The notes beneath the pieces are model-generated. The model had not been told where the DNA came from. It searched no databases and worked only from the letters and a program-made list of their open reading frames with translations. Below are positions 1-64,000 of a stretch of 64,000 bases of DNA, in pieces. The position numbers were made by a program, and so were the translations under genes. Source of the DNA: Candidatus Omnitrophota bacterium (lineage in GTDB: Bacteria > Omnitrophota > Gorgyraeia > Gygaellales > Profunditerraquicolaceae); the NCBI GenBank assembly GCA_043800555.1, contig JAZDMX010000003.1, forward strand, positions 240,033 to 304,032, written 5' to 3'. Every line of letters starts with the position of its first letter. Within the stretch, counting starts at the first letter, position 1.

Positions 1-195
1 GGAAGGCGGGGTTACCCACCCGGATAAACAGGGTTACGCTTAGCCGGATCATTAAAGTATTTTACCGGGATAAAAAATTCATCGGGGCAAAGAACAGGCT
101 GGTTTTATCCGCGGGATTAGGCAGGGTTAAGATTATAGAAAATGTCCCTTGGGAAGTTATAGAAGCTGCTATAAGAAGCAGGATAAAATAGGTAG

Positions 196-684
196 TTAGG
201 AAGGGCTCAAGAGCTTAATAGTTTTGCCTTTAAATTCGATTTCCGCTGCGTCTATCCCGATCCTTTTGACCTTAGCGCCTTCGATCATGTCCCCCGTAAC
301 GACAATCTTATTGTTGATTAAGGCGTAGCTTTTGCCTTGTTCAAAAAACACGCCGTTTAAGACGAATTCTTCCTTATCGGCGAAGGCACTCTTTGCTATT
401 GGAGCAGGAGGGATGGTCTTTTTGGCAGGGGCCGGGTGAATTTGCGGTGTTGTTTGCGTCAGGACAATCTCAGTCTCGCGCGAAAGCGATTCTTCCCGGG
501 GGCCATAGTAGTTATACGCGTAATTGCCCAGGGCTAACCCCGCGCAGACTACGAAGATATAGACCAATAAGGGGTTGGTTTTTGTGCCGGCCGCTCCTGC
601 GCCCCGGGTTTTTTCTCCGTCAGCTCCACCTTGAGTTTTATGCGATATATGCATGCCTATTTTCTCCGGGTATTCTTTCTCCAA
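196..684 (-). CDS. hypothetical membrane-anchored protein (one N-proximal TM helix; C-terminal beta-rich domain faintly GspC/PilP-like)
   Basis: 162-aa ORF with hydrophobic segment LLVYIFVVCAGLALG; no catalytic motif recognised; transcribed divergently from the PilZ operon. Confidence 0.45.
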   Translation of the reverse strand: MEKEYPEKIGMHISHKTQGGADGEKTRGAGAAGTKTNPLLVYIFVVCAGLALGNYAYNYYGPREESLSRETEIVLTQTTPQIHPAPAKKTIPPAPIAKSAFADKEEFVLNGVFFEQGKSYALINNKIVVTGDMIEGAKVKRIGIDAAEIEFKGKTIKLLSPS

Positions 685-738
685 ACTCTATTATAACAAA
701 AACTATCCGGTTGTAAAGTTATGAAAATGCGGATGTTT

Positions 739-837
739 CGAAAATGGGGACGCGAAAATGGGGACGTTTCTACTTTTCTAGAAGCTAAGGCCGGAAAAGT
801 AGAAACGTCCCCATTTTCGCCAACGTCCCCATTTTCG
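739..837. repeat. long palindromic intergenic repeat, copy A (left arm carries a 14-nt tandem duplication CGAAAATGGGGACG x2, mirrored on the right arm)
   Basis: Near-perfect inverted repeat: ...GGGGACGTTTCTACTTTTC, 15-nt loop TAGAAGCTAAGGCCG, then GAAAAGTAGAAACGTCCCC...; the same arms recur at 5726, 46516 and 63891. Confidence 0.85.
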
Positions 838-865
838 CCTCCGGTTTTCATTTCAAAGAGCGTGA

Positions 866-894
866 TTGACAGGCTTTGGAAATTGTGCTATATT
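866..894 (+). promoter_or_regulatory. sigma70-type promoter candidate for the PilZ operon (TTGACA-17nt-TATATT)
   Basis: TTGACA at 866-871, TATATT at 889-894, about 45 nt upstream of the first CDS. Confidence 0.5.
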
Positions 895-940
895 TTGTAA
901 ATGGAATTAAGCCGCATCTTCTTCTTATGGGAGAGTCAGT

Positions 941-1288
941 TTGCCGGTGAATGCAGAAGCTAGAAGACGGGCTCAAAGGATAGGGCTGCGCGCCGAAATG
1001 CGCTACCACATAAGGGGTGGCGTATCGGAATTCGTTAACGTTGTCTCCAATAATATAAGTTCCACGGGGGTGAGTTTTAACGCAAGCAGCTATATCCCCC
1101 CGCAAACGCCGTTAATGCTGGAGATTGACGTTCTTTCCAGGGTCTTGCATCCAATCGGGAGAGTGGCCTGGTGCCAGGCTTTGCCGCACGCTTACCGTAA
1201 TAGCTTGGGGGTGGAATTCTTGGAGATGGATCCGTTGGAAAAGAATTACCTGGAAGATTATATCAACATGCAAAAAAGCAGGTTTTAG
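941..1288 (+). CDS. PilZ domain protein (c-di-GMP receptor)
   Basis: 115 aa; RRRAQR (RxxxR) and NISSTG (D/NxSxxG) PilZ signature motifs; TTG start. Confidence 0.75.
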   Translation: MPVNAEARRRAQRIGLRAEMRYHIRGGVSEFVNVVSNNISSTGVSFNASSYIPPQTPLMLEIDVLSRVLHPIGRVAWCQALPHAYRNSLGVEFLEMDPLEKNYLEDYINMQKSRF

Positions 1289-1308
1289 GGAAAGGAAAAA
1301 CAGAGAAG

Positions 1309-1500
1309 ATGGCAACCGAAGAGACTAAGGCGCCGGCTCAGGCCGAAGCTAAGCCGAAAGAAGAGAAGCAGACGAATTGTTTAAGCTGTAATAAACCGAT
1401 TAAGAAAATAAGGCGTTATTATCGCGACGGAAAATACTATTGCACTAAAAAATGCTGGTCTAATTTTATCCAGAAGGCTAAAGGCGAAGGTAACAAATGA
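1309..1500 (+). CDS. small zinc-ribbon protein (CxxC...CxxxC), Lys-rich
   Basis: 63 aa ORF; CLSCNK ... CTKKC; ATGA overlap with the next gene. Confidence 0.55.
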   Translation: MATEETKAPAQAEAKPKEEKQTNCLSCNKPIKKIRRYYRDGKYYCTKKCWSNFIQKAKGEGNK

Positions 1501-1877
1501 GCTCCGGAATCGAGAAAAGAAAGCACCCCAGGCTTAAGCAGAAGCTTCCTTTTAAGGTAGCGGCTAACGGGTATGATTTTTCAACGACTACCCAGAATAT
1601 CAGTTGTGTGGGCGCGTATTGCCGGATAAAGAAATACATACCTCCGTTTACTAGAGTAGCGATTAAATTGACCCTTCCGATTAAAAAAGCGGATAATAAG
1701 GCAAAACGCACGATTGACTGCGAGGGCGTAATCGTCAGGACCGAAGATAAGGATAACAGCGGTTTTAATATAGCTATCTTTTTTAACCGGATCAATGATT
1801 CCCAGCGTAAGATTATAAACGCGTACATAAACCAATTTTTGCCGCAGGGCGTATCCGCAGCAGCCTCTTTAAAGTAA
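1497..1877 (+). CDS. PilZ domain protein (c-di-GMP receptor)
   Basis: 126 aa; RKHPR and NISCVG PilZ motifs. Confidence 0.7.
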   Translation: MSSGIEKRKHPRLKQKLPFKVAANGYDFSTTTQNISCVGAYCRIKKYIPPFTRVAIKLTLPIKKADNKAKRTIDCEGVIVRTEDKDNSGFNIAIFFNRINDSQRKIINAYINQFLPQGVSAAASLK

Positions 1878-1880
1878 GAG

Positions 1881-2408
1881 ATGGGGAAAATAGCCCCCGA
1901 TAAACCCGTTAAGCTTATTATCGGTTTTATTTTTGGCGAAAAGGCATTCTTTGAGAAGGCAAAACTTGATCTAACCAGGCATTTCGGAAGGATTGACTTT
2001 GAAAGCGGGCCAATGCCTTTTACCGTGACCGGATATTACCGGGAAGAATTTGGCGAGGGCCTTTCAAGGGTATTCGTAAGTTTTTCCAAGTTCATCAAGC
2101 CGCAGCAAATTTCCGGCATAAAAATCCTCACTAATAAGATTGAAAAGAAGCTGACAAGAGAGTCAAAGCGCTTGGTTAATATTGATCCGGGTTACCTTGA
2201 TTTGGCTAAGCTTGTTTTGGCTTCGACCAAGGATTATGTCCACCGCATATATTTGAATAAAGGGATATTCGCCGAGATAACTTTGTTTTATCAGGATAAA
2301 AGTTTTCAGGATTGGAAGTGGACTTATCCTGATTTCCGGAGTAAAGAGTATATCGCGATGTTTAACCAGATCAGGAAATTATATGCAGAGCAGGCCCGGA
2401 AAGAATAA
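1881..2408 (+). CDS. DUF4416 family protein
   Basis: 175 aa; sequence pattern recalled for DUF4416; 26-nt overlap with the downstream radical SAM gene. Confidence 0.55.
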   Translation: MGKIAPDKPVKLIIGFIFGEKAFFEKAKLDLTRHFGRIDFESGPMPFTVTGYYREEFGEGLSRVFVSFSKFIKPQQISGIKILTNKIEKKLTRESKRLVNIDPGYLDLAKLVLASTKDYVHRIYLNKGIFAEITLFYQDKSFQDWKWTYPDFRSKEYIAMFNQIRKLYAEQARKE

Positions 2409-3369
2409 GCCGGTTTATTTAGAGTCATTTCAAAACGGCTTGCTTGATGAGGTGGCCGGAAGGCTTTTTGGTTCTTTAGAGTCTTGCGCGATCTGCCCCC
2501 GGAAATGCAAGGTAAACCGGCTAAACGGCGAAAAAGGTTTTTGCGGTTCAGGCTTAAAGCCTAAGGTGTACAGCTATATGGCGCATCACGGAGAGGAGCC
2601 GGCTATTTCAGGCTCGCGCGGTTCAGGCACAATATTTTTCTCGAATTGCAATATGGGTTGCGTATATTGCCAGAACTATGAATTCAGCCAAAATGGCTCC
2701 GGCAGGGAAGTCAGCTTTGAAGAGTTAGCCGGATTTATGCTGGAGTTGCAAGGCATGGGCTGCCACAATATTAATTTAGTTACGCCGACACATCTCCTGC
2801 CGCAAATCCTTAAGGCGTTAAGGATCGCTATTAGCGCCGGCCTGGATATCCCGTTAGTTTATAATACCGGCGGATACGAATCAGCCGGGATAATAAAATT
2901 ATTGAGGGGGATTATCGATATCTATTTACCGGATATGCGCTATGCCGGAGCAAGGCAGGCGATTGAGTTTTCCGGCGCGCCGGATTATCCGGAAAACAAC
3001 CGGGAATCCGTAAAAGAAATGTTTTGCCAGGCGGGGATAGCCAAAATGGATGGATCCGGAATAATTGAACGCGGCATAATCATAAGGCACCTTGTTTTGC
3101 CAGGCGGGGTTAGCGGGACAGAGGAAATCATGGAATTCATTTCTAAAGAGATTTCTTGCGAAACTTACGTAAGCTTGATGAGCCAGTATTTGCCGTATCA
3201 TAAAGCGGCGGAATTCAAAGGGATAAACCGCAGGTTAAAGTTTGGCGAATATAAAGAGGCGCAAAGGGCCATGGAAAAATACGGCTTGTATAACGGCTGG
3301 GTTCAGGAGTCATTCGGTTTGGAAAGGTTTGCGGGAGTAAACATAAAATCAGTGCTTAAAGATGAATAA
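2383..3369 (+). CDS. radical SAM protein, PflX-like (COG1313 family)
   Basis: 328 aa; N-terminal Cys cluster CAICPRKCKVNR...GFCG followed by the radical SAM motif CNMGCVYCQN. Confidence 0.8.
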   Translation: MQSRPGKNKPVYLESFQNGLLDEVAGRLFGSLESCAICPRKCKVNRLNGEKGFCGSGLKPKVYSYMAHHGEEPAISGSRGSGTIFFSNCNMGCVYCQNYEFSQNGSGREVSFEELAGFMLELQGMGCHNINLVTPTHLLPQILKALRIAISAGLDIPLVYNTGGYESAGIIKLLRGIIDIYLPDMRYAGARQAIEFSGAPDYPENNRESVKEMFCQAGIAKMDGSGIIERGIIIRHLVLPGGVSGTEEIMEFISKEISCETYVSLMSQYLPYHKAAEFKGINRRLKFGEYKEAQRAMEKYGLYNGWVQESFGLERFAGVNIKSVLKDE

Positions 3370-3883
3370 GGCGGATTTTCTTGGCAAGCTGTCAAAGGTA
3401 AAAGGCCTTTTATACCAGAAGCTTTTTAATATTAACGATACCGAGCAAAAAGTGGCCCTGGGTTTCGGCATAGGGGTATTTACCGGGATTTTACCGGGGG
3501 CCGGTCCTCTGGCAGCTTTGTTTTTGGCGGTACTTTTTAAGGTTAACCGTGCCAGCGCCCTTATCGGCAGCATCCTTACCAACACTTGGCTTAGCCTGGT
3601 AACTTTTCTCTTGGCAATCAAAATCGGTTCTGTTATATTTAGGGTTAGCTGGCAAGGCCTTAGAAGCGAATGGGCCTTTATCGCAAAGAACCCGGCTGGG
3701 AAGGATTTATTCACTATGCCTGTCTTGAAAGTTGCCCTCCCGGTGATAACCGGGTATTTTGTAATTTCTTTGTGTTTGGGCGGAATTTCTTATTTAATCG
3801 CGTTGATCGCGCTAAAAAACAGGCGCGCTGCCTGGCGCACGGGGATAACCGGTTCGCCGTATCCATGGCGCAAAAGGATTTAA
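3362..3883 (+). CDS. DUF2062 family membrane protein
   Basis: 173 aa; multiple TM helices; GILPGAGP motif typical of DUF2062. Confidence 0.6.
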   Translation: MNKADFLGKLSKVKGLLYQKLFNINDTEQKVALGFGIGVFTGILPGAGPLAALFLAVLFKVNRASALIGSILTNTWLSLVTFLLAIKIGSVIFRVSWQGLRSEWAFIAKNPAGKDLFTMPVLKVALPVITGYFVISLCLGGISYLIALIALKNRRAAWRTGITGSPYPWRKRI

Positions 3884-3887
3884 GATT

Positions 3888-4955
3888 ATGAAGAGTAAAG
3901 TGTATTTTACCCCCGTAGATTCTGCGGATAATATCCAGGATATAAACGTAAAGACCAAAAATCTGCTAAAGAAAAGCAGGCTTTTCGATTTTATCCAAAA
4001 GAAGGATAAAACGGCGCTAAAAATGCATTTTGGCGAAGAAGGAAATACCGGTTTTGTAAGGCCTGAACATGCGGGGGTTATTTGCCGTGAAATCCTTGAT
4101 AGGGGGGCGGAAGTTTTTCTATCGGACGCAAACACCCTTTACCGGGGAAGGCGCCTTGAGGCCGGAGAGCATTTGGCGCTTGCAAAGGAGCATGGTTTTG
4201 TCAAAGAAATTACCGGCGTAGATGTAATAATTCCTGATGACCATGATGCGCAAGCTAGCGTCGAAGTAGCGATTGGCCAGAAATTCATTAAAGCCGCTAA
4301 GGTTGCCCGTGTTTTTATCGAGGCGGATGCAATTGTCGCTTTAAGCCATTTTAAAGGGCATATATTGACCGGTTTCGGCGGCGCGGTTAAGAACATTGGA
4401 ATGGGTTGCGCTACCAGAGAAGGAAAGCTCGCCCAGCATTGCGATGTTTCGCCGGTTGTCTATTCGAATAAATGCATTGGTTGCGCAGAGTGCCGGAAGG
4501 TTTGCCCGGCAGGGGCAATCCGCATTGAAAATAAAAAGTCCGTAATAGATAAAGCAAAATGTATTGGTTGCGCAAGTTGTATGGCTGCTTGCTCTACTAT
4601 GGCGATGTTCATAGATTTTGCAGCAGGCGAAAAAACGCAAGATAAAATTGCGGAGTATTGTTGGGCTGTGCTTAGAGGCAAGAAGGCCAAGGCGGCCTTC
4701 ATTAACTTTGCGGTTAAAATCAATAAGGAATGCGACTGTTGGGGCGCAGAAAACCCCAGGATTGCCCCTGATGTCGGGATACTTGCTTCGCGGGATCCCG
4801 TAAGTATCGATAAAGCGAGTTTTGATTTGGTTAATAAGGCTTGCGAAAAGGATATTTTTAAAGCGACGCATCCGGATTCTAATGGGATGAAGCAGCTTGA
4901 ATATGCCCAGGAAATCGGTTTAGGCAGCCTTGATTACGATTTGGTTGCGGTATAA
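3888..4955 (+). CDS. DUF362 domain protein with two 4Fe-4S ferredoxin motifs
   Basis: 355 aa; CIGCAECRKVCP and CIGCASCMAAC (CxxCxxCxxxCP) motifs. Confidence 0.75.
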   Translation: MKSKVYFTPVDSADNIQDINVKTKNLLKKSRLFDFIQKKDKTALKMHFGEEGNTGFVRPEHAGVICREILDRGAEVFLSDANTLYRGRRLEAGEHLALAKEHGFVKEITGVDVIIPDDHDAQASVEVAIGQKFIKAAKVARVFIEADAIVALSHFKGHILTGFGGAVKNIGMGCATREGKLAQHCDVSPVVYSNKCIGCAECRKVCPAGAIRIENKKSVIDKAKCIGCASCMAACSTMAMFIDFAAGEKTQDKIAEYCWAVLRGKKAKAAFINFAVKINKECDCWGAENPRIAPDVGILASRDPVSIDKASFDLVNKACEKDIFKATHPDSNGMKQLEYAQEIGLGSLDYDLVAV

Positions 4956-4970
4956 GATTAAGGAGTAAGT

Positions 4971-5465
4971 ATGGCGAATTTCTCATTTGATATTGTTTCT
5001 GAAGTTGACCTGCAGGAAGTGGATAACGCGGTAAATCAAGCCTCTAAGGAACTGGCCCAGCGCTACGATTTTAAAGATAGCAAGGCTTCTATTGTTTTTG
5101 ACCGCAAGGAGGAGAAAATTACCCTGGTTGCGGACAATGATTTTAAGCTGCAGGCGCTTACTGATATGCTGCGAACGCGGCTAGCCAAAAGAGGGGTTTC
5201 CCTTAAATCCCTTAAATTTAACGAGGTTGAAAAGGCTTTCGAAGGCTATTTGCGGCAGTCCGTCCAAGTCTGTATGGGTATTGAAAAGGAAAAGGCAAAA
5301 GACCTGGTAGGGATTATAAAAGGCTTGGGTTTAAAAGCGCAAGCTCAAATAGAAGGTGAGAAGGTAAAGGTGAGCTCATCTAAAAAAGATGAACTTCAGG
5401 CGGTTATCGCGCATTTACGGGGTTTAGATTTTTCCATTCCCCTTAGTTTTGGTAATTACAGGTAA
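4971..5465 (+). CDS. yajQ: YajQ family nucleotide-binding protein (UPF0234; c-di-GMP binding reported in Xanthomonas)
   Basis: 164 aa; the N-terminus MANFSFDIVSEVDLQEVDNAVNQASKE matches the YajQ family. Confidence 0.85.
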   Translation: MANFSFDIVSEVDLQEVDNAVNQASKELAQRYDFKDSKASIVFDRKEEKITLVADNDFKLQALTDMLRTRLAKRGVSLKSLKFNEVEKAFEGYLRQSVQVCMGIEKEKAKDLVGIIKGLGLKAQAQIEGEKVKVSSSKKDELQAVIAHLRGLDFSIPLSFGNYR

Positions 5466-5471
5466 AATGAG

Positions 5472-5490
5472 AAAGGTGATTGTCACCTTT
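5472..5490. promoter_or_regulatory. perfect 8-3-8 palindrome AAAGGTGA-TTG-TCACCTTT (candidate operator)
   Basis: Lies between the yajQ stop and the RBS/start of the small CxxC protein. Confidence 0.3.
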
Positions 5491-5515
5491 CAGGCGTAGC
5501 AAAAAAGGAGGCAAT

Positions 5516-5680
5516 GTGGCGTATCAAAGTGGTGGTGGATTTGGTGGTGGGCCAAGGGAAATGCACAAAGCAACTTGTTCGGAATGTAAAAAGGAGTGCG
5601 AAGTCCCTTTTAAGCCCAGGGAAGACCGTCCGATATACTGCAAGGAATGTTATTCCAAGCGTAAGAACGAAGGACGTTAA
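5516..5680 (+). CDS. small Gly-rich zinc-ribbon protein (CxxC-x17-CxxC)
   Basis: RBS AAGGAGG at 5505-5511 then a GTG start; an in-frame TTG at 5480 is an alternative start. Confidence 0.5.
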   Translation: MAYQSGGGFGGGPREMHKATCSECKKECEVPFKPREDRPIYCKECYSKRKNEGR

Positions 5681-5725
5681 AGTATCAAAGTTAACTGTTG
5701 CCAGCCCCGCCTTCGGCGGGGCGGT

Positions 5726-5813
5726 AAAAACGGGGACGTTTCTAGCAAAAAACGGGGACGTTTCTGCTTTTCCGGCTTTAGGTCCTGGAAAAGTAGAAAC
5801 GTCCCCTTTTTTT
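5726..5813. repeat. palindromic intergenic repeat, copy B (partial left-arm duplication; ends in T7)
   Basis: AAAAACGGGGACGTTTCTAG + AAAAAACGGGGACGTTTCTGCTTTTCC, loop GGCTTTAGGTCCT, GGAAAAGTAGAAACGTCCCCTTTTTTT; preceded by a GC hairpin at 5704-5723. Confidence 0.85.
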
Positions 5814-5833
5814 GCGCAAGGCTTAATTTTAGA

Positions 5834-5861
5834 TTGACAAACTAGAAAATTGTGTTAGAAT
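5834..5861 (+). promoter_or_regulatory. sigmaA-type promoter of the hrcA operon (TTGACA-16nt-TAGAAT with TGn extension)
   Basis: TTGACA 5834-5839; TGTGTTAGAAT 5851-5861. Confidence 0.6.
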
Positions 5862-5867
5862 TTCACT

Positions 5868-5894
5868 TTAGCATTCTTAAGGTGAGAGTGCTAA
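5868..5894 (+). promoter_or_regulatory. CIRCE operator (HrcA binding site)
   Basis: TTAGCATTC-N9-GAGTGCTAA versus consensus TTAGCACTC-N9-GAGTGCTAA; located between the promoter and hrcA. Confidence 0.85.
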
Positions 5895-5913
5895 TACGAG
5901 AAAAGGTGTTTCT

Positions 5914-6654
5914 ATGGTAAAGAATGTTGAGCGTCAAGCCAGGAAAAGAGCGGTTCTATCTACTACTATTAACAAGTATATCCTGGAAGCTTGCCCTATT
6001 GCTTCCGAAGAGTTAGCCGAGCATTTTGATTTAAGTTCAGCTACCATAAGGAATATATTTAGCGAGTTGGAAGACGAAGGATACTTGACGCATCTTTATA
6101 CTTCAGGCGGAAGGGTCCCTACTGAAAAGGGTTACCGTTATTACGTTGATTCGCTTTTGCTGCAGATGCAGCTTATAGATGAGGAGAAGGAAAGGATCCT
6201 TTGGGAATACGAAAAAGAAGTTAAGTGCATGGAAGATGTTTTGGAAGAGACTTCCAGGTTGATTGAGCAGACAACGCATTATACCGGCATTGTTTCGCTT
6301 CTAGAGTGGCAGGACAAGATGTTTTATAAGGGGCTGAACCGGATACTGGAGCAGCCGGAATTCAAAGATGCCGATAAAATGCGGATGTTGATTAAGGCGG
6401 TTGAAGATAAGCGGCGCCTGTTAGAAGTTATCAACCGTGAACTGCCGGATGGGGCAAGGGTTTACATCGGTAGTGAACTGAACTGCCCCGAAATGGAAAA
6501 TTGCTCTTTGGTTGTTTCTAGTTATTGCCGTAAGAATAAACCCCAGGGCAGGCTGGCAGTCTTGGGCCCGGTGCGCATGGAATACCGGCGGATTATACCG
6601 ACTTTGGAATATATCTCGGGTGTATTAAGCGAAACTCTGGAGAATTTTGATTAA
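5914..6654 (+). CDS. hrcA: heat-inducible transcription repressor HrcA (short form, 246 aa)
   Basis: SSATIRN, GRVPTEKGYRYYVD, QPEF and EMENCSL motifs shared with B. subtilis HrcA; lacks about 90 aa of the central region. Confidence 0.85.
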   Translation: MVKNVERQARKRAVLSTTINKYILEACPIASEELAEHFDLSSATIRNIFSELEDEGYLTHLYTSGGRVPTEKGYRYYVDSLLLQMQLIDEEKERILWEYEKEVKCMEDVLEETSRLIEQTTHYTGIVSLLEWQDKMFYKGLNRILEQPEFKDADKMRMLIKAVEDKRRLLEVINRELPDGARVYIGSELNCPEMENCSLVVSSYCRKNKPQGRLAVLGPVRMEYRRIIPTLEYISGVLSETLENFD

Positions 6655-7211
6655 TGAACGGGCATAAGCAAAATAATAAGGAAGAAAAAAGCATACTATT
6701 AAAGGAAACCGAGTATTTGAGCTTGAAGGAAAAAGCGGAAATGGCGCAGGAATTTTCGGACAAATGCTTGCGCTTGCAGGCTGATTTTGAGAATATCCGT
6801 AAGCGTATTGAGCGGGAAAAACAGGATTTTGTAAAATTTGCCAATGAAGGTATTATTCTGGAGCTTTTAAATGTGTTGGATGATTTGGGGCGCAGCGTAA
6901 ACCTTGCGGAAACGCACAAAGAAGACCTGTCCGTATTTCTTAAAGGGGTGGAGATGATCCTGGCCCACCTTTATGAGATGCTTAAGGAATATGGGCTTAA
7001 GCCTATCGAGGCAGAAGGAAAGATGTTTGACCCCGCTTACCACGAAGCCTTGTTGCAGGTCGAAAATAAAGATTTGCCGGAGAATACGGTAGTCGAAGAA
7101 TTGCAAAAAGGGTACTTATTGAATGAGCGGGTCATCCGCACCGCAAAAGTTAAAGTTTCTAAGAAAGAGAATACTGATCTGGATTGTCCGCAGCGAGGGT
7201 CCGCTCAATAG
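6654..7211 (+). CDS. grpE: nucleotide exchange factor GrpE
   Basis: 185 aa; FENIRKRIEREK motif; TAATG overlap with hrcA. Confidence 0.9.
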   Translation: MNGHKQNNKEEKSILLKETEYLSLKEKAEMAQEFSDKCLRLQADFENIRKRIEREKQDFVKFANEGIILELLNVLDDLGRSVNLAETHKEDLSVFLKGVEMILAHLYEMLKEYGLKPIEAEGKMFDPAYHEALLQVENKDLPENTVVEELQKGYLLNERVIRTAKVKVSKKENTDLDCPQRGSAQ

Positions 7212-7244
7212 GGCATCCTTAGGGGGTTTTAAAAGGAGGTTTAT

Positions 7245-9128
7245 ATGGCAAAGGTTATTGGTATTGATTTGGGAACATCAAATTCGGCGGCAGCGGTTAT
7301 GGAAGGCGGCCGTCCTGTTATAATCCCTTCAGCCGAAGGAGCGGGAGTTGCTTCGGGAAAGGCGTTTCCTTCCTATGTTGCTTTTACTAAGGACAAGCAG
7401 CGCTTGGTTGGCGAACCGGCAAGGCGCCAGGCGGCAATAAATGCCGAAGGGACTATTCAGGCCGCTAAACGTAAGATGGGGACAGATTTTAAGTTTAAGG
7501 TTTTTGGCCAGGAATACTCTCCGCAGCAGATTTCAGCGTTTATTTTGCAGAAAATCAAACAAGACGCGGAGGCCTATTTAGGCGACAAAGTTGAAGAAGT
7601 AGTTATTACCTGCCCCGCATATTTTGACGATAACCAGCGCCAGGCTACAAAGGATGCCGGAGAAATAGCGGGTTTGAAGGTCTTACGCATAATTAACGAA
7701 CCTACGGCAGCCTGCCTTGCTTACGGCCTCGAAAAAGCGGGTAAGGAGCAGCGGATTATGGTTTTTGATTTAGGCGGCGGGACATTAGACGTTACTATTA
7801 TGGAAATGGCCCAAGGGGTTTTTGAAGTAAAATCTACCTCCGGAGATACGCAATTGGGCGGGACGGATATGGATAAGACCTTGCTTGAATATATAGCCGG
7901 GCAATTTAAACGCGAAACCGGAATTGACCTTATGAATGACAAAATGGCGGTTCAGAGGGTGCGCGAAGCGGCTGAAAAAGCCAAGATCGAGCTATCTTCA
8001 ACGGTAAGCACGGATATAAACCTTCCTTTTATTACTGCGGATGCTGCCGGCCCCAAGCATTTGACTATGTCCATTACCCGCGCTAAGCTCGAAGATCTTA
8101 TTTTGCCTATAATCGAACGATGCAAGCACCCGATAGAACAGGCAATAGCTGATGCGAAACTTACAGCTAAAGACATAGACAGGATCATTATGGTTGGCGG
8201 GCCGACCCGTATGCCTATAGTGCAGAAATTTGTGGAAGATTATGTCGGGAAAAAAATCGAACGCGGAGTTGATTCGATGGAGTGCGTGGCTTTGGGCGCG
8301 GCAATCCAGGCGGCGATCATTAAAGGAGACATGAAGGATGTTTTGCTTTTGGATGTAACTCCTTTATCGCTGGGGATTGAAACATTAGGAGGGGTAAGCA
8401 CCAAGCTTATCGAAAGAAATACCACTATCCCCACCCGGAAAAGCCAGGTTTTTTCTACGGCAGCCGATAGCCAGACCGCGGTAACTATCCGCGTGTTGCA
8501 GGGTGAGCGCCCAATGGCTGACGGAAACGTGGAATTGGGCAGGTTTGATCTGGTAGGAATTCCGGCTGCCCCCCGCGGGATCCCGCAAATCGAAGTAGCC
8601 TTTGATATCGATGCTAACGGGATAGTGCATGTCTCTGCAAAAGACCTGGGCACCGGTAAGGAGCAGTCCATCAAGATAAGCGCGCCGAAGAAGTTATCTA
8701 AGGAAGAAATCGATAAGATGGTCAAGGACGCAGAGAAGTTTGCCGCTGAAGACCTCAAAAAGAAAGAAGAGGTGGAGATTATTAACCAGGCGGATAACCT
8801 GGTTTATACCACCGAAAAATCGCTTAAGGATTACGGCGATAAAGTAAGCCAGGCGGAGCGGGCCGATATTGAGGCCAAGGCCAATGATTTGAAGGCCGCT
8901 ATTAAAGACAAAAATATGGAAAGAATCAAGAAGTTAATGGAAGAGCTAAGCCGCGCTTCCCATAAGCTTGCGGAAGAGGTTTATAAGCAGGCTGCGGCGA
9001 AACAGCAGAATACCCAGGCCAAAGCAGAGAATCCGCAAGACGGCCCGGCAACGGGCGAGGCCCCGGGGCAGGAAAAAAAAGAAGATATCATTGACGCGGA
9101 CTTTAAGGAAGAAAACGGAGGAAAATAG
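7245..9128 (+). CDS. dnaK: molecular chaperone DnaK (Hsp70)
   Basis: 627 aa; [17 protein letters not shown] and the ATPase/substrate-binding domains; strong RBS AAAGGAGG. Confidence 0.97.
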
Positions 9129-9193
9129 CCGGTAGCGCCTAGAAAGGGGTTCTTTTCCTATTAGCCGTTAACCGCAGCTTATTCTATCGTATA

Positions 9194-10321
9194 GTGAGCG
9201 TTAAAAGGGATTATTATGAAGTATTGGGCGTGCATAAGAATGCAAGCCTTGATGAAATCAAAAAGGTATACCGGGAGCTTGCGTTAAAATTCCATCCTGA
9301 CCGCGTTCCCCACGAGCAAAAAAAAGAAGCGGAGGAAAAGTTCAAAGATATTTCCGAAGCTTACGCCGTTCTTTCTGACGCCAATAAGCGCGCCCTCTAC
9401 GACCAGTATGGGCATTCCGGGATAGACCAGAAATACGCCCAGGAGGACATATTCAAGGGGGCTGATTTCAGTAGCGTCTTCCAGGATTTAGGGGATTATG
9501 GGCTTGGCGGAAGTGTTTTTGATGAGATATTCAGCGACCTGGGCTATGATTTCTTTGGAGGCAGGGGTTCTTCCCGCCAGGGTTCCGGGTCCGCCCGGCG
9601 CAGGGGAAGAGACCTGCAAATATCTGTCAGTATAAGTTTAAGGGAGGCGGCTTGCGGAATCGAGAAAACAATCACTGTCCCGCGCTATGAAAATTGCCCT
9701 GTTTGTTCCGGGACGGGCGCAAAACCGGGAACAAGGAAAATTACTTGCCCTCAATGCAGGGGGTCGGGCAGGACCGTAGTTTCAAAAGGGTATTTTCAAT
9801 TGGCCCAGACTTGTTCCCGCTGCGCAGGAGAAGGCTCAATAGTGCAGTCTCCATGCTCTGACTGCCAGGGGCAGGGCAGGCTAAAAGTCACGCGTAAGAT
9901 TAAAGTTAAGATACCCGCGGGAGTCGATACCGGTTCTAATTTGAGGGTCCGCGGAGAAGGAGAGGCCGGGGCGGTTTCAAAAGGAGATTTGTATGTTATT
10001 ATTGAAGTCCTGCCGGATGCGCTTTTCCAGAGGCACGATAATGATATTATGACCGAGGTGACCGTAAGCTTGATTAAAGCCATGCTGGGCGGGGATATTA
10101 TCGTCCCCACATTAAGCGGAAATGTAGATATGAAAATACCCGCGGGCACTCAAGGCGAAACTATTTTCCGGCTCCGGGGAAAAGGAATGCCGGATTTACG
10201 CGGAAGGGCCGCGGGGGATGAACTGGTCCGGGTAAAGGTAGAGATCCCCAAACGCTTGACTTCAGAGCAACGCAGGCTGATGGAAGAATTCGCCCGGATT
10301 TCCGGAGATAAATTGAGGTAA
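9194..10321 (+). CDS. dnaJ: molecular chaperone DnaJ
   Basis: 375 aa; J-domain HPD motif (KFHPDR); four CxxCxGxG zinc-finger repeats. Confidence 0.95.
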
Positions 10322-10345
10322 AAATCGAAGTTAAAGGAGAAAATA

Positions 10346-10609
10346 ATGCCGACTTATGAATATGAATGTAAAAACTGTAACAAGGTTTTTGATATATTCC
10401 AGAAAATGACTGATAAGCCCCTTGATAAATGCCCCAAGTGCCATAAGAAAATAAGCCGGCTTATCGGAGGAGGCTCGGGCGTAATTTTTAAAGGCCCCGG
10501 GTTTTACGCCACTGATTACCGTAAGCCAGAAGGCAAAAGCCCTAAATCCAAAGTTCCTTCCTGCGACACTCCTAAAGGAAATTGCGGCAGTTGCCCACAC
10601 GCCCATTAA
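10346..10609 (+). CDS. FmdB family zinc-ribbon protein
   Basis: 87 aa; MPTYEYECKNCNKVF...CPKC signature of the FmdB family. Confidence 0.7.
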   Translation: MPTYEYECKNCNKVFDIFQKMTDKPLDKCPKCHKKISRLIGGGSGVIFKGPGFYATDYRKPEGKSPKSKVPSCDTPKGNCGSCPHAH

Positions 10610-10614
10610 CATAT

Positions 10615-11892
10615 ATGATAAAAATCAAGCCGTTGAAGGCGGTCTATTACAATAAGGACAAAGTCAAGGATCTATCCGAGCTGACTTGTCCTCCTTATGA
10701 CGTAATTTCCCCGCTTGAGCAGGATTATTACTATAATCTTAATCCCCATAATTTTATTCATATCTTATTCGGCAAGGACATACCCGGGGAGGACAAATAC
10801 AAGAGGGCGGGGGTTTTATTTAACAGCTGGCTAAAGGAGAAGGTCCTTATCCAGGATGAAAAGCCGGCCATATATTTTTACAGCCAGCAGTATAATCTCA
10901 AAGGGGAGAAAAAGACCCGTTTGGGCTTTATCGCGCTTTTAGGCTTAGAAGAAAAGAATTCAGGCGTGTTCGGGCATGAACATACGCGGATAGAGGCAAA
11001 GGAAGACAGGCTTAATGTCCTTCGGAGCGTTCAGGCTAATTTGAGCCCGATCTTTATTGTTTCAAGGGACAATAAACGCGTAATCCAGCGGGTTTATTCC
11101 CGGCATATCAAGAATACGCCCGTGTTTATGGAGGCCAAAGACAAAGAGGATACCTTGCATAAAATCTGGAAGATCGATTCAAGCGAAATTTTGTCATTGA
11201 TCCAACAGGGGATGCAGGAGGAAGACGCCTTTATCGCCGACGGCCATCACCGTTACGAAGTTTCCTGCGCTTACAGGGATGAGGCCAAAATGAAGAAGGG
11301 GAGCCTCTCGAAGGACTCGAGCCTTAATTACACCTTAGCTTATTTTACGAATACCGATTGCCGCGGGCTATCGATATTGCCTATCCATCGTTTGTTGAAA
11401 CTGGAAGAACCTTTAGATATGGGAGGTTTCCTTGCGGAGTTAAAGGAATATTTCGATGTTGAGGAAATTAAGGAGAAGTCCCGGCTTTTCTTCCTTATGG
11501 AAAAAGGGGGCCGTTCAGAGCATCTCTTCGGCATGTATAAGGACAAGAAATACTGGCTTTTACGCCTGAAAAATATTAAAATCCTGGATAAGGCGCTTGG
11601 CGATAAGCCCAAGGAGTACCGTTCGCTGGATGTCGCTATTCTTAATCATATAATCCTTAAAGACATATTGGGTTATGATTCGGCGGGTAAGAACAACCTT
11701 AAATATAGCGCTTATAGCGATGATTTTATCGAGGCGCAAGACCAGGAGCCTTTAAGCATTTCTTTTTTCTTAAACCCCGTGAAAATGGAGCAAATTATTG
11801 CCGTGGCCCTGGATGGCAACAAGATGCCGGCGAAGTCGACTTATTTCTATCCGAAGGTATTATCGGGCTTGGTAATTAATAAGCATGACTGA
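10615..11892 (+). CDS. DUF1015 domain protein
   Basis: About 425 aa counted from ATG 10615 (MIKIKPLKA); the six-frame ORF extends upstream to 10582. Confidence 0.65.
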   Translation: MIKIKPLKAVYYNKDKVKDLSELTCPPYDVISPLEQDYYYNLNPHNFIHILFGKDIPGEDKYKRAGVLFNSWLKEKVLIQDEKPAIYFYSQQYNLKGEKKTRLGFIALLGLEEKNSGVFGHEHTRIEAKEDRLNVLRSVQANLSPIFIVSRDNKRVIQRVYSRHIKNTPVFMEAKDKEDTLHKIWKIDSSEILSLIQQGMQEEDAFIADGHHRYEVSCAYRDEAKMKKGSLSKDSSLNYTLAYFTNTDCRGLSILPIHRLLKLEEPLDMGGFLAELKEYFDVEEIKEKSRLFFLMEKGGRSEHLFGMYKDKKYWLLRLKNIKILDKALGDKPKEYRSLDVAILNHIILKDILGYDSAGKNNLKYSAYSDDFIEAQDQEPLSISFFLNPVKMEQIIAVALDGNKMPAKSTYFYPKVLSGLVINKHD

Positions 11893-12008
11893 TGGAAGGG
11901 GCTTAGCGCGGGTAGTTTAAAGCCAGGGCATAGAGAATAGGCGGTTATAAGCTTTACATCGATAAGGCCGGCCGGCAATTATGCGTTGTTAACTGTTGAG
12001 GTAAATTT

Positions 12009-12848
12009 ATGTCGCTTTTCGGTAAACCAAAATATACGATTGTCAGGGTTAAAAAGAAACAGATGCCTGAAGGGCTTTGGACCAAATGCGAAGAGTGCTC
12101 GGAAACCCTTTACAATAAGGCTATCGAAGAGAACCAGAGGGTGTGCCCTAAATGCGGGTATCATTTTTCCTTAAGCGCTTATGAACGGATCAGCGCGCTC
12201 TTAGATAAGGATACCTTTCAGGAGTATGATAAAGACATGCTTTCCGCCGATCCCCTGGATTTTAAAGGGCCAAAGACCTATAAAGAAAAACTGGCGCAGG
12301 ATCAGCTTGCTACCGGATTAAAAGACGCGGTCATTTCAGGGGAAGGCTTAATTGATGGAAAGAGAGTCATTGCCATTGTTACGGATTCGCGTTTCATTAT
12401 GGGATCGATGGGTTCGGTAGTTGGCGAAAAGATTACCCGGGCTATTGAAAGCGCAACCAAAGATAAGCTTCCGGTTATCATCGTCTCCGGTTCAGGCGGA
12501 GGGGCCAGGATGTATGAAGGGATGCTTAGCCTTATGCAGATGGCCAAGACTTGCGCGGCCTTGAAGTATCACCGTAAGTTAAAATTGCCGTATATATCCG
12601 TGCTTACCAATCCTACTATGGGAGGGGTCATGGCTTCTTTTGCCGGGGTTGGGGATATTATTATAGCCGAGCCCCACGCGTTAATCGGTTTTGCCGGGCC
12701 CAGGGTAATTGAGCAGACGATAAGGCAAAAGCTTCCGGCCGGTTTCCAGCGTTCCGAATTCCTGCTTGAGCACGGGCTTATTGATATGATTGTGCCAAGA
12801 AAGAACCTGAAACCTACTTTAAGCCATTTACTTGATTATTTAAGTTAA
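12009..12848 (+). CDS. accD: acetyl-CoA carboxylase carboxyltransferase subunit beta
   Basis: 279 aa; N-terminal zinc ribbon CEECSETLY...CPKCGYHF and a carboxyltransferase domain. Confidence 0.9.
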   Translation: MSLFGKPKYTIVRVKKKQMPEGLWTKCEECSETLYNKAIEENQRVCPKCGYHFSLSAYERISALLDKDTFQEYDKDMLSADPLDFKGPKTYKEKLAQDQLATGLKDAVISGEGLIDGKRVIAIVTDSRFIMGSMGSVVGEKITRAIESATKDKLPVIIVSGSGGGARMYEGMLSLMQMAKTCAALKYHRKLKLPYISVLTNPTMGGVMASFAGVGDIIIAEPHALIGFAGPRVIEQTIRQKLPAGFQRSEFLLEHGLIDMIVPRKNLKPTLSHLLDYLS

Positions 12849-12971
12849 ATTTAATATAATTATACCAAAGAGGATAACGCTTCCCGGGCAATGCCTGGCG
12901 GTTATAGGTTGAAGCCTCGGCTATCGCTTGGCGGGCATCAGCCCAAAGAATAATTTAAGAATAGGAGATAT

Positions 12972-14075
12972 ATGGCACAAGTAAGCTTAAGGAATGTTTG
13001 CAAAGTTTTTGGGGGAAACGTTAAAGCTGTGGATAACGTTAATATGGGCATCGAGAACAAGGAGTTTATGGTCTTGGTCGGGCCTTCCGGATGCGGGAAA
13101 TCAACGACCTTAAGGATGGTTGCCGGTCTTGAAGAAATAAGCTCGGGGGATATTTATATCGGGAACAAAAAGGTCAATGATGTCCCGGCAAAAGACAGGG
13201 ACATCGCTATGGTTTTCCAGAATTACGCGCTTTATCCGCATATGACTGTTTTTGAGAATATGTCTTTTGGTTTACGGTTAAGGAAAATCCCCCGGCCGGA
13301 AATTATGCAGCGCGTAAATGAAGCCGCGGATATTTTAGGCATAAAAAGGTTATTGCACCGCAGGCCTAAGGAGCTTTCCGGCGGAGAACGGCAGCGCGTA
13401 GCGGTAGGCAGGGCCATTGTCAGAAAACCTTTGGTATTTTTATTCGATGAGCCTTTAAGTAACCTTGACGCTAAGATGCGCGTTCAGATGCGCACCGAGA
13501 TCCATAAGCTGCATATCAGGCTTCAAACGACCATAATTTACGTCACACATGACCAGATAGAAGCTATGACCATGGGGGACCGCATAGCGGTAATGAAGGA
13601 TGGGGTTTTGAACCAGGTTGCCGACCCGATCACTGTTTACGACCATCCTAAGAATAAATTCGTTGCCGGTTTTATTGGTTCTCCGCCAATGAATTTTATG
13701 AACGGCAGGATCATCAAGAAAGACGGCCGGTTGTATTTCAATGAAGGCAAGGTCAGGGTAAAGCTTGTCGATGATATGCGCCAGAAGATGAATTCTTATG
13801 TTGACCGGGAGGTGATATTCGGCATCCGCTCGGAAGATATCTACGATAAGCTTTTTGTTTCGGAAGCCCCTCCGGAGAATATCGTAAGGGTCAATTGCGA
13901 AGTCTACGAACCGATGGGCTCGGAAGTCTATCTTTATTTGAATACCGGAAAGCATACTTTTATTGCCCGGGTTGGCGCGCATGACCGGCCAAAGATCAAC
14001 CAGGAAATGGATCTTGTTTTTGATATGAGCAAGGTCCATTTCTTTGATAAAGATAGCGAAGAAACGATAGTGTAA
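12972..14075 (+). CDS. ABC transporter ATP-binding protein, MalK/UgpC (sugar-type) family with C-terminal regulatory domain; no adjacent permease
   Basis: 367 aa; Walker A GPSGCGKST, signature LSGGERQRVAVGRA, Walker B LFDEPLSNLD. Confidence 0.85.
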   Translation: MAQVSLRNVCKVFGGNVKAVDNVNMGIENKEFMVLVGPSGCGKSTTLRMVAGLEEISSGDIYIGNKKVNDVPAKDRDIAMVFQNYALYPHMTVFENMSFGLRLRKIPRPEIMQRVNEAADILGIKRLLHRRPKELSGGERQRVAVGRAIVRKPLVFLFDEPLSNLDAKMRVQMRTEIHKLHIRLQTTIIYVTHDQIEAMTMGDRIAVMKDGVLNQVADPITVYDHPKNKFVAGFIGSPPMNFMNGRIIKKDGRLYFNEGKVRVKLVDDMRQKMNSYVDREVIFGIRSEDIYDKLFVSEAPPENIVRVNCEVYEPMGSEVYLYLNTGKHTFIARVGAHDRPKINQEMDLVFDMSKVHFFDKDSEETIV

Positions 14076-14180
14076 GGGGAAAAACCGTCCCGTTGTAAAA
14101 TCCAGCCTTTTCAACAAAGCGCAGGGCGGATTACGCCTTTGAAAACCAAGATAGCCTTAGTTCCTGGGCCGGGGGCTTGT

Positions 14181-15482
14181 ATGCCAAAAAATACTTTAGG
14201 GAAACATCCAGCCTTAAAGATAACCGGTTATGTCATTTTCCTCCTGTTTATTTATTTTCTCCTTCCGTTTTATTCAGTTAGCCGCCTGGGTTTCCTTGGC
14301 TTAGCAATTCTTTTTTTATTCTACCTCATTAATATTGCCGTTGGCGCAGCTATTTTCAAGAGGTATTCGGCAAGGATTTACTCTCTTGATTCCCTTATCC
14401 AGGGCTTGCGGGAGAAACTGAATCTTTTGAGCATTGAATATTGCAAGATCCAGGAGATTAATATCGCCTTGAATGAAAAACATAACCGTTATAACAGCCT
14501 TAGGGGGTTCCTGGAGAAAATAAACCAAAGCTTGGATTTAGGCAAAGTGGCCGATATCATAGCCAGCGGGGTCTTTTCCTTGATTGGCAATAGAAAATGC
14601 GTATGCCTTTTATACCTCGTAGATCCTCAAACGCAAAAACTTTCCCTTTTTAAGGCCAAAAAAGAGGAACCGGGCCTTATTATAAAATCAAAAGAGGGCA
14701 GTATCCTTGATCTTTGGGTCTTAAAGCATGCCAGCCCTCTTTTGATCGAGGACATTAAGAATGATTTCCGGTTTGACCTGGAAAAACTCAAGCTTCAGGA
14801 TCCACGGGATTTTTCTTCGCTAATATCTGCCCCCTTCATAGTCGAGAATAAATTCCTGGGGATAATAAGGCTGGATAATAAACAAGCGGGTTTCTTTACC
14901 CAGGACGACTTAAGGTTTTTGGTTTCCATTTCTGATTTGGGCAAGCTTGCCCTGGAAAGCAGTGAACTCTTTCGGAAGACCCAGGACCTGGCCATACATG
15001 ACTCATTGACCTTGCTTTACACAAAAGGGTATTTCTCCGAACGCCTGAAAGAAGAATTTAAAAGGTGCCTCCGGCAGGCTATGCCATTTTCGGTGCTTAT
15101 GCTGGATATCGACTTTTTCAAAAACTATAATGACAAATTCGGGCATGCCGCAGGGGACATAGTTTTAAAAGAAATCAGCCGGATTATCCGGGAGTCTTTG
15201 AGCAAGTTTAACGCTATAATTAGCCGTTTTGGAGGGGAGGAGTTTTGCGTTGGTTTAAGCGGTATGGATAAACATGGCGCATGCGACGTTGCCGAAGCAT
15301 TGCGGGAACGGATAGGAGAAGAAAAGATAATCTTAAGGCGCACGGTGAGCCATGTTAGCGTCTCTATTGGGGTGGCGAATTTTCCTGCCGATGTTACGGA
15401 AGAAGACGAATTAATCCGCGCTTCGGATAAGGCTTTATATAAGGCAAAAGAAAAGGGGAGAAACCGCGTATGCCATATATAG
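14181..15482 (+). CDS. membrane-anchored GGDEF diguanylate cyclase with GAF-like domain
   Basis: GGEEF active site (RFGGEEFCVGL); two N-terminal TM helices; an alternative TTG start lies at 14139. Confidence 0.8.
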   Translation: MPKNTLGKHPALKITGYVIFLLFIYFLLPFYSVSRLGFLGLAILFLFYLINIAVGAAIFKRYSARIYSLDSLIQGLREKLNLLSIEYCKIQEINIALNEKHNRYNSLRGFLEKINQSLDLGKVADIIASGVFSLIGNRKCVCLLYLVDPQTQKLSLFKAKKEEPGLIIKSKEGSILDLWVLKHASPLLIEDIKNDFRFDLEKLKLQDPRDFSSLISAPFIVENKFLGIIRLDNKQAGFFTQDDLRFLVSISDLGKLALESSELFRKTQDLAIHDSLTLLYTKGYFSERLKEEFKRCLRQAMPFSVLMLDIDFFKNYNDKFGHAAGDIVLKEISRIIRESLSKFNAIISRFGGEEFCVGLSGMDKHGACDVAEALRERIGEEKIILRRTVSHVSVSIGVANFPADVTEEDELIRASDKALYKAKEKGRNRVCHI

Positions 15483-16459
15483 CGATTTTAGCGCTTTCTA
15501 CAATATTCAGCGCATTTTTCATAGCGAGGATATTTAGAATAAGGAAACAAAAGAAATCCGGCAGGCTTAGAGACCTTGAATTTGAATGCGTCGGGTTGAA
15601 TAAAGAAAAGTTGAGGATGATGGAAGAAAACAGTCGCCTGAAGGATGCGACTGATGAAACAATCGCGCTTTATAACTTGACGAAAAATATTTGCGGCCCT
15701 TTGGATCAGGAGAAAGTATTTGCTGTTTTCAAAGAATCCGTAAGCGATTACCTCGGCGCGCAGGATTGCCGCTTGTTGGCAAAAGAAACGGATTTATCTA
15801 TTTACGGCGCTTTTACTATCCTGCCCTTAATTATACAAAAGGATATTGCCGGGTATCTGGCCATCCGGGGCATATCCGGCAATGATGCGGAGAAATTCCA
15901 GATTCTTGCCCAACAGTTTCTGGTCGGCTTTAAAAGAGCGCTTTTATATAAAAAAATGCAGGAGTTATCCATTACCGACAGCTTGACGCGTTTGTTTAGC
16001 CGGAGGCATTTTTTAGAGAGGTTTGCAGAAGAATTGCGGCGTTCCGGGAAATTTAAATATAATTTTTCTTGCCTTATGATTGACATCGATAAATTCAAGG
16101 ATTTTAACGATAAATACGGCCATTTGGTTGGCGATGCCATACTAAGGGAAGTGGCCGGAGCCATCAAAGAAGCTATCCGCCAAATTGATTTTGTGGGCAG
16201 GTACGGAGGAGAGGAGTTTTCCGTGATCTTGGTTGAGACGGGTAAGCAGGAGGCTCGTTTTGCGGCAGAACGTTTGCGGGTAGCGGTAGAGTCAAAGAAC
16301 ATCAAGGTTTATGACGAAGAATTGAAGGTTACCGTAAGTATAGGCATAGCTACTTTTCCTGATGACGGGATAACCCTGGAAGCAGCCATAGAAGGAGCGG
16401 ACAAGGCCTTGTATCAGGCAAAAGCAGCCGGCAGGAACAGAGTAAAATATTTATCGTAA
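15470..16459 (+). CDS. GGDEF diguanylate cyclase (N-terminal TM plus coiled coil)
   Basis: 329 aa; RYGGEEFSVIL; 13-nt overlap with the upstream GGDEF gene. Confidence 0.8.
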   Translation: MPYIAILALSTIFSAFFIARIFRIRKQKKSGRLRDLEFECVGLNKEKLRMMEENSRLKDATDETIALYNLTKNICGPLDQEKVFAVFKESVSDYLGAQDCRLLAKETDLSIYGAFTILPLIIQKDIAGYLAIRGISGNDAEKFQILAQQFLVGFKRALLYKKMQELSITDSLTRLFSRRHFLERFAEELRRSGKFKYNFSCLMIDIDKFKDFNDKYGHLVGDAILREVAGAIKEAIRQIDFVGRYGGEEFSVILVETGKQEARFAAERLRVAVESKNIKVYDEELKVTVSIGIATFPDDGITLEAAIEGADKALYQAKAAGRNRVKYLS

Positions 16460-16503
16460 ATGGCTTGTAAAATCCGGGATTTTAATATAAAATACTGGTT
16501 TAT

Positions 16504-17424
16504 ATGAATAAGAAATTTATTATCGGAATCGACTTAGGGGGGACTAACCTGAAAGTCGCCCTTTTGGACTTAAATTACCATATAAAAGATAGGGAAATGT
16601 TAAGTACCCGCACTTTTATGGAGAAAGGCCAGCTTATCTCCGGTATTGTCCATTCCGTAAACAGATTTATAAAGTATAACAATTTAAGCAAGGCGGAGGT
16701 TTTAGGGGTAGGTTTGGGCCTGCCCGGCCCAACCGATGCCGACAACGGCGTGGTTCATTTTTTCCCCAATATTCCGGGATGGAAAGAAGTAAAACTAAGG
16801 GGTATTTTAATAAAAAAACTCGCCCTGCCCGTTATTTTGGATAATGACGCCAAGCTTATGACTATCGCGGAGCATAGGCTTGGCGCAGCGCGCGGTTTTA
16901 ATAATGTTTTGTGTATGACCCTGGGTACCGGTATCGGCGGCGGGCTGATCATTAATGGAAAACTTTATAGGGGTTTTAATAATGTTGCCGGTGAAGTAGG
17001 GCATGTGCCGATCAATGAAAAAGGCGTTTCCTGTAATTGCGGGGCTTCAGGCTGCCTGGAGGCTTACGTGGGAAACCGCAGGATCGCTTTTGAAGCCAGG
17101 AAGTCTTTTAAACGCAATATAACGCTTGAAGAATTAAGCGGTTTGGCTGCCAAGCATAATAAAATTGCGGTGGACGTTTGGCGTAAAATAGGCGGCCATT
17201 TAGGTTTTGCTTTGGCAGGGGTAGTTAATTTGTTGAATTTGGACGCGATAGTGATTGGCGGAGGAGTGGCTGAAGCAGGAAAGGTTTTGTTCGATAATAT
17301 AAACAGCGCGCTCCAAGCTCAAGCCATGAGCGTGCAGGCCAGGCGGGTAAAGGTGTTGAAGGCGAAATTGGGAAGCGAAGCGGGTATAATCGGCGCCGCG
17401 ATAATGGTTAAAGAGGGTTTATAA
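16504..17424 (+). CDS. ROK family sugar kinase (glucokinase-like)
   Basis: 306 aa; IGIDLGGTNLKVAL N-terminus; CNCGASGCLE zinc motif of ROK kinases. Confidence 0.8.
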   Translation: MNKKFIIGIDLGGTNLKVALLDLNYHIKDREMLSTRTFMEKGQLISGIVHSVNRFIKYNNLSKAEVLGVGLGLPGPTDADNGVVHFFPNIPGWKEVKLRGILIKKLALPVILDNDAKLMTIAEHRLGAARGFNNVLCMTLGTGIGGGLIINGKLYRGFNNVAGEVGHVPINEKGVSCNCGASGCLEAYVGNRRIAFEARKSFKRNITLEELSGLAAKHNKIAVDVWRKIGGHLGFALAGVVNLLNLDAIVIGGGVAEAGKVLFDNINSALQAQAMSVQARRVKVLKAKLGSEAGIIGAAIMVKEGL

Positions 17425-17479
17425 AACACGGGCAGCGTAACCGATAGCTGGCAAAAACGCTTAAGCGCGGAGGGAATAA

Positions 17480-18124
17480 ATGAAAATTTTCATCGATACT
17501 GCCAATATCCAGGAGATAAAAGAAGCGGTAAGCCTGGGAGTCATTGACGGGGTAACGACTAATCCTTCATTGATCGCTAAAGAGAATAGGCCCGCAAATG
17601 AATTATTGCAAGAGATTTGCGCTATAGCCGCCGGACCGGTGAGCGCGGAGGTAATAAGCCTGGAAGCCGAAGGGATGCTTAAAGAAGCCCGCCTCTTAAG
17701 GAAAATCGGCGATAATATTGTGGTCAAGGTGCCGCTGACCAAGGATGGCCTGAAAGCGGTAAAGATTTTGTCAAAAGAAGGAATAAGGACAAATGCGACT
17801 TTATGTTTCTCGGCGAACCAGGCCTTATTGGTGGCTAAAGCCGGGGCAGATTTCGTATCGCCTTTTATCGGCAGGCTGGATGACCTAAGCCAGGAAGGCA
17901 TGGAATTAATCCGCAACATTAAGGCAATTTATAGAAATTACGCTTTTAAGTCCGAGATAATCGTTGCCTCGGTGCGCAATCCCCTCCATGTATTGGATGC
18001 GGCGCTTATAGGCGCGGACATCGCCACTGTCCCTTTCGGAGTGATTGAGCAGCTTCTTAAGCATCCCCTGACGGATATCGGCATCCAGAGATTTCTGGAA
18101 GATTACAGAAAGATACCAAAATAA
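17480..18124 (+). CDS. tal: short-form transaldolase / fructose-6-phosphate aldolase family
   Basis: 214 aa; [16 protein letters not shown]...GVTTNPSLI. Confidence 0.85.
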
Positions 18125-20416
18125 ATGCTGAAGAAGCTACCTTTTCTTATTTCTGTTACGGTATTCTTTTGCGCGCTCCCCTGCCTCTTTGCCGAAAACC
18201 TCCTTAAGGCAGGCTCAAAGTCCCAACCAATGACCATTAACGGGGATACTGTTGAATATTCCGCTGATTCGCAGGAAGTTACCGCTTCGGGAGAGGTGGA
18301 GATAATTTCAGGGGATACGAAACTTACCTGTCAGAAACTTACCGTAAATATGCAAACAAAAGTAGGGATAGCCTCCGGGCATGCCAGGCTCCAGGACAGC
18401 AAGGGCATAGTCGAAGGGGAGAAGCTGATTTATAATTTTCAGGATAAAACCGGGACTTTAGTTGACGCGCAATTCCGGGCAAATCCGTTTTTTGGCAAAG
18501 CCAAAAGAGTGGAGAGAGAAAGCGAAAAAGAATTCGTGGCCTATTATGGCTATGCTACTACCTGCAGCTTTGACCGGCCGCACTACCGCATAAGTTCCAA
18601 GCGGATAAACGTCATACCTAATGAATTGATCCAGACTAAAGACGACTATCTTTATTTGAGTTCCTTTCCCTTAATGTATCTGGCCCGCTTTAACCAGATG
18701 TTTGATAAACCGGTTATGCATGTCAGTGTCCTGCCGGGTAAACGTAAGGACTGGGGGCCTTATTTATTGAGCGTATGGGAGTATAACCTGGCCAATAACG
18801 TTTATGCAAGGGCCTATCTGGATTACCGTAATAAATTGGGTTGGGCAGAGGGTTTGGGGTTAAACTACGCTAAAACAGCGGTAGGCGACGGGGACATGAA
18901 ATTTTATTATACCGCTGAAAGCTCAAAAAACTACCCTGCTTCTCCCGGTGTCAATATAAGCGGCGACTATCAGCGTTATCTTATACGCTTGCGCCATAAA
19001 TGGGATATCGATAGCCAGACTAATTTTATCGCCCAGTTTTATAAAATCGGGGATGAAAAAAGGAAGCATGTTGACCCGAATAGCGATTTCCTGCAGGATT
19101 ATTTCTACCGGGAATTTGAAAAGGATTCCGAGCCGTTAACCTACGGTTTGTTCCATCACAGTTTCTCTTATTCAAGCATTGATATGCTGGTGCAGAAACG
19201 CGTCAATCATTGGTATGATCAGCTGGAAAAATTACCGGAGATAAAATATACGCTTCCCAGTTTGCAATTCGGCGAAACCCCTTTCTACGTGGAGAACGGG
19301 TCCACTTTTACTACTTTTAACAAGAATCCGGATACCGTCCCTACTTCGGCTAATACCATTAAAATGTCCAGGTTTGATTCCGCGGGAAAGATCTCGCTTC
19401 CCTCTAAGGTCGCTTTCTTCTGGTTTACCCCGTTTGTAAAGCTACAGGAAACGATTTATGATAAAGGCGCTACCGGAGACAGCGTTCCGGCCAGGACGAT
19501 ATTTTACGCGGGCGCCGACTTAAGCACCAAGTTTTACCGGTTATTTGATACCAAATCCGACTTTCTTGGCCTGGATTTAAACGGCTTAAGGCATATAATT
19601 ACCCCCTCTATAGGGTATTCTTATAATCCGGAGCCGACTATCTCCAGCAATAAACTATACCAGATTGATAGCACCGATTCGATTACTTCCAGTAATGCCG
19701 CCATCCTGGAATTATCGAACAAATTACAGACAAAGCGTAAAGATAAAGATGGTATTGAAAAAAGCCTGGACTTGGTAGATTTTAAAATCTCTAGCCGGTA
19801 TGCGTTTAGCCCCCAGGTTGTTTACGGGACTAATATTATCTATCAGAATAATATCGCCGTTAACGAAACTGACGTTGCCAATAAATATAAAAAAGGCGCT
19901 TCTTTTTCGGATGTCCTTTTTAAGCTCAAGCTGCTTCCTTATTCCTGGCTTAGGATTGAAGCCGACGCTACTTATAAGCATTCGGGGGTCCCCAGCGACG
20001 CGGATTACGAGAATTATAACCATTTCTCGCTTGCCAATTACGATATTTATTTTGATTTCGACAAGGATCGTTCATTTGGATTGGGCCAGCGTTACGCCAG
20101 AAAAGGCCAAAACCAGATAACCGCCAGCTTTAAATGGCGGTTCAACCCAAAATGGAAATTTTCCATATATGAGCGGTATAATTTGAAGGGTTATCTCGAC
20201 ACTTCGGTTTATCCCAATACAAACGTCGGGCAATGTTCGCTGGAACAGCAGATTACCATTACCAGGAACCTGCATTGTTGGGATATGGAGTTGACATGGG
20301 ACACAAGTAAAAATAACGGCTCCACGGTTTATTTGCTTTTTAGGTTAAAGGCGTTTCCTGAGAATGAGTTTGGATTTAACCAGAGCTATAACAGGCCTAA
20401 GTCCGGTTCACAGTAA
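18125..20416 (+). CDS. lptD: LPS-assembly protein LptD (OstA family)
   Basis: 763 aa; signal peptide; an OstA N-terminal domain (GDTVEYSADSQEVTASGEVEI...KLIYN) and a large beta-barrel C-terminus. Confidence 0.8.
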   Translation: MLKKLPFLISVTVFFCALPCLFAENLLKAGSKSQPMTINGDTVEYSADSQEVTASGEVEIISGDTKLTCQKLTVNMQTKVGIASGHARLQDSKGIVEGEKLIYNFQDKTGTLVDAQFRANPFFGKAKRVERESEKEFVAYYGYATTCSFDRPHYRISSKRINVIPNELIQTKDDYLYLSSFPLMYLARFNQMFDKPVMHVSVLPGKRKDWGPYLLSVWEYNLANNVYARAYLDYRNKLGWAEGLGLNYAKTAVGDGDMKFYYTAESSKNYPASPGVNISGDYQRYLIRLRHKWDIDSQTNFIAQFYKIGDEKRKHVDPNSDFLQDYFYREFEKDSEPLTYGLFHHSFSYSSIDMLVQKRVNHWYDQLEKLPEIKYTLPSLQFGETPFYVENGSTFTTFNKNPDTVPTSANTIKMSRFDSAGKISLPSKVAFFWFTPFVKLQETIYDKGATGDSVPARTIFYAGADLSTKFYRLFDTKSDFLGLDLNGLRHIITPSIGYSYNPEPTISSNKLYQIDSTDSITSSNAAILELSNKLQTKRKDKDGIEKSLDLVDFKISSRYAFSPQVVYGTNIIYQNNIAVNETDVANKYKKGASFSDVLFKLKLLPYSWLRIEADATYKHSGVPSDADYENYNHFSLANYDIYFDFDKDRSFGLGQRYARKGQNQITASFKWRFNPKWKFSIYERYNLKGYLDTSVYPNTNVGQCSLEQQITITRNLHCWDMELTWDTSKNNGSTVYLLFRLKAFPENEFGFNQSYNRPKSGSQ

Positions 20417-20528
20417 ATTGGTTTTTTGCGGTTTTAATACATATTAGCCTTTAAAAGGCGCGATAGGCGGTTTTAGGCCGGCTGTATCGGGTGCCGGATG
20501 ATACTGCGGCCGCTATCTAAGAAAAAGG

Positions 20529-21833
20529 GTGCTGATGAATATTTCTATAATTGGTTCGGGTTATGTGGGGTTAGTTAGCGGAGCTTGCCTGGCCGAGGCA
20601 GGCAATAAGGTTATTTGCGTGGATAACGATAAGGCCAAGATTAAAAGCCTGAAAAAAGGATCGATGCCGATATATGAACCCGGTTTAAAAGAGTTGATAG
20701 GGCGGAATGTCCGGGATAAGAGGTTGTATTTCAGCTCAAAGATAAAGGACGCTGTCAGGAGCTCGGAAATAATTTTTATTACCGTGGGTACGCCGCCGCT
20801 TGAGAATGGCGAAGCCGACCTGACCGGGATTGAAAAGGTGGCCCGCAATATTGCCAAGAATATGAATGGCTATAAACTTATTGTCGAGAAATCCACGGTG
20901 CCGGTTGAGACCGGGAATTGGGTGAAACATACTATCGCCACCTATATTAAAAACAAGGCAGAATTCGACGTAGCTTCAAACCCCGAATTTCTAAGAGAAG
21001 GCCAGGCCGTCAATGATTTCATGAATCCCGATCGCATCGTTATCGGGGTTGAATCTGAAAAGGCCAGAGGCCTGTTGGCGAGATTATATAAACCCTTCAA
21101 AGCGCCCCTTGTGGTTACCAATATCAAGTCGGCAGAGTTAATAAAGCATGCCTCCAACGCTTTTTTGGCCACCAAGATTTCATTCATCAACGCCGTAGCC
21201 TGTGTTTGCGACCGGGTAGGCGCCGATGTGGAAGAAGTGGCTAAGGGAATGGGGTTGGATAAACGGATAGGCCCAAGCTTCTTAAAGGCGGGTATCGGTT
21301 ACGGCGGGTCGTGCTTTCCTAAAGACCTGGATGCCTTTGTGCATATTTCCGACAAGATCGGTTACGATTTCAATTTACTTAAGTCCGTTAAGAAAATAAA
21401 CGAAGGGCAAATGGGTTTTATGCTTAAGAAGATAAGAGATTCATTGTGGATAATCAAAAATAAGACAATCTGCGTTTTGGGCCTGGCTTTTAAATCCGAT
21501 ACCGATGATATCCGGAATTCTTCGGCCATAGAATTAATCAAGGCGCTGCAGAAAGAAGGGGCTAAGATCAGGGCCTATGACCCAAAGGCGATGAAGAAAG
21601 CAAAGCGGGAGTTAAAGAAAACTACTTTTTGCGCCGATGCCTATTCAGCCTGCCGCGGCTCTGATTGCCTTTTGATCGCTACCGAGTGGGATGAATTCAG
21701 GAAGTTGGATTTCCGCAGGGTAAAAAAGATGCTTAAGCGGCCCTTAATTATCGACGGGCGCAATCTCCTTGAGCCTAAGGGCCTGGAAAAGTCCGGGTTT
21801 TGTTATGTCGGAGTAGGCAGGAAGAAAGAATGA
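20529..21833 (+). CDS. ugd: UDP-glucose 6-dehydrogenase
   Basis: 434 aa; NAD-binding IIGSGYVGLVSGACLA; catalytic GGSCFPKD. Confidence 0.9.
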   Translation: MLMNISIIGSGYVGLVSGACLAEAGNKVICVDNDKAKIKSLKKGSMPIYEPGLKELIGRNVRDKRLYFSSKIKDAVRSSEIIFITVGTPPLENGEADLTGIEKVARNIAKNMNGYKLIVEKSTVPVETGNWVKHTIATYIKNKAEFDVASNPEFLREGQAVNDFMNPDRIVIGVESEKARGLLARLYKPFKAPLVVTNIKSAELIKHASNAFLATKISFINAVACVCDRVGADVEEVAKGMGLDKRIGPSFLKAGIGYGGSCFPKDLDAFVHISDKIGYDFNLLKSVKKINEGQMGFMLKKIRDSLWIIKNKTICVLGLAFKSDTDDIRNSSAIELIKALQKEGAKIRAYDPKAMKKAKRELKKTTFCADAYSACRGSDCLLIATEWDEFRKLDFRRVKKMLKRPLIIDGRNLLEPKGLEKSGFCYVGVGRKKE

Positions 21834-23110
21834 TTAATAATAAGAAATTGAAAATTGCCGTTGTGGGCCTGGGCTATGTCGGGTTCCCCTTAGCTATTGA
21901 ATTTGCCAAAAAGGGGGTCCTGGTAGCCGGAGTTGAGATAGACCAGGGCCGTCTCGCTCATATAAGGCGCAAGGAATCCTATATTACGGATGTCGCAACC
22001 CGGCAATTAAGGGGCGTCTTAGAGAAGAAAACATTCAGCGCTACTTCCGATTTTTCTGTTTTAAAAGAATGCAGCGCGGTATTGGTTTGCGTCCCCACTC
22101 CTTTAAAAAGAAAATATCTTCCGGATATATCTTATATAAAGGATTCGCTCGGTTCTGTCGCCAGGAACATAAAGAAAGGGGCCTTGGTCATTCTGGAGAG
22201 CACGACTTATCCGGGCACGACCGAAGAGGTGATACTTCCGATATTTAAAAGCCAAAACCTGGAGCACGGGAAAGACTTTTATCTTTGTTTTTCACCCGAA
22301 AGAATTGACCCGGGAAACAAGGATTTTCCCGTAAACAAGATTCCTAAAGTAGTCGGCGGATTAAATGCGAAGGCAACCCGCATGGCTCTTTCTCTTTATA
22401 GGATTATCATCGATAAGGTTGTCCCTGTTTCTAGCCCTCGGGCGGCTGAAACCGTCAAGTTGCTTGAAAATACTTTTCGTCTGGTTAATATCGGGCTGAT
22501 AGACGAATTGGCGATGATGTGCCACAAGATGAAAATCGATATCTGGGAAATTATCCGGGCGGCTTCTACCAAGCCTTTTGGATTCATGCCCTTTTACCCG
22601 GGCCCCGGAGTGGGTGGCCATTGCATACCGAAAGACCCCCTATACTTGTATTGGAAGGCTAAAAGCTTCGGGTTTAATTCCCGTTTTATCCGCTTGGCCT
22701 CCGGTATAGTAAATTATATGCCTGAATATGTAGCCTTAAGAATCGAAGAGGAACTTTTAAAAAGGGGCCTGAAGTTAAAAGGTTCTTCTATCCTTGTGTC
22801 AGGGGTAACCTACAAAAAAGACGTTAAAGACTTACGCAAGTCCCCCAGCATAGATATAATCAAGGAACTGAAGAAGAGGGGTGTAAGGGTAACGTATTCC
22901 GACCCTCTAATACCCTATTTGAATATTGACCAGGTTCACTTGAGGTCGATTCCAATAACTAAAAGCGCTCTGGCTAGGTTTGATTGCCTAGTCGTGGCTA
23001 CGGACCATTCTAATGTTGACTATAAAACGATATTTAGCGCCTCAAAGCTTATTTTTGACACCCGCTGTGTATACAGGGATACGATTGATGACAAATTGGT
23101 GAGGCTATGA
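21830..23110 (+). CDS. nucleotide-sugar dehydrogenase (WecC/Cap5O-like UDP-N-acetyl-D-mannosamine dehydrogenase family)
   Basis: About 427 aa from ATG 21830 (ATGA overlap with ugd); VVGLGYVGFPLA and GGHCIPKD motifs. Confidence 0.8.
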   Translation: MINNKKLKIAVVGLGYVGFPLAIEFAKKGVLVAGVEIDQGRLAHIRRKESYITDVATRQLRGVLEKKTFSATSDFSVLKECSAVLVCVPTPLKRKYLPDISYIKDSLGSVARNIKKGALVILESTTYPGTTEEVILPIFKSQNLEHGKDFYLCFSPERIDPGNKDFPVNKIPKVVGGLNAKATRMALSLYRIIIDKVVPVSSPRAAETVKLLENTFRLVNIGLIDELAMMCHKMKIDIWEIIRAASTKPFGFMPFYPGPGVGGHCIPKDPLYLYWKAKSFGFNSRFIRLASGIVNYMPEYVALRIEEELLKRGLKLKGSSILVSGVTYKKDVKDLRKSPSIDIIKELKKRGVRVTYSDPLIPYLNIDQVHLRSIPITKSALARFDCLVVATDHSNVDYKTIFSASKLIFDTRCVYRDTIDDKLVRL

Positions 23111-24051
23111 AGGCAACGGTTTTTATAACAGGCGGAGCCGGGTTTATCGGGTCGCATCTTTGTTCTAAGCTGATTAAATCGGGGCACCGGGTCATTTGCG
23201 CCGATAACCTTATTACCGGCAGTTTGAAGAATATAAGCCCATTATTGAATGACAAGAAGTTTGTTTTTAAGAAGCAGGATGTTTCCCGGGCGTTTAATAT
23301 CAAGGAGAAGGTAGGTTACGTTTTGCATTGCGCATCCCTGGCTTCTCCCGAGGATTATTTGCGTTTTCCGGTAGAAACGCTTAAGGTCGGCTCTTGGGGG
23401 ACGCATAACGCTTTAGGTTTGGCAAAAAAGAATAAAGCTGTTTTTATGCTTTTTTCCACTTCCGAGGTCTATGGCGACCCCTTAATCCATCCGCAAAAAG
23501 AGAGTTACTGGGGTAACGTAAATAGCGTCGGAGAACGCGGCTGCTATGATGAATCCAAGCGTTTTTCCGAAGCCCTGACTATGGCCTATCGCCGCGTCCA
23601 TAAGCTGGATACCCGCATCGCCAGGATATTTAACACTTACGGCCCGGGAATGCGGGCGGATGACGGCCGCGTTGTCCCCAATTTCATCAATCAGGCTTTA
23701 GCCGGCAAGCCCCTGACTGTTTACGGCAAGGGGATTCAGACGCGCAGCTTCTGTTATATAGATGATTTGACTGAAGGATTGTGCCGCCTGATGCTTAAAC
23801 CTATCCATGAGCCGGTTAATTTAGGCAATCCCCGTGAATTTAGCGTTATGCAATTGGCAAAAATCGTGCTGAAGCTGGCCGATTCCAAAAGCAAGATTGT
23901 CTTCAGGCCTTTGCCGCAGGATGACCCCCGCCAGCGCCGGCCGGATATCCATAGGGCTAGGGCGCTTTTAAAATGGGATCCTAAAGTTTCCCTTGAAGAA
24001 GGCCTGGCCAAAACTATGCCTTTTTTTAGCCATTCCCTAAAGCCTAAGTAA
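23107..24051 (+). CDS. UDP-glucuronate decarboxylase (UDP-xylose synthase), SDR family
   Basis: 314 aa; GGAGFIGSHL Rossmann motif; YxxxK catalytic motif (YDESK). Confidence 0.85.
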   Translation: MKATVFITGGAGFIGSHLCSKLIKSGHRVICADNLITGSLKNISPLLNDKKFVFKKQDVSRAFNIKEKVGYVLHCASLASPEDYLRFPVETLKVGSWGTHNALGLAKKNKAVFMLFSTSEVYGDPLIHPQKESYWGNVNSVGERGCYDESKRFSEALTMAYRRVHKLDTRIARIFNTYGPGMRADDGRVVPNFINQALAGKPLTVYGKGIQTRSFCYIDDLTEGLCRLMLKPIHEPVNLGNPREFSVMQLAKIVLKLADSKSKIVFRPLPQDDPRQRRPDIHRARALLKWDPKVSLEEGLAKTMPFFSHSLKPK

Positions 24052-24098
24052 GAGAAAAACTCTTTTTATCCCAAAATTCAACCAAAGAAAGCGCTTTC

Positions 24099-24128
24099 TT
24101 GACAAGGGGTATATTTATATGTTATACT
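24099..24128 (+). promoter_or_regulatory. promoter candidate for cvpA (TTGACA-18nt-TATACT), overlapped by the 12-bp perfect palindrome GAAAGCGCTTTC (24087-24098)
   Basis: Sequence motifs only. Confidence 0.35.
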
Positions 24129-24186
24129 TTACCGATTTAGCCCCTTTAAACCTTAAGCCCTAAACCAGCAAGAAAGGCCTAACCCT

Positions 24187-24771
24187 ATGTTATTAAATAT
24201 TTTAAAGCAAATTAATTGGGTGGATATCGGAGTGTTGCTTTTGGCAATAAGGATTTGCCTTACCGCTGTTAAGAATGGCTTCCCTATCGAGTTATTCAAG
24301 TTTATCGGCACGCTGGCGGCGATTTACCTTTCTTCGCATTATTACATTATTGTTTCGGATTATATAGCCGATTTGCTTTCTTTGAGCAATAAGCTCCCCC
24401 TGGAATTTCTGGATTTCATCGTTTTTGTGCTCATCGCTATAGGCAGCTACGTTATATTTGCGTTATTGCGCGGCATATTCGGCAGCCTCTTAAAGATGGA
24501 GGCCGTATCTACCTTAAATAAATGGGGCAGCCTGGTTTTAGGCCTGGCTAGGGCGTCTTTTTTGGCCAGCTTGATTATTTTCTCGATGTTTATTTCGAGC
24601 GTAAATTATTTTAAGAATAGCGTAAGGGCGTCTTATTGCGCTAAACGCTTATTTGTAATTTGCCCGGGCACCTATACGTGGCTATGGAATAAAGTAACCT
24701 CTAAGTTCATAACCTTCGAAAGATTCAACGATAATATAAATTCGGTAAACGAGGAGTTCTGGAAGGGTTAA
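24187..24771 (+). CDS. cvpA: CvpA family membrane protein
   Basis: 194 aa; four TM helices; N-terminal pattern typical of CvpA. Confidence 0.6.
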   Translation: MLLNILKQINWVDIGVLLLAIRICLTAVKNGFPIELFKFIGTLAAIYLSSHYYIIVSDYIADLLSLSNKLPLEFLDFIVFVLIAIGSYVIFALLRGIFGSLLKMEAVSTLNKWGSLVLGLARASFLASLIIFSMFISSVNYFKNSVRASYCAKRLFVICPGTYTWLWNKVTSKFITFERFNDNINSVNEEFWKG

Positions 24772-24959
24772 GCATTCTTGCCTTAAGGATATTTAAGGCG
24801 GTTATGTAGCTGCCTGCTAAAGAGGTAGAGGGAGTAGCCGGCAGGTGGTATTTGGAGCCCTGCCTGTAAGCTATTGCCGCCGGATTGCCTGGGGAGAATG
24901 TTAATTAAGCCGGGAATGAAGGTATAGGCGCAAATCGCAAATATGAAAGAAGGTGGCGG

Positions 24960-25829
24960 ATGAAATTGTCCCGTTTTTATGAGCTAGTTGTGGAGAATGG
25001 CTTAAAGTGCGACCCGAGGGCCGATAAAGCGGCGGTAAAATCATACCCGGATTCCGCCTTGCTTTACGGCGATCCCGATACGCAAGTAAGGAAAATCCTT
25101 ATCGGGGTGGATATGGAGGTCGGCGAATTGCTTTTGGCTGACAGGATCCGCCAGAAAGAAGGCCTGGATTTAGTGATTTCTCATCATCCCGAGGGAAAGG
25201 CATACGCGCTTTTGCATGAAGTCATGCGCCTGCAGGTAGATTTGTTGACGCAGGCCGGCGTTTGCGGAGTTGTCGCCAAAAAGCTTTTAGATGAAAGGAT
25301 GAACGAAGTAGCCCGCAGGATCCTTCCCCAGAATCATTCGCGTTCGGTTGATGCCGCGCGCCTTTTGAATATGCCGTATATGTGCATGCATACGCCGGCG
25401 GATAACCAGGTGTACCGTTTTCTTGAGAAATTAATGCGGTCCAGGAAACCCAGGGCCGTCAAGGACATAGTAAGGATTTTGCTTGAGGTCCCGGAATACC
25501 GCCAGGCGGAAATGAACGAATGCGGCCCGCGGATAATCCTGGGATCGCCTAACCGGCCCGCAGGCAAGATCTTCTTTGAAATGACCGGCGGGACCGAAGG
25601 GCCCAAAGAAGCATTCGCCCAGCTTTATAAGGCCGGGGTAAGGACGCTTATTTCAATGCATTTAAGCGAGGAGCATCTTAAAAAAGCCAAAGAGGCGTCT
25701 TTAAGCGTCGTGATCGCCGGGCACATCTCAAGCGACGTTTTGGGCCTGAATCTTTTGTTGGATAGGATTGAAAAGGAAGAAAGGCTGGAAGTTATAGGTT
25801 GTTCGGGATTTAAGAGGGTGAGAAGGTGA
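24960..25829 (+). CDS. Nif3-like dinuclear metal-centre protein (YbgI/GTP cyclohydrolase 1 type 2 family)
   Basis: 289 aa; ISHHP, MHTPAD and AGHISSD motifs align with the metal-binding His/Asp of the Nif3 family. Confidence 0.6.
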   Translation: MKLSRFYELVVENGLKCDPRADKAAVKSYPDSALLYGDPDTQVRKILIGVDMEVGELLLADRIRQKEGLDLVISHHPEGKAYALLHEVMRLQVDLLTQAGVCGVVAKKLLDERMNEVARRILPQNHSRSVDAARLLNMPYMCMHTPADNQVYRFLEKLMRSRKPRAVKDIVRILLEVPEYRQAEMNECGPRIILGSPNRPAGKIFFEMTGGTEGPKEAFAQLYKAGVRTLISMHLSEEHLKKAKEASLSVVIAGHISSDVLGLNLLLDRIEKEERLEVIGCSGFKRVRR

Positions 25830-25830
25830 T

Positions 25831-27597
25831 ATGCCGGGCATGATCCCTGAAAATATATTGGATGAAGTTTTGAGCCGGGTTGATATCGTTGAAGTTATCA
25901 GCTCCTGTATCCCTCTTAAACGGGTTGGCCGTAACTTTAAGGCTTGCTGCCCGTTTCATCACGAGAAAACCCCTTCTTTTATGGTTTCGCCCGAACGCCA
26001 GATATATCATTGTTTTGGCTGCGGAGAGTCCGGAAACGCTTTTAAGTTTCTGATGCGCCATGAACGCATGGATTTCCCGGAAGCAGTGGAATTCCTGGCG
26101 AAAAAGGCGGGGGTTATCCTGGAGAAGAAAGAGCTTCGCGAGGACAAAACCCAGGGATTATCCAGCCGGTTATATAAAATCAACGAATTAGCCGCAAACT
26201 TCTACGCCAATAACCTGAATTCTAAAGAGGGTTCCGGGGCAGCCGACTATTTAATCAAGCGCCGGATAAAACGGGAGACCTGCATTGGGTTAAAAATCGG
26301 TTTTGCTCCCGTTAAATGGGACGGTTTGATTAATTACCTGCGTTCCAAATCAATAAGCTTGGACCTGATGGAGAAGGCCGGCCTTATTATAAGCAAGGAA
26401 GGCGGAGGCTATTATGACAGGTTTAGGAACCGCGTACTATTTCCTATTTTTGACGCTAAGGATCGCGTTTTAGGTTTTGGGGGAAGGGTTTTGGATAACA
26501 GCCTGCCTAAATACCTTAATTCTCCGGAAACTCCCGTTTATTCCAAGGGCAAGAATTTATACGGGTTTAACCTGGCCAAGGATGCTATAAGGGAAAATGA
26601 TTTTGTGGTAATAGTGGAAGGATACTTCGATTTTTTGATCCCTTACCAGGAGGGGCTGAATTGTATCGTAGCTTCATTAGGGACCGCCCTTACCGTCGAA
26701 CAGGTAAGGCTGCTGAAAAGATATACCCATAACGTAGTTATGATTTATGACGCGGATACTGCCGGGGAATTGGCCACGTTGCGCAGCCTCGATATATTTA
26801 TCGAAGAAGAGATGAACGTAAGGATTTGTTCTTTGCCAAAAGACCTGGATCCGGATTTGTTTGTGCGTAAATACGGGATAGCGGCCCTGCAAGAAAAGAT
26901 TGTTTCTGCGCAAGGAATATTGGATTATAAGCTCGGGGTCTTAAAAAGCCGCCATAGCATAAAAGAGATAGAGGGCGTAGCCAAGGTTTCCAGTTTAATG
27001 CTTGAAACTATTGCTAAATTCAAGAACGCGATAATGAAATCGGGACACATAAAGAAACTGGCCCAGGAGCTAAACCTTAGGGAAGAAGACTTGCTTGAAG
27101 AAGCTAAGAAAATAAAATCGCCTAAAGCCTCTTTGGGCCGGATTGAGCCGGCTTCAAGGAAAATCACCCGTAACGTTAACCCGACGGAGAAATTGCTTAT
27201 GTCGCTGATGCTGGAAGAAAACAGCCTTATCGAGCGGATAAGAAGCAGGCTGAATCCCTCGGATTTTCAGGATGAGCGGATATCCAGCATAGTTTCTATT
27301 ATGTTTGATCTGGCCAAGCAGGGTAAGAAAGTAGGGCCGCAGGTTTTAATGAACCATCTGGGGGACGGCATTTCGGAATTAGTTTGCGAATCCGTGTTTT
27401 TGCCTCCGGCCGCCGACTCGGAGAGCCATAAAGAAAAGGTGCTTGAGGATTGTATCCGGCGCATGAAGAGCGAAAGCTCGAGGCTGGAAAGGCACAGGCT
27501 GCATGAACAGATAAAACTCGCGCAAAATTCGGGGGATACCGAACGCCTCTTGAGCCTTACGGAAGAATTTCACTTGTTAATCAAAAAGAGAAAGTAG
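25831..27597 (+). CDS. dnaG: DNA primase DnaG
   Basis: 588 aa; zinc ribbon CPFHHEKTPSFMVSPERQIYHCFGCG; TOPRIM domain. Confidence 0.93.
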   Translation: MPGMIPENILDEVLSRVDIVEVISSCIPLKRVGRNFKACCPFHHEKTPSFMVSPERQIYHCFGCGESGNAFKFLMRHERMDFPEAVEFLAKKAGVILEKKELREDKTQGLSSRLYKINELAANFYANNLNSKEGSGAADYLIKRRIKRETCIGLKIGFAPVKWDGLINYLRSKSISLDLMEKAGLIISKEGGGYYDRFRNRVLFPIFDAKDRVLGFGGRVLDNSLPKYLNSPETPVYSKGKNLYGFNLAKDAIRENDFVVIVEGYFDFLIPYQEGLNCIVASLGTALTVEQVRLLKRYTHNVVMIYDADTAGELATLRSLDIFIEEEMNVRICSLPKDLDPDLFVRKYGIAALQEKIVSAQGILDYKLGVLKSRHSIKEIEGVAKVSSLMLETIAKFKNAIMKSGHIKKLAQELNLREEDLLEEAKKIKSPKASLGRIEPASRKITRNVNPTEKLLMSLMLEENSLIERIRSRLNPSDFQDERISSIVSIMFDLAKQGKKVGPQVLMNHLGDGISELVCESVFLPPAADSESHKEKVLEDCIRRMKSESSRLERHRLHEQIKLAQNSGDTERLLSLTEEFHLLIKKRK

Positions 27598-27606
27598 GAA
27601 AAGAAG

Positions 27607-29133
27607 ATGAGAAAGAAAGCGTACCCGGCTAAAGACCTGGAAAAAATTATAGCATTAGGCAAGCAAAAAGGTTTTCTTACTTACGATGAAGTAAATGAGC
27701 TGCTCCCCGAAGACCTTTCTTCCTCCGACGATATGGATCATTTGTTTGAGTTGCTGGGGAATGAAGATATACAGGTAGTTGAGCGCGAAGAAGATAAGGC
27801 CGCAGATAAAGAAGGTTCTTTGATAAGAGAGGAATCTTTAACCGAACAGCTAAAATCGGAAGAGAAATTCCTTCCTTTGGATGACCCGGTAAAAATGTAC
27901 CTTAAGCAGATGGGTTCTATTTCTTTGCTCTCCCGGGAGCATGAAATTGAATTGGCGAAAAAGATTGAAGAGGCCGAAGATAAATTTAAGCGGGCCTCTT
28001 TAAGTTCTAAGCTTGTGCGCAACGAAACGATCCTGGTGGCTAATGAAATTGTCGAGGGCAAGCTTAACCTGGAAGAAGTGGTCAAAGAGGATATTAAGGC
28101 AAAAAAGATAAATGTCGCTTCCAAAATAAAAAGGATCCTTAAAAAGCTTAAAACTACCCGTAGCGATGCCGTTGCGGTTGAGCTGCTTTTGGAGTTTAAT
28201 TTCGTGACTTCGGTGGTGGAGGCGGCGGTGCGTAAGCTTAATCGGCTTTTAAAAGAGTTTGAGCATATCCGTAAATCCGCGCGCGAGCTGGCAAGGAAGA
28301 AAATTATACTGAAAGAATTGGGAGAACCGGTAAATAAGATTAAAGAGCAGATGAAGCTGGTTAAATCTATGAACGTCAGGTTTAACCGTTGCAAGAAAAA
28401 GTTAGTCGAGGCGAATTTAAGGCTGGTGGTAAGCATAGCCAAGAAATACACCAACAGGGGTTTATCGTTTCTGGATTTGATCCAGGAAGGCAATATCGGG
28501 CTTATGCGCGCCGTAGAAAAGTTCGAATATAAAAGGGGCTATAAATTTTCAACTTACGCTACCTGGTGGATAAGGCAGGCAATTACCCGTTCTATTGCCG
28601 ACCAGGCGCGCACCATAAGGATACCCGTGCATATGACCGAGACAATCAATAAAATTATCCGTTATTCCCGCGTTTTTGTCCAGGAGAACGGCCGCGAGCC
28701 TTTACCCGAAGAGATCGCCCATAAAATGCGCCTGCCGCAGGAGAAGGTAAAAACGATATTAAAGATTGCCCAGGAACCGATCTCCCTGCAAATGCCGATT
28801 GGCGACGAGGGGGATACGCATTTTGGAGATTTTATCCAGGATAAAAAGGCAGTTTCTCCGGCAAACGAAACTGTCCGTTCAATGTTAAAAGATGAGATGA
28901 ATTCCGCTTTAAGCACGCTTACCGACAGGGAGAAGAAGATCCTCGTTTTGCGTTTTGGCATTCAAGACGGTTCAAACCGCACCTTGGAAGAGGTGGGCAA
29001 TGTTTTCCGGGTTACCCGTGAAAGGGTGCGGCAGATCGAGGCCAAGGCGTTAAAGAAGCTTCGGCACCCCACGCGTTCAAGAAGGTTAAGGACTTTTCTG
29101 GATATGACTCTTGCTCATCAAAGAGAGTATTAA
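27607..29133 (+). CDS. rpoD: RNA polymerase sigma factor RpoD (sigma70)
   Basis: 508 aa; regions 1.1-4 including the -10 recognition helix [17 protein letters not shown] and region 4 [14 protein letters not shown]. Confidence 0.95.
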
Positions 29134-29406
29134 TTATCGGATTAGCCCTTAACGCAAGGCTTCTCAAATTGTTTTCTTCCGGCAAAGCCCGCTATAAATC
29201 CTGACGGTTTCCCAGCCTTTGGCTTGCTTGCGGCTACCGCAGATGGCAATAATCAGGAATCAGCCTTTTAGCGAGAAAATAGTTGCCAAAAACCCCAGAT
29301 AATAGTATCATACTATGTTAAGTTGTTAAAGCCTGATTCCCGGATGACTTATTTTGGCGAATTGTCGGGGGGATGAGCGGCTAATGGGCAAACGAACCGT
29401 TTTACG

Positions 29407-29478
29407 GGGCCTATAGCTCAGCGGTAGAGCAGGAGACTCATAATCTCTTGGTCGGAGGTCCGAATCCTTCTGGGCCCA
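29407..29478 (+). tRNA. tRNA with anticodon CAU; overall similarity to E. coli ileX (tRNA-Ile2, lysidine) suggests Ile2 rather than elongator Met
   Basis: Cloverleaf: acceptor GGGCCTA/TGGGCCC, anticodon loop CTCATAA, T-loop TCCGAAT; no encoded CCA. Confidence 0.85.
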
Positions 29479-29562
29479 CATTAAATATTATTTATTGGCC
29501 AGGGTTTTATAGCCGCCTCAAGCGGAATCACGAAAAGAAATACCCCCGGCAGGGACAAATAC

Positions 29563-29636
29563 CGGGCATTTAGCTCAGCTGGTTAGAGCGCCACATTCAC
29601 ATTGTGGAGGCCAGAGGTTCAAGTCCTCTAATGCCC
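29563..29636 (+). tRNA. tRNA-Val (anticodon CAC)
   Basis: Acceptor GGGCATT/AATGCCC, anticodon stem-loop CCACA-TTCACAT-TGTGG, T-loop TTCAAGT. Confidence 0.85.
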
Positions 29637-29739
29637 ATTTCTCAAACAAGGCCGGGTATAATTTCTGCCGCAGGCTCTTTATAAGGGCCGGCTGCGGATG
29701 AGTTTAGGGCGCCAACTAATATAGCGGAAGGAGAAAAAA

Positions 29740-30465
29740 TTGCCGGAAACTAGCCTCAAGTCGCAATTGACAAACTTGATTAAATTGCAGGCGGTAGATA
29801 CTCAAATATACGCTTTGCAATCGGAAAAATCCCTTAAGCCGCGGGAAGTAATGGCGTTAGAAACTTCTTTTGAAGAGAAAAAGGCGAAGTTGGCCGAGCT
29901 GGATAAGAAATCCCTGGATCTTCAGAAACAGAGAAAAGATAAGGAACTGGAGCTGGCTTCAAAAGATGAGGCAATCAAGAAGCTGCAGGGGCAGCTCTAC
30001 GGGCTTAAAACAAATAAAGAGTATCAAACTATGCTGCAGCAGATCCAAGATGCTAAGGCCGACGCTTCCGTGATTGAAGATAAGGTCTTGGAGCTCTTTG
30101 ATGCTGCCGATAATGTCAGGAAAGAAGCCGAGAAGGAAAAAGACAGGCTGAAAGAAGAAGAGTCAGTATTCTTAGGCGGGAAGAAGAAGATAGACGAAAG
30201 GGTCAGGGAGATCGACGAGCGCCTTAGTTGCCTGCAGGCGCAGAGAAAACAGGCTTTGCAGGAAGTCGAGCCTAAGGTTTTAATCCAATACGAAAGGATA
30301 TTGTCCAATCGCGACGGTTTGGCCATTGTTACGGTCAAGGGGAATTCTTGCGGAGGTTGCAACATGTTTGTCCCTCCCCAAGTCATAAACTTGATAAAAA
30401 TGTATGACCATATAATTACCTGCGAGATGTGCAACAGGATCCTGTATATAGAGGAGCCCTGCTAG
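29740..30465 (+). CDS. COG1579-type coiled-coil protein with C-terminal C4 zinc ribbon
   Basis: 241 aa; long coiled coil followed by CGGCNMFVPPQ...CEMCNRIL. Confidence 0.75.
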   Translation: MPETSLKSQLTNLIKLQAVDTQIYALQSEKSLKPREVMALETSFEEKKAKLAELDKKSLDLQKQRKDKELELASKDEAIKKLQGQLYGLKTNKEYQTMLQQIQDAKADASVIEDKVLELFDAADNVRKEAEKEKDRLKEEESVFLGGKKKIDERVREIDERLSCLQAQRKQALQEVEPKVLIQYERILSNRDGLAIVTVKGNSCGGCNMFVPPQVINLIKMYDHIITCEMCNRILYIEEPC

Positions 30466-30504
30466 AAGCAATCATAACGGTGGTTACGAAGGTTTTTTAC
30501 TGAT

Positions 30505-30917
30505 ATGAGGGAACTTGAGATTTATATTGATGGCGCATCCAAAGGTAACCCGGGCCAAGCGGAATCGGCGTGGTTATCCTGCGCCAAGGGGAAACTTTAA
30601 AGAATATCTCTGTTTACATAGGGCAGGCGACCAATAACATCGCCGAGTATACGGCTTTGATATACGCGCTTCAAGAGGCCTTGCTCTTAAAAGCGCAGAT
30701 ACTGAAAATCAGTACGGATAGCCAGCTTTTGGCTCGCCAGATGAACAAAGTTTACAAGGTTAAACATGAGAATATAATCGGCCTTTATAACCAGGCCTTA
30801 AATCTATTGGCCGGATTTAAAGAGGTTTCTATAAAAGATATCCCGCGGCAGGAGAATCAAGCCGCAGATCGGCTGGCAACTCAGGCGATTAAGAACGAAT
30901 TAAGAAAAGTTCTTTAA
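30505..30917 (+). pseudogene. rnhA: RNase HI family gene interrupted by an apparent 1-nt deletion in a C/G homopolymer near 30555 (pseudogene or sequencing error)
   Basis: Frame 1 reads MRELEIYIDGASKGNPG...stop at 30598; the -1 frame continues PSGIGVVILRQGETLK... to 30917. Restoring one C gives the canonical DGASxGNPGPxGxGVVI motif. Confidence 0.7.
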
Positions 30918-30963
30918 AATAAGGGCCAGGCCCCGTATATGGGCTGTCGGGGATTTTTTACAG

Positions 30964-31456
30964 GGCAGGCGGAATGTGGTCGCCCGTTATTGAATAAATG
31001 GCGGGAGGAAAGTCCGGGCTCCGGAGGACAGCGTAGTAGGCTAACCCCTACCCTTCGGTAAACTTACCGAAGAGGATTATCCCTTGGCGTTGGCTTGAGA
31101 AAGCCGCGGCAGGGGGTCATTGCCTGAAGACGTAAGCCTAAGGCGATGAGAGCCACAGAGACGAGGATCGTTGGTGCCGCTGATTTTGTTTTGCTGGTAG
31201 CGTTGGTTTACCGGCGCGATTCAGTTTTTAATCAGCGGGATCAGCGGGGAGTGAAACGAGGCAATCTCTGCGCGGAGCAAGGCGAATAGGAGATGATCTG
31301 TCATTAATTTGGCAGAACGCGTTTGTCCGGCGCGTTATTAAATCTCGGGTATTAAGCTGCTTGAGCTTTGACGGCAACGTTAAGGTCGAGAGGAATGATC
31401 ACTAATCGGCGCGAAGAAATCGCACCAAGACAGAACCCGGCTTATTTCGCCTGCCC
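30964..31456 (+). ncRNA. rnpB: RNase P RNA (rnpB), bacterial type A with extra insertions (about 490 nt)
   Basis: P4 GGAAAGTCCGGGCTCC at 31007-31022; GGAGCAAGGCGAATAGG; GCTTGAGC; 3' ACAGAACCCGGCTTA; P1 pairing GGGCAGGCG/CGCCTGCCC. Confidence 0.8.
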
Positions 31457-31559
31457 ATTTAAATGTTGGAATAATCAGAGGCCGGTAGCTTATGGCCTTA
31501 TAGCCAGTAGCCGGAATTATAACCGGCTACCGGCTAAGTATCGTTAAAGGAGGAAACAA

Positions 31560-32312
31560 ATGTCCGGTCATTCTAAATGGAAGACGAATAAGGGAAAGAA
31601 AATGGTGGCAGACGCCAAGAAAGGGGCGACTTATACCAAGATAATCAAGGAGCTTACGATTATTGCCCGCGAAGGCGGCGGAAACCCGGATACAAACCCC
31701 CGGTTAAGGGCTGTTATGCAAAAGGCGAAAGAAGCGAATATGCCTTCTGATAACGTGAAAATGGCGATTAAGCGGGGAACAGGGGAATTGCCCGGGGTTG
31801 TTTATGAGACATGCATGTATGAAGCGTATGGGCCGGGAGGAGTAGCGATGATGATCGAGGTCCTTACCGATAATAAGAACCGCGCCAGCGCCGAAATACG
31901 CAATATTATGTCAAAAAAAGGCGGCAGCTTTGCCGGGGCGGGCTCGGTCAGCTGGATGTTTACGATGAAGGGTTATTTCCTGATTGATAAGGGCCAGGCC
32001 AAAGAAGATGAATTGATGAACATAGTCCTGGATGCCGGCGCCGAAGATATGAAATCAGATGAAAAGAATTTTGAAATATTCTGCGCTCCTCAGAATTTCG
32101 AGAAGGTAAGGCAGGCCATAGAGGCAAAAGGGATCAAGCCCCAAGACGCCGAAGTTACCATGGTGCCTTCTTCAAGCATTAAACTGGCCGGTAACGACGC
32201 CAAGCAGCTGCTTTCATTGATTGACACTCTTGAAGAGCATGATGACGTGCAGCAGGTTTACGCTAATTTCGACATACCTGATGAGTTGATGGATCAGTTG
32301 GCGCAGGAATAG
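31560..32312 (+). CDS. yebC: YebC/PmpR family transcriptional regulator
   Basis: 250 aa; MSGHSKWKTNKGKK N-terminus. Confidence 0.9.
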   Translation: MSGHSKWKTNKGKKMVADAKKGATYTKIIKELTIIAREGGGNPDTNPRLRAVMQKAKEANMPSDNVKMAIKRGTGELPGVVYETCMYEAYGPGGVAMMIEVLTDNKNRASAEIRNIMSKKGGSFAGAGSVSWMFTMKGYFLIDKGQAKEDELMNIVLDAGAEDMKSDEKNFEIFCAPQNFEKVRQAIEAKGIKPQDAEVTMVPSSSIKLAGNDAKQLLSLIDTLEEHDDVQQVYANFDIPDELMDQLAQE

Positions 32313-32371
32313 TCGATGGATCCCGTTAGGGATAAAACTTTGACGGGTTCTCTAAGGGGATTTCTGACAGG

Positions 32372-32872
32372 ATGAAGATACTGGGGGTTGATCCTGCTTT
32401 GGCTGTTACGGGTTACGGGTTAATCAAGGTCGAAGGCAATAAATTGGCCTTGATAGAAGCCGGAATAATTTCTACTTGCGCTAAAGATTTAGTAACTACC
32501 CGCCTGGATAAGATATACCGGGCAATGATTAAATTAATTTGTGACAGTTCTCCGGATGTCCTGGTTTTGGAGAAAATATACGCGCATTACCGGCACCCGG
32601 TGACGTCGTATATCTTAGGGCAGGCGCGCGGAGTAATATGCCTGGCTGCGGCGACAAAAGATATACCCCTGGTAGAATACGCGGCTACGCGGGTAAAAAA
32701 AGCGGTAGTAGGCAAAGGCCTGGCCCCAAAAACTCAAATGCAGAGGATGGTAGCCGGCTTACTTGGCTTGAAGGAGATACCTAAATATAGCGATGTTACC
32801 GATGCTTTGGGGTTGGCTATAGCCCATAGTTATATAAGCAAGGCCAATCGTTACGGGCTGATAAGCGCATAA
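32372..32872 (+). CDS. ruvC: crossover junction endodeoxyribonuclease RuvC
   Basis: 166 aa; MKILGVDPALAVTGYGLI. Confidence 0.9.
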   Translation: MKILGVDPALAVTGYGLIKVEGNKLALIEAGIISTCAKDLVTTRLDKIYRAMIKLICDSSPDVLVLEKIYAHYRHPVTSYILGQARGVICLAAATKDIPLVEYAATRVKKAVVGKGLAPKTQMQRMVAGLLGLKEIPKYSDVTDALGLAIAHSYISKANRYGLISA

Positions 32873-32890
32873 GGTTAGGGCTATTTAAAG

Positions 32891-33517
32891 ATGATTTCGA
32901 GGATTACCGGCAAAATTATCGATAAAGGGAACAATTATTTAGTGCTGGATTTGAATGGCCTTGCCTATCAAGTTTTTGTCCCGGCCACGGTAATGCAGAG
33001 GATAGGCGATTTCTCGGGAGCGGACCAGCTGATAAGCCTGCGGACTTTTCATTATTTGCAGGTTGACCAGTCTAAAAGCGTCCCGTTTTTAATCGGATTT
33101 ATAAATGATATTGAAAAAGATTTCTTTGAAATTTTCATTACTGTTTCGGGGATCGGGCCGCGCGCGGCTTTGAAGGCCCTTAATAAGCCAATATCCGAGA
33201 TTGCCCGGGCAATTGACGAAGGGGACCTGGCTTTTTTGAGGTCGCTCCCCGGTATAGGCGAGCAAAGGGCTAAAGAGGTAATTGCCAAGCTGCAGAATAA
33301 AGTCGGCAGATTCGGCCTTATCCAGGACCGTGCGGTTAAAGCCGGATTCACTAAGCCCGGGGGCATTATTGAGGAGGCCCTGGCAGTGCTTATGCAGCTG
33401 GAATATAAGAAATCCGAAGCAATGAATATGATAAAAAAGTCTATTGAATCGGCCCCCGATACGGATACGACCGAAGAGCTATTGAATTTAGTATATAAGC
33501 AGAGGAAGGCAAAATAA
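32891..33517 (+). CDS. ruvA: Holliday junction branch migration protein RuvA
   Basis: 208 aa; MISRITGKI...; helix-hairpin-helix motifs GIGPRAA and LPGIGEQRA. Confidence 0.9.
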   Translation: MISRITGKIIDKGNNYLVLDLNGLAYQVFVPATVMQRIGDFSGADQLISLRTFHYLQVDQSKSVPFLIGFINDIEKDFFEIFITVSGIGPRAALKALNKPISEIARAIDEGDLAFLRSLPGIGEQRAKEVIAKLQNKVGRFGLIQDRAVKAGFTKPGGIIEEALAVLMQLEYKKSEAMNMIKKSIESAPDTDTTEELLNLVYKQRKAK

Positions 33518-33601
33518 ATTTCTCCGGATTAATCCCCCGCAGGCATTGATATGGGCGGGATTTTGTGAATGGCGCGGCTTGTTTAGCCGCGGACCTGTAA
33601 A

Positions 33602-34207
33602 ATGGCAGATACCAGGAAATCGGTGATTGAAGCGCTTTTATTGGCCAGCGAAAAGCCTTTGGCCTTGGAGCAGATACGGCTTGTTTTGGATAACGCCGGT
33701 AACGATGAAATCCGTAAGCTGCTCGATGAATTGAAAACGGAGTATGAGCAATCTTGCCGGGGCATCCGCCTGGCCGAGATAGCCGGCGGGTTTCAGATGA
33801 TTACCGCATCGGAATTCGCCCCCTTTTTGAGAAAACTTTTCAAAAACAGGCATATCGAAAGATTGTCCAAGCCCGCCTTGGAGACTCTGGCTATTGTCGC
33901 GTATAAGCAGCCTTTAACGAAATCGGAGATTGAATTATTAAGGAATGTCAACATTGACGGGGTGATGAAGAGCCTCTTGGCTAAGGGCCTGATTAGGGTC
34001 GCCGGCAGGAAAAAGGCCCCGGGGAGGCCTTGCGTTTACGGGACTACCCGGATCTTCTTGGAGTATTTCGGATTGAAATCTTTGGATGATTTGCCTGAAA
34101 TCGATGATTTTCCCGCGATGGCCAAAAAAAGCAACCTTACCGATATTGAATTGGAAGAGGAGAATAAAGCGGAGGTAATGAATGAGCCTCAAAGCACTGC
34201 GCAGTAA
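33602..34207 (+). CDS. scpB: segregation and condensation protein B
   Basis: 201 aa; IEALLLASEKPL and ScpB winged-helix repeats. Confidence 0.85.
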   Translation: MADTRKSVIEALLLASEKPLALEQIRLVLDNAGNDEIRKLLDELKTEYEQSCRGIRLAEIAGGFQMITASEFAPFLRKLFKNRHIERLSKPALETLAIVAYKQPLTKSEIELLRNVNIDGVMKSLLAKGLIRVAGRKKAPGRPCVYGTTRIFLEYFGLKSLDDLPEIDDFPAMAKKSNLTDIELEEENKAEVMNEPQSTAQ

Positions 34208-35243
34208 AATAGATAATTTAGATAAAGAGATAATCGGGCTTTTGAATAAGCGCGCCGCAGTTACCCTGGATGTGGCCAGAGAAAAGAATAAGAGCGGGAA
34301 GAGTATTTACGCCCCGGAGAGAGAAAGGGAGGTTTTAAACAAGATAACTTTCTTGAGCCGGGGGCCTTTAACCGCCAAAGCGCTAGAGGCTATTTATCGC
34401 GAGATAATGTCTTCTTCTTTAGCGTTAGAAAAAAACCTGAAGATAGCGTATATGGGGCCGGAAGCCTCTTTTAGCAATTTGGCCGCCCTAAAAAGATTTG
34501 GTTCGCAGGTAAGCTATGTAGCCTGCGCCGGAATTTCTGATGTTTTCGCGGATGTGGAAAGGGATGTTGCTGATTACGGGGTCGTGCCGGTAGAAAATTC
34601 CATTGAAGGAGCGGTTACGCATACCCTGGATATGCTGGTTGATTCCGATTTAAAGATTTGCTCGCAGATAATCCTGGACGTGGCGCACAATCTTTTGGCT
34701 AATTGCCCTAAAGACAGGATCAGGCGGGTATATTCCAACCCGCAGGTTTTAGGCCAATGCCGAATCTGGCTTCAGGAGAATCTGCCTCATGCCGAACAAA
34801 TTGAGGTTTCTAGCACTACGCGCGCTGCGCAAATTTCCGCAAAAGAGAAAAACAGCGCTTGCATAGCGTCATTATTGGCGGGTAAGGTTTATAAATTGAA
34901 GGTAGTTGCCCGGGACATAGAAGATTCGCCGCATAATATAACGCGTTTTTTCGTTGTTGGCAAGGCTCAAGCGGGTAAGACCGGGCGCGATAAAACTTCT
35001 ATCCTGTTTTCTATCAAGGACAAAGTAGGGGCGCTTCAGGATATGCTGATGCCATTTAAGAAATGCGGCATAAACCTGACTAAGATTGAATCCCGCCCAT
35101 CCAAGAAGCGGGCCTGGGATTATTATTTCTTTGTGGACCTGCAAGGCCACCAGCAGGAGCCCCGGGTCCAGAAAGCGCTCCGGGAGCTGGAGAATAAATG
35201 TAAATTCCTGAAGGTGTTAGGTTCGTATCCGACCGGAGAATAA
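34182..35243 (+). CDS. pheA: bifunctional chorismate mutase / prephenate dehydratase
   Basis: 353 aa; N-terminal chorismate mutase helix region, prephenate dehydratase core and C-terminal ACT domain. Confidence 0.85.
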   Translation: MSLKALRSKIDNLDKEIIGLLNKRAAVTLDVAREKNKSGKSIYAPEREREVLNKITFLSRGPLTAKALEAIYREIMSSSLALEKNLKIAYMGPEASFSNLAALKRFGSQVSYVACAGISDVFADVERDVADYGVVPVENSIEGAVTHTLDMLVDSDLKICSQIILDVAHNLLANCPKDRIRRVYSNPQVLGQCRIWLQENLPHAEQIEVSSTTRAAQISAKEKNSACIASLLAGKVYKLKVVARDIEDSPHNITRFFVVGKAQAGKTGRDKTSILFSIKDKVGALQDMLMPFKKCGINLTKIESRPSKKRAWDYYFFVDLQGHQQEPRVQKALRELENKCKFLKVLGSYPTGE

Positions 35244-35304
35244 GCCCCGGTATCAAATCCAATCCGGAAAGGCTTAAAGCGCTATTGGCGCAAGGATAAA
35301 TAAA

Positions 35305-36393
35305 ATGCAATTCGTAAGAAGAAACATATTAAACGTGCTGCCGTATAAGGCGGGTAAGCCCATCGAAGAGGTAAAGAGGCAATTGGGTTTAAAGGAAGTG
35401 ATAAAGATGGCTTCCAATGAAAACCCGCTGGGGGCTTCGCCTAAAGCGGTTGAGGCTATCCGTAAAGCTAGTTTTGGGGTAAATCGTTATCCGGATTCCC
35501 AGGGGTTTTATTTAAAAAGAAAGCTTGCCAAGGTTTTGAACGTTAATGCAACTAACCTGGTTTTGGGTAACGGCTCGGATGAGTTAATCGATATTATCAT
35601 TAAGACCTTCGTTGAAGACGATGAAAATATCGTTACCTCCGACACCACCTTCCTGGAGTATGAGGTTAGCGCTTCTGTGTATGGGCGTAAATTAATCAAG
35701 GTGCCTTTGCGCTATTTTAAATACGACCTCGAATCGATGCGCAAAAGAATCGATAAGAAGACCAAGCTGGTTTTTATCGCCAACCCCAATAACCCCACGG
35801 GCACTTATGTAACTAAGTATGAGCTCCGTGATTTTATCTCCGGTTTGCCGCAAAATACCTTATTGGTTATGGATGAGGCTTATGACGCTTTTATCGATGT
35901 GAATGATTTTCCCTCTATGCCGGCTAAGTTTAACGGCAAAAATACCATTATATTAAAAACATTTTCCAAATCCTATGGCCTAGCCGGTTTGCGCATAGGT
36001 TACGCCGTGCTTAATGCGGAATTGGCCGGGGCTATGGAGAGGGTAAGGCAGCCCTTTAATATTAATTCTTTGGCGCTTGCCGGCGCCTCGGCAGCTCTTG
36101 ATGACAGGGAATTCTTGCGTAAAACGCGTAAAGTAATCCTGGAGGGGAAAGATTACCTTTACGATAACCTAAAGAAGCTGGGTTTGGCTTATGTGCCGAC
36201 TGTCGCGAATTTCATACTTGTCGATATTGCCCAGGATGGGGTAGAGTTATTCAACAAAATGTTAAAATTCGGGGTCATTGTGCGCGACATGAAACAGTAT
36301 GGATTGAATAATTTTATCCGGGTAACCATAGGGACAAAGAAGGAAAACGAAAGGTTTATCAAGGTTTTAAAGAAAATCTTGCGCAAGGCTTAA
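35305..36393 (+). CDS. hisC: histidinol-phosphate aminotransferase
   Basis: 362 aa; class II aminotransferase; PLP-lysine motif FSKSYGLAGLRIGY. Confidence 0.85.
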   Translation: MQFVRRNILNVLPYKAGKPIEEVKRQLGLKEVIKMASNENPLGASPKAVEAIRKASFGVNRYPDSQGFYLKRKLAKVLNVNATNLVLGNGSDELIDIIIKTFVEDDENIVTSDTTFLEYEVSASVYGRKLIKVPLRYFKYDLESMRKRIDKKTKLVFIANPNNPTGTYVTKYELRDFISGLPQNTLLVMDEAYDAFIDVNDFPSMPAKFNGKNTIILKTFSKSYGLAGLRIGYAVLNAELAGAMERVRQPFNINSLALAGASAALDDREFLRKTRKVILEGKDYLYDNLKKLGLAYVPTVANFILVDIAQDGVELFNKMLKFGVIVRDMKQYGLNNFIRVTIGTKKENERFIKVLKKILRKA

Positions 36394-36478
36394 AGGCTTT
36401 GCGGGTTGCGGGCTTAGGCAAAATTCCCGCGGCTAAACCGGCAGCGTAACCGATAACCCTAAAGCAAGGAGAGCATAA

Positions 36479-37495
36479 ATGATTATAGTTTTAAGGCCCG
36501 AGGCTACTGATGCCCAGGTTAACCACATAATCGAAAAGGTAAAAAAACTGGGATTGATCCCGCATGTGTCAAAAGGCACGGAGCGCACTATTATTGGCGT
36601 TATCGGGCCGGAAGATGTTTTGCGCGTGACGCCATTAGAGGTCTTTGCCGGCGTGGAGAGGGTCATACCGGTTTTAGCGCCGTATAAGCTTGTTTCGCGC
36701 GAATTTAAATCGGTTGATTCGGTAATAGATTTGGGAAAAGGGGTTAAAATCGGCGGAAAGAAATTGGCGGTTATGGCCGGGCCTTGCGCCATAGAAAATA
36801 TCGATATATTGCGCAAGATCGCCGCTGAAGTAAAAAAGGCCGGCGCGCTTGTTTTGCGCGGCGGGGCTTTCAAGCCGCGCACTTCTCCTTACAGTTTTCA
36901 GGGCCTGGGGGAAGAGGGGTTAAAGATCCTGAAGCAGGTGGGCGATGAAATGGGCATGGTTACCGTAAGCGAGGTTATGGATACCCGGGATGTGGAATTA
37001 ATGACGCGTTATGTGGATATGCTGCAGATCGGCGCCCGCAATATGCAGAATTTTAATCTTTTGAAAGAAGTCGGGATGACAAAAAAGCCGGTTCTATTGA
37101 AAAGGGGGTTGTCCTCGACTGTAAAAGAAATGCTTATGTCTGCCGAATACATCTTATCCGGCGGGAATTTTAACGTGGTGCTCTGCGAGCGGGGAATAAG
37201 GACTTTTGAGGATTCTACCCGGAATACCCTGGACATAAGCGCAATCCCGGTAGTTAAGCAGCTTTCGCATTTGCCTATAGTGGTTGACCCTTCGCATGCG
37301 GCCGGGAAATGGGGCTTGGTTGGCCCGCTCTCCAAAGCCGGGATCGCGGTTGGCGCCGATGGCTTGATTATCGAAGTGCATACTTCTCCGGAAGACGCTA
37401 TGTCGGATGGGACCCAATCCTTGATACCGTCAAATTTCGCGGGTTTGATGGGGGAGCTGAGAAATTTGGCTAAAACAATAGGAAGAGAAATATAA
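36479..37495 (+). CDS. 3-deoxy-7-phosphoheptulonate (DAHP) synthase, type I-beta with N-terminal regulatory domain
   Basis: 338 aa; [27 protein letters not shown]. Confidence 0.85.
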
Positions 37496-38325
37496 TGCGC
37501 CTGTTTAATAAGGTTGCGATTATCGGGACCGGTTTAATCGGCGGATCGCTGGGGTTATTAATAAAGAAAAATAAGCTGGCGGGGCAGGTAGTCGGGGTAA
37601 GCCGGCATAAAAAGAGCCTCGATTTAGCGTTGAAAATGAAGGCGATCGACCGGGGTTCGGTATCTTTTGATATTATTAAAGGTTCTGACCTTTTGATCCT
37701 GGCTGTCCCCGTGGATACGCTGATCAGCCTGAAAGAGCGGATCCGTAAGGCCGCGGGAAGAAATTGCCTGGTTACTGACGTCGGAAGCACTAAAGCGCAG
37801 ATCGCAAGGCATTTAAGCGCGATTTTCCCGAATTATGTCGGAAGCCATCCTTTGGCCGGATCGGAAAAACGCGGGATCCTAAACGCAGGGCCGGGTATCT
37901 TTAAGGGTTCTTTATGCGTCCTGACGCCGGATAAAAAAACTATGCCCGGGGCCCTGGCAAAAATAAAGGCGCTCTGGGTTAAGTTAGGAGCCAGGGTCGT
38001 TTGCCTGTCTCCGGAAAAGCACGATAAGGTTTTGTCTTTTACCAGCCATCTTGCTCATCTAGCCGCATTTTCCCTGATAAAAAGCGTTCCGCTTAATTAT
38101 TTGAAATTTGCTTCCAGCGGCCTTAGGGATACTACCCGGATTGCCGCTTCGGACCCCGGGCTTTGGCAGGGGATATTCCTGACGAATAAAACCGAGTTGC
38201 TTAAGGCCTTAAGGTTATTCGAATTAAATTTAAAGGAAATAAAATACGCTATAGCCAAAAATGACAAAGGCAGGCTTGCGGGTATCTTGAAGCAGGCCCA
38301 GGAAAAAAGAAACATTCTCGGATGA
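37495..38325 (+). CDS. tyrA: prephenate dehydrogenase
   Basis: 276 aa; NAD-binding VAIIGTGLIGGS; GSHPLAG motif. Confidence 0.8.
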   Translation: MRLFNKVAIIGTGLIGGSLGLLIKKNKLAGQVVGVSRHKKSLDLALKMKAIDRGSVSFDIIKGSDLLILAVPVDTLISLKERIRKAAGRNCLVTDVGSTKAQIARHLSAIFPNYVGSHPLAGSEKRGILNAGPGIFKGSLCVLTPDKKTMPGALAKIKALWVKLGARVVCLSPEKHDKVLSFTSHLAHLAAFSLIKSVPLNYLKFASSGLRDTTRIAASDPGLWQGIFLTNKTELLKALRLFELNLKEIKYAIAKNDKGRLAGILKQAQEKRNILG

Positions 38326-38981
38326 TTATCGCTATAGATGGCCCCGCGGGCGCAGGCAAAAGCACTGTTGCTAAACTGCTCGCCAAAAAAATTAAATTTC
38401 TTTATATCGATACGGGAGCTATGTACCGGGCGCTCACCTTAAAAGCTTTGGAGTCGGGCTTGGATATAGGCGATAGCGCCGGGATTATCGAGCTGGCTTT
38501 AAATACCAGTATTAGCCTGGTTAATGATCCTGACGGCGCCTTAAGGGTGTTTTTGGACGGCCGCGATGTTTCCAGCGATATCCGCCAGCCGTCGGTAACC
38601 AGGTTTGTTTCGGATGTCGCCAAGATCGGGCGGGTGCGCGAAATTATGGTAGGGCTGCAGAGAGCGCTCGGCAGCCGGGGGGATTCCGTTTTGGATGGCC
38701 GGGATATCGGGACCGTGGTTTTCCCGGATGCCGAAAAGAAATTTTACGTGGATGCGGATTTTAAAGAACGGGTAAGCCGCAGGCATAAAGAGTCCGTAGG
38801 CCTTGGGCAAAATGTTTCATTGGAAGACGTCTCCGGGGACCTGTCCAACCGCGACAATATCGATTCTAACCGTAAAATCGCCCCGCTTAAAAAAGCCGAT
38901 GACGCTATTTACGTGGATACGACGCATTTGAGCATAGAAGAAGTAGTGGGCAGGTTATTAAAAGAAGTCCGTCAAGAATGA
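38322..38981 (+). CDS. cmk: (d)CMP kinase
   Basis: 219 aa; IIAIDGPAGAGKSTVAK P-loop. Confidence 0.9.
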   Translation: MIIAIDGPAGAGKSTVAKLLAKKIKFLYIDTGAMYRALTLKALESGLDIGDSAGIIELALNTSISLVNDPDGALRVFLDGRDVSSDIRQPSVTRFVSDVAKIGRVREIMVGLQRALGSRGDSVLDGRDIGTVVFPDAEKKFYVDADFKERVSRRHKESVGLGQNVSLEDVSGDLSNRDNIDSNRKIAPLKKADDAIYVDTTHLSIEEVVGRLLKEVRQE

Positions 38982-39086
38982 CCTATCGCTAAATCCCGCT
39001 ATAGAGCATGACCCGGGGTGTGCCATCAATCTTGAATTTGGAACCGGCGTTTAGGAATTCATTCGTCATGGGAAACCGCATTAATT

Positions 39087-40883
39087 ATGGACAAATCTCT
39101 TATCCGCAATTTTAGTATTATTGCCCACATAGACCATGGGAAGTCAACTCTCGCCGACCGTATCCTGGAAATAACCGGCGCGGTCGATAAAAGGCATAAG
39201 GGCACCCAGCTTCTTGACGATATGGAACTGGAGCGTGAGCGCGGGATCACGATTAAGGCATCCATGGTGAGGTTGTCGTATGCTTCTTCTGACGGAAAAG
39301 AGTATGTGTTGAATTTAATCGATACCCCGGGCCACGTAGATTTTACCTATGAAGTATCCAAGTCTCTGGCTGCCTGTGAAGGCGCGGTCCTGGTAATTGA
39401 CGCCGGCCAGGGGATTGAGGCCCAAACAGTAGCCAACTATTATATTGCCCTGGAGAATAACCTTGAAATTATACCTGTTTTGAATAAAATTGATTTGGTT
39501 TCTATCGATATCCCCAAGGTAAAGAGGCAGATCGTCAGCGTCCTGGGTTTTAAGGAGGAGGATATAATCCCGGTTTCGGCAAAGGTTGGCACCGGCGTTA
39601 AGGATGTCTTAGAAAGGATAATCCGGTTGATACCGGCTCCCAGCGGGCAAGACAGCCATCCCTTGAAAGCCCTTGTGTTTGACTGCCGCTTTGACCCTTA
39701 TAAGGGCGTGGTGGTTTTTGTCAGGATTGTCGACGGCTGCATTACTGGCTCCACCCAGTTGAAGATGATGCATTCCGGCGAAGTTTACAAGATAGAAGAA
39801 TTAGGCGTATTCAAAAACCTGAAATATTCGGCGGTTGATTCTTTGACCTGCGGGGAAGTCGGCTATTTTACCGCTAACATACGCCAGCCGAGGCAGATAA
39901 TTATCGGAGATACGATAACCGACGTCAAGAACCCCTGCGTAAAGAGCCTGCCCGGTTACCGCTCGCCAAAACCTCTCGTATTTTGCGGCATATACCCGGT
40001 GAATCCGGGGGATTTTCCGGATTTACGCGATGCCATGGATAAATTAAAATTATCGGATGCGTCGTTTGTTTTTGAGCCGGAGAATTCGCAATCTTTCGGA
40101 TCGGGCTTTCGCTGCGGATTCTTAGGGTTATTGCACATGGAGATAGTCCAGGAACGGCTGGAAAGGGAATACGGCTTGAATTTAATACTTACGGTGCCCA
40201 ATGTAGTTTATAGGGTAATCCTGGCAAACGGAGAGATATTGGAAGTAGATACGCCGGCAAAATTACCCCCCCAGCAGGATATCCGGGAGGCGCAGGAGCC
40301 TTATGCCGGATTATTGATGATAATCCCCGTGGATTCGATAGAAGCGGTTTGCGATTTTACCAAATCCCGGCGGGGAGTTTTCCAGTCTAATGAATATTTG
40401 AGCGAAGACAGGGTAAAGCTTGTTTTTAACATACCGCTTTCGGAGATTATAGTAGATTTTTACGACCGGATAAAATCGCTGACTAAAGGTTACGGCTCAT
40501 TGGATTACGAATTCAAGGATTACCTTGTAACCAAGCTCGTAAAATTAGATATCCTTTTGAACGGTAATGCCTGCGACGCCTTTTCATCCCTGATGTCTAA
40601 GGATAAGGCGTATTCCCGGGCGCACGCCCTTGTTGCAAAACTTAAAGAACTGATCCCGCGCCAACTCTTTGAAGTTTCGATTCAGGCCGCTATAGGCAGC
40701 CAGATTTTGGCGTCGGAAAAAGTGCGTTCGGTCGGTAAACACGTTACCGCTAAATGTTACGGCGGAGATATTACGCGAAAGCGCAAGCTTTGGGAAGAAC
40801 AGAAAAAAGGCAAGAAGCGCCTTAAGCAATTCGGAAGAGTTGAAATTCCGCAGGAAGCATTCTTGGAGGTGTTGAGGATATGA
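39087..40883 (+). CDS. lepA: elongation factor 4 (LepA)
   Basis: 598 aa; NFSIIAHIDHGKSTLADR G-domain; the LepA-specific C-terminus. Confidence 0.95.
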   Translation: MDKSLIRNFSIIAHIDHGKSTLADRILEITGAVDKRHKGTQLLDDMELERERGITIKASMVRLSYASSDGKEYVLNLIDTPGHVDFTYEVSKSLAACEGAVLVIDAGQGIEAQTVANYYIALENNLEIIPVLNKIDLVSIDIPKVKRQIVSVLGFKEEDIIPVSAKVGTGVKDVLERIIRLIPAPSGQDSHPLKALVFDCRFDPYKGVVVFVRIVDGCITGSTQLKMMHSGEVYKIEELGVFKNLKYSAVDSLTCGEVGYFTANIRQPRQIIIGDTITDVKNPCVKSLPGYRSPKPLVFCGIYPVNPGDFPDLRDAMDKLKLSDASFVFEPENSQSFGSGFRCGFLGLLHMEIVQERLEREYGLNLILTVPNVVYRVILANGEILEVDTPAKLPPQQDIREAQEPYAGLLMIIPVDSIEAVCDFTKSRRGVFQSNEYLSEDRVKLVFNIPLSEIIVDFYDRIKSLTKGYGSLDYEFKDYLVTKLVKLDILLNGNACDAFSSLMSKDKAYSRAHALVAKLKELIPRQLFEVSIQAAIGSQILASEKVRSVGKHVTAKCYGGDITRKRKLWEEQKKGKKRLKQFGRVEIPQEAFLEVLRI

Positions 40884-41458
40884 CGACTAAGAAGAAATCA
40901 GTATTAAGGGAGTGGTTGGAAGCGGCTATTTTTGCGGCGTTTTTGGCATTTTGCGTTATCCGTCCGTTTATTGTCCAGGCGTTTAAAATACCGACCGGTT
41001 CTATGCACCCGACTCTTTTAGAGGGCGATTTAATTTTAGTTAATAAATTCATTTACGGGGCGAAAGTCCCGTTTACCAAATACCGGCTTCCGGCGGTAAG
41101 AGAAATACGAAGGGGGGACGTGGTAGTATTCATTTACCCGCAGGACGATAAGAAGGATTTCATCAAGAGGATGGTTGGCTTGCCGGGAGATGCCATTGAG
41201 ATTAAAAGCGGGACGGTTTATGTTAACGATAAGCCCTTGGCTGAACCGGTTTTTAACCAGCGGTATTATTACAATAGGGGAGATTTCGGGCAAGAGGGCC
41301 AGAGGATAGTCGTGCCCGCGGATAGTTATTTTGTTTTGGGCGATAACTCGGGTTCATCCAAAGACAGCCGTTACTGGGGATTTGTGCCTAAAGACAATAT
41401 TTTAGGCCAGGCTATGGTTATATACTGGCCTCCCCAACGGATAAGGGTGTTAAAATGA
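40880..41458 (+). CDS. lepB: signal peptidase I
   Basis: 192 aa; catalytic IPTGSMHPTL (Ser) and KR box region; GDNSGSSKDSRYWG. Confidence 0.85.
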   Translation: MTTKKKSVLREWLEAAIFAAFLAFCVIRPFIVQAFKIPTGSMHPTLLEGDLILVNKFIYGAKVPFTKYRLPAVREIRRGDVVVFIYPQDDKKDFIKRMVGLPGDAIEIKSGTVYVNDKPLAEPVFNQRYYYNRGDFGQEGQRIVVPADSYFVLGDNSGSSKDSRYWGFVPKDNILGQAMVIYWPPQRIRVLK

Positions 41459-41471
41459 GAGAAGGCGCTAA

Positions 41472-42035
41472 ATGAACATCGCCAATAAGATTTCCACCTT
41501 CAGGATTTTAAGCGTGCCGTTTTTTATCGCCTCCTTGGCGTATTACTGCCCTCAAAGAAACTACCTAAGGTTTATAGCGTTAGGTATTTTTATGCTGGCA
41601 GCGCTTTCGGATGCGGCTGACGGTTATATGGCCAGAAAATCAAAACAGCAGTCAAAAGCCGGGCTTATACTGGATCCTTTGGGGGATAAATTGCTGCTTA
41701 TGAGCGCTTTTATCTGCCTCTATGCCAACACGTATCTGTCTCCCAGGTTCCCGCTTTGGGTGATCCTTATCGTAATCAGCCGCGATGTAATTATAATCCT
41801 GGGGGCGATTGTCGTTTATATCGTAAAGCAGAATATCAATATCATACCTACTTACTGGGGAAAAATATCCACTATCGCTCAAGTGCTGGCGGTCGTCTCC
41901 GTTTTGCTGCAGCTAAAATATTCTCCCTTTTTCTGGTGGTTGGCAGTGGCCTTTACGGTGATATCCGGGGCTCTTTACGTAAACAGGGGGTTTATCCTAC
42001 TCTATGGCTTGGACGGTTCTCGGAATAATCATTAG
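41472..42035 (+). CDS. pgsA: CDP-alcohol phosphatidyltransferase (PgsA-like)
   Basis: 187 aa; DAADGYMARK...LDPLGDK (CDP-OH_P_transf motif). Confidence 0.75.
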   Translation: MNIANKISTFRILSVPFFIASLAYYCPQRNYLRFIALGIFMLAALSDAADGYMARKSKQQSKAGLILDPLGDKLLLMSAFICLYANTYLSPRFPLWVILIVISRDVIIILGAIVVYIVKQNINIIPTYWGKISTIAQVLAVVSVLLQLKYSPFFWWLAVAFTVISGALYVNRGFILLYGLDGSRNNH

Positions 42036-42633
42036 TTATATTTTTGGCTCGATTCCCACTGCTTATATTTTCGGAAGGGTTATAAAGGGAGTTGATATCC
42101 GTAAATTCGGCTCCGGCAATGTGGGCGCCACCAACGCCTTCAGGCTTTTAGGCAAAGGCTGGGCAGTAGTCGTATTGGCCTTAGATATATTAAAAGGGTT
42201 CTTGCCGGTAGTAATCATACCGGCCTCTATAGGCATAAGAGCCGGTGTTTCGCTGGAAACATTTTGCATGCTTGCCGGCATAAGCTGTATCTGCGGGCAT
42301 AACTGGAGCATTTTCCTGGGTTTTAAGGGAGGCAAAGGGGTGGCTACGACTTTAGGGGTTTTACTGGGGCTTTCAATTAAGATAGCCGGTTTGAAGGCCA
42401 TCTTGGGCGTAGCTATTCTGATCTGGCTGGCCGTATTTATTATCAGCAGGATTATTTCCCTGGCTTCTGTTTTGGCGGCCTTGAGCTTTCCCGTATTAAC
42501 GGTTTTATTCAAACAATCCATCAGTTTAACCTCGATAGTTACGCTTTTAGCCGTATTTATCATATACCGCCATAGGTCCAACATCAAGAGGATACTTAAT
42601 GGCAAAGAACCCCGCTTAAGCTTCAAGAAATAA
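42004..42633 (+). CDS. plsY: glycerol-3-phosphate acyltransferase PlsY
   Basis: 209 aa; GSIPTAYIFGR...GSGNVGATNAFR. Confidence 0.85.
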   Translation: MAWTVLGIIISYIFGSIPTAYIFGRVIKGVDIRKFGSGNVGATNAFRLLGKGWAVVVLALDILKGFLPVVIIPASIGIRAGVSLETFCMLAGISCICGHNWSIFLGFKGGKGVATTLGVLLGLSIKIAGLKAILGVAILIWLAVFIISRIISLASVLAALSFPVLTVLFKQSISLTSIVTLLAVFIIYRHRSNIKRILNGKEPRLSFKK

Positions 42634-43167
42634 CCCAGCCTTGCCATAAAATCATTCCATCTGCCAATCCGATGACCAGTCAAGCCGGAAACCGCTTTCT
42701 TTTTTAGCCGTAATTGCATTGAAAGCGGACCGGGAAGTGTTTATACTTTTCTTAAAGGGCGTGTTTATTCTTTAGGCCGCTAATCTCACTGTGCGGGAGC
42801 TATGGGGCCGGAGCGTAATCCGGTAAAAGAATGCGGGATTTATTGTTTAAAAACTTGATTTCTACCGACCGCAGGCGAAAAATAATCGCCAGTTCCGAAG
42901 TTGCGGAAAAACAGGGTATGCGCAGCACTATACGCCGGCATTTCATTTGCCTGGTTAAAGAAGCCGGAGATGGGCACAATATCCAGAAACCGCTTCCGCA
43001 TATTCGCATTATTAAGGAGCACAACACCCAGGAGCGCAGGGAAAAGTTTTTTTGTAAGATTAAGGGCAGCCTTTGCGCCGTAAGTAACGGTAAATTATTC
43101 TTGCTTATATTTATGCATACCCTTAAAATCGACCTTGTAGCAACCCGCCAGGAAGCAATCTAATTGT

Positions 43168-46100
43168 TTATTCCAGGTATATGTCGATTTTTTCGAATTG
43201 ACGCGCCCTTACTTTTTCGGCGTAAGGAGAGTTAATAACGGGGGAGTTTATTTCCACGGGGCCTTCTTGGCCTCCAAGGATAATCTGCGTAATTTTCGCC
43301 GGGCCTTTTCCTTGGGCCCGGCATTGCTTGCCGGCGGAGTTTGGCCCAGGGGAGGATTCAAAGGTATCTTTGCGCCTCGGGTTGTGGTAGGTTACCTTGA
43401 TCTTGCTTAAGAAATTAAAAGTATAGTCGCCTTTTTTATCGAATAGCCAACCGGCAAGTTTTGGCTCAAACTTTAGCGCAAGTTTTCCGTCTTTGATAAA
43501 AAAGGGATTCATCCCGGCGTTAATCTTTAGCCAAATCTCCAGGAACTCGGCGGTTGAGCCTGAAAGCCGCGCGACAAAGCCGTTTCCATGGAGCTTCTTG
43601 TCCGGGAACGCGCTGCTTACCAAAAATGAAGAATTCTCCAGTATGCTTCTTCCGTAACGTTGAGGCTCCTGGAAGGGGATAAGGCAATTCTTGAAATCCT
43701 CGTAAAATTCCTTATACAAGCCGGCTTTTAAAAGCTCAAGAATGTATTTATACTCCATATGGATCCATATTGATTCGTTCTCCAGCCATCCGGGAGTAAA
43801 AACGCGGCATCTGCCGATTTCTTCCGGCATGCCTGCTAACGCCGCCGTTACTTTATACATTTTAAGTTTTTTATCAAAAAGTTCGCATTTCCTTGTCCCT
43901 TCATGTATCTTCCGGGCATGGCTTTGGCTATCCGCCAGCCGGAGCGCGTGCACTTGGGCTTCTAGAAATAGCGGGAGGCCGGACTGTTTAAACTCGGTAG
44001 GTTTTATAAAATGATTGTCCGCGCTCTCGTATCGGGTAACTTCATTTATAAAATAACCGCAATAAACATTTTCTCTTGTGTCTTTAGCTTTTAGGATGCC
44101 CAGGTCTATCTTTTTAAGCGCGGTATCGATAATGCCGGTTATTTCAGGCGCCGGGACATCCAATTCAATCCCGCCGACCCCCATTTTTGTCAAGGAGCGG
44201 TAGTCTTCTTTGAGGGAATGGGATTCGTCCCACCAGGCGTAGTCATCGGCCTTATTGTCAAAATAATCAAGGGTTAAGCGGTTAAGCTCCGTAAGCAGTT
44301 TAAGTATTTCTTCGGTAACCGCCAGTTTTTCTATGCCCGTTTGATTTATAGCATCTTTAATGAAAAGCGCCAGGCGTTTCAACTCGAATGTTTCGCATAA
44401 AGACGAACCGAACAAAGCGGGAAGGCCGTTCAGAGAGTCAAACCAGTTGGGCTTATCGGCTTCCATTTCTACGCCGATTCCAAACGGGTCAAGCGAGGCG
44501 AATTTGTTGCCGAAAAGGCACAGAAGTTTATTAATTAAGGAGGTCTGATATATTTGGGTTTGGCCCGGCATGATCCTCACCAGGTGCGCCGGGGCCTTGC
44601 GTTTGTGCAGCATTTCTTTTTTGGCGTTATCGCAGGCGACTGAATGTAATTGCCGGGGTTTGCCGTTATACAGCAGGTATTTTTCGTTTCTTGCCTTGAC
44701 AACTTCGGAATTATCAAAGAAGGTAAAAATCCTGTCGCAGAAAACAATTTGTTTTAGTTTTTCAGGATAAACTTCCAGGTAGCTTGAAAGCAGGTCAAGG
44801 TTGTAATGCCAATGGTCGGTCCAAAACCCCTCACCGTGCTCTGCTTCGCTTATTTTAAAAGAGCCGGCGATGATTAAATCCAGTAATTCATCGTAAGGTA
44901 TGCGTAACTTTATCTGGTTATCCTCTATAAAGTGGATTACTTCGCCGGGAGAGAAGGGCTTGCTTAAGAATGAGATTATTCTTTCTTTATTCTTCTTAAG
45001 GCAAATTCCCTCTAGTTTTGCCTTAAGGGTTTCTTTGTCTTTGATTGCGAAGCTGGAGCCTTTTACTATCAGGGGGTTAAATCCGTCTAGCTGGATCAAA
45101 TTAATAAGCGAGGCCAGGTTTTCTTCTTTGATTTCAGGGTTGAACCAGATATCGTTCCTGCGGTTTTGGTTTAAGTCGCGGTAATTGCCGTTTCCCTGGG
45201 AAAAGTAGGTAGGCGCAAGCTGAAACCTGTTATAGTCTCTTTCGGGATCGCCGTGTTTACGGGAATAAAGGTGGAAGGTAGTCTTGCCGGAGCCGGATTC
45301 TTGGGCATCCAGCGAGGCGCTATCCGGGGCTTTAGATTGCCGGCCGGAGAAGATAAAAGGATAGCCGCCGCGCATCAGGTTATCCAGGTAAGTCTGCCGG
45401 CAATACAGATCAAACTTTTTACTTCCGGAAGCGGTATGAATATCATCGGCTAGCTTGCGTATCAGCCGGGTATTTTCCTCATTTTTGCCCTTAAGATAGC
45501 CGGAGGAAATGATTTTAGGGATAGATTCGTTCAGTGTTTCAAGGTTGCGCATATAACCGATAACCGAGTAAAAAGTTTTTTCCTCTTTTTTCTTCAGCTT
45601 AAGGCTGGCAAAAGAGAATGCGCAAGGGGTCTTGCTGTTTACTTCCGCGCTGATTTTCAGGCGCTTGTTTTTAATAAAGTTGACCGGGCAGGAAAAATCG
45701 ACGATTTCCCCGAAAACATTCTCAGGGTCAACTATCGGGGGGGCCAATTTTGCTTTTTCCCCCTCCAGGGAAAAGCCAAGGTAGAAATTTCCTTCATTGA
45801 TATGGATGACTTCCGGGCGGTCAACCGGGTCAACCTTAAGCCGGTAGAAGGGGGCTTTGTTTTTGATGTTTTCAACGCCTATCCAGGCTTCGATTGTCCG
45901 GGACATTTTCTTAAGGAAGAAATTATTCGTTCCAAACGAGGCTATTTGAGGCAGCCCGTCAATCAATTCAATGGATTTATCTTTGCTGCCGGTATTTTCA
46001 ATCCTTAAGATCCTGGCCAGCCCCGCGTAATTATCGCAAGGGATGTTGAAGTATCCAACTTTTACCCTGAGGCCTAAGGAAAGGTTTGTTTCTTCAAGGG

Positions 46101-46512
46101 CCAGCCCCGCGGGATTAATCAGCATTTTATTGGTTAAATTATAGCCGAGATTGCTGAAGCCGTTATGAAAAGGCTCATAAAAAACGGTTTTATTCCGGGA
46201 TGTTATCTTGATAAAAGTGCGGAATCCCTGGGTGCTTACAAGCTGCCAGGCCTTATTTGCCGGGAGGAATTCCAATATGGGATGGTCTTTATCTTTAACC
46301 CCGAAACTTGAAATGGCCTGGCCCCGGTTGACATAAAAAGTCCACATCGGGATTCCATATCTACCGGCTATCCCGGGGAAGAAATTGGAGAAGGGCTTGG
46401 AGTAGTTATAGTTTTCTATAACAAACTCTCCGGTTTCATTCAAATAATATTTGGGTACCTTATTTTGCGCCTTCATAACAGGGTATTCTACCTGATTTAA
46501 GCCTTTTGTCAA
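43168..46512 (-). CDS. large (1114 aa) glycoside hydrolase/phosphorylase candidate of the (alpha/alpha)6-barrel, GH94-like clan; the size is compatible with GH161/GH149-type beta-1,3-glucan phosphorylases
   Basis: Uninterrupted 1114-aa ORF. GNYRDLNQN resembles the GH94 G(F)RDSNQD catalytic region, and W..HWHYNLDLL resembles the downstream WNDCLN region. The family assignment is tentative. Confidence 0.55.
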   Translation of the reverse strand: MTKGLNQVEYPVMKAQNKVPKYYLNETGEFVIENYNYSKPFSNFFPGIAGRYGIPMWTFYVNRGQAISSFGVKDKDHPILEFLPANKAWQLVSTQGFRTFIKITSRNKTVFYEPFHNGFSNLGYNLTNKMLINPAGLALEETNLSLGLRVKVGYFNIPCDNYAGLARILRIENTGSKDKSIELIDGLPQIASFGTNNFFLKKMSRTIEAWIGVENIKNKAPFYRLKVDPVDRPEVIHINEGNFYLGFSLEGEKAKLAPPIVDPENVFGEIVDFSCPVNFIKNKRLKISAEVNSKTPCAFSFASLKLKKKEEKTFYSVIGYMRNLETLNESIPKIISSGYLKGKNEENTRLIRKLADDIHTASGSKKFDLYCRQTYLDNLMRGGYPFIFSGRQSKAPDSASLDAQESGSGKTTFHLYSRKHGDPERDYNRFQLAPTYFSQGNGNYRDLNQNRRNDIWFNPEIKEENLASLINLIQLDGFNPLIVKGSSFAIKDKETLKAKLEGICLKKNKERIISFLSKPFSPGEVIHFIEDNQIKLRIPYDELLDLIIAGSFKISEAEHGEGFWTDHWHYNLDLLSSYLEVYPEKLKQIVFCDRIFTFFDNSEVVKARNEKYLLYNGKPRQLHSVACDNAKKEMLHKRKAPAHLVRIMPGQTQIYQTSLINKLLCLFGNKFASLDPFGIGVEMEADKPNWFDSLNGLPALFGSSLCETFELKRLALFIKDAINQTGIEKLAVTEEILKLLTELNRLTLDYFDNKADDYAWWDESHSLKEDYRSLTKMGVGGIELDVPAPEITGIIDTALKKIDLGILKAKDTRENVYCGYFINEVTRYESADNHFIKPTEFKQSGLPLFLEAQVHALRLADSQSHARKIHEGTRKCELFDKKLKMYKVTAALAGMPEEIGRCRVFTPGWLENESIWIHMEYKYILELLKAGLYKEFYEDFKNCLIPFQEPQRYGRSILENSSFLVSSAFPDKKLHGNGFVARLSGSTAEFLEIWLKINAGMNPFFIKDGKLALKFEPKLAGWLFDKKGDYTFNFLSKIKVTYHNPRRKDTFESSPGPNSAGKQCRAQGKGPAKITQIILGGQEGPVEINSPVINSPYAEKVRARQFEKIDIYLE

Positions 46513-46515
46513 AGG

Positions 46516-46581
46516 AAAAAGGGGGACGTTTCTACTTTTCCCGCGGCTAAAGCTAGAAAAGTAGAAACGTCCCCATTTTTT
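46516..46581. repeat. palindromic intergenic repeat, copy C (simplest form: A5-stem-loop-stem-T6)
   Basis: AAAAAGGGGGACGTTTCTACTTTTCC, loop CGCGGCTAAAGCTA, GAAAAGTAGAAACGTCCCCATTTTTT. Confidence 0.85.
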
Positions 46582-46601
46582 CGTCTTTTATATGAATGTG
46601 T

Positions 46602-46633
46602 TTGACTTTTGGGCCGGGGAATGTTACTATATT
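46602..46633 (+). promoter_or_regulatory. promoter candidate for gatCAB (TTGACT ... TACTAT/TATATT)
   Basis: TTGACT 46602-46607; TACTAT 46625-46630 (17-nt spacer). Confidence 0.35.
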
Positions 46634-46656
46634 TGCCTATAACTATAAGGAGCGCT

Positions 46657-46944
46657 ATGAGTATCGACAAAAAAACAGTGGAAGCTGCGGCGCATCTGGC
46701 GCGCCTTGAGCTGGATGCGCAAGAGTCGGATAAATTATCCGGGCAATTAGAGCATATTTTAGCCTTTATTGATAAATTAAGCTCTATAAATACCGATAAT
46801 ATTGCGCCTACGAGCCATATCCTTGCGTTAAACAATGTATTAAGAAAAGATGAGCCTCGGGCCTGCCTGCCGGTGGAAAAGGCGCTAAAGAATGCCCCCG
46901 GAAAAGAGGGCAGCTTTTTTGTGGTCCCCCGGATAATTGAATAA
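46657..46944 (+). CDS. gatC: Asp-tRNA(Asn)/Glu-tRNA(Gln) amidotransferase subunit C
   Basis: 95 aa from ATG 46657 after RBS AAGGAG (MSIDKKTVEAAAHLARLEL); the six-frame ORF start at 46609 is upstream of the RBS. Confidence 0.85.
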   Translation: MSIDKKTVEAAAHLARLELDAQESDKLSGQLEHILAFIDKLSSINTDNIAPTSHILALNNVLRKDEPRACLPVEKALKNAPGKEGSFFVVPRIIE

Positions 46945-46945
46945 A

Positions 46946-48370
46946 ATGGAACTTTATAAATTAACCGCTCACGAACTTATTGAAAAATTAAAGAATAAGG
47001 AAATAACTTCCGGACAGGTCTTTTCAGATTTAAAGAAGCGGATAGAAGAAGTAGACCCCAAAGTTAAGGCTTATGTCAGGATGGCCCCGGCTGCCCTTGA
47101 GGCCCAAGGCCCGGGGAGCTTTAACGGCGTCCCTGTCTCCGTAAAAGACAACATCTGCACCGAAGGTTATAACACTGAATGCTGCTCAAAGATCCTGGAT
47201 GGTTTTAACCCTCCATATAGCGCTACTGTAATTAACAAAATAATCGCATCCGGCAATAGTTTCCTGGGGTTAAAATGCAATATGGATGAGTTTGCTTTTG
47301 GTTCATCCACGGAAAATTCCTGTTATGGCCCGACGCATAATCCCTGGGGTTTGGAATATGTCCCGGGAGGCTCTTCCGGCGGCTCTGCGGCGGCAGTGGC
47401 CGCAGATGAGGCCATTTGGGCCCTGGGTTCAGATACAGGCGGTTCAATCAGGCAGCCGGCGTCTTTTTGCGGAGTGGTCGGGTTGAAACCGACTTATGGC
47501 AGGGTTTCGCGTTTCGGTTTGGTTGCTTTCGCTTCCAGCCTGGATCAAATTGGCCCGTTGGCCAAGGATGCCCGGGATGCAGCGCTCCTGATGAATATAA
47601 TTTCAGGCTACGACCCGCATGACCCGACATCTGTCAATATCCCGGCCCCGGATTACACAAAAGGATTAACAGGCGATATTAAGGGGGTTAAAATTGGGGT
47701 CCCGAAGGAATATTTCGTGGAAGGATTGGACCCTGAAGTGAAATCGATAATCGAGGAGGCCGTAAATAAATTAAAAACTTTAGGCGCGCAATTTAAAGAA
47801 GTGTCGCTTCCTCACACCGAATACGCGGTCCCGGTTTATTATATCCTGGCTACGGCTGAAGCCAGCTCAAACCTCGCCCGTTTTGACGGCGTGCAGTATG
47901 GCCTAAGGGCCGAATCCCGGAATGTAATCGATATGTATAAAAAGACGCGCCGGTTTGGGTTTGGCGATGAGGCAAAGCGCAGGATAATCCTGGGGACTTT
48001 TGCCCTTTCGCACGGTTATTACGACGCTTATTATTTACGGGCGCTTAAGGTGCGCACGCTTATTAAACAGGATTTTGATGATGTATTTAAGGGTTTTGAT
48101 TGCATCCTTACCCCTACCGCCCCAACTACCGCATTTAGAATCGGGGAGAAGGCGCTTGAGCCGCTTAAAATGTACCTTTCGGATATTTATACCATATCGG
48201 CTAATTTGGCAGGGGTCCCGGCGATATCCGTCCCTTGCGGCTTTACTAAAAAAGGCTTTCCGGTGGGCTTGCAAATTTTAGGTAAACATTTTGATGAAGG
48301 GACGCTTTTGCGCTTAGCCCATGCTTACGAGCAGAATACCGGATGGCGCAAAATAAAACCAAAATTATGA
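46946..48370 (+). CDS. gatA: Asp-tRNA(Asn)/Glu-tRNA(Gln) amidotransferase subunit A
   Basis: Amidase signature GGSSGGSAAAVA; ATG 46946 (MELYKLTAHEL); an in-frame TTG at 46937 is an alternative start. Confidence 0.93.
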   Translation: MELYKLTAHELIEKLKNKEITSGQVFSDLKKRIEEVDPKVKAYVRMAPAALEAQGPGSFNGVPVSVKDNICTEGYNTECCSKILDGFNPPYSATVINKIIASGNSFLGLKCNMDEFAFGSSTENSCYGPTHNPWGLEYVPGGSSGGSAAAVAADEAIWALGSDTGGSIRQPASFCGVVGLKPTYGRVSRFGLVAFASSLDQIGPLAKDARDAALLMNIISGYDPHDPTSVNIPAPDYTKGLTGDIKGVKIGVPKEYFVEGLDPEVKSIIEEAVNKLKTLGAQFKEVSLPHTEYAVPVYYILATAEASSNLARFDGVQYGLRAESRNVIDMYKKTRRFGFGDEAKRRIILGTFALSHGYYDAYYLRALKVRTLIKQDFDDVFKGFDCILTPTAPTTAFRIGEKALEPLKMYLSDIYTISANLAGVPAISVPCGFTKKGFPVGLQILGKHFDEGTLLRLAHAYEQNTGWRKIKPKL

Positions 48371-49806
48371 AATATGAACCAGTCATAGGCCTGGAAGTCC
48401 ATTTGCATTTAAATACAAAAACCAAGGCTTTCTGCGGATGCCCTACGGATTTTGGAAAAGAGCCAAATTCGCAAACCTGCCCTGTTTGCTTAGGCCTTCC
48501 CGGTTCTTTGCCGGTTTACAATCAGCTTGCCCTGGAGTATGCTATAAGAGTCGCTCTTTCCTTAAGCTGCCAGGTGCGGGAGTATACTAAATTTGACCGT
48601 AAGAATTATTTCTATCCTGACCTGCCCAAGAATTATCAAATTTCGCAATACGATCTTCCTTTGTCTTCTTGCGGTTATCTTGATATCGAACTAAATGGCC
48701 TGGTCAAGCGTATCGGCATAACGCGCGTGCATATGGAAGAAGACGCGGGGAAGCTTATCCATCAGGATAATTGTAGCTTCTTAGATTTTAACCGCGCGGG
48801 CGTCCCGCTTTTAGAGATTGTAAGCGAGCCGGATATGAATTCTCCGGAAGAAGCCTACGAGTATTTATCCAGCCTGAAAAGCACTATTCAATACCTTGAT
48901 GTTTCGGATTGCGATATGGAGAAAGGTTCGCTGCGTTGCGATGCCAATATCTCATTAAGGCCGGCAGGAGAAAAAACTCTCGGGGTAAAAACAGAATTAA
49001 AGAATATGAATTCATTCAAGGGGGTTAAAGACGCTTTAAGTTATGAAATCAGCCGCCAGGGGCAAATACTGGATTCCGGCAAGCAGCTTACGCAGGAAAC
49101 GCGGCTTTGGGATGCTAAGGCCCAGGAAACAGTTTCGATGCGCACTAAAGAGGGGGCCAAGGATTACCGTTATTTTCCGGAGCCGGATTTACCTCCTTTT
49201 GTGATCAAAGAGGATAAAATCGCGGAAATCGGTAAAAGCCTACCCGAATTGCCAAAAGCAAAAACGCGCCGTTTCATTGAAGAATACGGTTTATCCGGAT
49301 ATGACGCTAAGGCCCTGGCTAGTTCCAGGGCTGTTAGTGAATTTAGCGAAGAGGCGATGAAGAAATACCCGGATACAAATAAGAAACCGGTAGCCAATTG
49401 GATAATCGGGCCCCTGGCTGCTTTGGCATCCGGGCATAATTGCCAGGCCCATGAACTGAAGATTTCGCCCGCTAACCTTATCGGGCTGATTGAATTAGTT
49501 GAAAAGGAACAGGTTATTTCTCATCTTGCCGGAAAAGCTGTTTTGGAAGAAATGCATAAGACCGGGCAAGCGGCCCGGGAAATAATCGAAGAAAAAAACC
49601 TGGCCCAGGTTTCCGATTCAGCCAGCCTAAATAGCGTCATTGAAGAAGCAATCAAAGAAAACCCCAAGTCGGTTTCCGACTTTAAAGCCGGCAAGGCTAA
49701 CGCGGTTATGTTCCTGGTAGGCCAGGCAATGCGTAAAAGCTCCGGCAAGGCAAACCCTAAGGCCTTGCAAGAGCTGATAAAGAAAAGGCTGGAAAGTGCG
49801 CAATAA
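48367..49806 (+). CDS. gatB: Asp-tRNA(Asn)/Glu-tRNA(Gln) amidotransferase subunit B
   Basis: MKYEPVIGLEVH aligns with the canonical GatB N-terminus (ATGA overlap with gatA); an in-frame ATG at 48343 is an alternative start. Confidence 0.93.
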   Translation: MKYEPVIGLEVHLHLNTKTKAFCGCPTDFGKEPNSQTCPVCLGLPGSLPVYNQLALEYAIRVALSLSCQVREYTKFDRKNYFYPDLPKNYQISQYDLPLSSCGYLDIELNGLVKRIGITRVHMEEDAGKLIHQDNCSFLDFNRAGVPLLEIVSEPDMNSPEEAYEYLSSLKSTIQYLDVSDCDMEKGSLRCDANISLRPAGEKTLGVKTELKNMNSFKGVKDALSYEISRQGQILDSGKQLTQETRLWDAKAQETVSMRTKEGAKDYRYFPEPDLPPFVIKEDKIAEIGKSLPELPKAKTRRFIEEYGLSGYDAKALASSRAVSEFSEEAMKKYPDTNKKPVANWIIGPLAALASGHNCQAHELKISPANLIGLIELVEKEQVISHLAGKAVLEEMHKTGQAAREIIEEKNLAQVSDSASLNSVIEEAIKENPKSVSDFKAGKANAVMFLVGQAMRKSSGKANPKALQELIKKRLESAQ

Positions 49807-51016
49807 ACTGATTTTTTCGTCAGCCCTGGTAATTTTACTTTTCGGCTCGGCATCATTGGCAATTTCTTTTGAGCGCAATAAACGGGACGATCTATACCGG
49901 CAAGTTGAGATCTTTTCGGATGTCCTGGCGATAGTGGATTCCGAGTATGTTGATGAAGTAAAGCCAAAAGACGAGATCTATGGCGCGCTAAAAGGGATGG
50001 TTTCATCTTTAGACCCGCATAGCCAGTTTATGGATCCGCAGGCTTATAATGAATTAAAAGAAGATACCGAAGGAAAATTTGGCGGCCTGGGAATTGAAAT
50101 TTCCGTTAGAAACGGAGGGCTCGTCATAATTAGCCCCCTAGAAGGCACTCCTGCCTGGAAAGCAGGGCTTAAGCCCGGGGATAAAATTGTTAAGATCAAC
50201 GCTGTTTCAACTAGCGGCATTGGCTTGGATGAGGCAATGAGAAAACTGCGCGGTAATCCGAAAGAAGCAGTCAGCCTTACCGTATCAAGGGGGCCCGGGA
50301 AAAAGCTTCTGGAATTTAAGATTACGCGCGCGATTATTAAAATCAACGATATAAAGCAAGCAAAAATATTAGAAGACGGGATCGGCTATATCCAGATTGT
50401 AGAATTCCGGGAGTCTACTCCTAAGGATTTCAATGTTGCCATTGAAAAATTGTCCGGGCTTGGGATAAAAGCGTTGATACTGGATTTACGCAATAACCCG
50501 GGCGGTTTGATGGAGAGCGCCCTGGAGATAACCGGAAAATTCATACCCGAAGGAAAATTAATTGTTTCCTCTAAAGGCCGGAAGCAAAATCAAAACCTTG
50601 AGTTTAAGTCAGAAGATAAGCATCCGCTCCTTAAGCTGCCTCTGGCAATTTTAATTAACGCGGGATCTGCTTCCGGAAGCGAAATTATTGCCGCGGCCTT
50701 GCAAGATTACAAGCGGGCGTTAATATTGGGGGAAAAGTCATTTGGCAAGGGTTCGATTCAGACGGTTATCCCTTTAAGCGACGGTTCAGCCCTAAGGCTG
50801 ACTACCAGTAAATATTTTACTCCCCTGGGAAAGGGGATCGACGGCAAAGGGGTATCTCCGGATGTCCTTATAGGCAATCCGGCTGATGATGAGGAAAAAG
50901 AAATTATCGAAGGGCCCGGGTTGGGCCAGGAGCCTGATAAAGGCAAGAAAGCGCCGGATTACAAGTCAGACCCCGCGGTAATGGCCGCGGTAAATTTATT
51001 AAAAACAAAACAATGA
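49796..51016 (+). CDS. ctpA: S41 family carboxyl-terminal processing protease
   Basis: 406 aa; PDZ domain; catalytic region GSASGSEI...K; GTG start overlapping gatB. Confidence 0.85.
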   Translation: MRNKLIFSSALVILLFGSASLAISFERNKRDDLYRQVEIFSDVLAIVDSEYVDEVKPKDEIYGALKGMVSSLDPHSQFMDPQAYNELKEDTEGKFGGLGIEISVRNGGLVIISPLEGTPAWKAGLKPGDKIVKINAVSTSGIGLDEAMRKLRGNPKEAVSLTVSRGPGKKLLEFKITRAIIKINDIKQAKILEDGIGYIQIVEFRESTPKDFNVAIEKLSGLGIKALILDLRNNPGGLMESALEITGKFIPEGKLIVSSKGRKQNQNLEFKSEDKHPLLKLPLAILINAGSASGSEIIAAALQDYKRALILGEKSFGKGSIQTVIPLSDGSALRLTTSKYFTPLGKGIDGKGVSPDVLIGNPADDEEKEIIEGPGLGQEPDKGKKAPDYKSDPAVMAAVNLLKTKQ

Positions 51017-51777
51017 AGAGAATTATAGGCCTAATCTTGATTTTGATTTTGGCGATGGCTGTGGTTTCCGTATTTACGCCCAAGCCCAGGAAAGCCATGA
51101 AGGCGCGCCCGAAGGCCATTAAGGGCAAAATTGCCATTGTTTTGGATGATTGGGGCTATAACCTGAATGATTTACAGCTTAGCGACGGGTTAAGCTATCC
51201 GTTTACTGCCGCGGTTTTGCCGGAAGCAACCCACACCGGGGAGGTTTCCAGGCGGCTGCATTCCCGGGGGCGCGAAATTATCCTGCATCTTCCTATGGAG
51301 CCGGAGGTGGCAAACGGCCTGGAGAAGAATACAATTATGGTTTATATGGATAAGGATGATATCTTGAGGATCCTGGACCGGGATTTAGCCAATGTTGTTT
51401 ATGCTAAAGGGGTATCCAACCATATGGGTTCAAAAGCGACTTGCGACGCAAAGACTATGGCGGTAATCTTCGGTGAACTGAAAAAACGGCACCTCTTCTT
51501 TTTAGACAGTTTTGTCACATCCAAAACCGTTTGCCGGGAACTGGCGCGAAAGCTGAAACTGGTTTCATACAGGCGGGATGTATTCTTGGACAACATAGAA
51601 GAGAAGGGGTATATTAAAAAACAGATCCTTATATTGAAAAATAAGGCTAAAGCGCATGGATTCGCCGTGGGGATAGGCCATGACCGCCAGATTACCTTGG
51701 AAGTCCTGAAGGAGGTTATGCCTAAGCTGGCCAAAGAAGGTTACGAATTCGTGTTTTTATCGGAGCTGAAAGAATGA
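51013..51777 (+). CDS. divergent polysaccharide deacetylase family protein (YibQ-like)
   Basis: 254 aa; N-terminal TM; IAIVLDDWGYN motif. Confidence 0.75.
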   Translation: MKRIIGLILILILAMAVVSVFTPKPRKAMKARPKAIKGKIAIVLDDWGYNLNDLQLSDGLSYPFTAAVLPEATHTGEVSRRLHSRGREIILHLPMEPEVANGLEKNTIMVYMDKDDILRILDRDLANVVYAKGVSNHMGSKATCDAKTMAVIFGELKKRHLFFLDSFVTSKTVCRELARKLKLVSYRRDVFLDNIEEKGYIKKQILILKNKAKAHGFAVGIGHDRQITLEVLKEVMPKLAKEGYEFVFLSELKE

Positions 51778-51859
51778 TTTTCGATTTGCCAGGGGAGTTT
51801 ATCCTTGATAACGGAAGCATCCGAAACGCCGCAGGCTCACCAGGCATAGGAGCCCGGCG

Positions 51860-52837
51860 ATGATAGTTTTAGGCATAGAGACATCCTGCGATGAGACCTC
51901 GGCGGCAGTAGTTGAAGATGGCAGGAAAATCTTAGCTAATTCCGTTGCCTCAAGCCTTGAATTCCATAAGAAATACGGGGGGGTTGTCCCCGAGATAGCT
52001 TCCCGTATGCAGATGGAAACAATTACCGGCATTACGGAGAGCGCCGTAAAGAAATCAAAGATACGCTTAAAGGATATTGATTTAATCAGCGTAACTAACG
52101 GCCCGGGGCTTATCGGCTCATTATTGGTAGGAGTATCATTCGCTAAATCCTTGAGCCTGTGCCTGGAGAAGCCGCTGTTGGGAGTCAACCATGTGCATAG
52201 CCATTTTTACGCTAGTTTTCTTTCCGGGAAAAAGATAAAATTGCCTTTTACGGCTTTAGTCGTTTCCGGCGGGCATACGAATTTATATTATGTCCGGGAT
52301 TTTGATAAGATTGAATTGCTTGGCCAAACCCAGGATGATGCCTGCGGAGAGGCCTTTGATAAAGCGGCTAAGATCCTGGGGCTGGGATATCCCGGCGGCC
52401 CGGCGATCGAGAAAATAGCGGAAACAGGCGATCCCGGGAAAATAAAATTTAAATGCTCGGGGACAAAAAATGAGTTGGATTTCAGCTTTAGCGGGATAAA
52501 AACCGCGGTTTTATATTATTCCCGGGATAACCGGGCATCTCCAATCAGGGATATCGCCGCTTCCTTCCAGGAAACGGTCATAGACGCCCTTATTAAAAAG
52601 TCTTTGTTAGCCTGTAAAATTAAGAAAACAAACAGGCTGGTTATCGGAGGCGGGGTTGTGGCGAACAGGCGTTTGAGAGAGAAATTCTATCAAGCTGGCC
52701 AAGGAGCAGGCCTGGATTGTTATTTCCCTCAAATTACGCTCTGCATGGATAATGCCGCGATGGTCGCGGGGTTGGGGTATCAGTTGTTTAAAAAAGGATA
52801 CCGGTCGGATTTAGGTATGGCCATAGGATTAAGTTAA
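51860..52837 (+). CDS. tsaD: tRNA N6-adenosine threonylcarbamoyltransferase TsaD
   Basis: 325 aa; MIVLGIETSCDETSAAV; HxxxH metal motif (HVHSHFYA). Confidence 0.9.
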   Translation: MIVLGIETSCDETSAAVVEDGRKILANSVASSLEFHKKYGGVVPEIASRMQMETITGITESAVKKSKIRLKDIDLISVTNGPGLIGSLLVGVSFAKSLSLCLEKPLLGVNHVHSHFYASFLSGKKIKLPFTALVVSGGHTNLYYVRDFDKIELLGQTQDDACGEAFDKAAKILGLGYPGGPAIEKIAETGDPGKIKFKCSGTKNELDFSFSGIKTAVLYYSRDNRASPIRDIAASFQETVIDALIKKSLLACKIKKTNRLVIGGGVVANRRLREKFYQAGQGAGLDCYFPQITLCMDNAAMVAGLGYQLFKKGYRSDLGMAIGLS

Positions 52838-52848
52838 GGGAGGCAAGC

Positions 52849-53301
52849 ATGCTCACGGATAACCAGATAATCTTACGGTTGGTATTGACTGTTATTTTAA
52901 GCGGTTTAATCGGGTTCGAGAGGCAGTCTCACGGTAGGACCGCAGGGCTACGCACTCATATACTGGTTGCTTTAGGATCCTGTCTTATAATGTTGACATC
53001 TATCCATGTTTTTGATATATATAAAGAAATAACCAAGCTTGACCCGGCGAGGATTGCCGCCGGAGTAATTACCGGTATCGGTTTCCTGGGCGCAGGGACC
53101 ATTATCCGCGAACAAGAAGGGGTAAGGGGCTTAACTACGGCAGCCAGCCTTTGGGTGATCGCCGGAATCGGCCTTGCCTGCGGATGCGGTTTCTTAAACG
53201 CTGCCATTTACGCCACGGTTTTGGCCCTGGTAGTCCTTTTTTTGTTAAGGCATATCGAGTTGCTGGTTTTTAGCGAAAACAGGGAAAAGCGTAAAAACTA
53301 G
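52849..53301 (+). CDS. mgtC: MgtC/SapB family membrane protein
   Basis: 150 aa; LGFERQ...GLRTH motif. Confidence 0.8.
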   Translation: MLTDNQIILRLVLTVILSGLIGFERQSHGRTAGLRTHILVALGSCLIMLTSIHVFDIYKEITKLDPARIAAGVITGIGFLGAGTIIREQEGVRGLTTAASLWVIAGIGLACGCGFLNAAIYATVLALVVLFLLRHIELLVFSENREKRKN

Positions 53302-53331
53302 GCGGATTACACAGATTACAGGAGGTGAAAT

Positions 53332-53835
53332 ATGGCTTTTAAAAAGAAACTGGAAGAAAAGGTTTTGGATGTTGATGCCTCCATGCAGGGGACTTTAAGT
53401 TTTAAGGACGCGGTGAATTTGCGCATTAATGGAAAATTCGAAGGGACACTGGAGACTAAGGGGAATTTGACCGTTGGCCCGGCCGCCGTGGTTAACGCGG
53501 ATATAATCGGAGATAATATTATTATCGGAGGCAGGGCCAAGGGAAGAATTACGGCAAAAGAAAGGTTGACCATTTTACCTACGGCAATTGTAGAGGGGAA
53601 TATTTTTCCGGCGAAGTTAAATATTGCCGAAGGGGCTATTTTAGAAGGCCGCTGCTATATGCTGCATGACTTTTTGAATGCCGAGGAGTTATCAAGGTAC
53701 CTGGAAGTGGACCTTAATTCTGTTATGGAATGGGCCAGTTCCGGCAAAGTCCCGGGCTATAAAGAAGGCAACGACTGGAAGTTCGAAAGAAAGGCGATTG
53801 ATTCCTGGGTGGCGTCGGGAAAAATAGATAAATAG
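53332..53835 (+). CDS. bactofilin (polymer-forming cytoskeletal, DUF583) fused to a C-terminal excisionase-type helix-turn-helix (HTH_17-like) domain
   Basis: 167 aa; beta-helical repeat region VGPAAVVNADIIGDNIIIGGRAKGRITAKERLTILPTAIVEGNI...; C-terminal EELSRYLEVDLNSVMEWASSGKVPGYKEGNDWKFERKAIDSWV matches the HTH_17 pattern. Confidence 0.7.
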   Translation: MAFKKKLEEKVLDVDASMQGTLSFKDAVNLRINGKFEGTLETKGNLTVGPAAVVNADIIGDNIIIGGRAKGRITAKERLTILPTAIVEGNIFPAKLNIAEGAILEGRCYMLHDFLNAEELSRYLEVDLNSVMEWASSGKVPGYKEGNDWKFERKAIDSWVASGKIDK

Positions 53836-53845
53836 GAATTAACCT

Positions 53846-54157
53846 ATGGCGGAAGATAAACTTTTAACGGTCAGAGAAGTTTCGGTGTTGCTGCGTGTTT
53901 CGGAAAAAGAGGTTATGGGCCTGGCTGAAACAGGCGTGATCCCGGCGTATAAGGTCGGGGGAGTTTACATAAGGTTTAAGAAAGAGCAGGTTTTAAGCTA
54001 CCAGAGGTCCTATCGGCCGTTAAGCGTTAAAACAGATTCCGGCCCCAAGAAAAGCCTTTTTTTCGATAACCTAAGCGATTTTTTTTATTTCAATGATTTT
54101 TATATATTGGCGATCACCCTTATGGTTTTATTGCTTTTGATAATCCTGCGGGGTTAA
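53846..54157 (+). CDS. excisionase-type HTH (HTH_17-like) protein with C-terminal transmembrane anchor
   Basis: 103 aa; LLTVREVSVLLRVSEKEVMGLAETGVIPAYKVGGVYIRFKKEQV; C-terminal hydrophobic FYILAITLMVLLLLIIL. Confidence 0.6.
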   Translation: MAEDKLLTVREVSVLLRVSEKEVMGLAETGVIPAYKVGGVYIRFKKEQVLSYQRSYRPLSVKTDSGPKKSLFFDNLSDFFYFNDFYILAITLMVLLLLIILRG

Positions 54158-54169
54158 ATTATTAAAATA

Positions 54170-54853
54170 ATGCCTTCGAGATCCGGTTTTTGTGATTTAG
54201 GTTTTGCCAAGGTGGACATTAACAGGAAAAAACGCCGTGGGTTTGCTGAAGTAATCTATTGCCCGGGCAAAACACGGGAACATCTCAAAAGCATTTCCCG
54301 CCAGTTGATAAAAAACAAACAGGACCTTTTGCTTACCCGTTTAGAGAGGCAGGTTTACGATTACCTTAAGAAGGAGATCCCCGGTTTAAAATATAATGCT
54401 TTGGCAAAAACCGCTTTCCTGGCAGCTAAAAAAACCGCTCTTTGCAAAAAAGGCCTGGTTTTAGTCATATCGGCGGGCACAGCCGACCTTCCGGTAGCCG
54501 AGGAGGCAGTGGTGACCCTTGAAATAATGGGCAACAAGGTAGAACGGCTTTATGATGTCGGCGTAGCCGGAGTGCACCGGGTTATGCGCCACGAACCGCT
54601 TTTAAGGAAAGCTAAGGTAATTATCGTGGTAGCCGGGATGGAAGGCGCGCTAGCCAGCTTAGTGAGTGGCTTGGTAAGGGCCCCGGTTATTGCCGTTCCG
54701 ACCAGTTGCGGATACGGCTCTAGCTTTCGAGGGTTATCGGCGTTATTAGCTATGCTAAACAGCTGTTCTCCGGGGATAGCTACGGTCAATATCGATAATG
54801 GATTTGGCGCCGGGTATTTTGCCAGCTTGGTAAATAATCAAATATATGGCTAA
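54170..54853 (+). CDS. larB: nickel-pincer cofactor biosynthesis protein LarB (PurE-like NaAD carboxylase/hydrolase)
   Basis: 227 aa; SAGTADLPVAEEA...ERLYDVGVAGVHR...VVAGMEGAL...IAVPTSCGYG...LNSCSPGIATVNIDNGFGA aligns closely with LarB. Confidence 0.85.
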   Translation: MPSRSGFCDLGFAKVDINRKKRRGFAEVIYCPGKTREHLKSISRQLIKNKQDLLLTRLERQVYDYLKKEIPGLKYNALAKTAFLAAKKTALCKKGLVLVISAGTADLPVAEEAVVTLEIMGNKVERLYDVGVAGVHRVMRHEPLLRKAKVIIVVAGMEGALASLVSGLVRAPVIAVPTSCGYGSSFRGLSALLAMLNSCSPGIATVNIDNGFGAGYFASLVNNQIYG

Positions 54854-55271
54854 TAGAAAAATGCAAGAAAAGATAAATTTAAAGGAAGCTGTAAAGTTTC
54901 ACGGGCATTTGGGCCCTTATTTGGTTTTAGGGATGCTTGCCGGAAACCTGGCATTAAGAAAGGCCGGAGCCAATAAACATTTTGGCTTAAAAGTTTTGGT
55001 TTACGGTGCTGACAAAAGGCCGAAATCCTGCCTTATTGACGGTTTGCAATTATCTACCGGGGCTACTTACGGCAAAGGGAACATTCAAAAGCGCCCGGGC
55101 AAAGATATTAAAATAATAATCAAGAATTTAAAAAGCGGTAAAGAAGTTGTCATTACCCTGAATGAGCAATTAAGGGTAAAATTATCTGCCCTAAAAGGGC
55201 ACAGCGAGTCGGAAAGGTTCGCTAAGTGGCTATTAAGGTCTGATTTCCGGAAAATACTTGAATTAAAATGA
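54846..55271 (+). CDS. FmdE/FwdE family protein (formylmethanofuran dehydrogenase subunit E-like domain)
   Basis: 141 aa; FHGHLGPYLVLG motif (FHGHxCPGxxxG in FmdE). Confidence 0.6.
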   Translation: MANRKMQEKINLKEAVKFHGHLGPYLVLGMLAGNLALRKAGANKHFGLKVLVYGADKRPKSCLIDGLQLSTGATYGKGNIQKRPGKDIKIIIKNLKSGKEVVITLNEQLRVKLSALKGHSESERFAKWLLRSDFRKILELK

Positions 55272-55323
55272 ATCTAGCCGGGGTTTAGAGGCTTCCGGCT
55301 ACAGCAAACGGGGGTATGCAACT

Positions 55324-56661
55324 ATGGCTTTATCGGGCTTAGATATTTACAAGCTGTTGCCGAAAACAAATTGCCGCGAATGCGGTTTCGCTACCTGCCT
55401 TGCGTTTGCCATGCAATTGGCCAAGAAGGCGGTCGGCATAGATAAATGCCCTTATCTGACTTCTGAAGTCAGGGAGAAATTGGAGGCCCAGTCTCAGCCG
55501 CCGATAAAATTGATTACTATCGGTTCCGGGGAAGCGCGCCTTGAGATTGGCAACGAAAGCGTTATGTTCAGGCACGAGGAGAAATTTTACCGCCCTGCCG
55601 GAGTGGGCTTTATCATCCCGGACAATATTTCCGACGCGGAGATTCAATCCCGGGTTGATAAGATCAATAATTTGAAATTTGAAAGGATCGGCCAGGAGCT
55701 TAAGGCCAATTTAATCGCTATTCGCCAAAATGCTTCCTCCGAGAGGTTTATTGCCGCGGTAAAGCTTGTGTCCGCCGCCACCTCTTTGGGTTTAGTCTTA
55801 ATGAGTGATGACGCGCAAGGCCTGAAAGGGGCTTTGGAGCATTTGAAAGGCAGGAGGCCTTTGATCTATCACGCTACCGAAGAAAATCTTGCTGCCTTTG
55901 CGCAGTTAGCCGGAGAATATAAAGTGCCGTTGGCCGCGCAGGCCAAAGGCCTGGAGGAGTTAAGCGCATTGACCGTTGAATTGGCCAAACGGGGGGCCGG
56001 GGATTTAGTTATAGAGACCGGCAATAAGCCGGTATCCGGGAAAATCTGGGATTTGACGCAAAGCCGCAGGCTTGCCCTAAAGAAATCCAACCGCTCCCTC
56101 GGGTATCCGTCTATAGTCGTTATCGATAACAGCGATCCTTACGAAGAAATACAGGAGGCGGCCACTTATATATCGAAATACGCCGGTATTGTCCTGGTTA
56201 AAAGCATCGAAACCTGGGCAGCCTTATCGCTTTTAACATTACGGCAAAACATTTATACCGACCCGCAAAAGCCGCTGCAAATTGAGCCTAAGCTTTATCC
56301 GGTAGGCCAGGTCAGCGATAAATCGCCGGTATTGATTACTACGAATTTCTCCCTTTCGTATTACACTGTCCTGGGTGAAGTTGAGGCCAGTAAAATACCT
56401 TCTTACATTATCAGCGTAGATACCGAGGGGATGTCGGTATTGACCGCTTGGGCAGCCGAAAAATTTACTCCCCATAAAATTACCGAGTCAATCGGAAAAT
56501 TCGGGGTTAAAGACGCGGTTTCGCATAGGCGCCTGGTTATCCCGGGTTATGTGGCGGTAATGAGCGGGGAATTGCAAGATGTCTCCGGCTTTGAGGTTAT
56601 CGTCGGCCCTAAAGAAGCGGCGGGTTTGCCCGTATTCCTTAAAAACCTCCGATATGAATAA
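55324..56661 (+). CDS. acsC: corrinoid iron-sulfur protein large subunit (AcsC / CdhE gamma subunit)
   Basis: 445 aa; N-terminal [4Fe-4S] motif CRECGFATCLAFAMQLAKK...CPY as in Moorella AcsC. Confidence 0.9.
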   Translation: MALSGLDIYKLLPKTNCRECGFATCLAFAMQLAKKAVGIDKCPYLTSEVREKLEAQSQPPIKLITIGSGEARLEIGNESVMFRHEEKFYRPAGVGFIIPDNISDAEIQSRVDKINNLKFERIGQELKANLIAIRQNASSERFIAAVKLVSAATSLGLVLMSDDAQGLKGALEHLKGRRPLIYHATEENLAAFAQLAGEYKVPLAAQAKGLEELSALTVELAKRGAGDLVIETGNKPVSGKIWDLTQSRRLALKKSNRSLGYPSIVVIDNSDPYEEIQEAATYISKYAGIVLVKSIETWAALSLLTLRQNIYTDPQKPLQIEPKLYPVGQVSDKSPVLITTNFSLSYYTVLGEVEASKIPSYIISVDTEGMSVLTAWAAEKFTPHKITESIGKFGVKDAVSHRRLVIPGYVAVMSGELQDVSGFEVIVGPKEAAGLPVFLKNLRYE

Positions 56662-58552
56662 ATTTAAGGTTACTTTTTTGCCCGATAACAAAACCGTGGA
56701 AGTTGCCAGGGATACCACTATTTTGGCTGCTGCGGTTTCCTGCGGGGTGTTCATAAAGTCGGATTGCGCGGGAGACGGGGTTTGCGGCAGGTGCAAGGTT
56801 ATAGTGAAAAAAGGCGATTGCCTAAGCCATCCGACCGGCATAATAAGCGCCGAAGAGAGAAAGCGCCAGATACACTTAGCTTGCATTACTACGGTCCATA
56901 GCGATCTGGAGGTGGAAATTCCTTTAGAATCCAGGATAGAGCCGGCCTTAGCGGCCAAAGGCATTTATTCCGGCCCCGAAGACCTGGAGCAGGGAAAGAA
57001 TGCCGTAAACGATAAGGCCTTTAAGCACTCGCCTTTATCCACAAAATTATACCTTGAATTACCCGTCCCGGATTTAAATGATACTACTAGCGACCTGGAA
57101 CGCCTTTTCCGGGGTATCCGTAAGGCGCAGGGCCTGCCGGTTGTGCAAACAGGTTTAAGCAATATCCGGCAGCTGGGCGAATTATTGCGGGATTCCGGCT
57201 GGAAGGTGACCGTTACCCTGGGGAAAAGAAACGATACCCTGGAGGTTGTCCTGGTTGAACCGGGTAATACCTCCGGTAAGAATTTTGGCGTTTGTTTTGA
57301 TATCGGCACTACTACGATTTCCGGGCAACTGGTGGATTTGAATTCTAAGGAAGTCTTGGGGACAAAAGCGGCTTACAATAAACAGGCAAGTTTTGGTTCG
57401 GACGTAATCACGCGCATCATTTATTCGCGCCGGGAAGAAGGAATGGAAAGGCTGCATGAAGCGGTAACCGAAACAATGAACCAGATGATTAAAGAATTGA
57501 TTGCCGGGCATAATCTGGATTTAAACGACGTTACTTCTGTTGTCTGCGCCGGAAATACCACGATGATACATTTATTGCTCCGGCTGGACCCTACCTACAT
57601 AAGGAAAGAGCCCTATGTCCCGACGGCGAATTTCCTCCCGGTGTTGAGGTCTTCGGAGGCGGGGATAATTATTAATCCGCGCGGGCTGTTATCTTGCGTT
57701 CCCGGGGTATCCGGCTATGTGGGAGGAGATACCACCTCCGGGGTTTTATCCAGCGGATTATATAAGGAAAAACAGTTAAGCCTTTTAATCGATATCGGGA
57801 CCAACGGGGAAATCTGCCTTGGAAACAAGGATTTCCTGGTTGCCTGCGCCGCTTCAGCCGGCCCGGCATTCGAAGGAAGCGGGGTATGCTGCGGGATGCG
57901 CTCCTCAAGCGGGGCTATCCAGAAAGTTAAAATCGATCCCAAGGATTTTTCGGTTAGTTTTTCGACTATCGCAGGGGCACCTGCCCGCGGCATATGCGGT
58001 TCCGGCTATATCGATTTGATCGCCGCGATGCTTGAGTCCGGGGTTATGGATAAGAGCGGGAAAATTAAGCTGGATAATCATAAGCGAGTGCGCGACTCCG
58101 CTTCGGGCAAGGAATTTGTCCTGGTTTTTAAAGAAGATTCGGGTATCCCGGGGGACATAGTTATTAATGAAGCGGATATAGAAAACTTAAAGCGGGCGAA
58201 AGCGGCTATTTATTCCGCCGCATCCGTTTTGGTAAAACATATGGATTTAGGATTTAAGGAGATAGAGAGGGTTTTCATAGCCGGAGGATTCGGCACTTCT
58301 CTTAATATTGAAAGCGCCATAAAGATAGGGCTTCTGCCGGAACTGGAAAGAAAAAGGTTTATTTTTGTCGGTAACAGCGCTCTTGCCGGGGCCCGGCAGA
58401 TGCTTTTATCGGCAGAGGCGGCAAAAACAGCCGAAGAGATTGCCGCCAAGATTACCTATTTTGAATTGTCCGTCGATTCTTCCTATATGGATGAATATAT
58501 GGCGGCTTTGTTTTTTCCGCATACTGACTTAGAAAGGTTTTTGAATAAATAA
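56654..58552 (+). CDS. reductive activator of CoFeSP (RACo/AcsV): N-terminal 2Fe-2S ferredoxin domain plus ASKHA ATPase domain
   Basis: 632 aa from ATG 56654 (MNKFKVTF; overlaps the acsC stop); 2Fe-2S Cys cluster CAGDGVCGRCKV; the six-frame ORF extends upstream to 56579 without an RBS. Confidence 0.8.
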   Translation: MNKFKVTFLPDNKTVEVARDTTILAAAVSCGVFIKSDCAGDGVCGRCKVIVKKGDCLSHPTGIISAEERKRQIHLACITTVHSDLEVEIPLESRIEPALAAKGIYSGPEDLEQGKNAVNDKAFKHSPLSTKLYLELPVPDLNDTTSDLERLFRGIRKAQGLPVVQTGLSNIRQLGELLRDSGWKVTVTLGKRNDTLEVVLVEPGNTSGKNFGVCFDIGTTTISGQLVDLNSKEVLGTKAAYNKQASFGSDVITRIIYSRREEGMERLHEAVTETMNQMIKELIAGHNLDLNDVTSVVCAGNTTMIHLLLRLDPTYIRKEPYVPTANFLPVLRSSEAGIIINPRGLLSCVPGVSGYVGGDTTSGVLSSGLYKEKQLSLLIDIGTNGEICLGNKDFLVACAASAGPAFEGSGVCCGMRSSSGAIQKVKIDPKDFSVSFSTIAGAPARGICGSGYIDLIAAMLESGVMDKSGKIKLDNHKRVRDSASGKEFVLVFKEDSGIPGDIVINEADIENLKRAKAAIYSAASVLVKHMDLGFKEIERVFIAGGFGTSLNIESAIKIGLLPELERKRFIFVGNSALAGARQMLLSAEAAKTAEEIAAKITYFELSVDSSYMDEYMAALFFPHTDLERFLNK

Positions 58553-58618
58553 ATACCGCGCAAGGTTGATTCTGTGCCCGTCTTTTCTTTAATCGCCTGC
58601 GCTATGCGCCAAAATAAT

Positions 58619-59371
58619 ATGGGCCAAATAATAGCAATGGCGGGAAAAGGAGGCGTAGGTAAAACCACGATTGCCGGCCTTCTGGTGCGCCTGATCAAGG
58701 AAAAGAAACTCGGCTCGATCCTGGCTGTTGACGCCGATGCCAACAGTAATCTTGGCGAATCCTTGGGAGTCGAGGTAAAGGAGGATTTGGGGCGCATACT
58801 TGATGATATAGGCATAAACCCTGGGATCGTCCCGGTAAATATGGGAAAAGACGCCTTTATCGAATACCGCGCCCATTCGGCAATTATTGAAGCGGGCGGT
58901 TTTGACCTTTTGGCTATGGGTAAACCCGAAGGCCCGGGTTGTTATTGTTATCTGAATAATGCTTTACGCAATGTTATGGATAAATTAGTCAAAGGCTACG
59001 ACTTTGTGATTATTGACAATGAGGCCGGTTTAGAGCATTTAAGCCGCCGCACCAGCCGCCAGGTAGATGTAATGCTAGTTGTTACGGATCCTTCTGCCGC
59101 GGGCTTAAGGTCGGCTAAAAGAATATCCGGGCTTACGAAAGAATTAAATATCAAAGCCGCTAAAGAATTCTTGATCGTTAATCGTTCCAGCGGCAATATC
59201 CGCCCGGATATATTGGAGGGCTTGCGCCTGGAATGTTTGGGGTTTTTACCGATTGACCCGGAAATCGACAATTTAAGCAGGCAGGGCGCTTCCTTAATGA
59301 ATTTAGGCGATGATAACCTAACCTTGAACGCTTTAGGCAAATTAGGAGAAAAAATATGGCTTTGCAACTAG
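58619..59371 (+). CDS. cooC: CooC-type Ni-insertion ATPase (CODH/ACS maturation factor)
   Basis: P-loop AMAGKGGVGKTT; CxC motif (GCYCYL) of CooC; ATG 58619 chosen, with in-frame alternatives upstream at 58574 and 58604. Confidence 0.8.
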   Translation: MGQIIAMAGKGGVGKTTIAGLLVRLIKEKKLGSILAVDADANSNLGESLGVEVKEDLGRILDDIGINPGIVPVNMGKDAFIEYRAHSAIIEAGGFDLLAMGKPEGPGCYCYLNNALRNVMDKLVKGYDFVIIDNEAGLEHLSRRTSRQVDVMLVVTDPSAAGLRSAKRISGLTKELNIKAAKEFLIVNRSSGNIRPDILEGLRLECLGFLPIDPEIDNLSRQGASLMNLGDDNLTLNALGKLGEKIWLCN

Positions 59372-60297
59372 TGACGGAAAAATGGACAGGAGAGGTTTCG
59401 GCGGCGGCGATTGGCGCAACCAGCCAGGAAGGCGGAACGCGGGATCATTCGATAATAATCGGCGGGGAGAGGTCATTGCCTTGCTTATTCAATGAAGGCG
59501 CTATCCCAAATAAGCCCCGGATTGCCTTTGAAATAGCCGATATTGCGCCTAATGATTGGCCAGCTGAAGCCGCTAAGCCTTACGCTAAAGCGCTTAATGA
59601 CCCTTTGGAATGGGCGCAGATGTGTGTCCGGGATTTTAAGGCCCCGGCCTTATGCGTAAGATTATCAGGCGCTCATCCGGATTTCGGCGATAAAACCCCC
59701 GAAGAAGAGGCTTGCTTTATAAAAGGGCTCCTGGAGAAATTCGGAGTGCCTTTGATAATTTTAGGTTGCGGGGATGACGCTAAAGACAACCTGCTTCTTC
59801 CTGCGGTTTCCGAAGCAGCCAGGGGGGAGCGTTGTTTGATAGGTTCAGCGGTCCAGGATAATTATAGAACTATTGTCGCCAGCGTTTTGGCCGACGGGCA
59901 CAATGTTATCGCCGAAAGCCCCATAGATATCAATATCGCCAAGCAATTGAACATATTGATTTCGGATATGGGGCTGGCTTTGGAGCGCATTGTTATGAAC
60001 CCGACTATCGGGGCTTTGGGCTACGGCCTGGAATACGCGTATTCTATTATGGAGCGCGCCCGGCTGGCAGCGCTTGCCGGGGATAAAACCCTGGCTTGCC
60101 CGTTTATTTGCTTTGTGGGGCAGGAGTCATGGAGGGCCAAGGAAACTAAGGCGGAGGGTTTAGCCGACCAGGGGGTCATCTGGGAAACGCTTACGGCAAC
60201 CGCTTTAATCCAGGCAGGAGCGGATTTGTTGATTATGCGGCATCCTAAGGCGGTAGAGAAAGTAAGTAAATACATAGATAAGTTGTTTGAAGGATAG
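59356..60297 (+). CDS. acsD: corrinoid iron-sulfur protein small subunit (AcsD / CdhD delta subunit)
   Basis: 313 aa; aligns along its length with Moorella AcsD (LGNAEQ/IGSAVQ, SPLDINICKQLNIL/SPIDINIAKQLNIL, LLMRHP). Confidence 0.9.
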   Translation: MALQLVTEKWTGEVSAAAIGATSQEGGTRDHSIIIGGERSLPCLFNEGAIPNKPRIAFEIADIAPNDWPAEAAKPYAKALNDPLEWAQMCVRDFKAPALCVRLSGAHPDFGDKTPEEEACFIKGLLEKFGVPLIILGCGDDAKDNLLLPAVSEAARGERCLIGSAVQDNYRTIVASVLADGHNVIAESPIDINIAKQLNILISDMGLALERIVMNPTIGALGYGLEYAYSIMERARLAALAGDKTLACPFICFVGQESWRAKETKAEGLADQGVIWETLTATALIQAGADLLIMRHPKAVEKVSKYIDKLFEG

Positions 60298-60331
60298 CTC
60301 CTTTTGCTATCCGAAACCTAGGGGAGTTAAC

Positions 60332-61120
60332 TTGTTTATTATCGGTGAACTGATTAACGGAATGTATGCCAATGTCGCCAGGGCGATTAAAGAGCGCGAT
60401 AAGCCGGGAATCCAAAAATGCGCCTGGGAGCAGATTAAAAACGGCGCGGATGCCCTGGATATTAATTGCGGCCCGGCTTCCAAGCTGCCGCTTATTGATA
60501 TGGCTTGGCTGGTGGAAAGCGTGCAGGAGGTTACGGATAAGCCGCTATGCCTTGATTCAAGCAACCCGCAAGTTATTGAAGCCGGGTTAAAAGCGGCCAG
60601 GAACAAAACTATCATTAATTCCGTTACGGCGGACGCTGAAAAGCTGGATACGATCATTCCTTTGGCCAAAGAATACGGTTCGCTGCTTATCGGGATCACT
60701 ATTAATAAAAAGGGTGTCCCGCAAAATAAGGACCAAAGGCTGGAATTAGCGGCCGCGATTGTGGCTTCTTGCCTTGACAAAGATTTTCCGGTGGACAACC
60801 TTTATCTTGACCCGATACTATTGCCGGTTAATGTGGCCCAAGCGCAGTTAAAGGGTATTTTAGAGTCGATCCGGGATTTTAAGGTTATCTCCGAGCCGTC
60901 TCCTAAGACGACTTTGGGCTTAAGCAACGTATCGCAGGGGGCCAATTCCCGCGGCCTGATTAACCGCGAGTTTCTGGTTATGGCTATCGCCTATGGCCTG
61001 GATTCGGCTATATTGGACCCAAACGATAAAGGGCTTATGGACGCCTTGATTACCGCCGAGTTGATTTTAAACAAGAACATATACTGCGATTCATACTTAG
61101 AGGCATATAAAAAGAAATAA
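60332..61120 (+). CDS. acsE: methyltetrahydrofolate:corrinoid/iron-sulfur protein methyltransferase (AcsE, MeTr)
   Basis: 262 aa from TTG 60332 after RBS GGGGAG; LFIIGELINGM, LDINCGP, LCLDSSN, LYLDPILLPVNVAQ, TTLGLSNVSQG align with Moorella MeTr. Confidence 0.88.
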   Translation: MFIIGELINGMYANVARAIKERDKPGIQKCAWEQIKNGADALDINCGPASKLPLIDMAWLVESVQEVTDKPLCLDSSNPQVIEAGLKAARNKTIINSVTADAEKLDTIIPLAKEYGSLLIGITINKKGVPQNKDQRLELAAAIVASCLDKDFPVDNLYLDPILLPVNVAQAQLKGILESIRDFKVISEPSPKTTLGLSNVSQGANSRGLINREFLVMAIAYGLDSAILDPNDKGLMDALITAELILNKNIYCDSYLEAYKKK

Positions 61121-61226
61121 AGCCGGTTGCTTGCCTTGCGGGAGGTTTACGGAATAATTATTATTTCTTGAGTTAACTTGACTTTATTGCTAATATAACT
61201 GATGTCAAAACCTGATTTCAATATAC

Positions 61227-61303
61227 GCCGGAGTAGCTCAGCCTGATAGAGCACGCGGCTCATACCCGCTTGGTCGGAGGTTTAAATCCTCTCTCCGGCA
61301 CCA
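61227..61303 (+). tRNA. tRNA with anticodon CAU (probably elongator Met; anticodon loop CTCATAC), with the 3' CCA encoded
   Basis: Acceptor GCCGGAG/CTCCGGC-A-CCA; D-loop AGCCTGATA; unusual T-loop TTTAAAT. Confidence 0.85.
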
Positions 61304-61400
61304 TAATTATTTTTGCGGCGGGGCTTGATCCGGCCGCTTAAGCGATAGGAAGCCTTTTAGGAGAAAAATCCGCTGCCGCCTTAAAGCGCTGGAAATAAAA

Positions 61401-61826
61401 ATGGAAAATCCCGAAATAGTTTTGCTCAAAAATCGCATTTCGGATCTGGAGGCCGGGTTAACCGCCTGCCAAAGATACAAAGAAATCGTAAATAACGCCA
61501 ATAGCATTATTATGCTTATGGATACCAAAGGCAGGATTACCTTTCTTAATCCTTACGCGCAAAGGTTCTTCGGGTTTTACGAAAAAGAAATACTTGGAAG
61601 AAGCGTAGTCGGTTCTATAGTTTCCGAGAAGGATTTATCCGGGCAGGACTTAGCTGGCATGATCGATGACATTGTGAAAAATCCCGAAAGCCATTCCGTA
61701 AACGAGAATGAAAATACGCGCAGTAACGGGGAAAAAGTGCGTATTTTATGGACGAATAAAGCAATAATCAGTAACGATGGCAGCATCAAAGAAATTTTAT
61801 GCGTCGGAAATAAAATTACCGCGTAG
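61401..61826 (+). CDS. stand-alone PAS domain protein
   Basis: 141 aa; PAS S-box pattern (NNANSIIMLMDTKGRITFLNPYAQRFFGF...). Confidence 0.65.
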   Translation: MENPEIVLLKNRISDLEAGLTACQRYKEIVNNANSIIMLMDTKGRITFLNPYAQRFFGFYEKEILGRSVVGSIVSEKDLSGQDLAGMIDDIVKNPESHSVNENENTRSNGEKVRILWTNKAIISNDGSIKEILCVGNKITA

Positions 61827-61872
61827 ATTGCTATGGCCCTAAAGAGGCGTGGTTAAAGGAAAGGGTGACGAT

Positions 61873-62274
61873 ATGAAAATAATACCGGCGGTTTTTTGTT
61901 GGGCTATGATATTTGCCCCTGTTTGCGCTTTTGCCGCAGGCGCGGATATGCGTATGCAGGAAATAAAATCAGGGTTTCAGGAAATCGACGCGGATAAGAA
62001 CGGTTTTATAACGCCGCAGGAAATGCAGGCGTATCAGGAAAAGAAGTTTAACGGGCTGGATAAGGATAGAAATGGCTTTATTGACAAAGATGAATTGAGC
62101 CGGGATAAATCGAAAGTCCTTGATAAGGCCGATCGAAACAATGACCGGAAAGTAAGCAAGGACGAATCCGTTTCGCAATTCCAAGAATATTTTGACCGGC
62201 TTGATGCCGATAAAGACGGCAAGGTCTCGGAAGACGAGTATACGGATTATTGGAAGATAAGGATGAAATTCTAA
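61873..62274 (+). CDS. secreted EF-hand calcium-binding protein (four DxDxDG-type loops)
   Basis: Signal peptide MKIIPAVFCWAMIFAPVCAFA; DADKNGFIT, DKDRNGFID, DRNNDRKVS, DADKDGKVS; ATG 61873 follows an RBS, and the track start at 61849 lies upstream. Confidence 0.7.
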   Translation: MKIIPAVFCWAMIFAPVCAFAAGADMRMQEIKSGFQEIDADKNGFITPQEMQAYQEKKFNGLDKDRNGFIDKDELSRDKSKVLDKADRNNDRKVSKDESVSQFQEYFDRLDADKDGKVSEDEYTDYWKIRMKF

Positions 62275-62280
62275 AAGAGA

Positions 62281-62520
62281 ATGGAAGCTAAGCCGAAAGG
62301 TAAATGGTATTTTAAGACAGCGTCCTTAATAGCCGGGTTTTTGCTGGTGGGGCCGTTTGTTTTGCCGTTAATTTGGTCTAATCCGGATTTTTCCGGAAGA
62401 AAGAAAATTATCCTTACCGCGGTAATTATCATTTTATCCTGCCTGTTGTTTGCTCTGGGAGCCGGTTCGCTTAAATACCTGGTGGATTCTTACCAACAGT
62501 TAAATAATATGACCTTTTAA
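62281..62520 (+). CDS. small two-TM membrane protein, hypothetical
   Basis: 79-aa ORF; two hydrophobic helices. Confidence 0.4.
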   Translation: MEAKPKGKWYFKTASLIAGFLLVGPFVLPLIWSNPDFSGRKKIILTAVIIILSCLLFALGAGSLKYLVDSYQQLNNMTF

Positions 62521-62538
62521 AAAGGGAAGGTGAAAAAA

Positions 62539-62573
62539 CAGGGGCGGAATAGAATTCCGCCCCTGTTTTTTTT
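62539..62573. terminator. bidirectional rho-independent terminator between convergent genes
   Basis: A6-CAGGGGCGGAAT-AGA-ATTCCGCCCCTG-T8: perfect 12-bp GC-rich stem flanked by A and T runs. Confidence 0.75.
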
Positions 62574-63843
62574 AACGCTTCCTGTTTTGGTTATTCGCCA
62601 GGGCGTAGAGGATTTGCGACGTGGAAATAAAAATAACCGCTTCTATTGCTATCGCCGCTGCCGCGGCCCCCAGGTATGAAAAATTATAAATAAAAACAAA
62701 TATCAGCGGGAGGCCGAAAATGGCGGCTAAAATATGTATTCTTGAGTATATGTCCGGCCTGCCGCAGACAAGCAAAAACTGGATTTTAAATGCGTTGGCG
62801 CTGATAAAAAATACGGATAAAAGCAGCATCCTTAAGCTTATGACGGCCTCGGGAAAGTCCGAGCCGCAGGCAAGCCTTACGATAAACGGCGAGGCAAAGA
62901 AGATTACCGGGACAGCCGCCAGGTAAATTAAGGTCGTAGAACGCTGGACCTTATGCATTAAATTTAAGGCCCTTCTTTTGCTCTTGGCAAAAATCCAGCT
63001 TATCCGGGGAAAAAGCGCTTGCGAAAGCGCGGTCAACGGGAACGTCTGGACGACTCCGGCGATCTTTTCAGCGATCGAATAAAATCCGGTGATTGTATTG
63101 TTGGTAAGCAGCCCGACGGCAAAAATACGCGTCGCGGTATAAGTATTTATCGCTACCACTGAAATAAATATTCCCCAGCCCGTCCTTAGTTCCTGTTTTA
63201 TGTCGTGGTAGCTTTGAAATACGAACTCCAGGTCAAACTCCTTAAAGGCTATGTAGAGGCCAAAAATTCCGGTGACTATGAAAAATAAGGAATTCAAAAG
63301 AGGGACCAGTATGTAATCATCCGGCGCCCTTACGAAGATAAAAACGGAAATCGCGTAAATTAGCCCGCCGATTATGTTGATAATCGTTATAAATTTCATT
63401 TTCTCGGTCCCCTGGAAAAGCCAGACAGGGAAAAGGGTGTTTCCTATTACCGCCCCGAAACTGAATAAATAAAGGAGCCAGTCGCTTTTGAATTTGGGAA
63501 CGACGTTTATCAATACGAGCAGGATTAAGTAGCTTAAGGCGGCAAGGATGAATTTTACGGTCATCACGGAGGAGAATATCGTGGAAGCCTGCTTAAGCTC
63601 TTTGCATAAAGAAATTTTCCGGGTTGCGGTCAAGCTAAAACCGTAGTCCGTAAGGATCATAAAATATTGGATAAAGGCTTGCGCAAAGGCGATTAAGCCG
63701 AATTTTTCCGGTCCGATGATCCTGATTAAGTATGGTAATACTATAAGGGGCAGAAGGTAATTGATGCACTGCAGGGTAGAAAGCGAGGCAAAGTTTTCTA
63801 ATACGAGCTTCTTATCTTTCTGGCTTATAACTTTATGCCGCAT
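62572..63843 (-). CDS. Wzx-like oligosaccharide/polysaccharide flippase (MOP superfamily)
   Basis: 423 aa; about 12 TM helices; N-terminal pattern typical of polysaccharide biosynthesis/export flippases. Confidence 0.75.
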   Translation of the reverse strand: MRHKVISQKDKKLVLENFASLSTLQCINYLLPLIVLPYLIRIIGPEKFGLIAFAQAFIQYFMILTDYGFSLTATRKISLCKELKQASTIFSSVMTVKFILAALSYLILLVLINVVPKFKSDWLLYLFSFGAVIGNTLFPVWLFQGTEKMKFITIINIIGGLIYAISVFIFVRAPDDYILVPLLNSLFFIVTGIFGLYIAFKEFDLEFVFQSYHDIKQELRTGWGIFISVVAINTYTATRIFAVGLLTNNTITGFYSIAEKIAGVVQTFPLTALSQALFPRISWIFAKSKRRALNLMHKVQRSTTLIYLAAVPVIFFASPFIVRLACGSDFPEAVISLRMLLLSVFFISANAFKIQFLLVCGRPDIYSRIHILAAIFGLPLIFVFIYNFSYLGAAAAAIAIEAVIFISTSQILYALANNQNRKR

Positions 63844-63890
63844 AGCCTTAATTTACTATCCTAAGGCCCAAAAGTCAATCTTAAAGTAGG

Positions 63891-64000
63891 AAAAAGGGGG
63901 ACGGAAAAAGGGGGACGTTTCTACTTTTCCCGCGCTAAAGCCAGAAAAGAAAAAGGGGGACGTTTCTACTTTTCCCGCGCTAAAGCCAGAAAAGTAGAAA
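63891..64000. repeat. palindromic repeat, copy D: tandemly expanded (left arm + loop repeated twice), truncated by the window end
   Basis: AAAAAGGGGGACG | GAAAAAGGGGGACGTTTCTACTTTTCC-CGCGCTAAAGCCA-GAAAAG | AAAAAGGGGGACGTTTCTACTTTTCC-CGCGCTAAAGCCA-GAAAAGTAGAAA... Confidence 0.85.

What the first reader, a model, noticed from the sequence alone, without database searches (positions are those of the whole stretch)
63891..64000. Copy D of the repeat is tandemly expanded and cut by the window edge; copies A and B also carry internal arm duplications
In copy D the unit (left arm + loop, 45 nt) occurs twice in tandem, preceded by an extra partial arm. In copy A a 14-nt sub-unit CGAAAATGGGGACG is duplicated on the left (739-752, 753-766) and mirrored on the right (806-819, 824-837), which keeps the palindrome intact. 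Copy B has a partial left-arm duplication. Symmetric duplication on both arms implies selection for, or a mechanism that preserves, the hairpin, such as slipped-strand or cruciform processing. This is atypical for simple terminators.
Basis: seen in the sequence. Interest (0 to 1): 0.55.

Follow-up and report, generated by a model that had tools for sequence, protein, structure and literature searches.

The report
Hairpin repeat family with duplicated arms
An uncultured Omnitrophota bacterium carries a previously undescribed small palindromic (hairpin-forming) DNA repeat that sits mostly between back-to-back promoters and keeps gaining extra partial arm copies; it looks like selfish repeat DNA of a known general kind, not a new machine.

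Summary
The window, from a Candidatus Omnitrophota MAG, holds four copies of one hairpin repeat: A 739-839, B 5726-5815, C 46514-46585, D 63890 to the window edge. The arms are GAAAA[A/T]GGGGACGTTTCTACTTTTC. The 14-15 nt loop keeps the motif GCTAAAGCC. Copy D has an exact 45-nt tandem duplication plus an extra 14-nt outer module. Copy A has a 14-nt duplication on the left and an 18-nt one on the right, so these are two separate events and not a mirror copy. Copy B has a diverged 22-nt left duplication.

Three of the four copies lie between divergent genes, wedged between strong sigma-70-like promoters. The fourth lies between a gene end and the hrcA promoter. The closest relative has empty sites at the positions of C and D, with the promoters intact. 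A more distant relative has its own homologous hairpin family at the same two sites, also with arm duplications. That genome also has short GGGGAC palindromes inserted in frame in miaB-like and gatA genes.

Best reading: a REP/MITE-like palindromic repeat shaped like a two-way terminator, tolerated where nothing transcribes through it. The arm duplications are best explained by replication slippage. The mobilising enzyme is unknown. Interest is moderate.

The parts
63890..64000 (.). Copy D, cut by the window edge. Extra outer module 63890-63903; 45-nt unit 1 at 63904-63948; identical unit 2 at 63949-63993; start of right arm 63989-64000.
   Evidence: family D1; TRF period 45, 2.0 copies, 100%; period 14, 2.1 copies, 100%
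739..839 (.). Copy A. Left modules 739-752 and 753-766; inner stem 767-778; loop 779-793; inner stem 794-805; right 18-nt tandem units 804-821 and 822-839.
5726..5815 (.). Copy B. The loop is in the opposite orientation to A, C and D. Partial left arm 5726-5744, then the full hairpin 5745-5815.
46514..46585 (.). Copy C. A simple hairpin with no duplication (25-nt arms, 15-nt loop).
   Evidence: (I15)
63850..63878 (-). Sigma-70-like promoter of the flippase gene (TTGACT-17-TAAATT), 12 nt from copy D. The ATG at 63843 lies 6 nt after the -10 box.
   Evidence: The promoter is conserved in relatives L017, L018 and L019.
46485..46512 (-). Promoter of the 1102-aa 'cellobiose phosphorylase'-annotated gene (TTGACA-16-TAGAAT). 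It abuts the left end of copy C.
46602..46630 (+). gatC promoter (TTGACT-17-TACTAT, with TG), 17 nt right of copy C.
690..717 (-). Promoter (TTTACA-16-TATAAT, with TG) of the minus-strand gene V1869_01555 (start 654), 22 nt left of copy A.
866..894 (+). Promoter (TTGACA-17-TATATT, with TG) of the PilZ gene, 27 nt right of copy A.
5834..5861 (+). hrcA operon promoter (TTGACA-16-TAGAAT, with TG), 19 nt right of copy B.

Best explanation
The four loci are copies of a previously undescribed, non-autonomous palindromic repeat element of the REP/MITE kind in an Omnitrophota genome. Each copy is an A-tract, a 19-27 bp perfect stem that begins with GGGGAC, a 14-15 nt loop with the conserved motif GCTAAAGCC, and a T-tract. 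This is the layout of a very strong two-way intrinsic terminator. Because a strong hairpin inside an operon would block downstream genes, copies survive only where nothing needs to transcribe through them. Such places are the space between the -35 boxes of back-to-back divergent promoters (A, C, D) and an operon boundary (B). In B the element probably does terminate the upstream transcript. The extra partial arms and the 45-nt tandem unit in D are by-products of replication slippage at a stable hairpin. Each has its own unit length, and some have short microhomology. Over longer times the two arms stay complementary, either by arm-to-arm template switching (quasipalindrome correction) or by selection.

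Shown: the repeat family, its anatomy, its contexts, its presence or absence among relatives, and arm covariation.

Inferred: mobility, terminator activity, the slippage origin of the duplications, and the reason for the site bias. The enzyme that spreads the element is unknown.
For: 1. Recent common ancestry, not just convergent hairpins. Arms are 87-100% identical and the loop motif GCTAAAGCC is shared by all four copies. B is flipped.
2. Presence/absence. The closest relative (77-85% aa identity; L017, L021, L022) has empty sites at the positions of both C and D. Its promoters are intact, and at C the -35 boxes are only about 22 nt apart.
3. Concerted evolution or turnover. GCA_030650425.1 has its own homologous family (GGGGACACTTTCC ... 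GGAAAGTGTCCCC, loop GGGCTCTAATGAAAGCC) at the same two spacers, plus one copy in an operon gap. These also have extra partial arms.
4. The same arms occur in unrelated contigs: L011 (38% GC, between a lexA-linked gene and dinB), L013 (65% GC) and L005 (labelled Desulfobacterales).
5. Selfish behaviour in the superfamily. In GCA_030650425.1, short A5-GGGGACAGTCCCC palindromes are inserted in frame three times in a MiaB-like gene and once in gatA.
6. Terminator-like shape. Folding gives -41 to -70 kcal/mol, z = -6 to -12 on both strands. An ordinary terminator in this genome has the same A-tract/GGGG/T-tract design (62526-62570).
7. Site bias. All 3 divergent junctions in the window are occupied, against 1 of about 12 other gaps of at least 90 nt. 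Hypergeometric P is about 0.009.
8. Independent events. The unit lengths are 14, 18, about 22, 14 and 45 nt, and about 18 nt in L011. GAAAA microhomology lies at the 45-nt junction.
9. Contigs from another assembly of the relative's species end inside the hairpin loops, as repeats tend to cause.
Against: No transposase, RAYT or other candidate mobilising gene is present among about 60 window proteins, and the rest of the genome could not be read. No target-site duplication could be identified at the filled versus empty sites. Only four copies were seen here, so the genome-wide copy number is unknown. Classical REPs sit mostly in unidirectional and convergent gaps (PMC3733652). Here 3 of 4 are in divergent gaps, so a positive function at divergent promoters is not excluded. 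Occupancy of the same two spacers in two genomes could reflect conserved function rather than shared permissive sites. The relative's family lacks the A/T tracts, so the terminator shape is not universal in the superfamily.
Confidence: 0.6

Rival explanations
1. The elements are host-selected two-way terminators or insulators, not mobile DNA. They would shield each strong promoter from transcription arriving from the neighbouring unit or from antisense starts. They would look alike because they are copied by gene conversion or share strict sequence needs.
For: The layout is A-tract, GC-rich stem base and T-tract, with very stable folds on both strands. The genome's ordinary terminator has the same design. 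B sits exactly where a terminator is expected, 46 nt after a stop codon and 19 nt before the hrcA -35 box. L013 and one L011 hairpin sit just after stop codons. The same two spacers are occupied in two genomes.
Against: Three of four copies sit between outward-firing promoters, where no annotated transcript arrives. The closest relative does without them at both sites. The non-structural loop is conserved among copies, which termination does not require. The relative's family has no T-tract and one of its copies sits inside an operon. Related palindromes lie inside coding genes.
Confidence: 0.2
2. The repeat is an array of operator half-sites (the 14-nt module GAAAANGGGGACG in direct and inverted copies). 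It would be bound by a regulator or nucleoid protein that co-controls divergent promoters. Module number would be under selection, which would explain the duplications.
For: Every copy is within 1-30 nt of a -35 box. The duplicated part is always the outer module containing GGGGACG. GGGGAC is the one invariant block across the families.
Against: The orthologous promoters in the closest relative lack the site altogether. The flanking genes are functionally unrelated: PilZ, hrcA, gatC and a flippase. Module spacings of 14, 18, 22 and 45 nt have no helical phasing. Perfect 19-27 bp arms with a free loop are unlike known operators. Copies also occur after stop codons and in an operon gap.
Confidence: 0.08
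3. The palindromes work as DNA cruciforms. Negative supercoiling builds up between divergent promoters. A long palindrome would extrude and absorb it, uncoupling or tuning the two promoters.
For: All 3 divergent junctions in the window and 2 of 3 in the relative's loci carry a long palindrome. Complementarity is kept through sequence change.
Against: This is purely circumstantial. A 13-15 nt loop disfavours extrusion. Copies also sit in unidirectional gaps (B, L019 17187-17240, L013). The closest relative lacks them.
Confidence: 0.05
4. The duplications are assembly artefacts of a short-read metagenome assembly at a palindromic repeat.
For: Palindromic repeats do upset assemblers. Logan contigs of the relative end inside the hairpin loops. 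The 45-nt units are 100% identical.
Against: Each duplication creates a junction sequence (for example CCAGAAAAGAAAAAGGGGG) that a simple hairpin does not contain. Such junction k-mers have to be in the reads (inference). All the duplications are shorter than a read. Comparable arm duplications occur in independent contigs L011 and L023, and the right-arm duplication of L023 is also in the Logan contig L024.
Confidence: 0.03

Closest known systems
REP / REPIN elements mobilised by RAYT transposases (Bertels & Rainey, PMC3116915; PMC3337134)
   Same: Both are short extragenic palindromic repeats that are non-coding and dispersed. The sequence is genome-specific and relatives carry different variants. 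Both form hairpins and are sometimes grouped or duplicated.
   Different: A REPIN is two short REP hairpins in inverted orientation. Here the whole element is a single long perfect stem. No RAYT gene was seen in the window. No unpaired GTAG tag is present. The copies sit mainly in divergent gaps rather than unidirectional or convergent ones.
GTAG- and CGTC-tagged REP superfamilies (Di Nocera et al. 2013, PMC3733652)
   Same: The tetranucleotides GTAG and CGTC both occur in the arm (GAAAAGTAGAAACGTCCCC). The paper also reports intragenic, in-frame copies, and they are especially numerous in the PVC bacterium Opitutus terrae.
   Different: In those families the tag is an unpaired end next to a 5-13 bp stem with a 4-5 nt loop. 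Here both motifs are base-paired inside a stem of at least 19 bp with a 14-15 nt loop.
Rickettsia palindromic elements (RPE) and other in-frame palindromic insertions
   Same: The related short GGGGAC palindromes in GCA_030650425.1 insert in frame in conserved genes and add 17-20 residues.
   Different: This was seen in the relative, not in the window. There is no sequence similarity, and the window's own family was seen only between genes.
MITEs such as Neisseria Correia elements
   Same: Both are small non-autonomous elements with long terminal inverted repeats. Both lie close to promoters and can act as terminators or change expression.
   Different: No target-site duplication and no parent insertion sequence were found. 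The flanking -35 and -10 boxes pre-exist in the empty sites, so the element does not supply them.
Bidirectional intrinsic (Rho-independent) terminators
   Same: The layout is the same: A-tract, GC-rich stem, T-tract. The genome's own terminator at 62526-62570 shares the design.
   Different: The stem and loop are much longer here. The sequence, loop included, is conserved between loci. Most copies sit where nothing needs terminating.
Quasipalindrome template-switch mutagenesis (PMC7202029)
   Same: It offers a known route by which a change in one arm of an inverted repeat is copied to the other arm, keeping a hairpin perfect.
   Different: It is a mutational process, not an element family. The 14-nt versus 18-nt duplications in copy A do not look like its product.

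Membership tests
REPIN/RAYT system | Two REP units, each a short imperfect palindrome, in inverted orientation around a spacer | tested here: not met
   Each arm is not itself a palindrome. The element folds as one continuous stem of 19-41 bp.
REPIN/RAYT system | A cognate single-copy RAYT (IS200/IS605-like Y1 transposase) gene in the genome, usually flanked by REPs | tested here: inconclusive
   None of about 60 window proteins has a transposase domain. Only 64 kb of the genome could be read.
REPIN/RAYT system | High copy number, with genome-specific sequence and different variants in related genomes | tested here: inconclusive
   There are four copies in 64 kb. A relative carries a different homologous variant. 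The whole-genome count is unknown.
GTAG / CGTC tagged REPs (PMC3733652) | Unpaired GTAG or CGTC motif at one end of a 5-13 bp stem with a 4-5 nt loop | tested here: not met
   GTAG and CGTC lie inside the paired stem. The stem is at least 19 bp and the loop is 14-15 nt.
MITE | Terminal inverted repeats | tested here: met
   The arms are 25-27 nt and 93-100% complementary (pairs I5, I6, I15).
MITE | Target-site duplication flanking the element | tested here: inconclusive
   Filled and empty sites were compared at C and at D. No direct repeat was recognisable, and the spacers are too diverged (about 25%) to be sure.
MITE | Insertion polymorphism between related genomes | tested here: met
   The sites are empty in L017, L021 and L022, and L018 is empty at D. 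They are filled in the window and, with a variant, in L019 and L023.
MITE | A related autonomous element that encodes the transposase | not testable with these tools
   The source genome is not retrievable.
Intrinsic terminator | GC-rich stem-loop directly followed by a U-tract in a transcribed 3' region | tested here: inconclusive
   The shape is present on both strands. Only B lies downstream of a gene on the same strand. A, C and D lie upstream of both neighbours. No transcript data are available.
Integron attC site | R''/L''-L'/R' structure with RYYYAAC and GTTRRRY core sites, at the 3' ends of gene cassettes next to an integrase | tested here: not met
   The core motifs are absent from the arms (read directly). 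The neighbours are housekeeping genes, not cassettes.
Any Rfam RNA family | Score at or above the family's gathering threshold | tested here: not met
   The repeats give no hit at gathering thresholds. Only generic long-hairpin (miRNA precursor) matches appear, far below threshold.

The most novel reading that the evidence does not exclude
Omnitrophota may carry a phylum-wide superfamily of GGGGAC-core palindromic elements with three unusual properties. First, they lengthen their own arms by repeated modular duplication that later becomes mirrored on the other arm. In one alignment, the 6-nt block GTTTCT/AGAAAC present on both arms of the window's family is absent from the relative's family. 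Second, they are preferentially installed or kept exactly between the -35 boxes of back-to-back divergent promoters, where they act on promoter coupling or insulation. Third, they can also enter essential genes in frame. They would be driven by a so far unidentified hairpin-recognising enzyme.
Probability: 0.2. Interest if true: 0.65.

Novelty: new member of a known kind. Interest (0 to 1): 0.4.

Why it matters
Small palindromic repeats are well studied in Proteobacteria but are essentially uncharted in uncultured phyla such as Omnitrophota. This family shows the usual hallmarks: genome-specific sequence, insertion polymorphism and hairpin conservation. It adds two features worth following up. 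One is a strong bias for the narrow space between divergent promoters, which is the opposite of classical REPs. The other is frequent independent duplication of the outer arm module, which gives a view of how palindromes grow. The elements also matter practically. They break short-read assemblies at the hairpin loops. They mark a synteny breakpoint at copy B. In a relative they add peptide insertions to conserved enzymes, which affects annotation and protein alignment.

Tried and rejected
1. Extending past 64000. Exact-protein look-ups for the source contig failed three times, although the proteins exist in NCBI on a 304-kb contig.
2. GTDB genome scan with an 18-mer. It gave nine single hits, about chance level. 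Only L005 is a true hairpin copy.
3. Metagenome scan with the 19-mer. It gave seven loci. Only L011 and L013 are real copies. L010, L012, L014 and L016 are one unrelated sequence, and L015 is a lone match.
4. IMG/VR scans and phage and plasmid BLAST found nothing.
5. Rfam gave no family.
6. Literature searches for the motif and for Omnitrophota palindromes found nothing relevant.
7. Pfam on about 60 window proteins, looking for a transposase or RAYT, found none.
8. attC, CRISPR-like array, uptake-sequence pair, small RNA gene and nested insertion of one element in another were considered for copy A. All were rejected on anatomy: the core motifs are absent, the 'spacers' are identical, arms never occur singly, and the sequence after the inner element is not the remainder of an outer one.
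9. Target-site duplications were sought at the filled versus empty sites and were not resolvable.
10. I did not build a covariance model. A search allowing 4 mismatches had already shown no further copies in the held sequences.

Full report
**What is in the sequence.** Copy D begins at 63890 with GAAAAAGGGGGACG. The same 14-mer follows immediately and opens a 45-nt unit made of the left arm GAAAAAGGGGGACGTTTCTACTTTTC, the loop CCGCGCTAAAGCCA and GAAAA. This unit occurs twice without a mismatch, at 63904-63948 and 63949-63993. The right arm then starts (GAAAAGTAGAAA, 63989-64000) and is cut by the window edge.

The same hairpin occurs at 739-839 (A), 5726-5815 (B) and 46514-46585 (C). The 19-mer GGGGACGTTTCTACTTTTC, with up to 3 mismatches, is found 8 times, against 0.02 in shuffles. 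A search allowing 4 mismatches finds no further copy in the window.

Copy A carries CGAAAATGGGGACG twice on the left (a 14-nt tandem repeat, 100% identical). On the right it carries the 18-nt unit AACGTCCCCATTTTCGCC twice (804-839, 100% identical). Copy B has a diverged partial left arm about 22 nt upstream of the complete one. Copy C is a plain hairpin. The observation therefore stands, with one correction: the two duplications in A have different units and boundaries.

**Anatomy.** Each copy is an A-tract, a stem that begins GGGGACG, a 14-15 nt loop and a T-tract. The folds are extremely stable on both strands: -41 kcal/mol for C and -70 kcal/mol for A, with z-scores from -6 to -12. The visible part of D does not fold well because its right arms lie beyond the edge. 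The loop is also conserved (GCTAAAGCC or GCTAAGGCC). In B it is reverse-complemented, so B is flipped relative to the others. Shared loop sequence points to common descent of the copies and not to independent evolution of hairpins.

**Organism and context.** The flippase next to D, the 1102-aa protein next to C and HrcA next to B are each 100% identical to proteins of one Candidatus Omnitrophota MAG contig of 304,210 bp. Pfam annotation of about 60 proteins shows ordinary housekeeping genes, nearly all on the + strand, and no transposase.

Only three genes are on the - strand:
- V1869_01555, start 654, annotated at NCBI.
- The 1102-aa gene, start 46476.
- The flippase, start 63843.

Each of the three divergent junctions holds a copy (A, C, D). 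In D the far side lies beyond the window. It is inferred to be tilS from synteny in three relatives. The fourth copy, B, lies 46 nt after the stop of a 66-aa zinc-ribbon gene and 19 nt before the -35 box of the hrcA-grpE-dnaK-dnaJ promoter.

Taking the 15 gaps of at least 90 nt (corrected with the Pfam results), the hypergeometric chance that 4 elements cover all 3 divergent gaps is 12/1365, about 0.009. The sample is small.

Strong sigma-70-like promoters flank the copies at 1-30 nt:
- 717-690 on the - strand and 866-894 on the + strand around A.
- 5834-5861 on the + strand after B.
- 46512-46485 on the - strand and 46602-46630 on the + strand around C.
- 63878-63850 on the - strand beside D.

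**Relatives.** The closest relative found is represented by ENA sample ERZ27247363 and by GCA_028717055.1, at 85% and 77% protein identity. At the position of D it has the same promoter and no hairpin (L017). At the position of C it has a 112-nt spacer in which the two -35 boxes are about 22 nt apart, with no hairpin (L021 and L022). L018 is also empty at D.

A more distant relative, GCA_030650425.1 (81% and 72% identity), has at both positions a hairpin of its own family: CTAGGGGACACTTTCC, loop, GGAAAGTGTCCCCTAG. A third copy lies in an operon gap (L019 and L023). The copy at the gatC spacer has an extra left-arm module and an extra right-arm piece (GTGTCCCCTA twice). The copy at the flippase spacer has extra partial arms next to it.

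The two families align. GGGGAC and part of the inner stem are shared, and the loops share GCT..AAAGCC. In one alignment the window's family has an extra 6-nt block on both arms. With a 19-pair structure over nine sequences, 92% of cells pair, against 77% in shuffles and 42-54% when the partner is slid. Ten pairs changed on both sides. This shows that the palindrome is maintained. It does not say whether that happens at the DNA or the RNA level.

Copies with the window's own arms also turned up in three other contigs:
- A 2.6-kb metagenome contig, between a lexA-linked gene and a dinB-like start, with an 18-nt left-arm duplication (L011).
- A 65% GC contig, directly after a stop codon (L013).
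- A MAG labelled Desulfobacterales (L005).

**Interpretation.** Several lines point to a REP/MITE-like repeat that spreads or turns over within and between genomes:
- Near-identical copies, loop included, within one genome.
- A different but homologous version in another genome.
- Empty sites in the nearest relative.
- Stray copies in unrelated contigs.

The superfamily also behaves selfishly. In GCA_030650425.1 short palindromes (AAAAATGGGGACAGTCCCCAAAAGGCGGGGACAGTCCCCATTTTT) are inserted in frame three times in a MiaB-like radical-SAM gene, adding 17, 20 and 17 residues relative to the ortholog. One more lies in gatA. One of these has an extra AAAAAAGGGGAC module.

I explain the site bias by tolerance. 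The element has the shape of a two-way terminator. The genome's own terminator at the convergent junction 62526-62570 has the same A-tract/GGGG/T-tract design. A copy would therefore be harmful inside an operon and harmless between outward-firing promoters or at an operon end. This explanation is an inference.

It does not fit published REP behaviour, which is mainly unidirectional and convergent (PMC3733652). So a positive role at divergent promoters, such as insulation, supercoil absorption or protein binding, stays open as a minority view.

**The duplications.** Their units are 14, 18, about 22, 14 and 45 nt in the window and about 18 nt in L011. Each has its own boundaries. The 45-nt event lies between two GAAAA runs (read directly). 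B's duplication has already diverged. This pattern fits separate slippage events at a replication-blocking hairpin. Roughly 5 of the 11 arms I could inspect carry one, so an element hit on both arms (A) needs no special symmetry mechanism. A's two events are in any case not mirror images.

The longer-term mirrored differences between families do call for arm-to-arm correction or selection. Quasipalindrome template switching is a known process that could provide the correction (PMC7202029), but I did not test it.

An assembly artefact is unlikely, for three reasons:
- The junction sequences cannot arise from a simple hairpin.
- The events are shorter than a read.
- The L023 right-arm duplication recurs in the Logan contig L024.

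The Logan contigs L020 and L024 both end inside the hairpin loops. This shows that these elements do disturb assembly.

**Comparison with known families.** The element is not a member of the GTAG/CGTC-tagged REPs. Those motifs are paired inside the stem here, and the stem and loop are far longer. It is not a REPIN in the strict sense, because the arms are not themselves hairpins and no RAYT was seen. It is not an attC site and matches no Rfam family. It meets the MITE criteria of terminal inverted repeats and insertion polymorphism. No target-site duplication or parent element could be shown. I therefore file it as a new family of a known general kind, with an unusual location bias and unusually frequent arm duplication.

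**Limits.**
- Only 64 kb of the source genome was readable.
- The right half of D is unseen.
- There are no reads and no transcript data.
- The statistics rest on four copies here and three in one relative.

Noticed in passing
L032 4303-4347, 4485-4541, 4821-4873; L023 9290-9334 (GCA_030650425.1): Short palindromes (AAAAATGGGGACAGTCCCCAAAAGGCGGGGACAGTCCCCATTTTT) are inserted in frame three times in a MiaB-like radical-SAM gene, adding 17, 20 and 17 aa relative to the L025 ortholog. A similar palindrome lies within the annotated gatA gene. This resembles Rickettsia palindromic elements.
   Followed up: partly
window 5868-5894: A near-consensus CIRCE operator (TTAGCATTC-N9-GAGTGCTAA) lies between the hrcA promoter (5834-5861) and the hrcA start (5914). 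This is the classic HrcA autoregulated heat-shock operon hrcA-grpE-dnaK-dnaJ.
   Followed up: partly
window 46476-46512 (-) and 63843-63878 (-); L017 9966-10003, L018, L019, L021, L023: For the flippase and the 1102-aa gene the -10 box ends only 6-8 nt before the ATG and no Shine-Dalgarno sequence is present. The same holds in all relatives examined. This suggests conserved leaderless mRNAs.
   Followed up: partly
window 941-5680, bounded by copies A and B: There is a synteny break exactly at copy B. Relatives have miaB-like, TPR, miaA and hflX upstream of hrcA (L025, L032). The window instead has a block of PilZ, DUF4416, radical SAM, DUF2062, DUF362, DUF520 and a zinc ribbon, flanked by A and B with their loops in opposite orientation. 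This may be a rearrangement between repeat copies.
   Followed up: no
L020 1-30 and L024 1-35: Two contigs from the Logan assembly of run SRR13727527 (the relative's species) start inside the loops of the hairpin elements. The palindromic repeats appear to break short-read assemblies.
   Followed up: partly
window 62526-62570: A textbook two-way intrinsic terminator (A6-CAGGGGCGGAAT-AGA-ATTCCGCCCCTG-T8) lies in the 51-nt gap between convergent genes. The consensus terminator scan did not list it.
   Followed up: no
window 5701-5725: A GC-rich hairpin (GCCCCGCC-TTCG-GGCGGGGC) with no T-tract sits directly before copy B. Together with B's T-tract it may form a composite terminator for the zinc-ribbon gene.
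   Followed up: no
L011 830-1910: The metagenome copy of the repeat sits in a likely SOS unit: lexA (1301-1906, -), a 102-aa gene, the hairpin, then a dinB-like start (MILHIDMDAFFASIEQ) only 2-3 nt after the element. A second small GGGGACGGTTCTCT hairpin lies at 1264-1295.
   Followed up: no
L025 269-2750, L027 and L032 1592-4139: Relatives carry a small mobile-looking module (Phage_rep_O, HTH_17/MerR, large serine recombinase) directly upstream of the MiaB-like gene. It is absent from the window.
   Followed up: no
L032 940-990: Another hairpin has reversed polarity (GCCCCATTC ... GAATGGGGC). Its loop, CGGCTTAGCCG, resembles the loop motif of the window's family. It lies in the third divergent spacer of the relative and may be a further diverged family member.
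   Followed up: no
window 30570-30917 and 30963-31460: A small RNase H / RVT_3-like protein gene lies directly upstream of the RNase P RNA gene. The RNase P RNA match spans 498 nt, against a model of 367.
   Followed up: no
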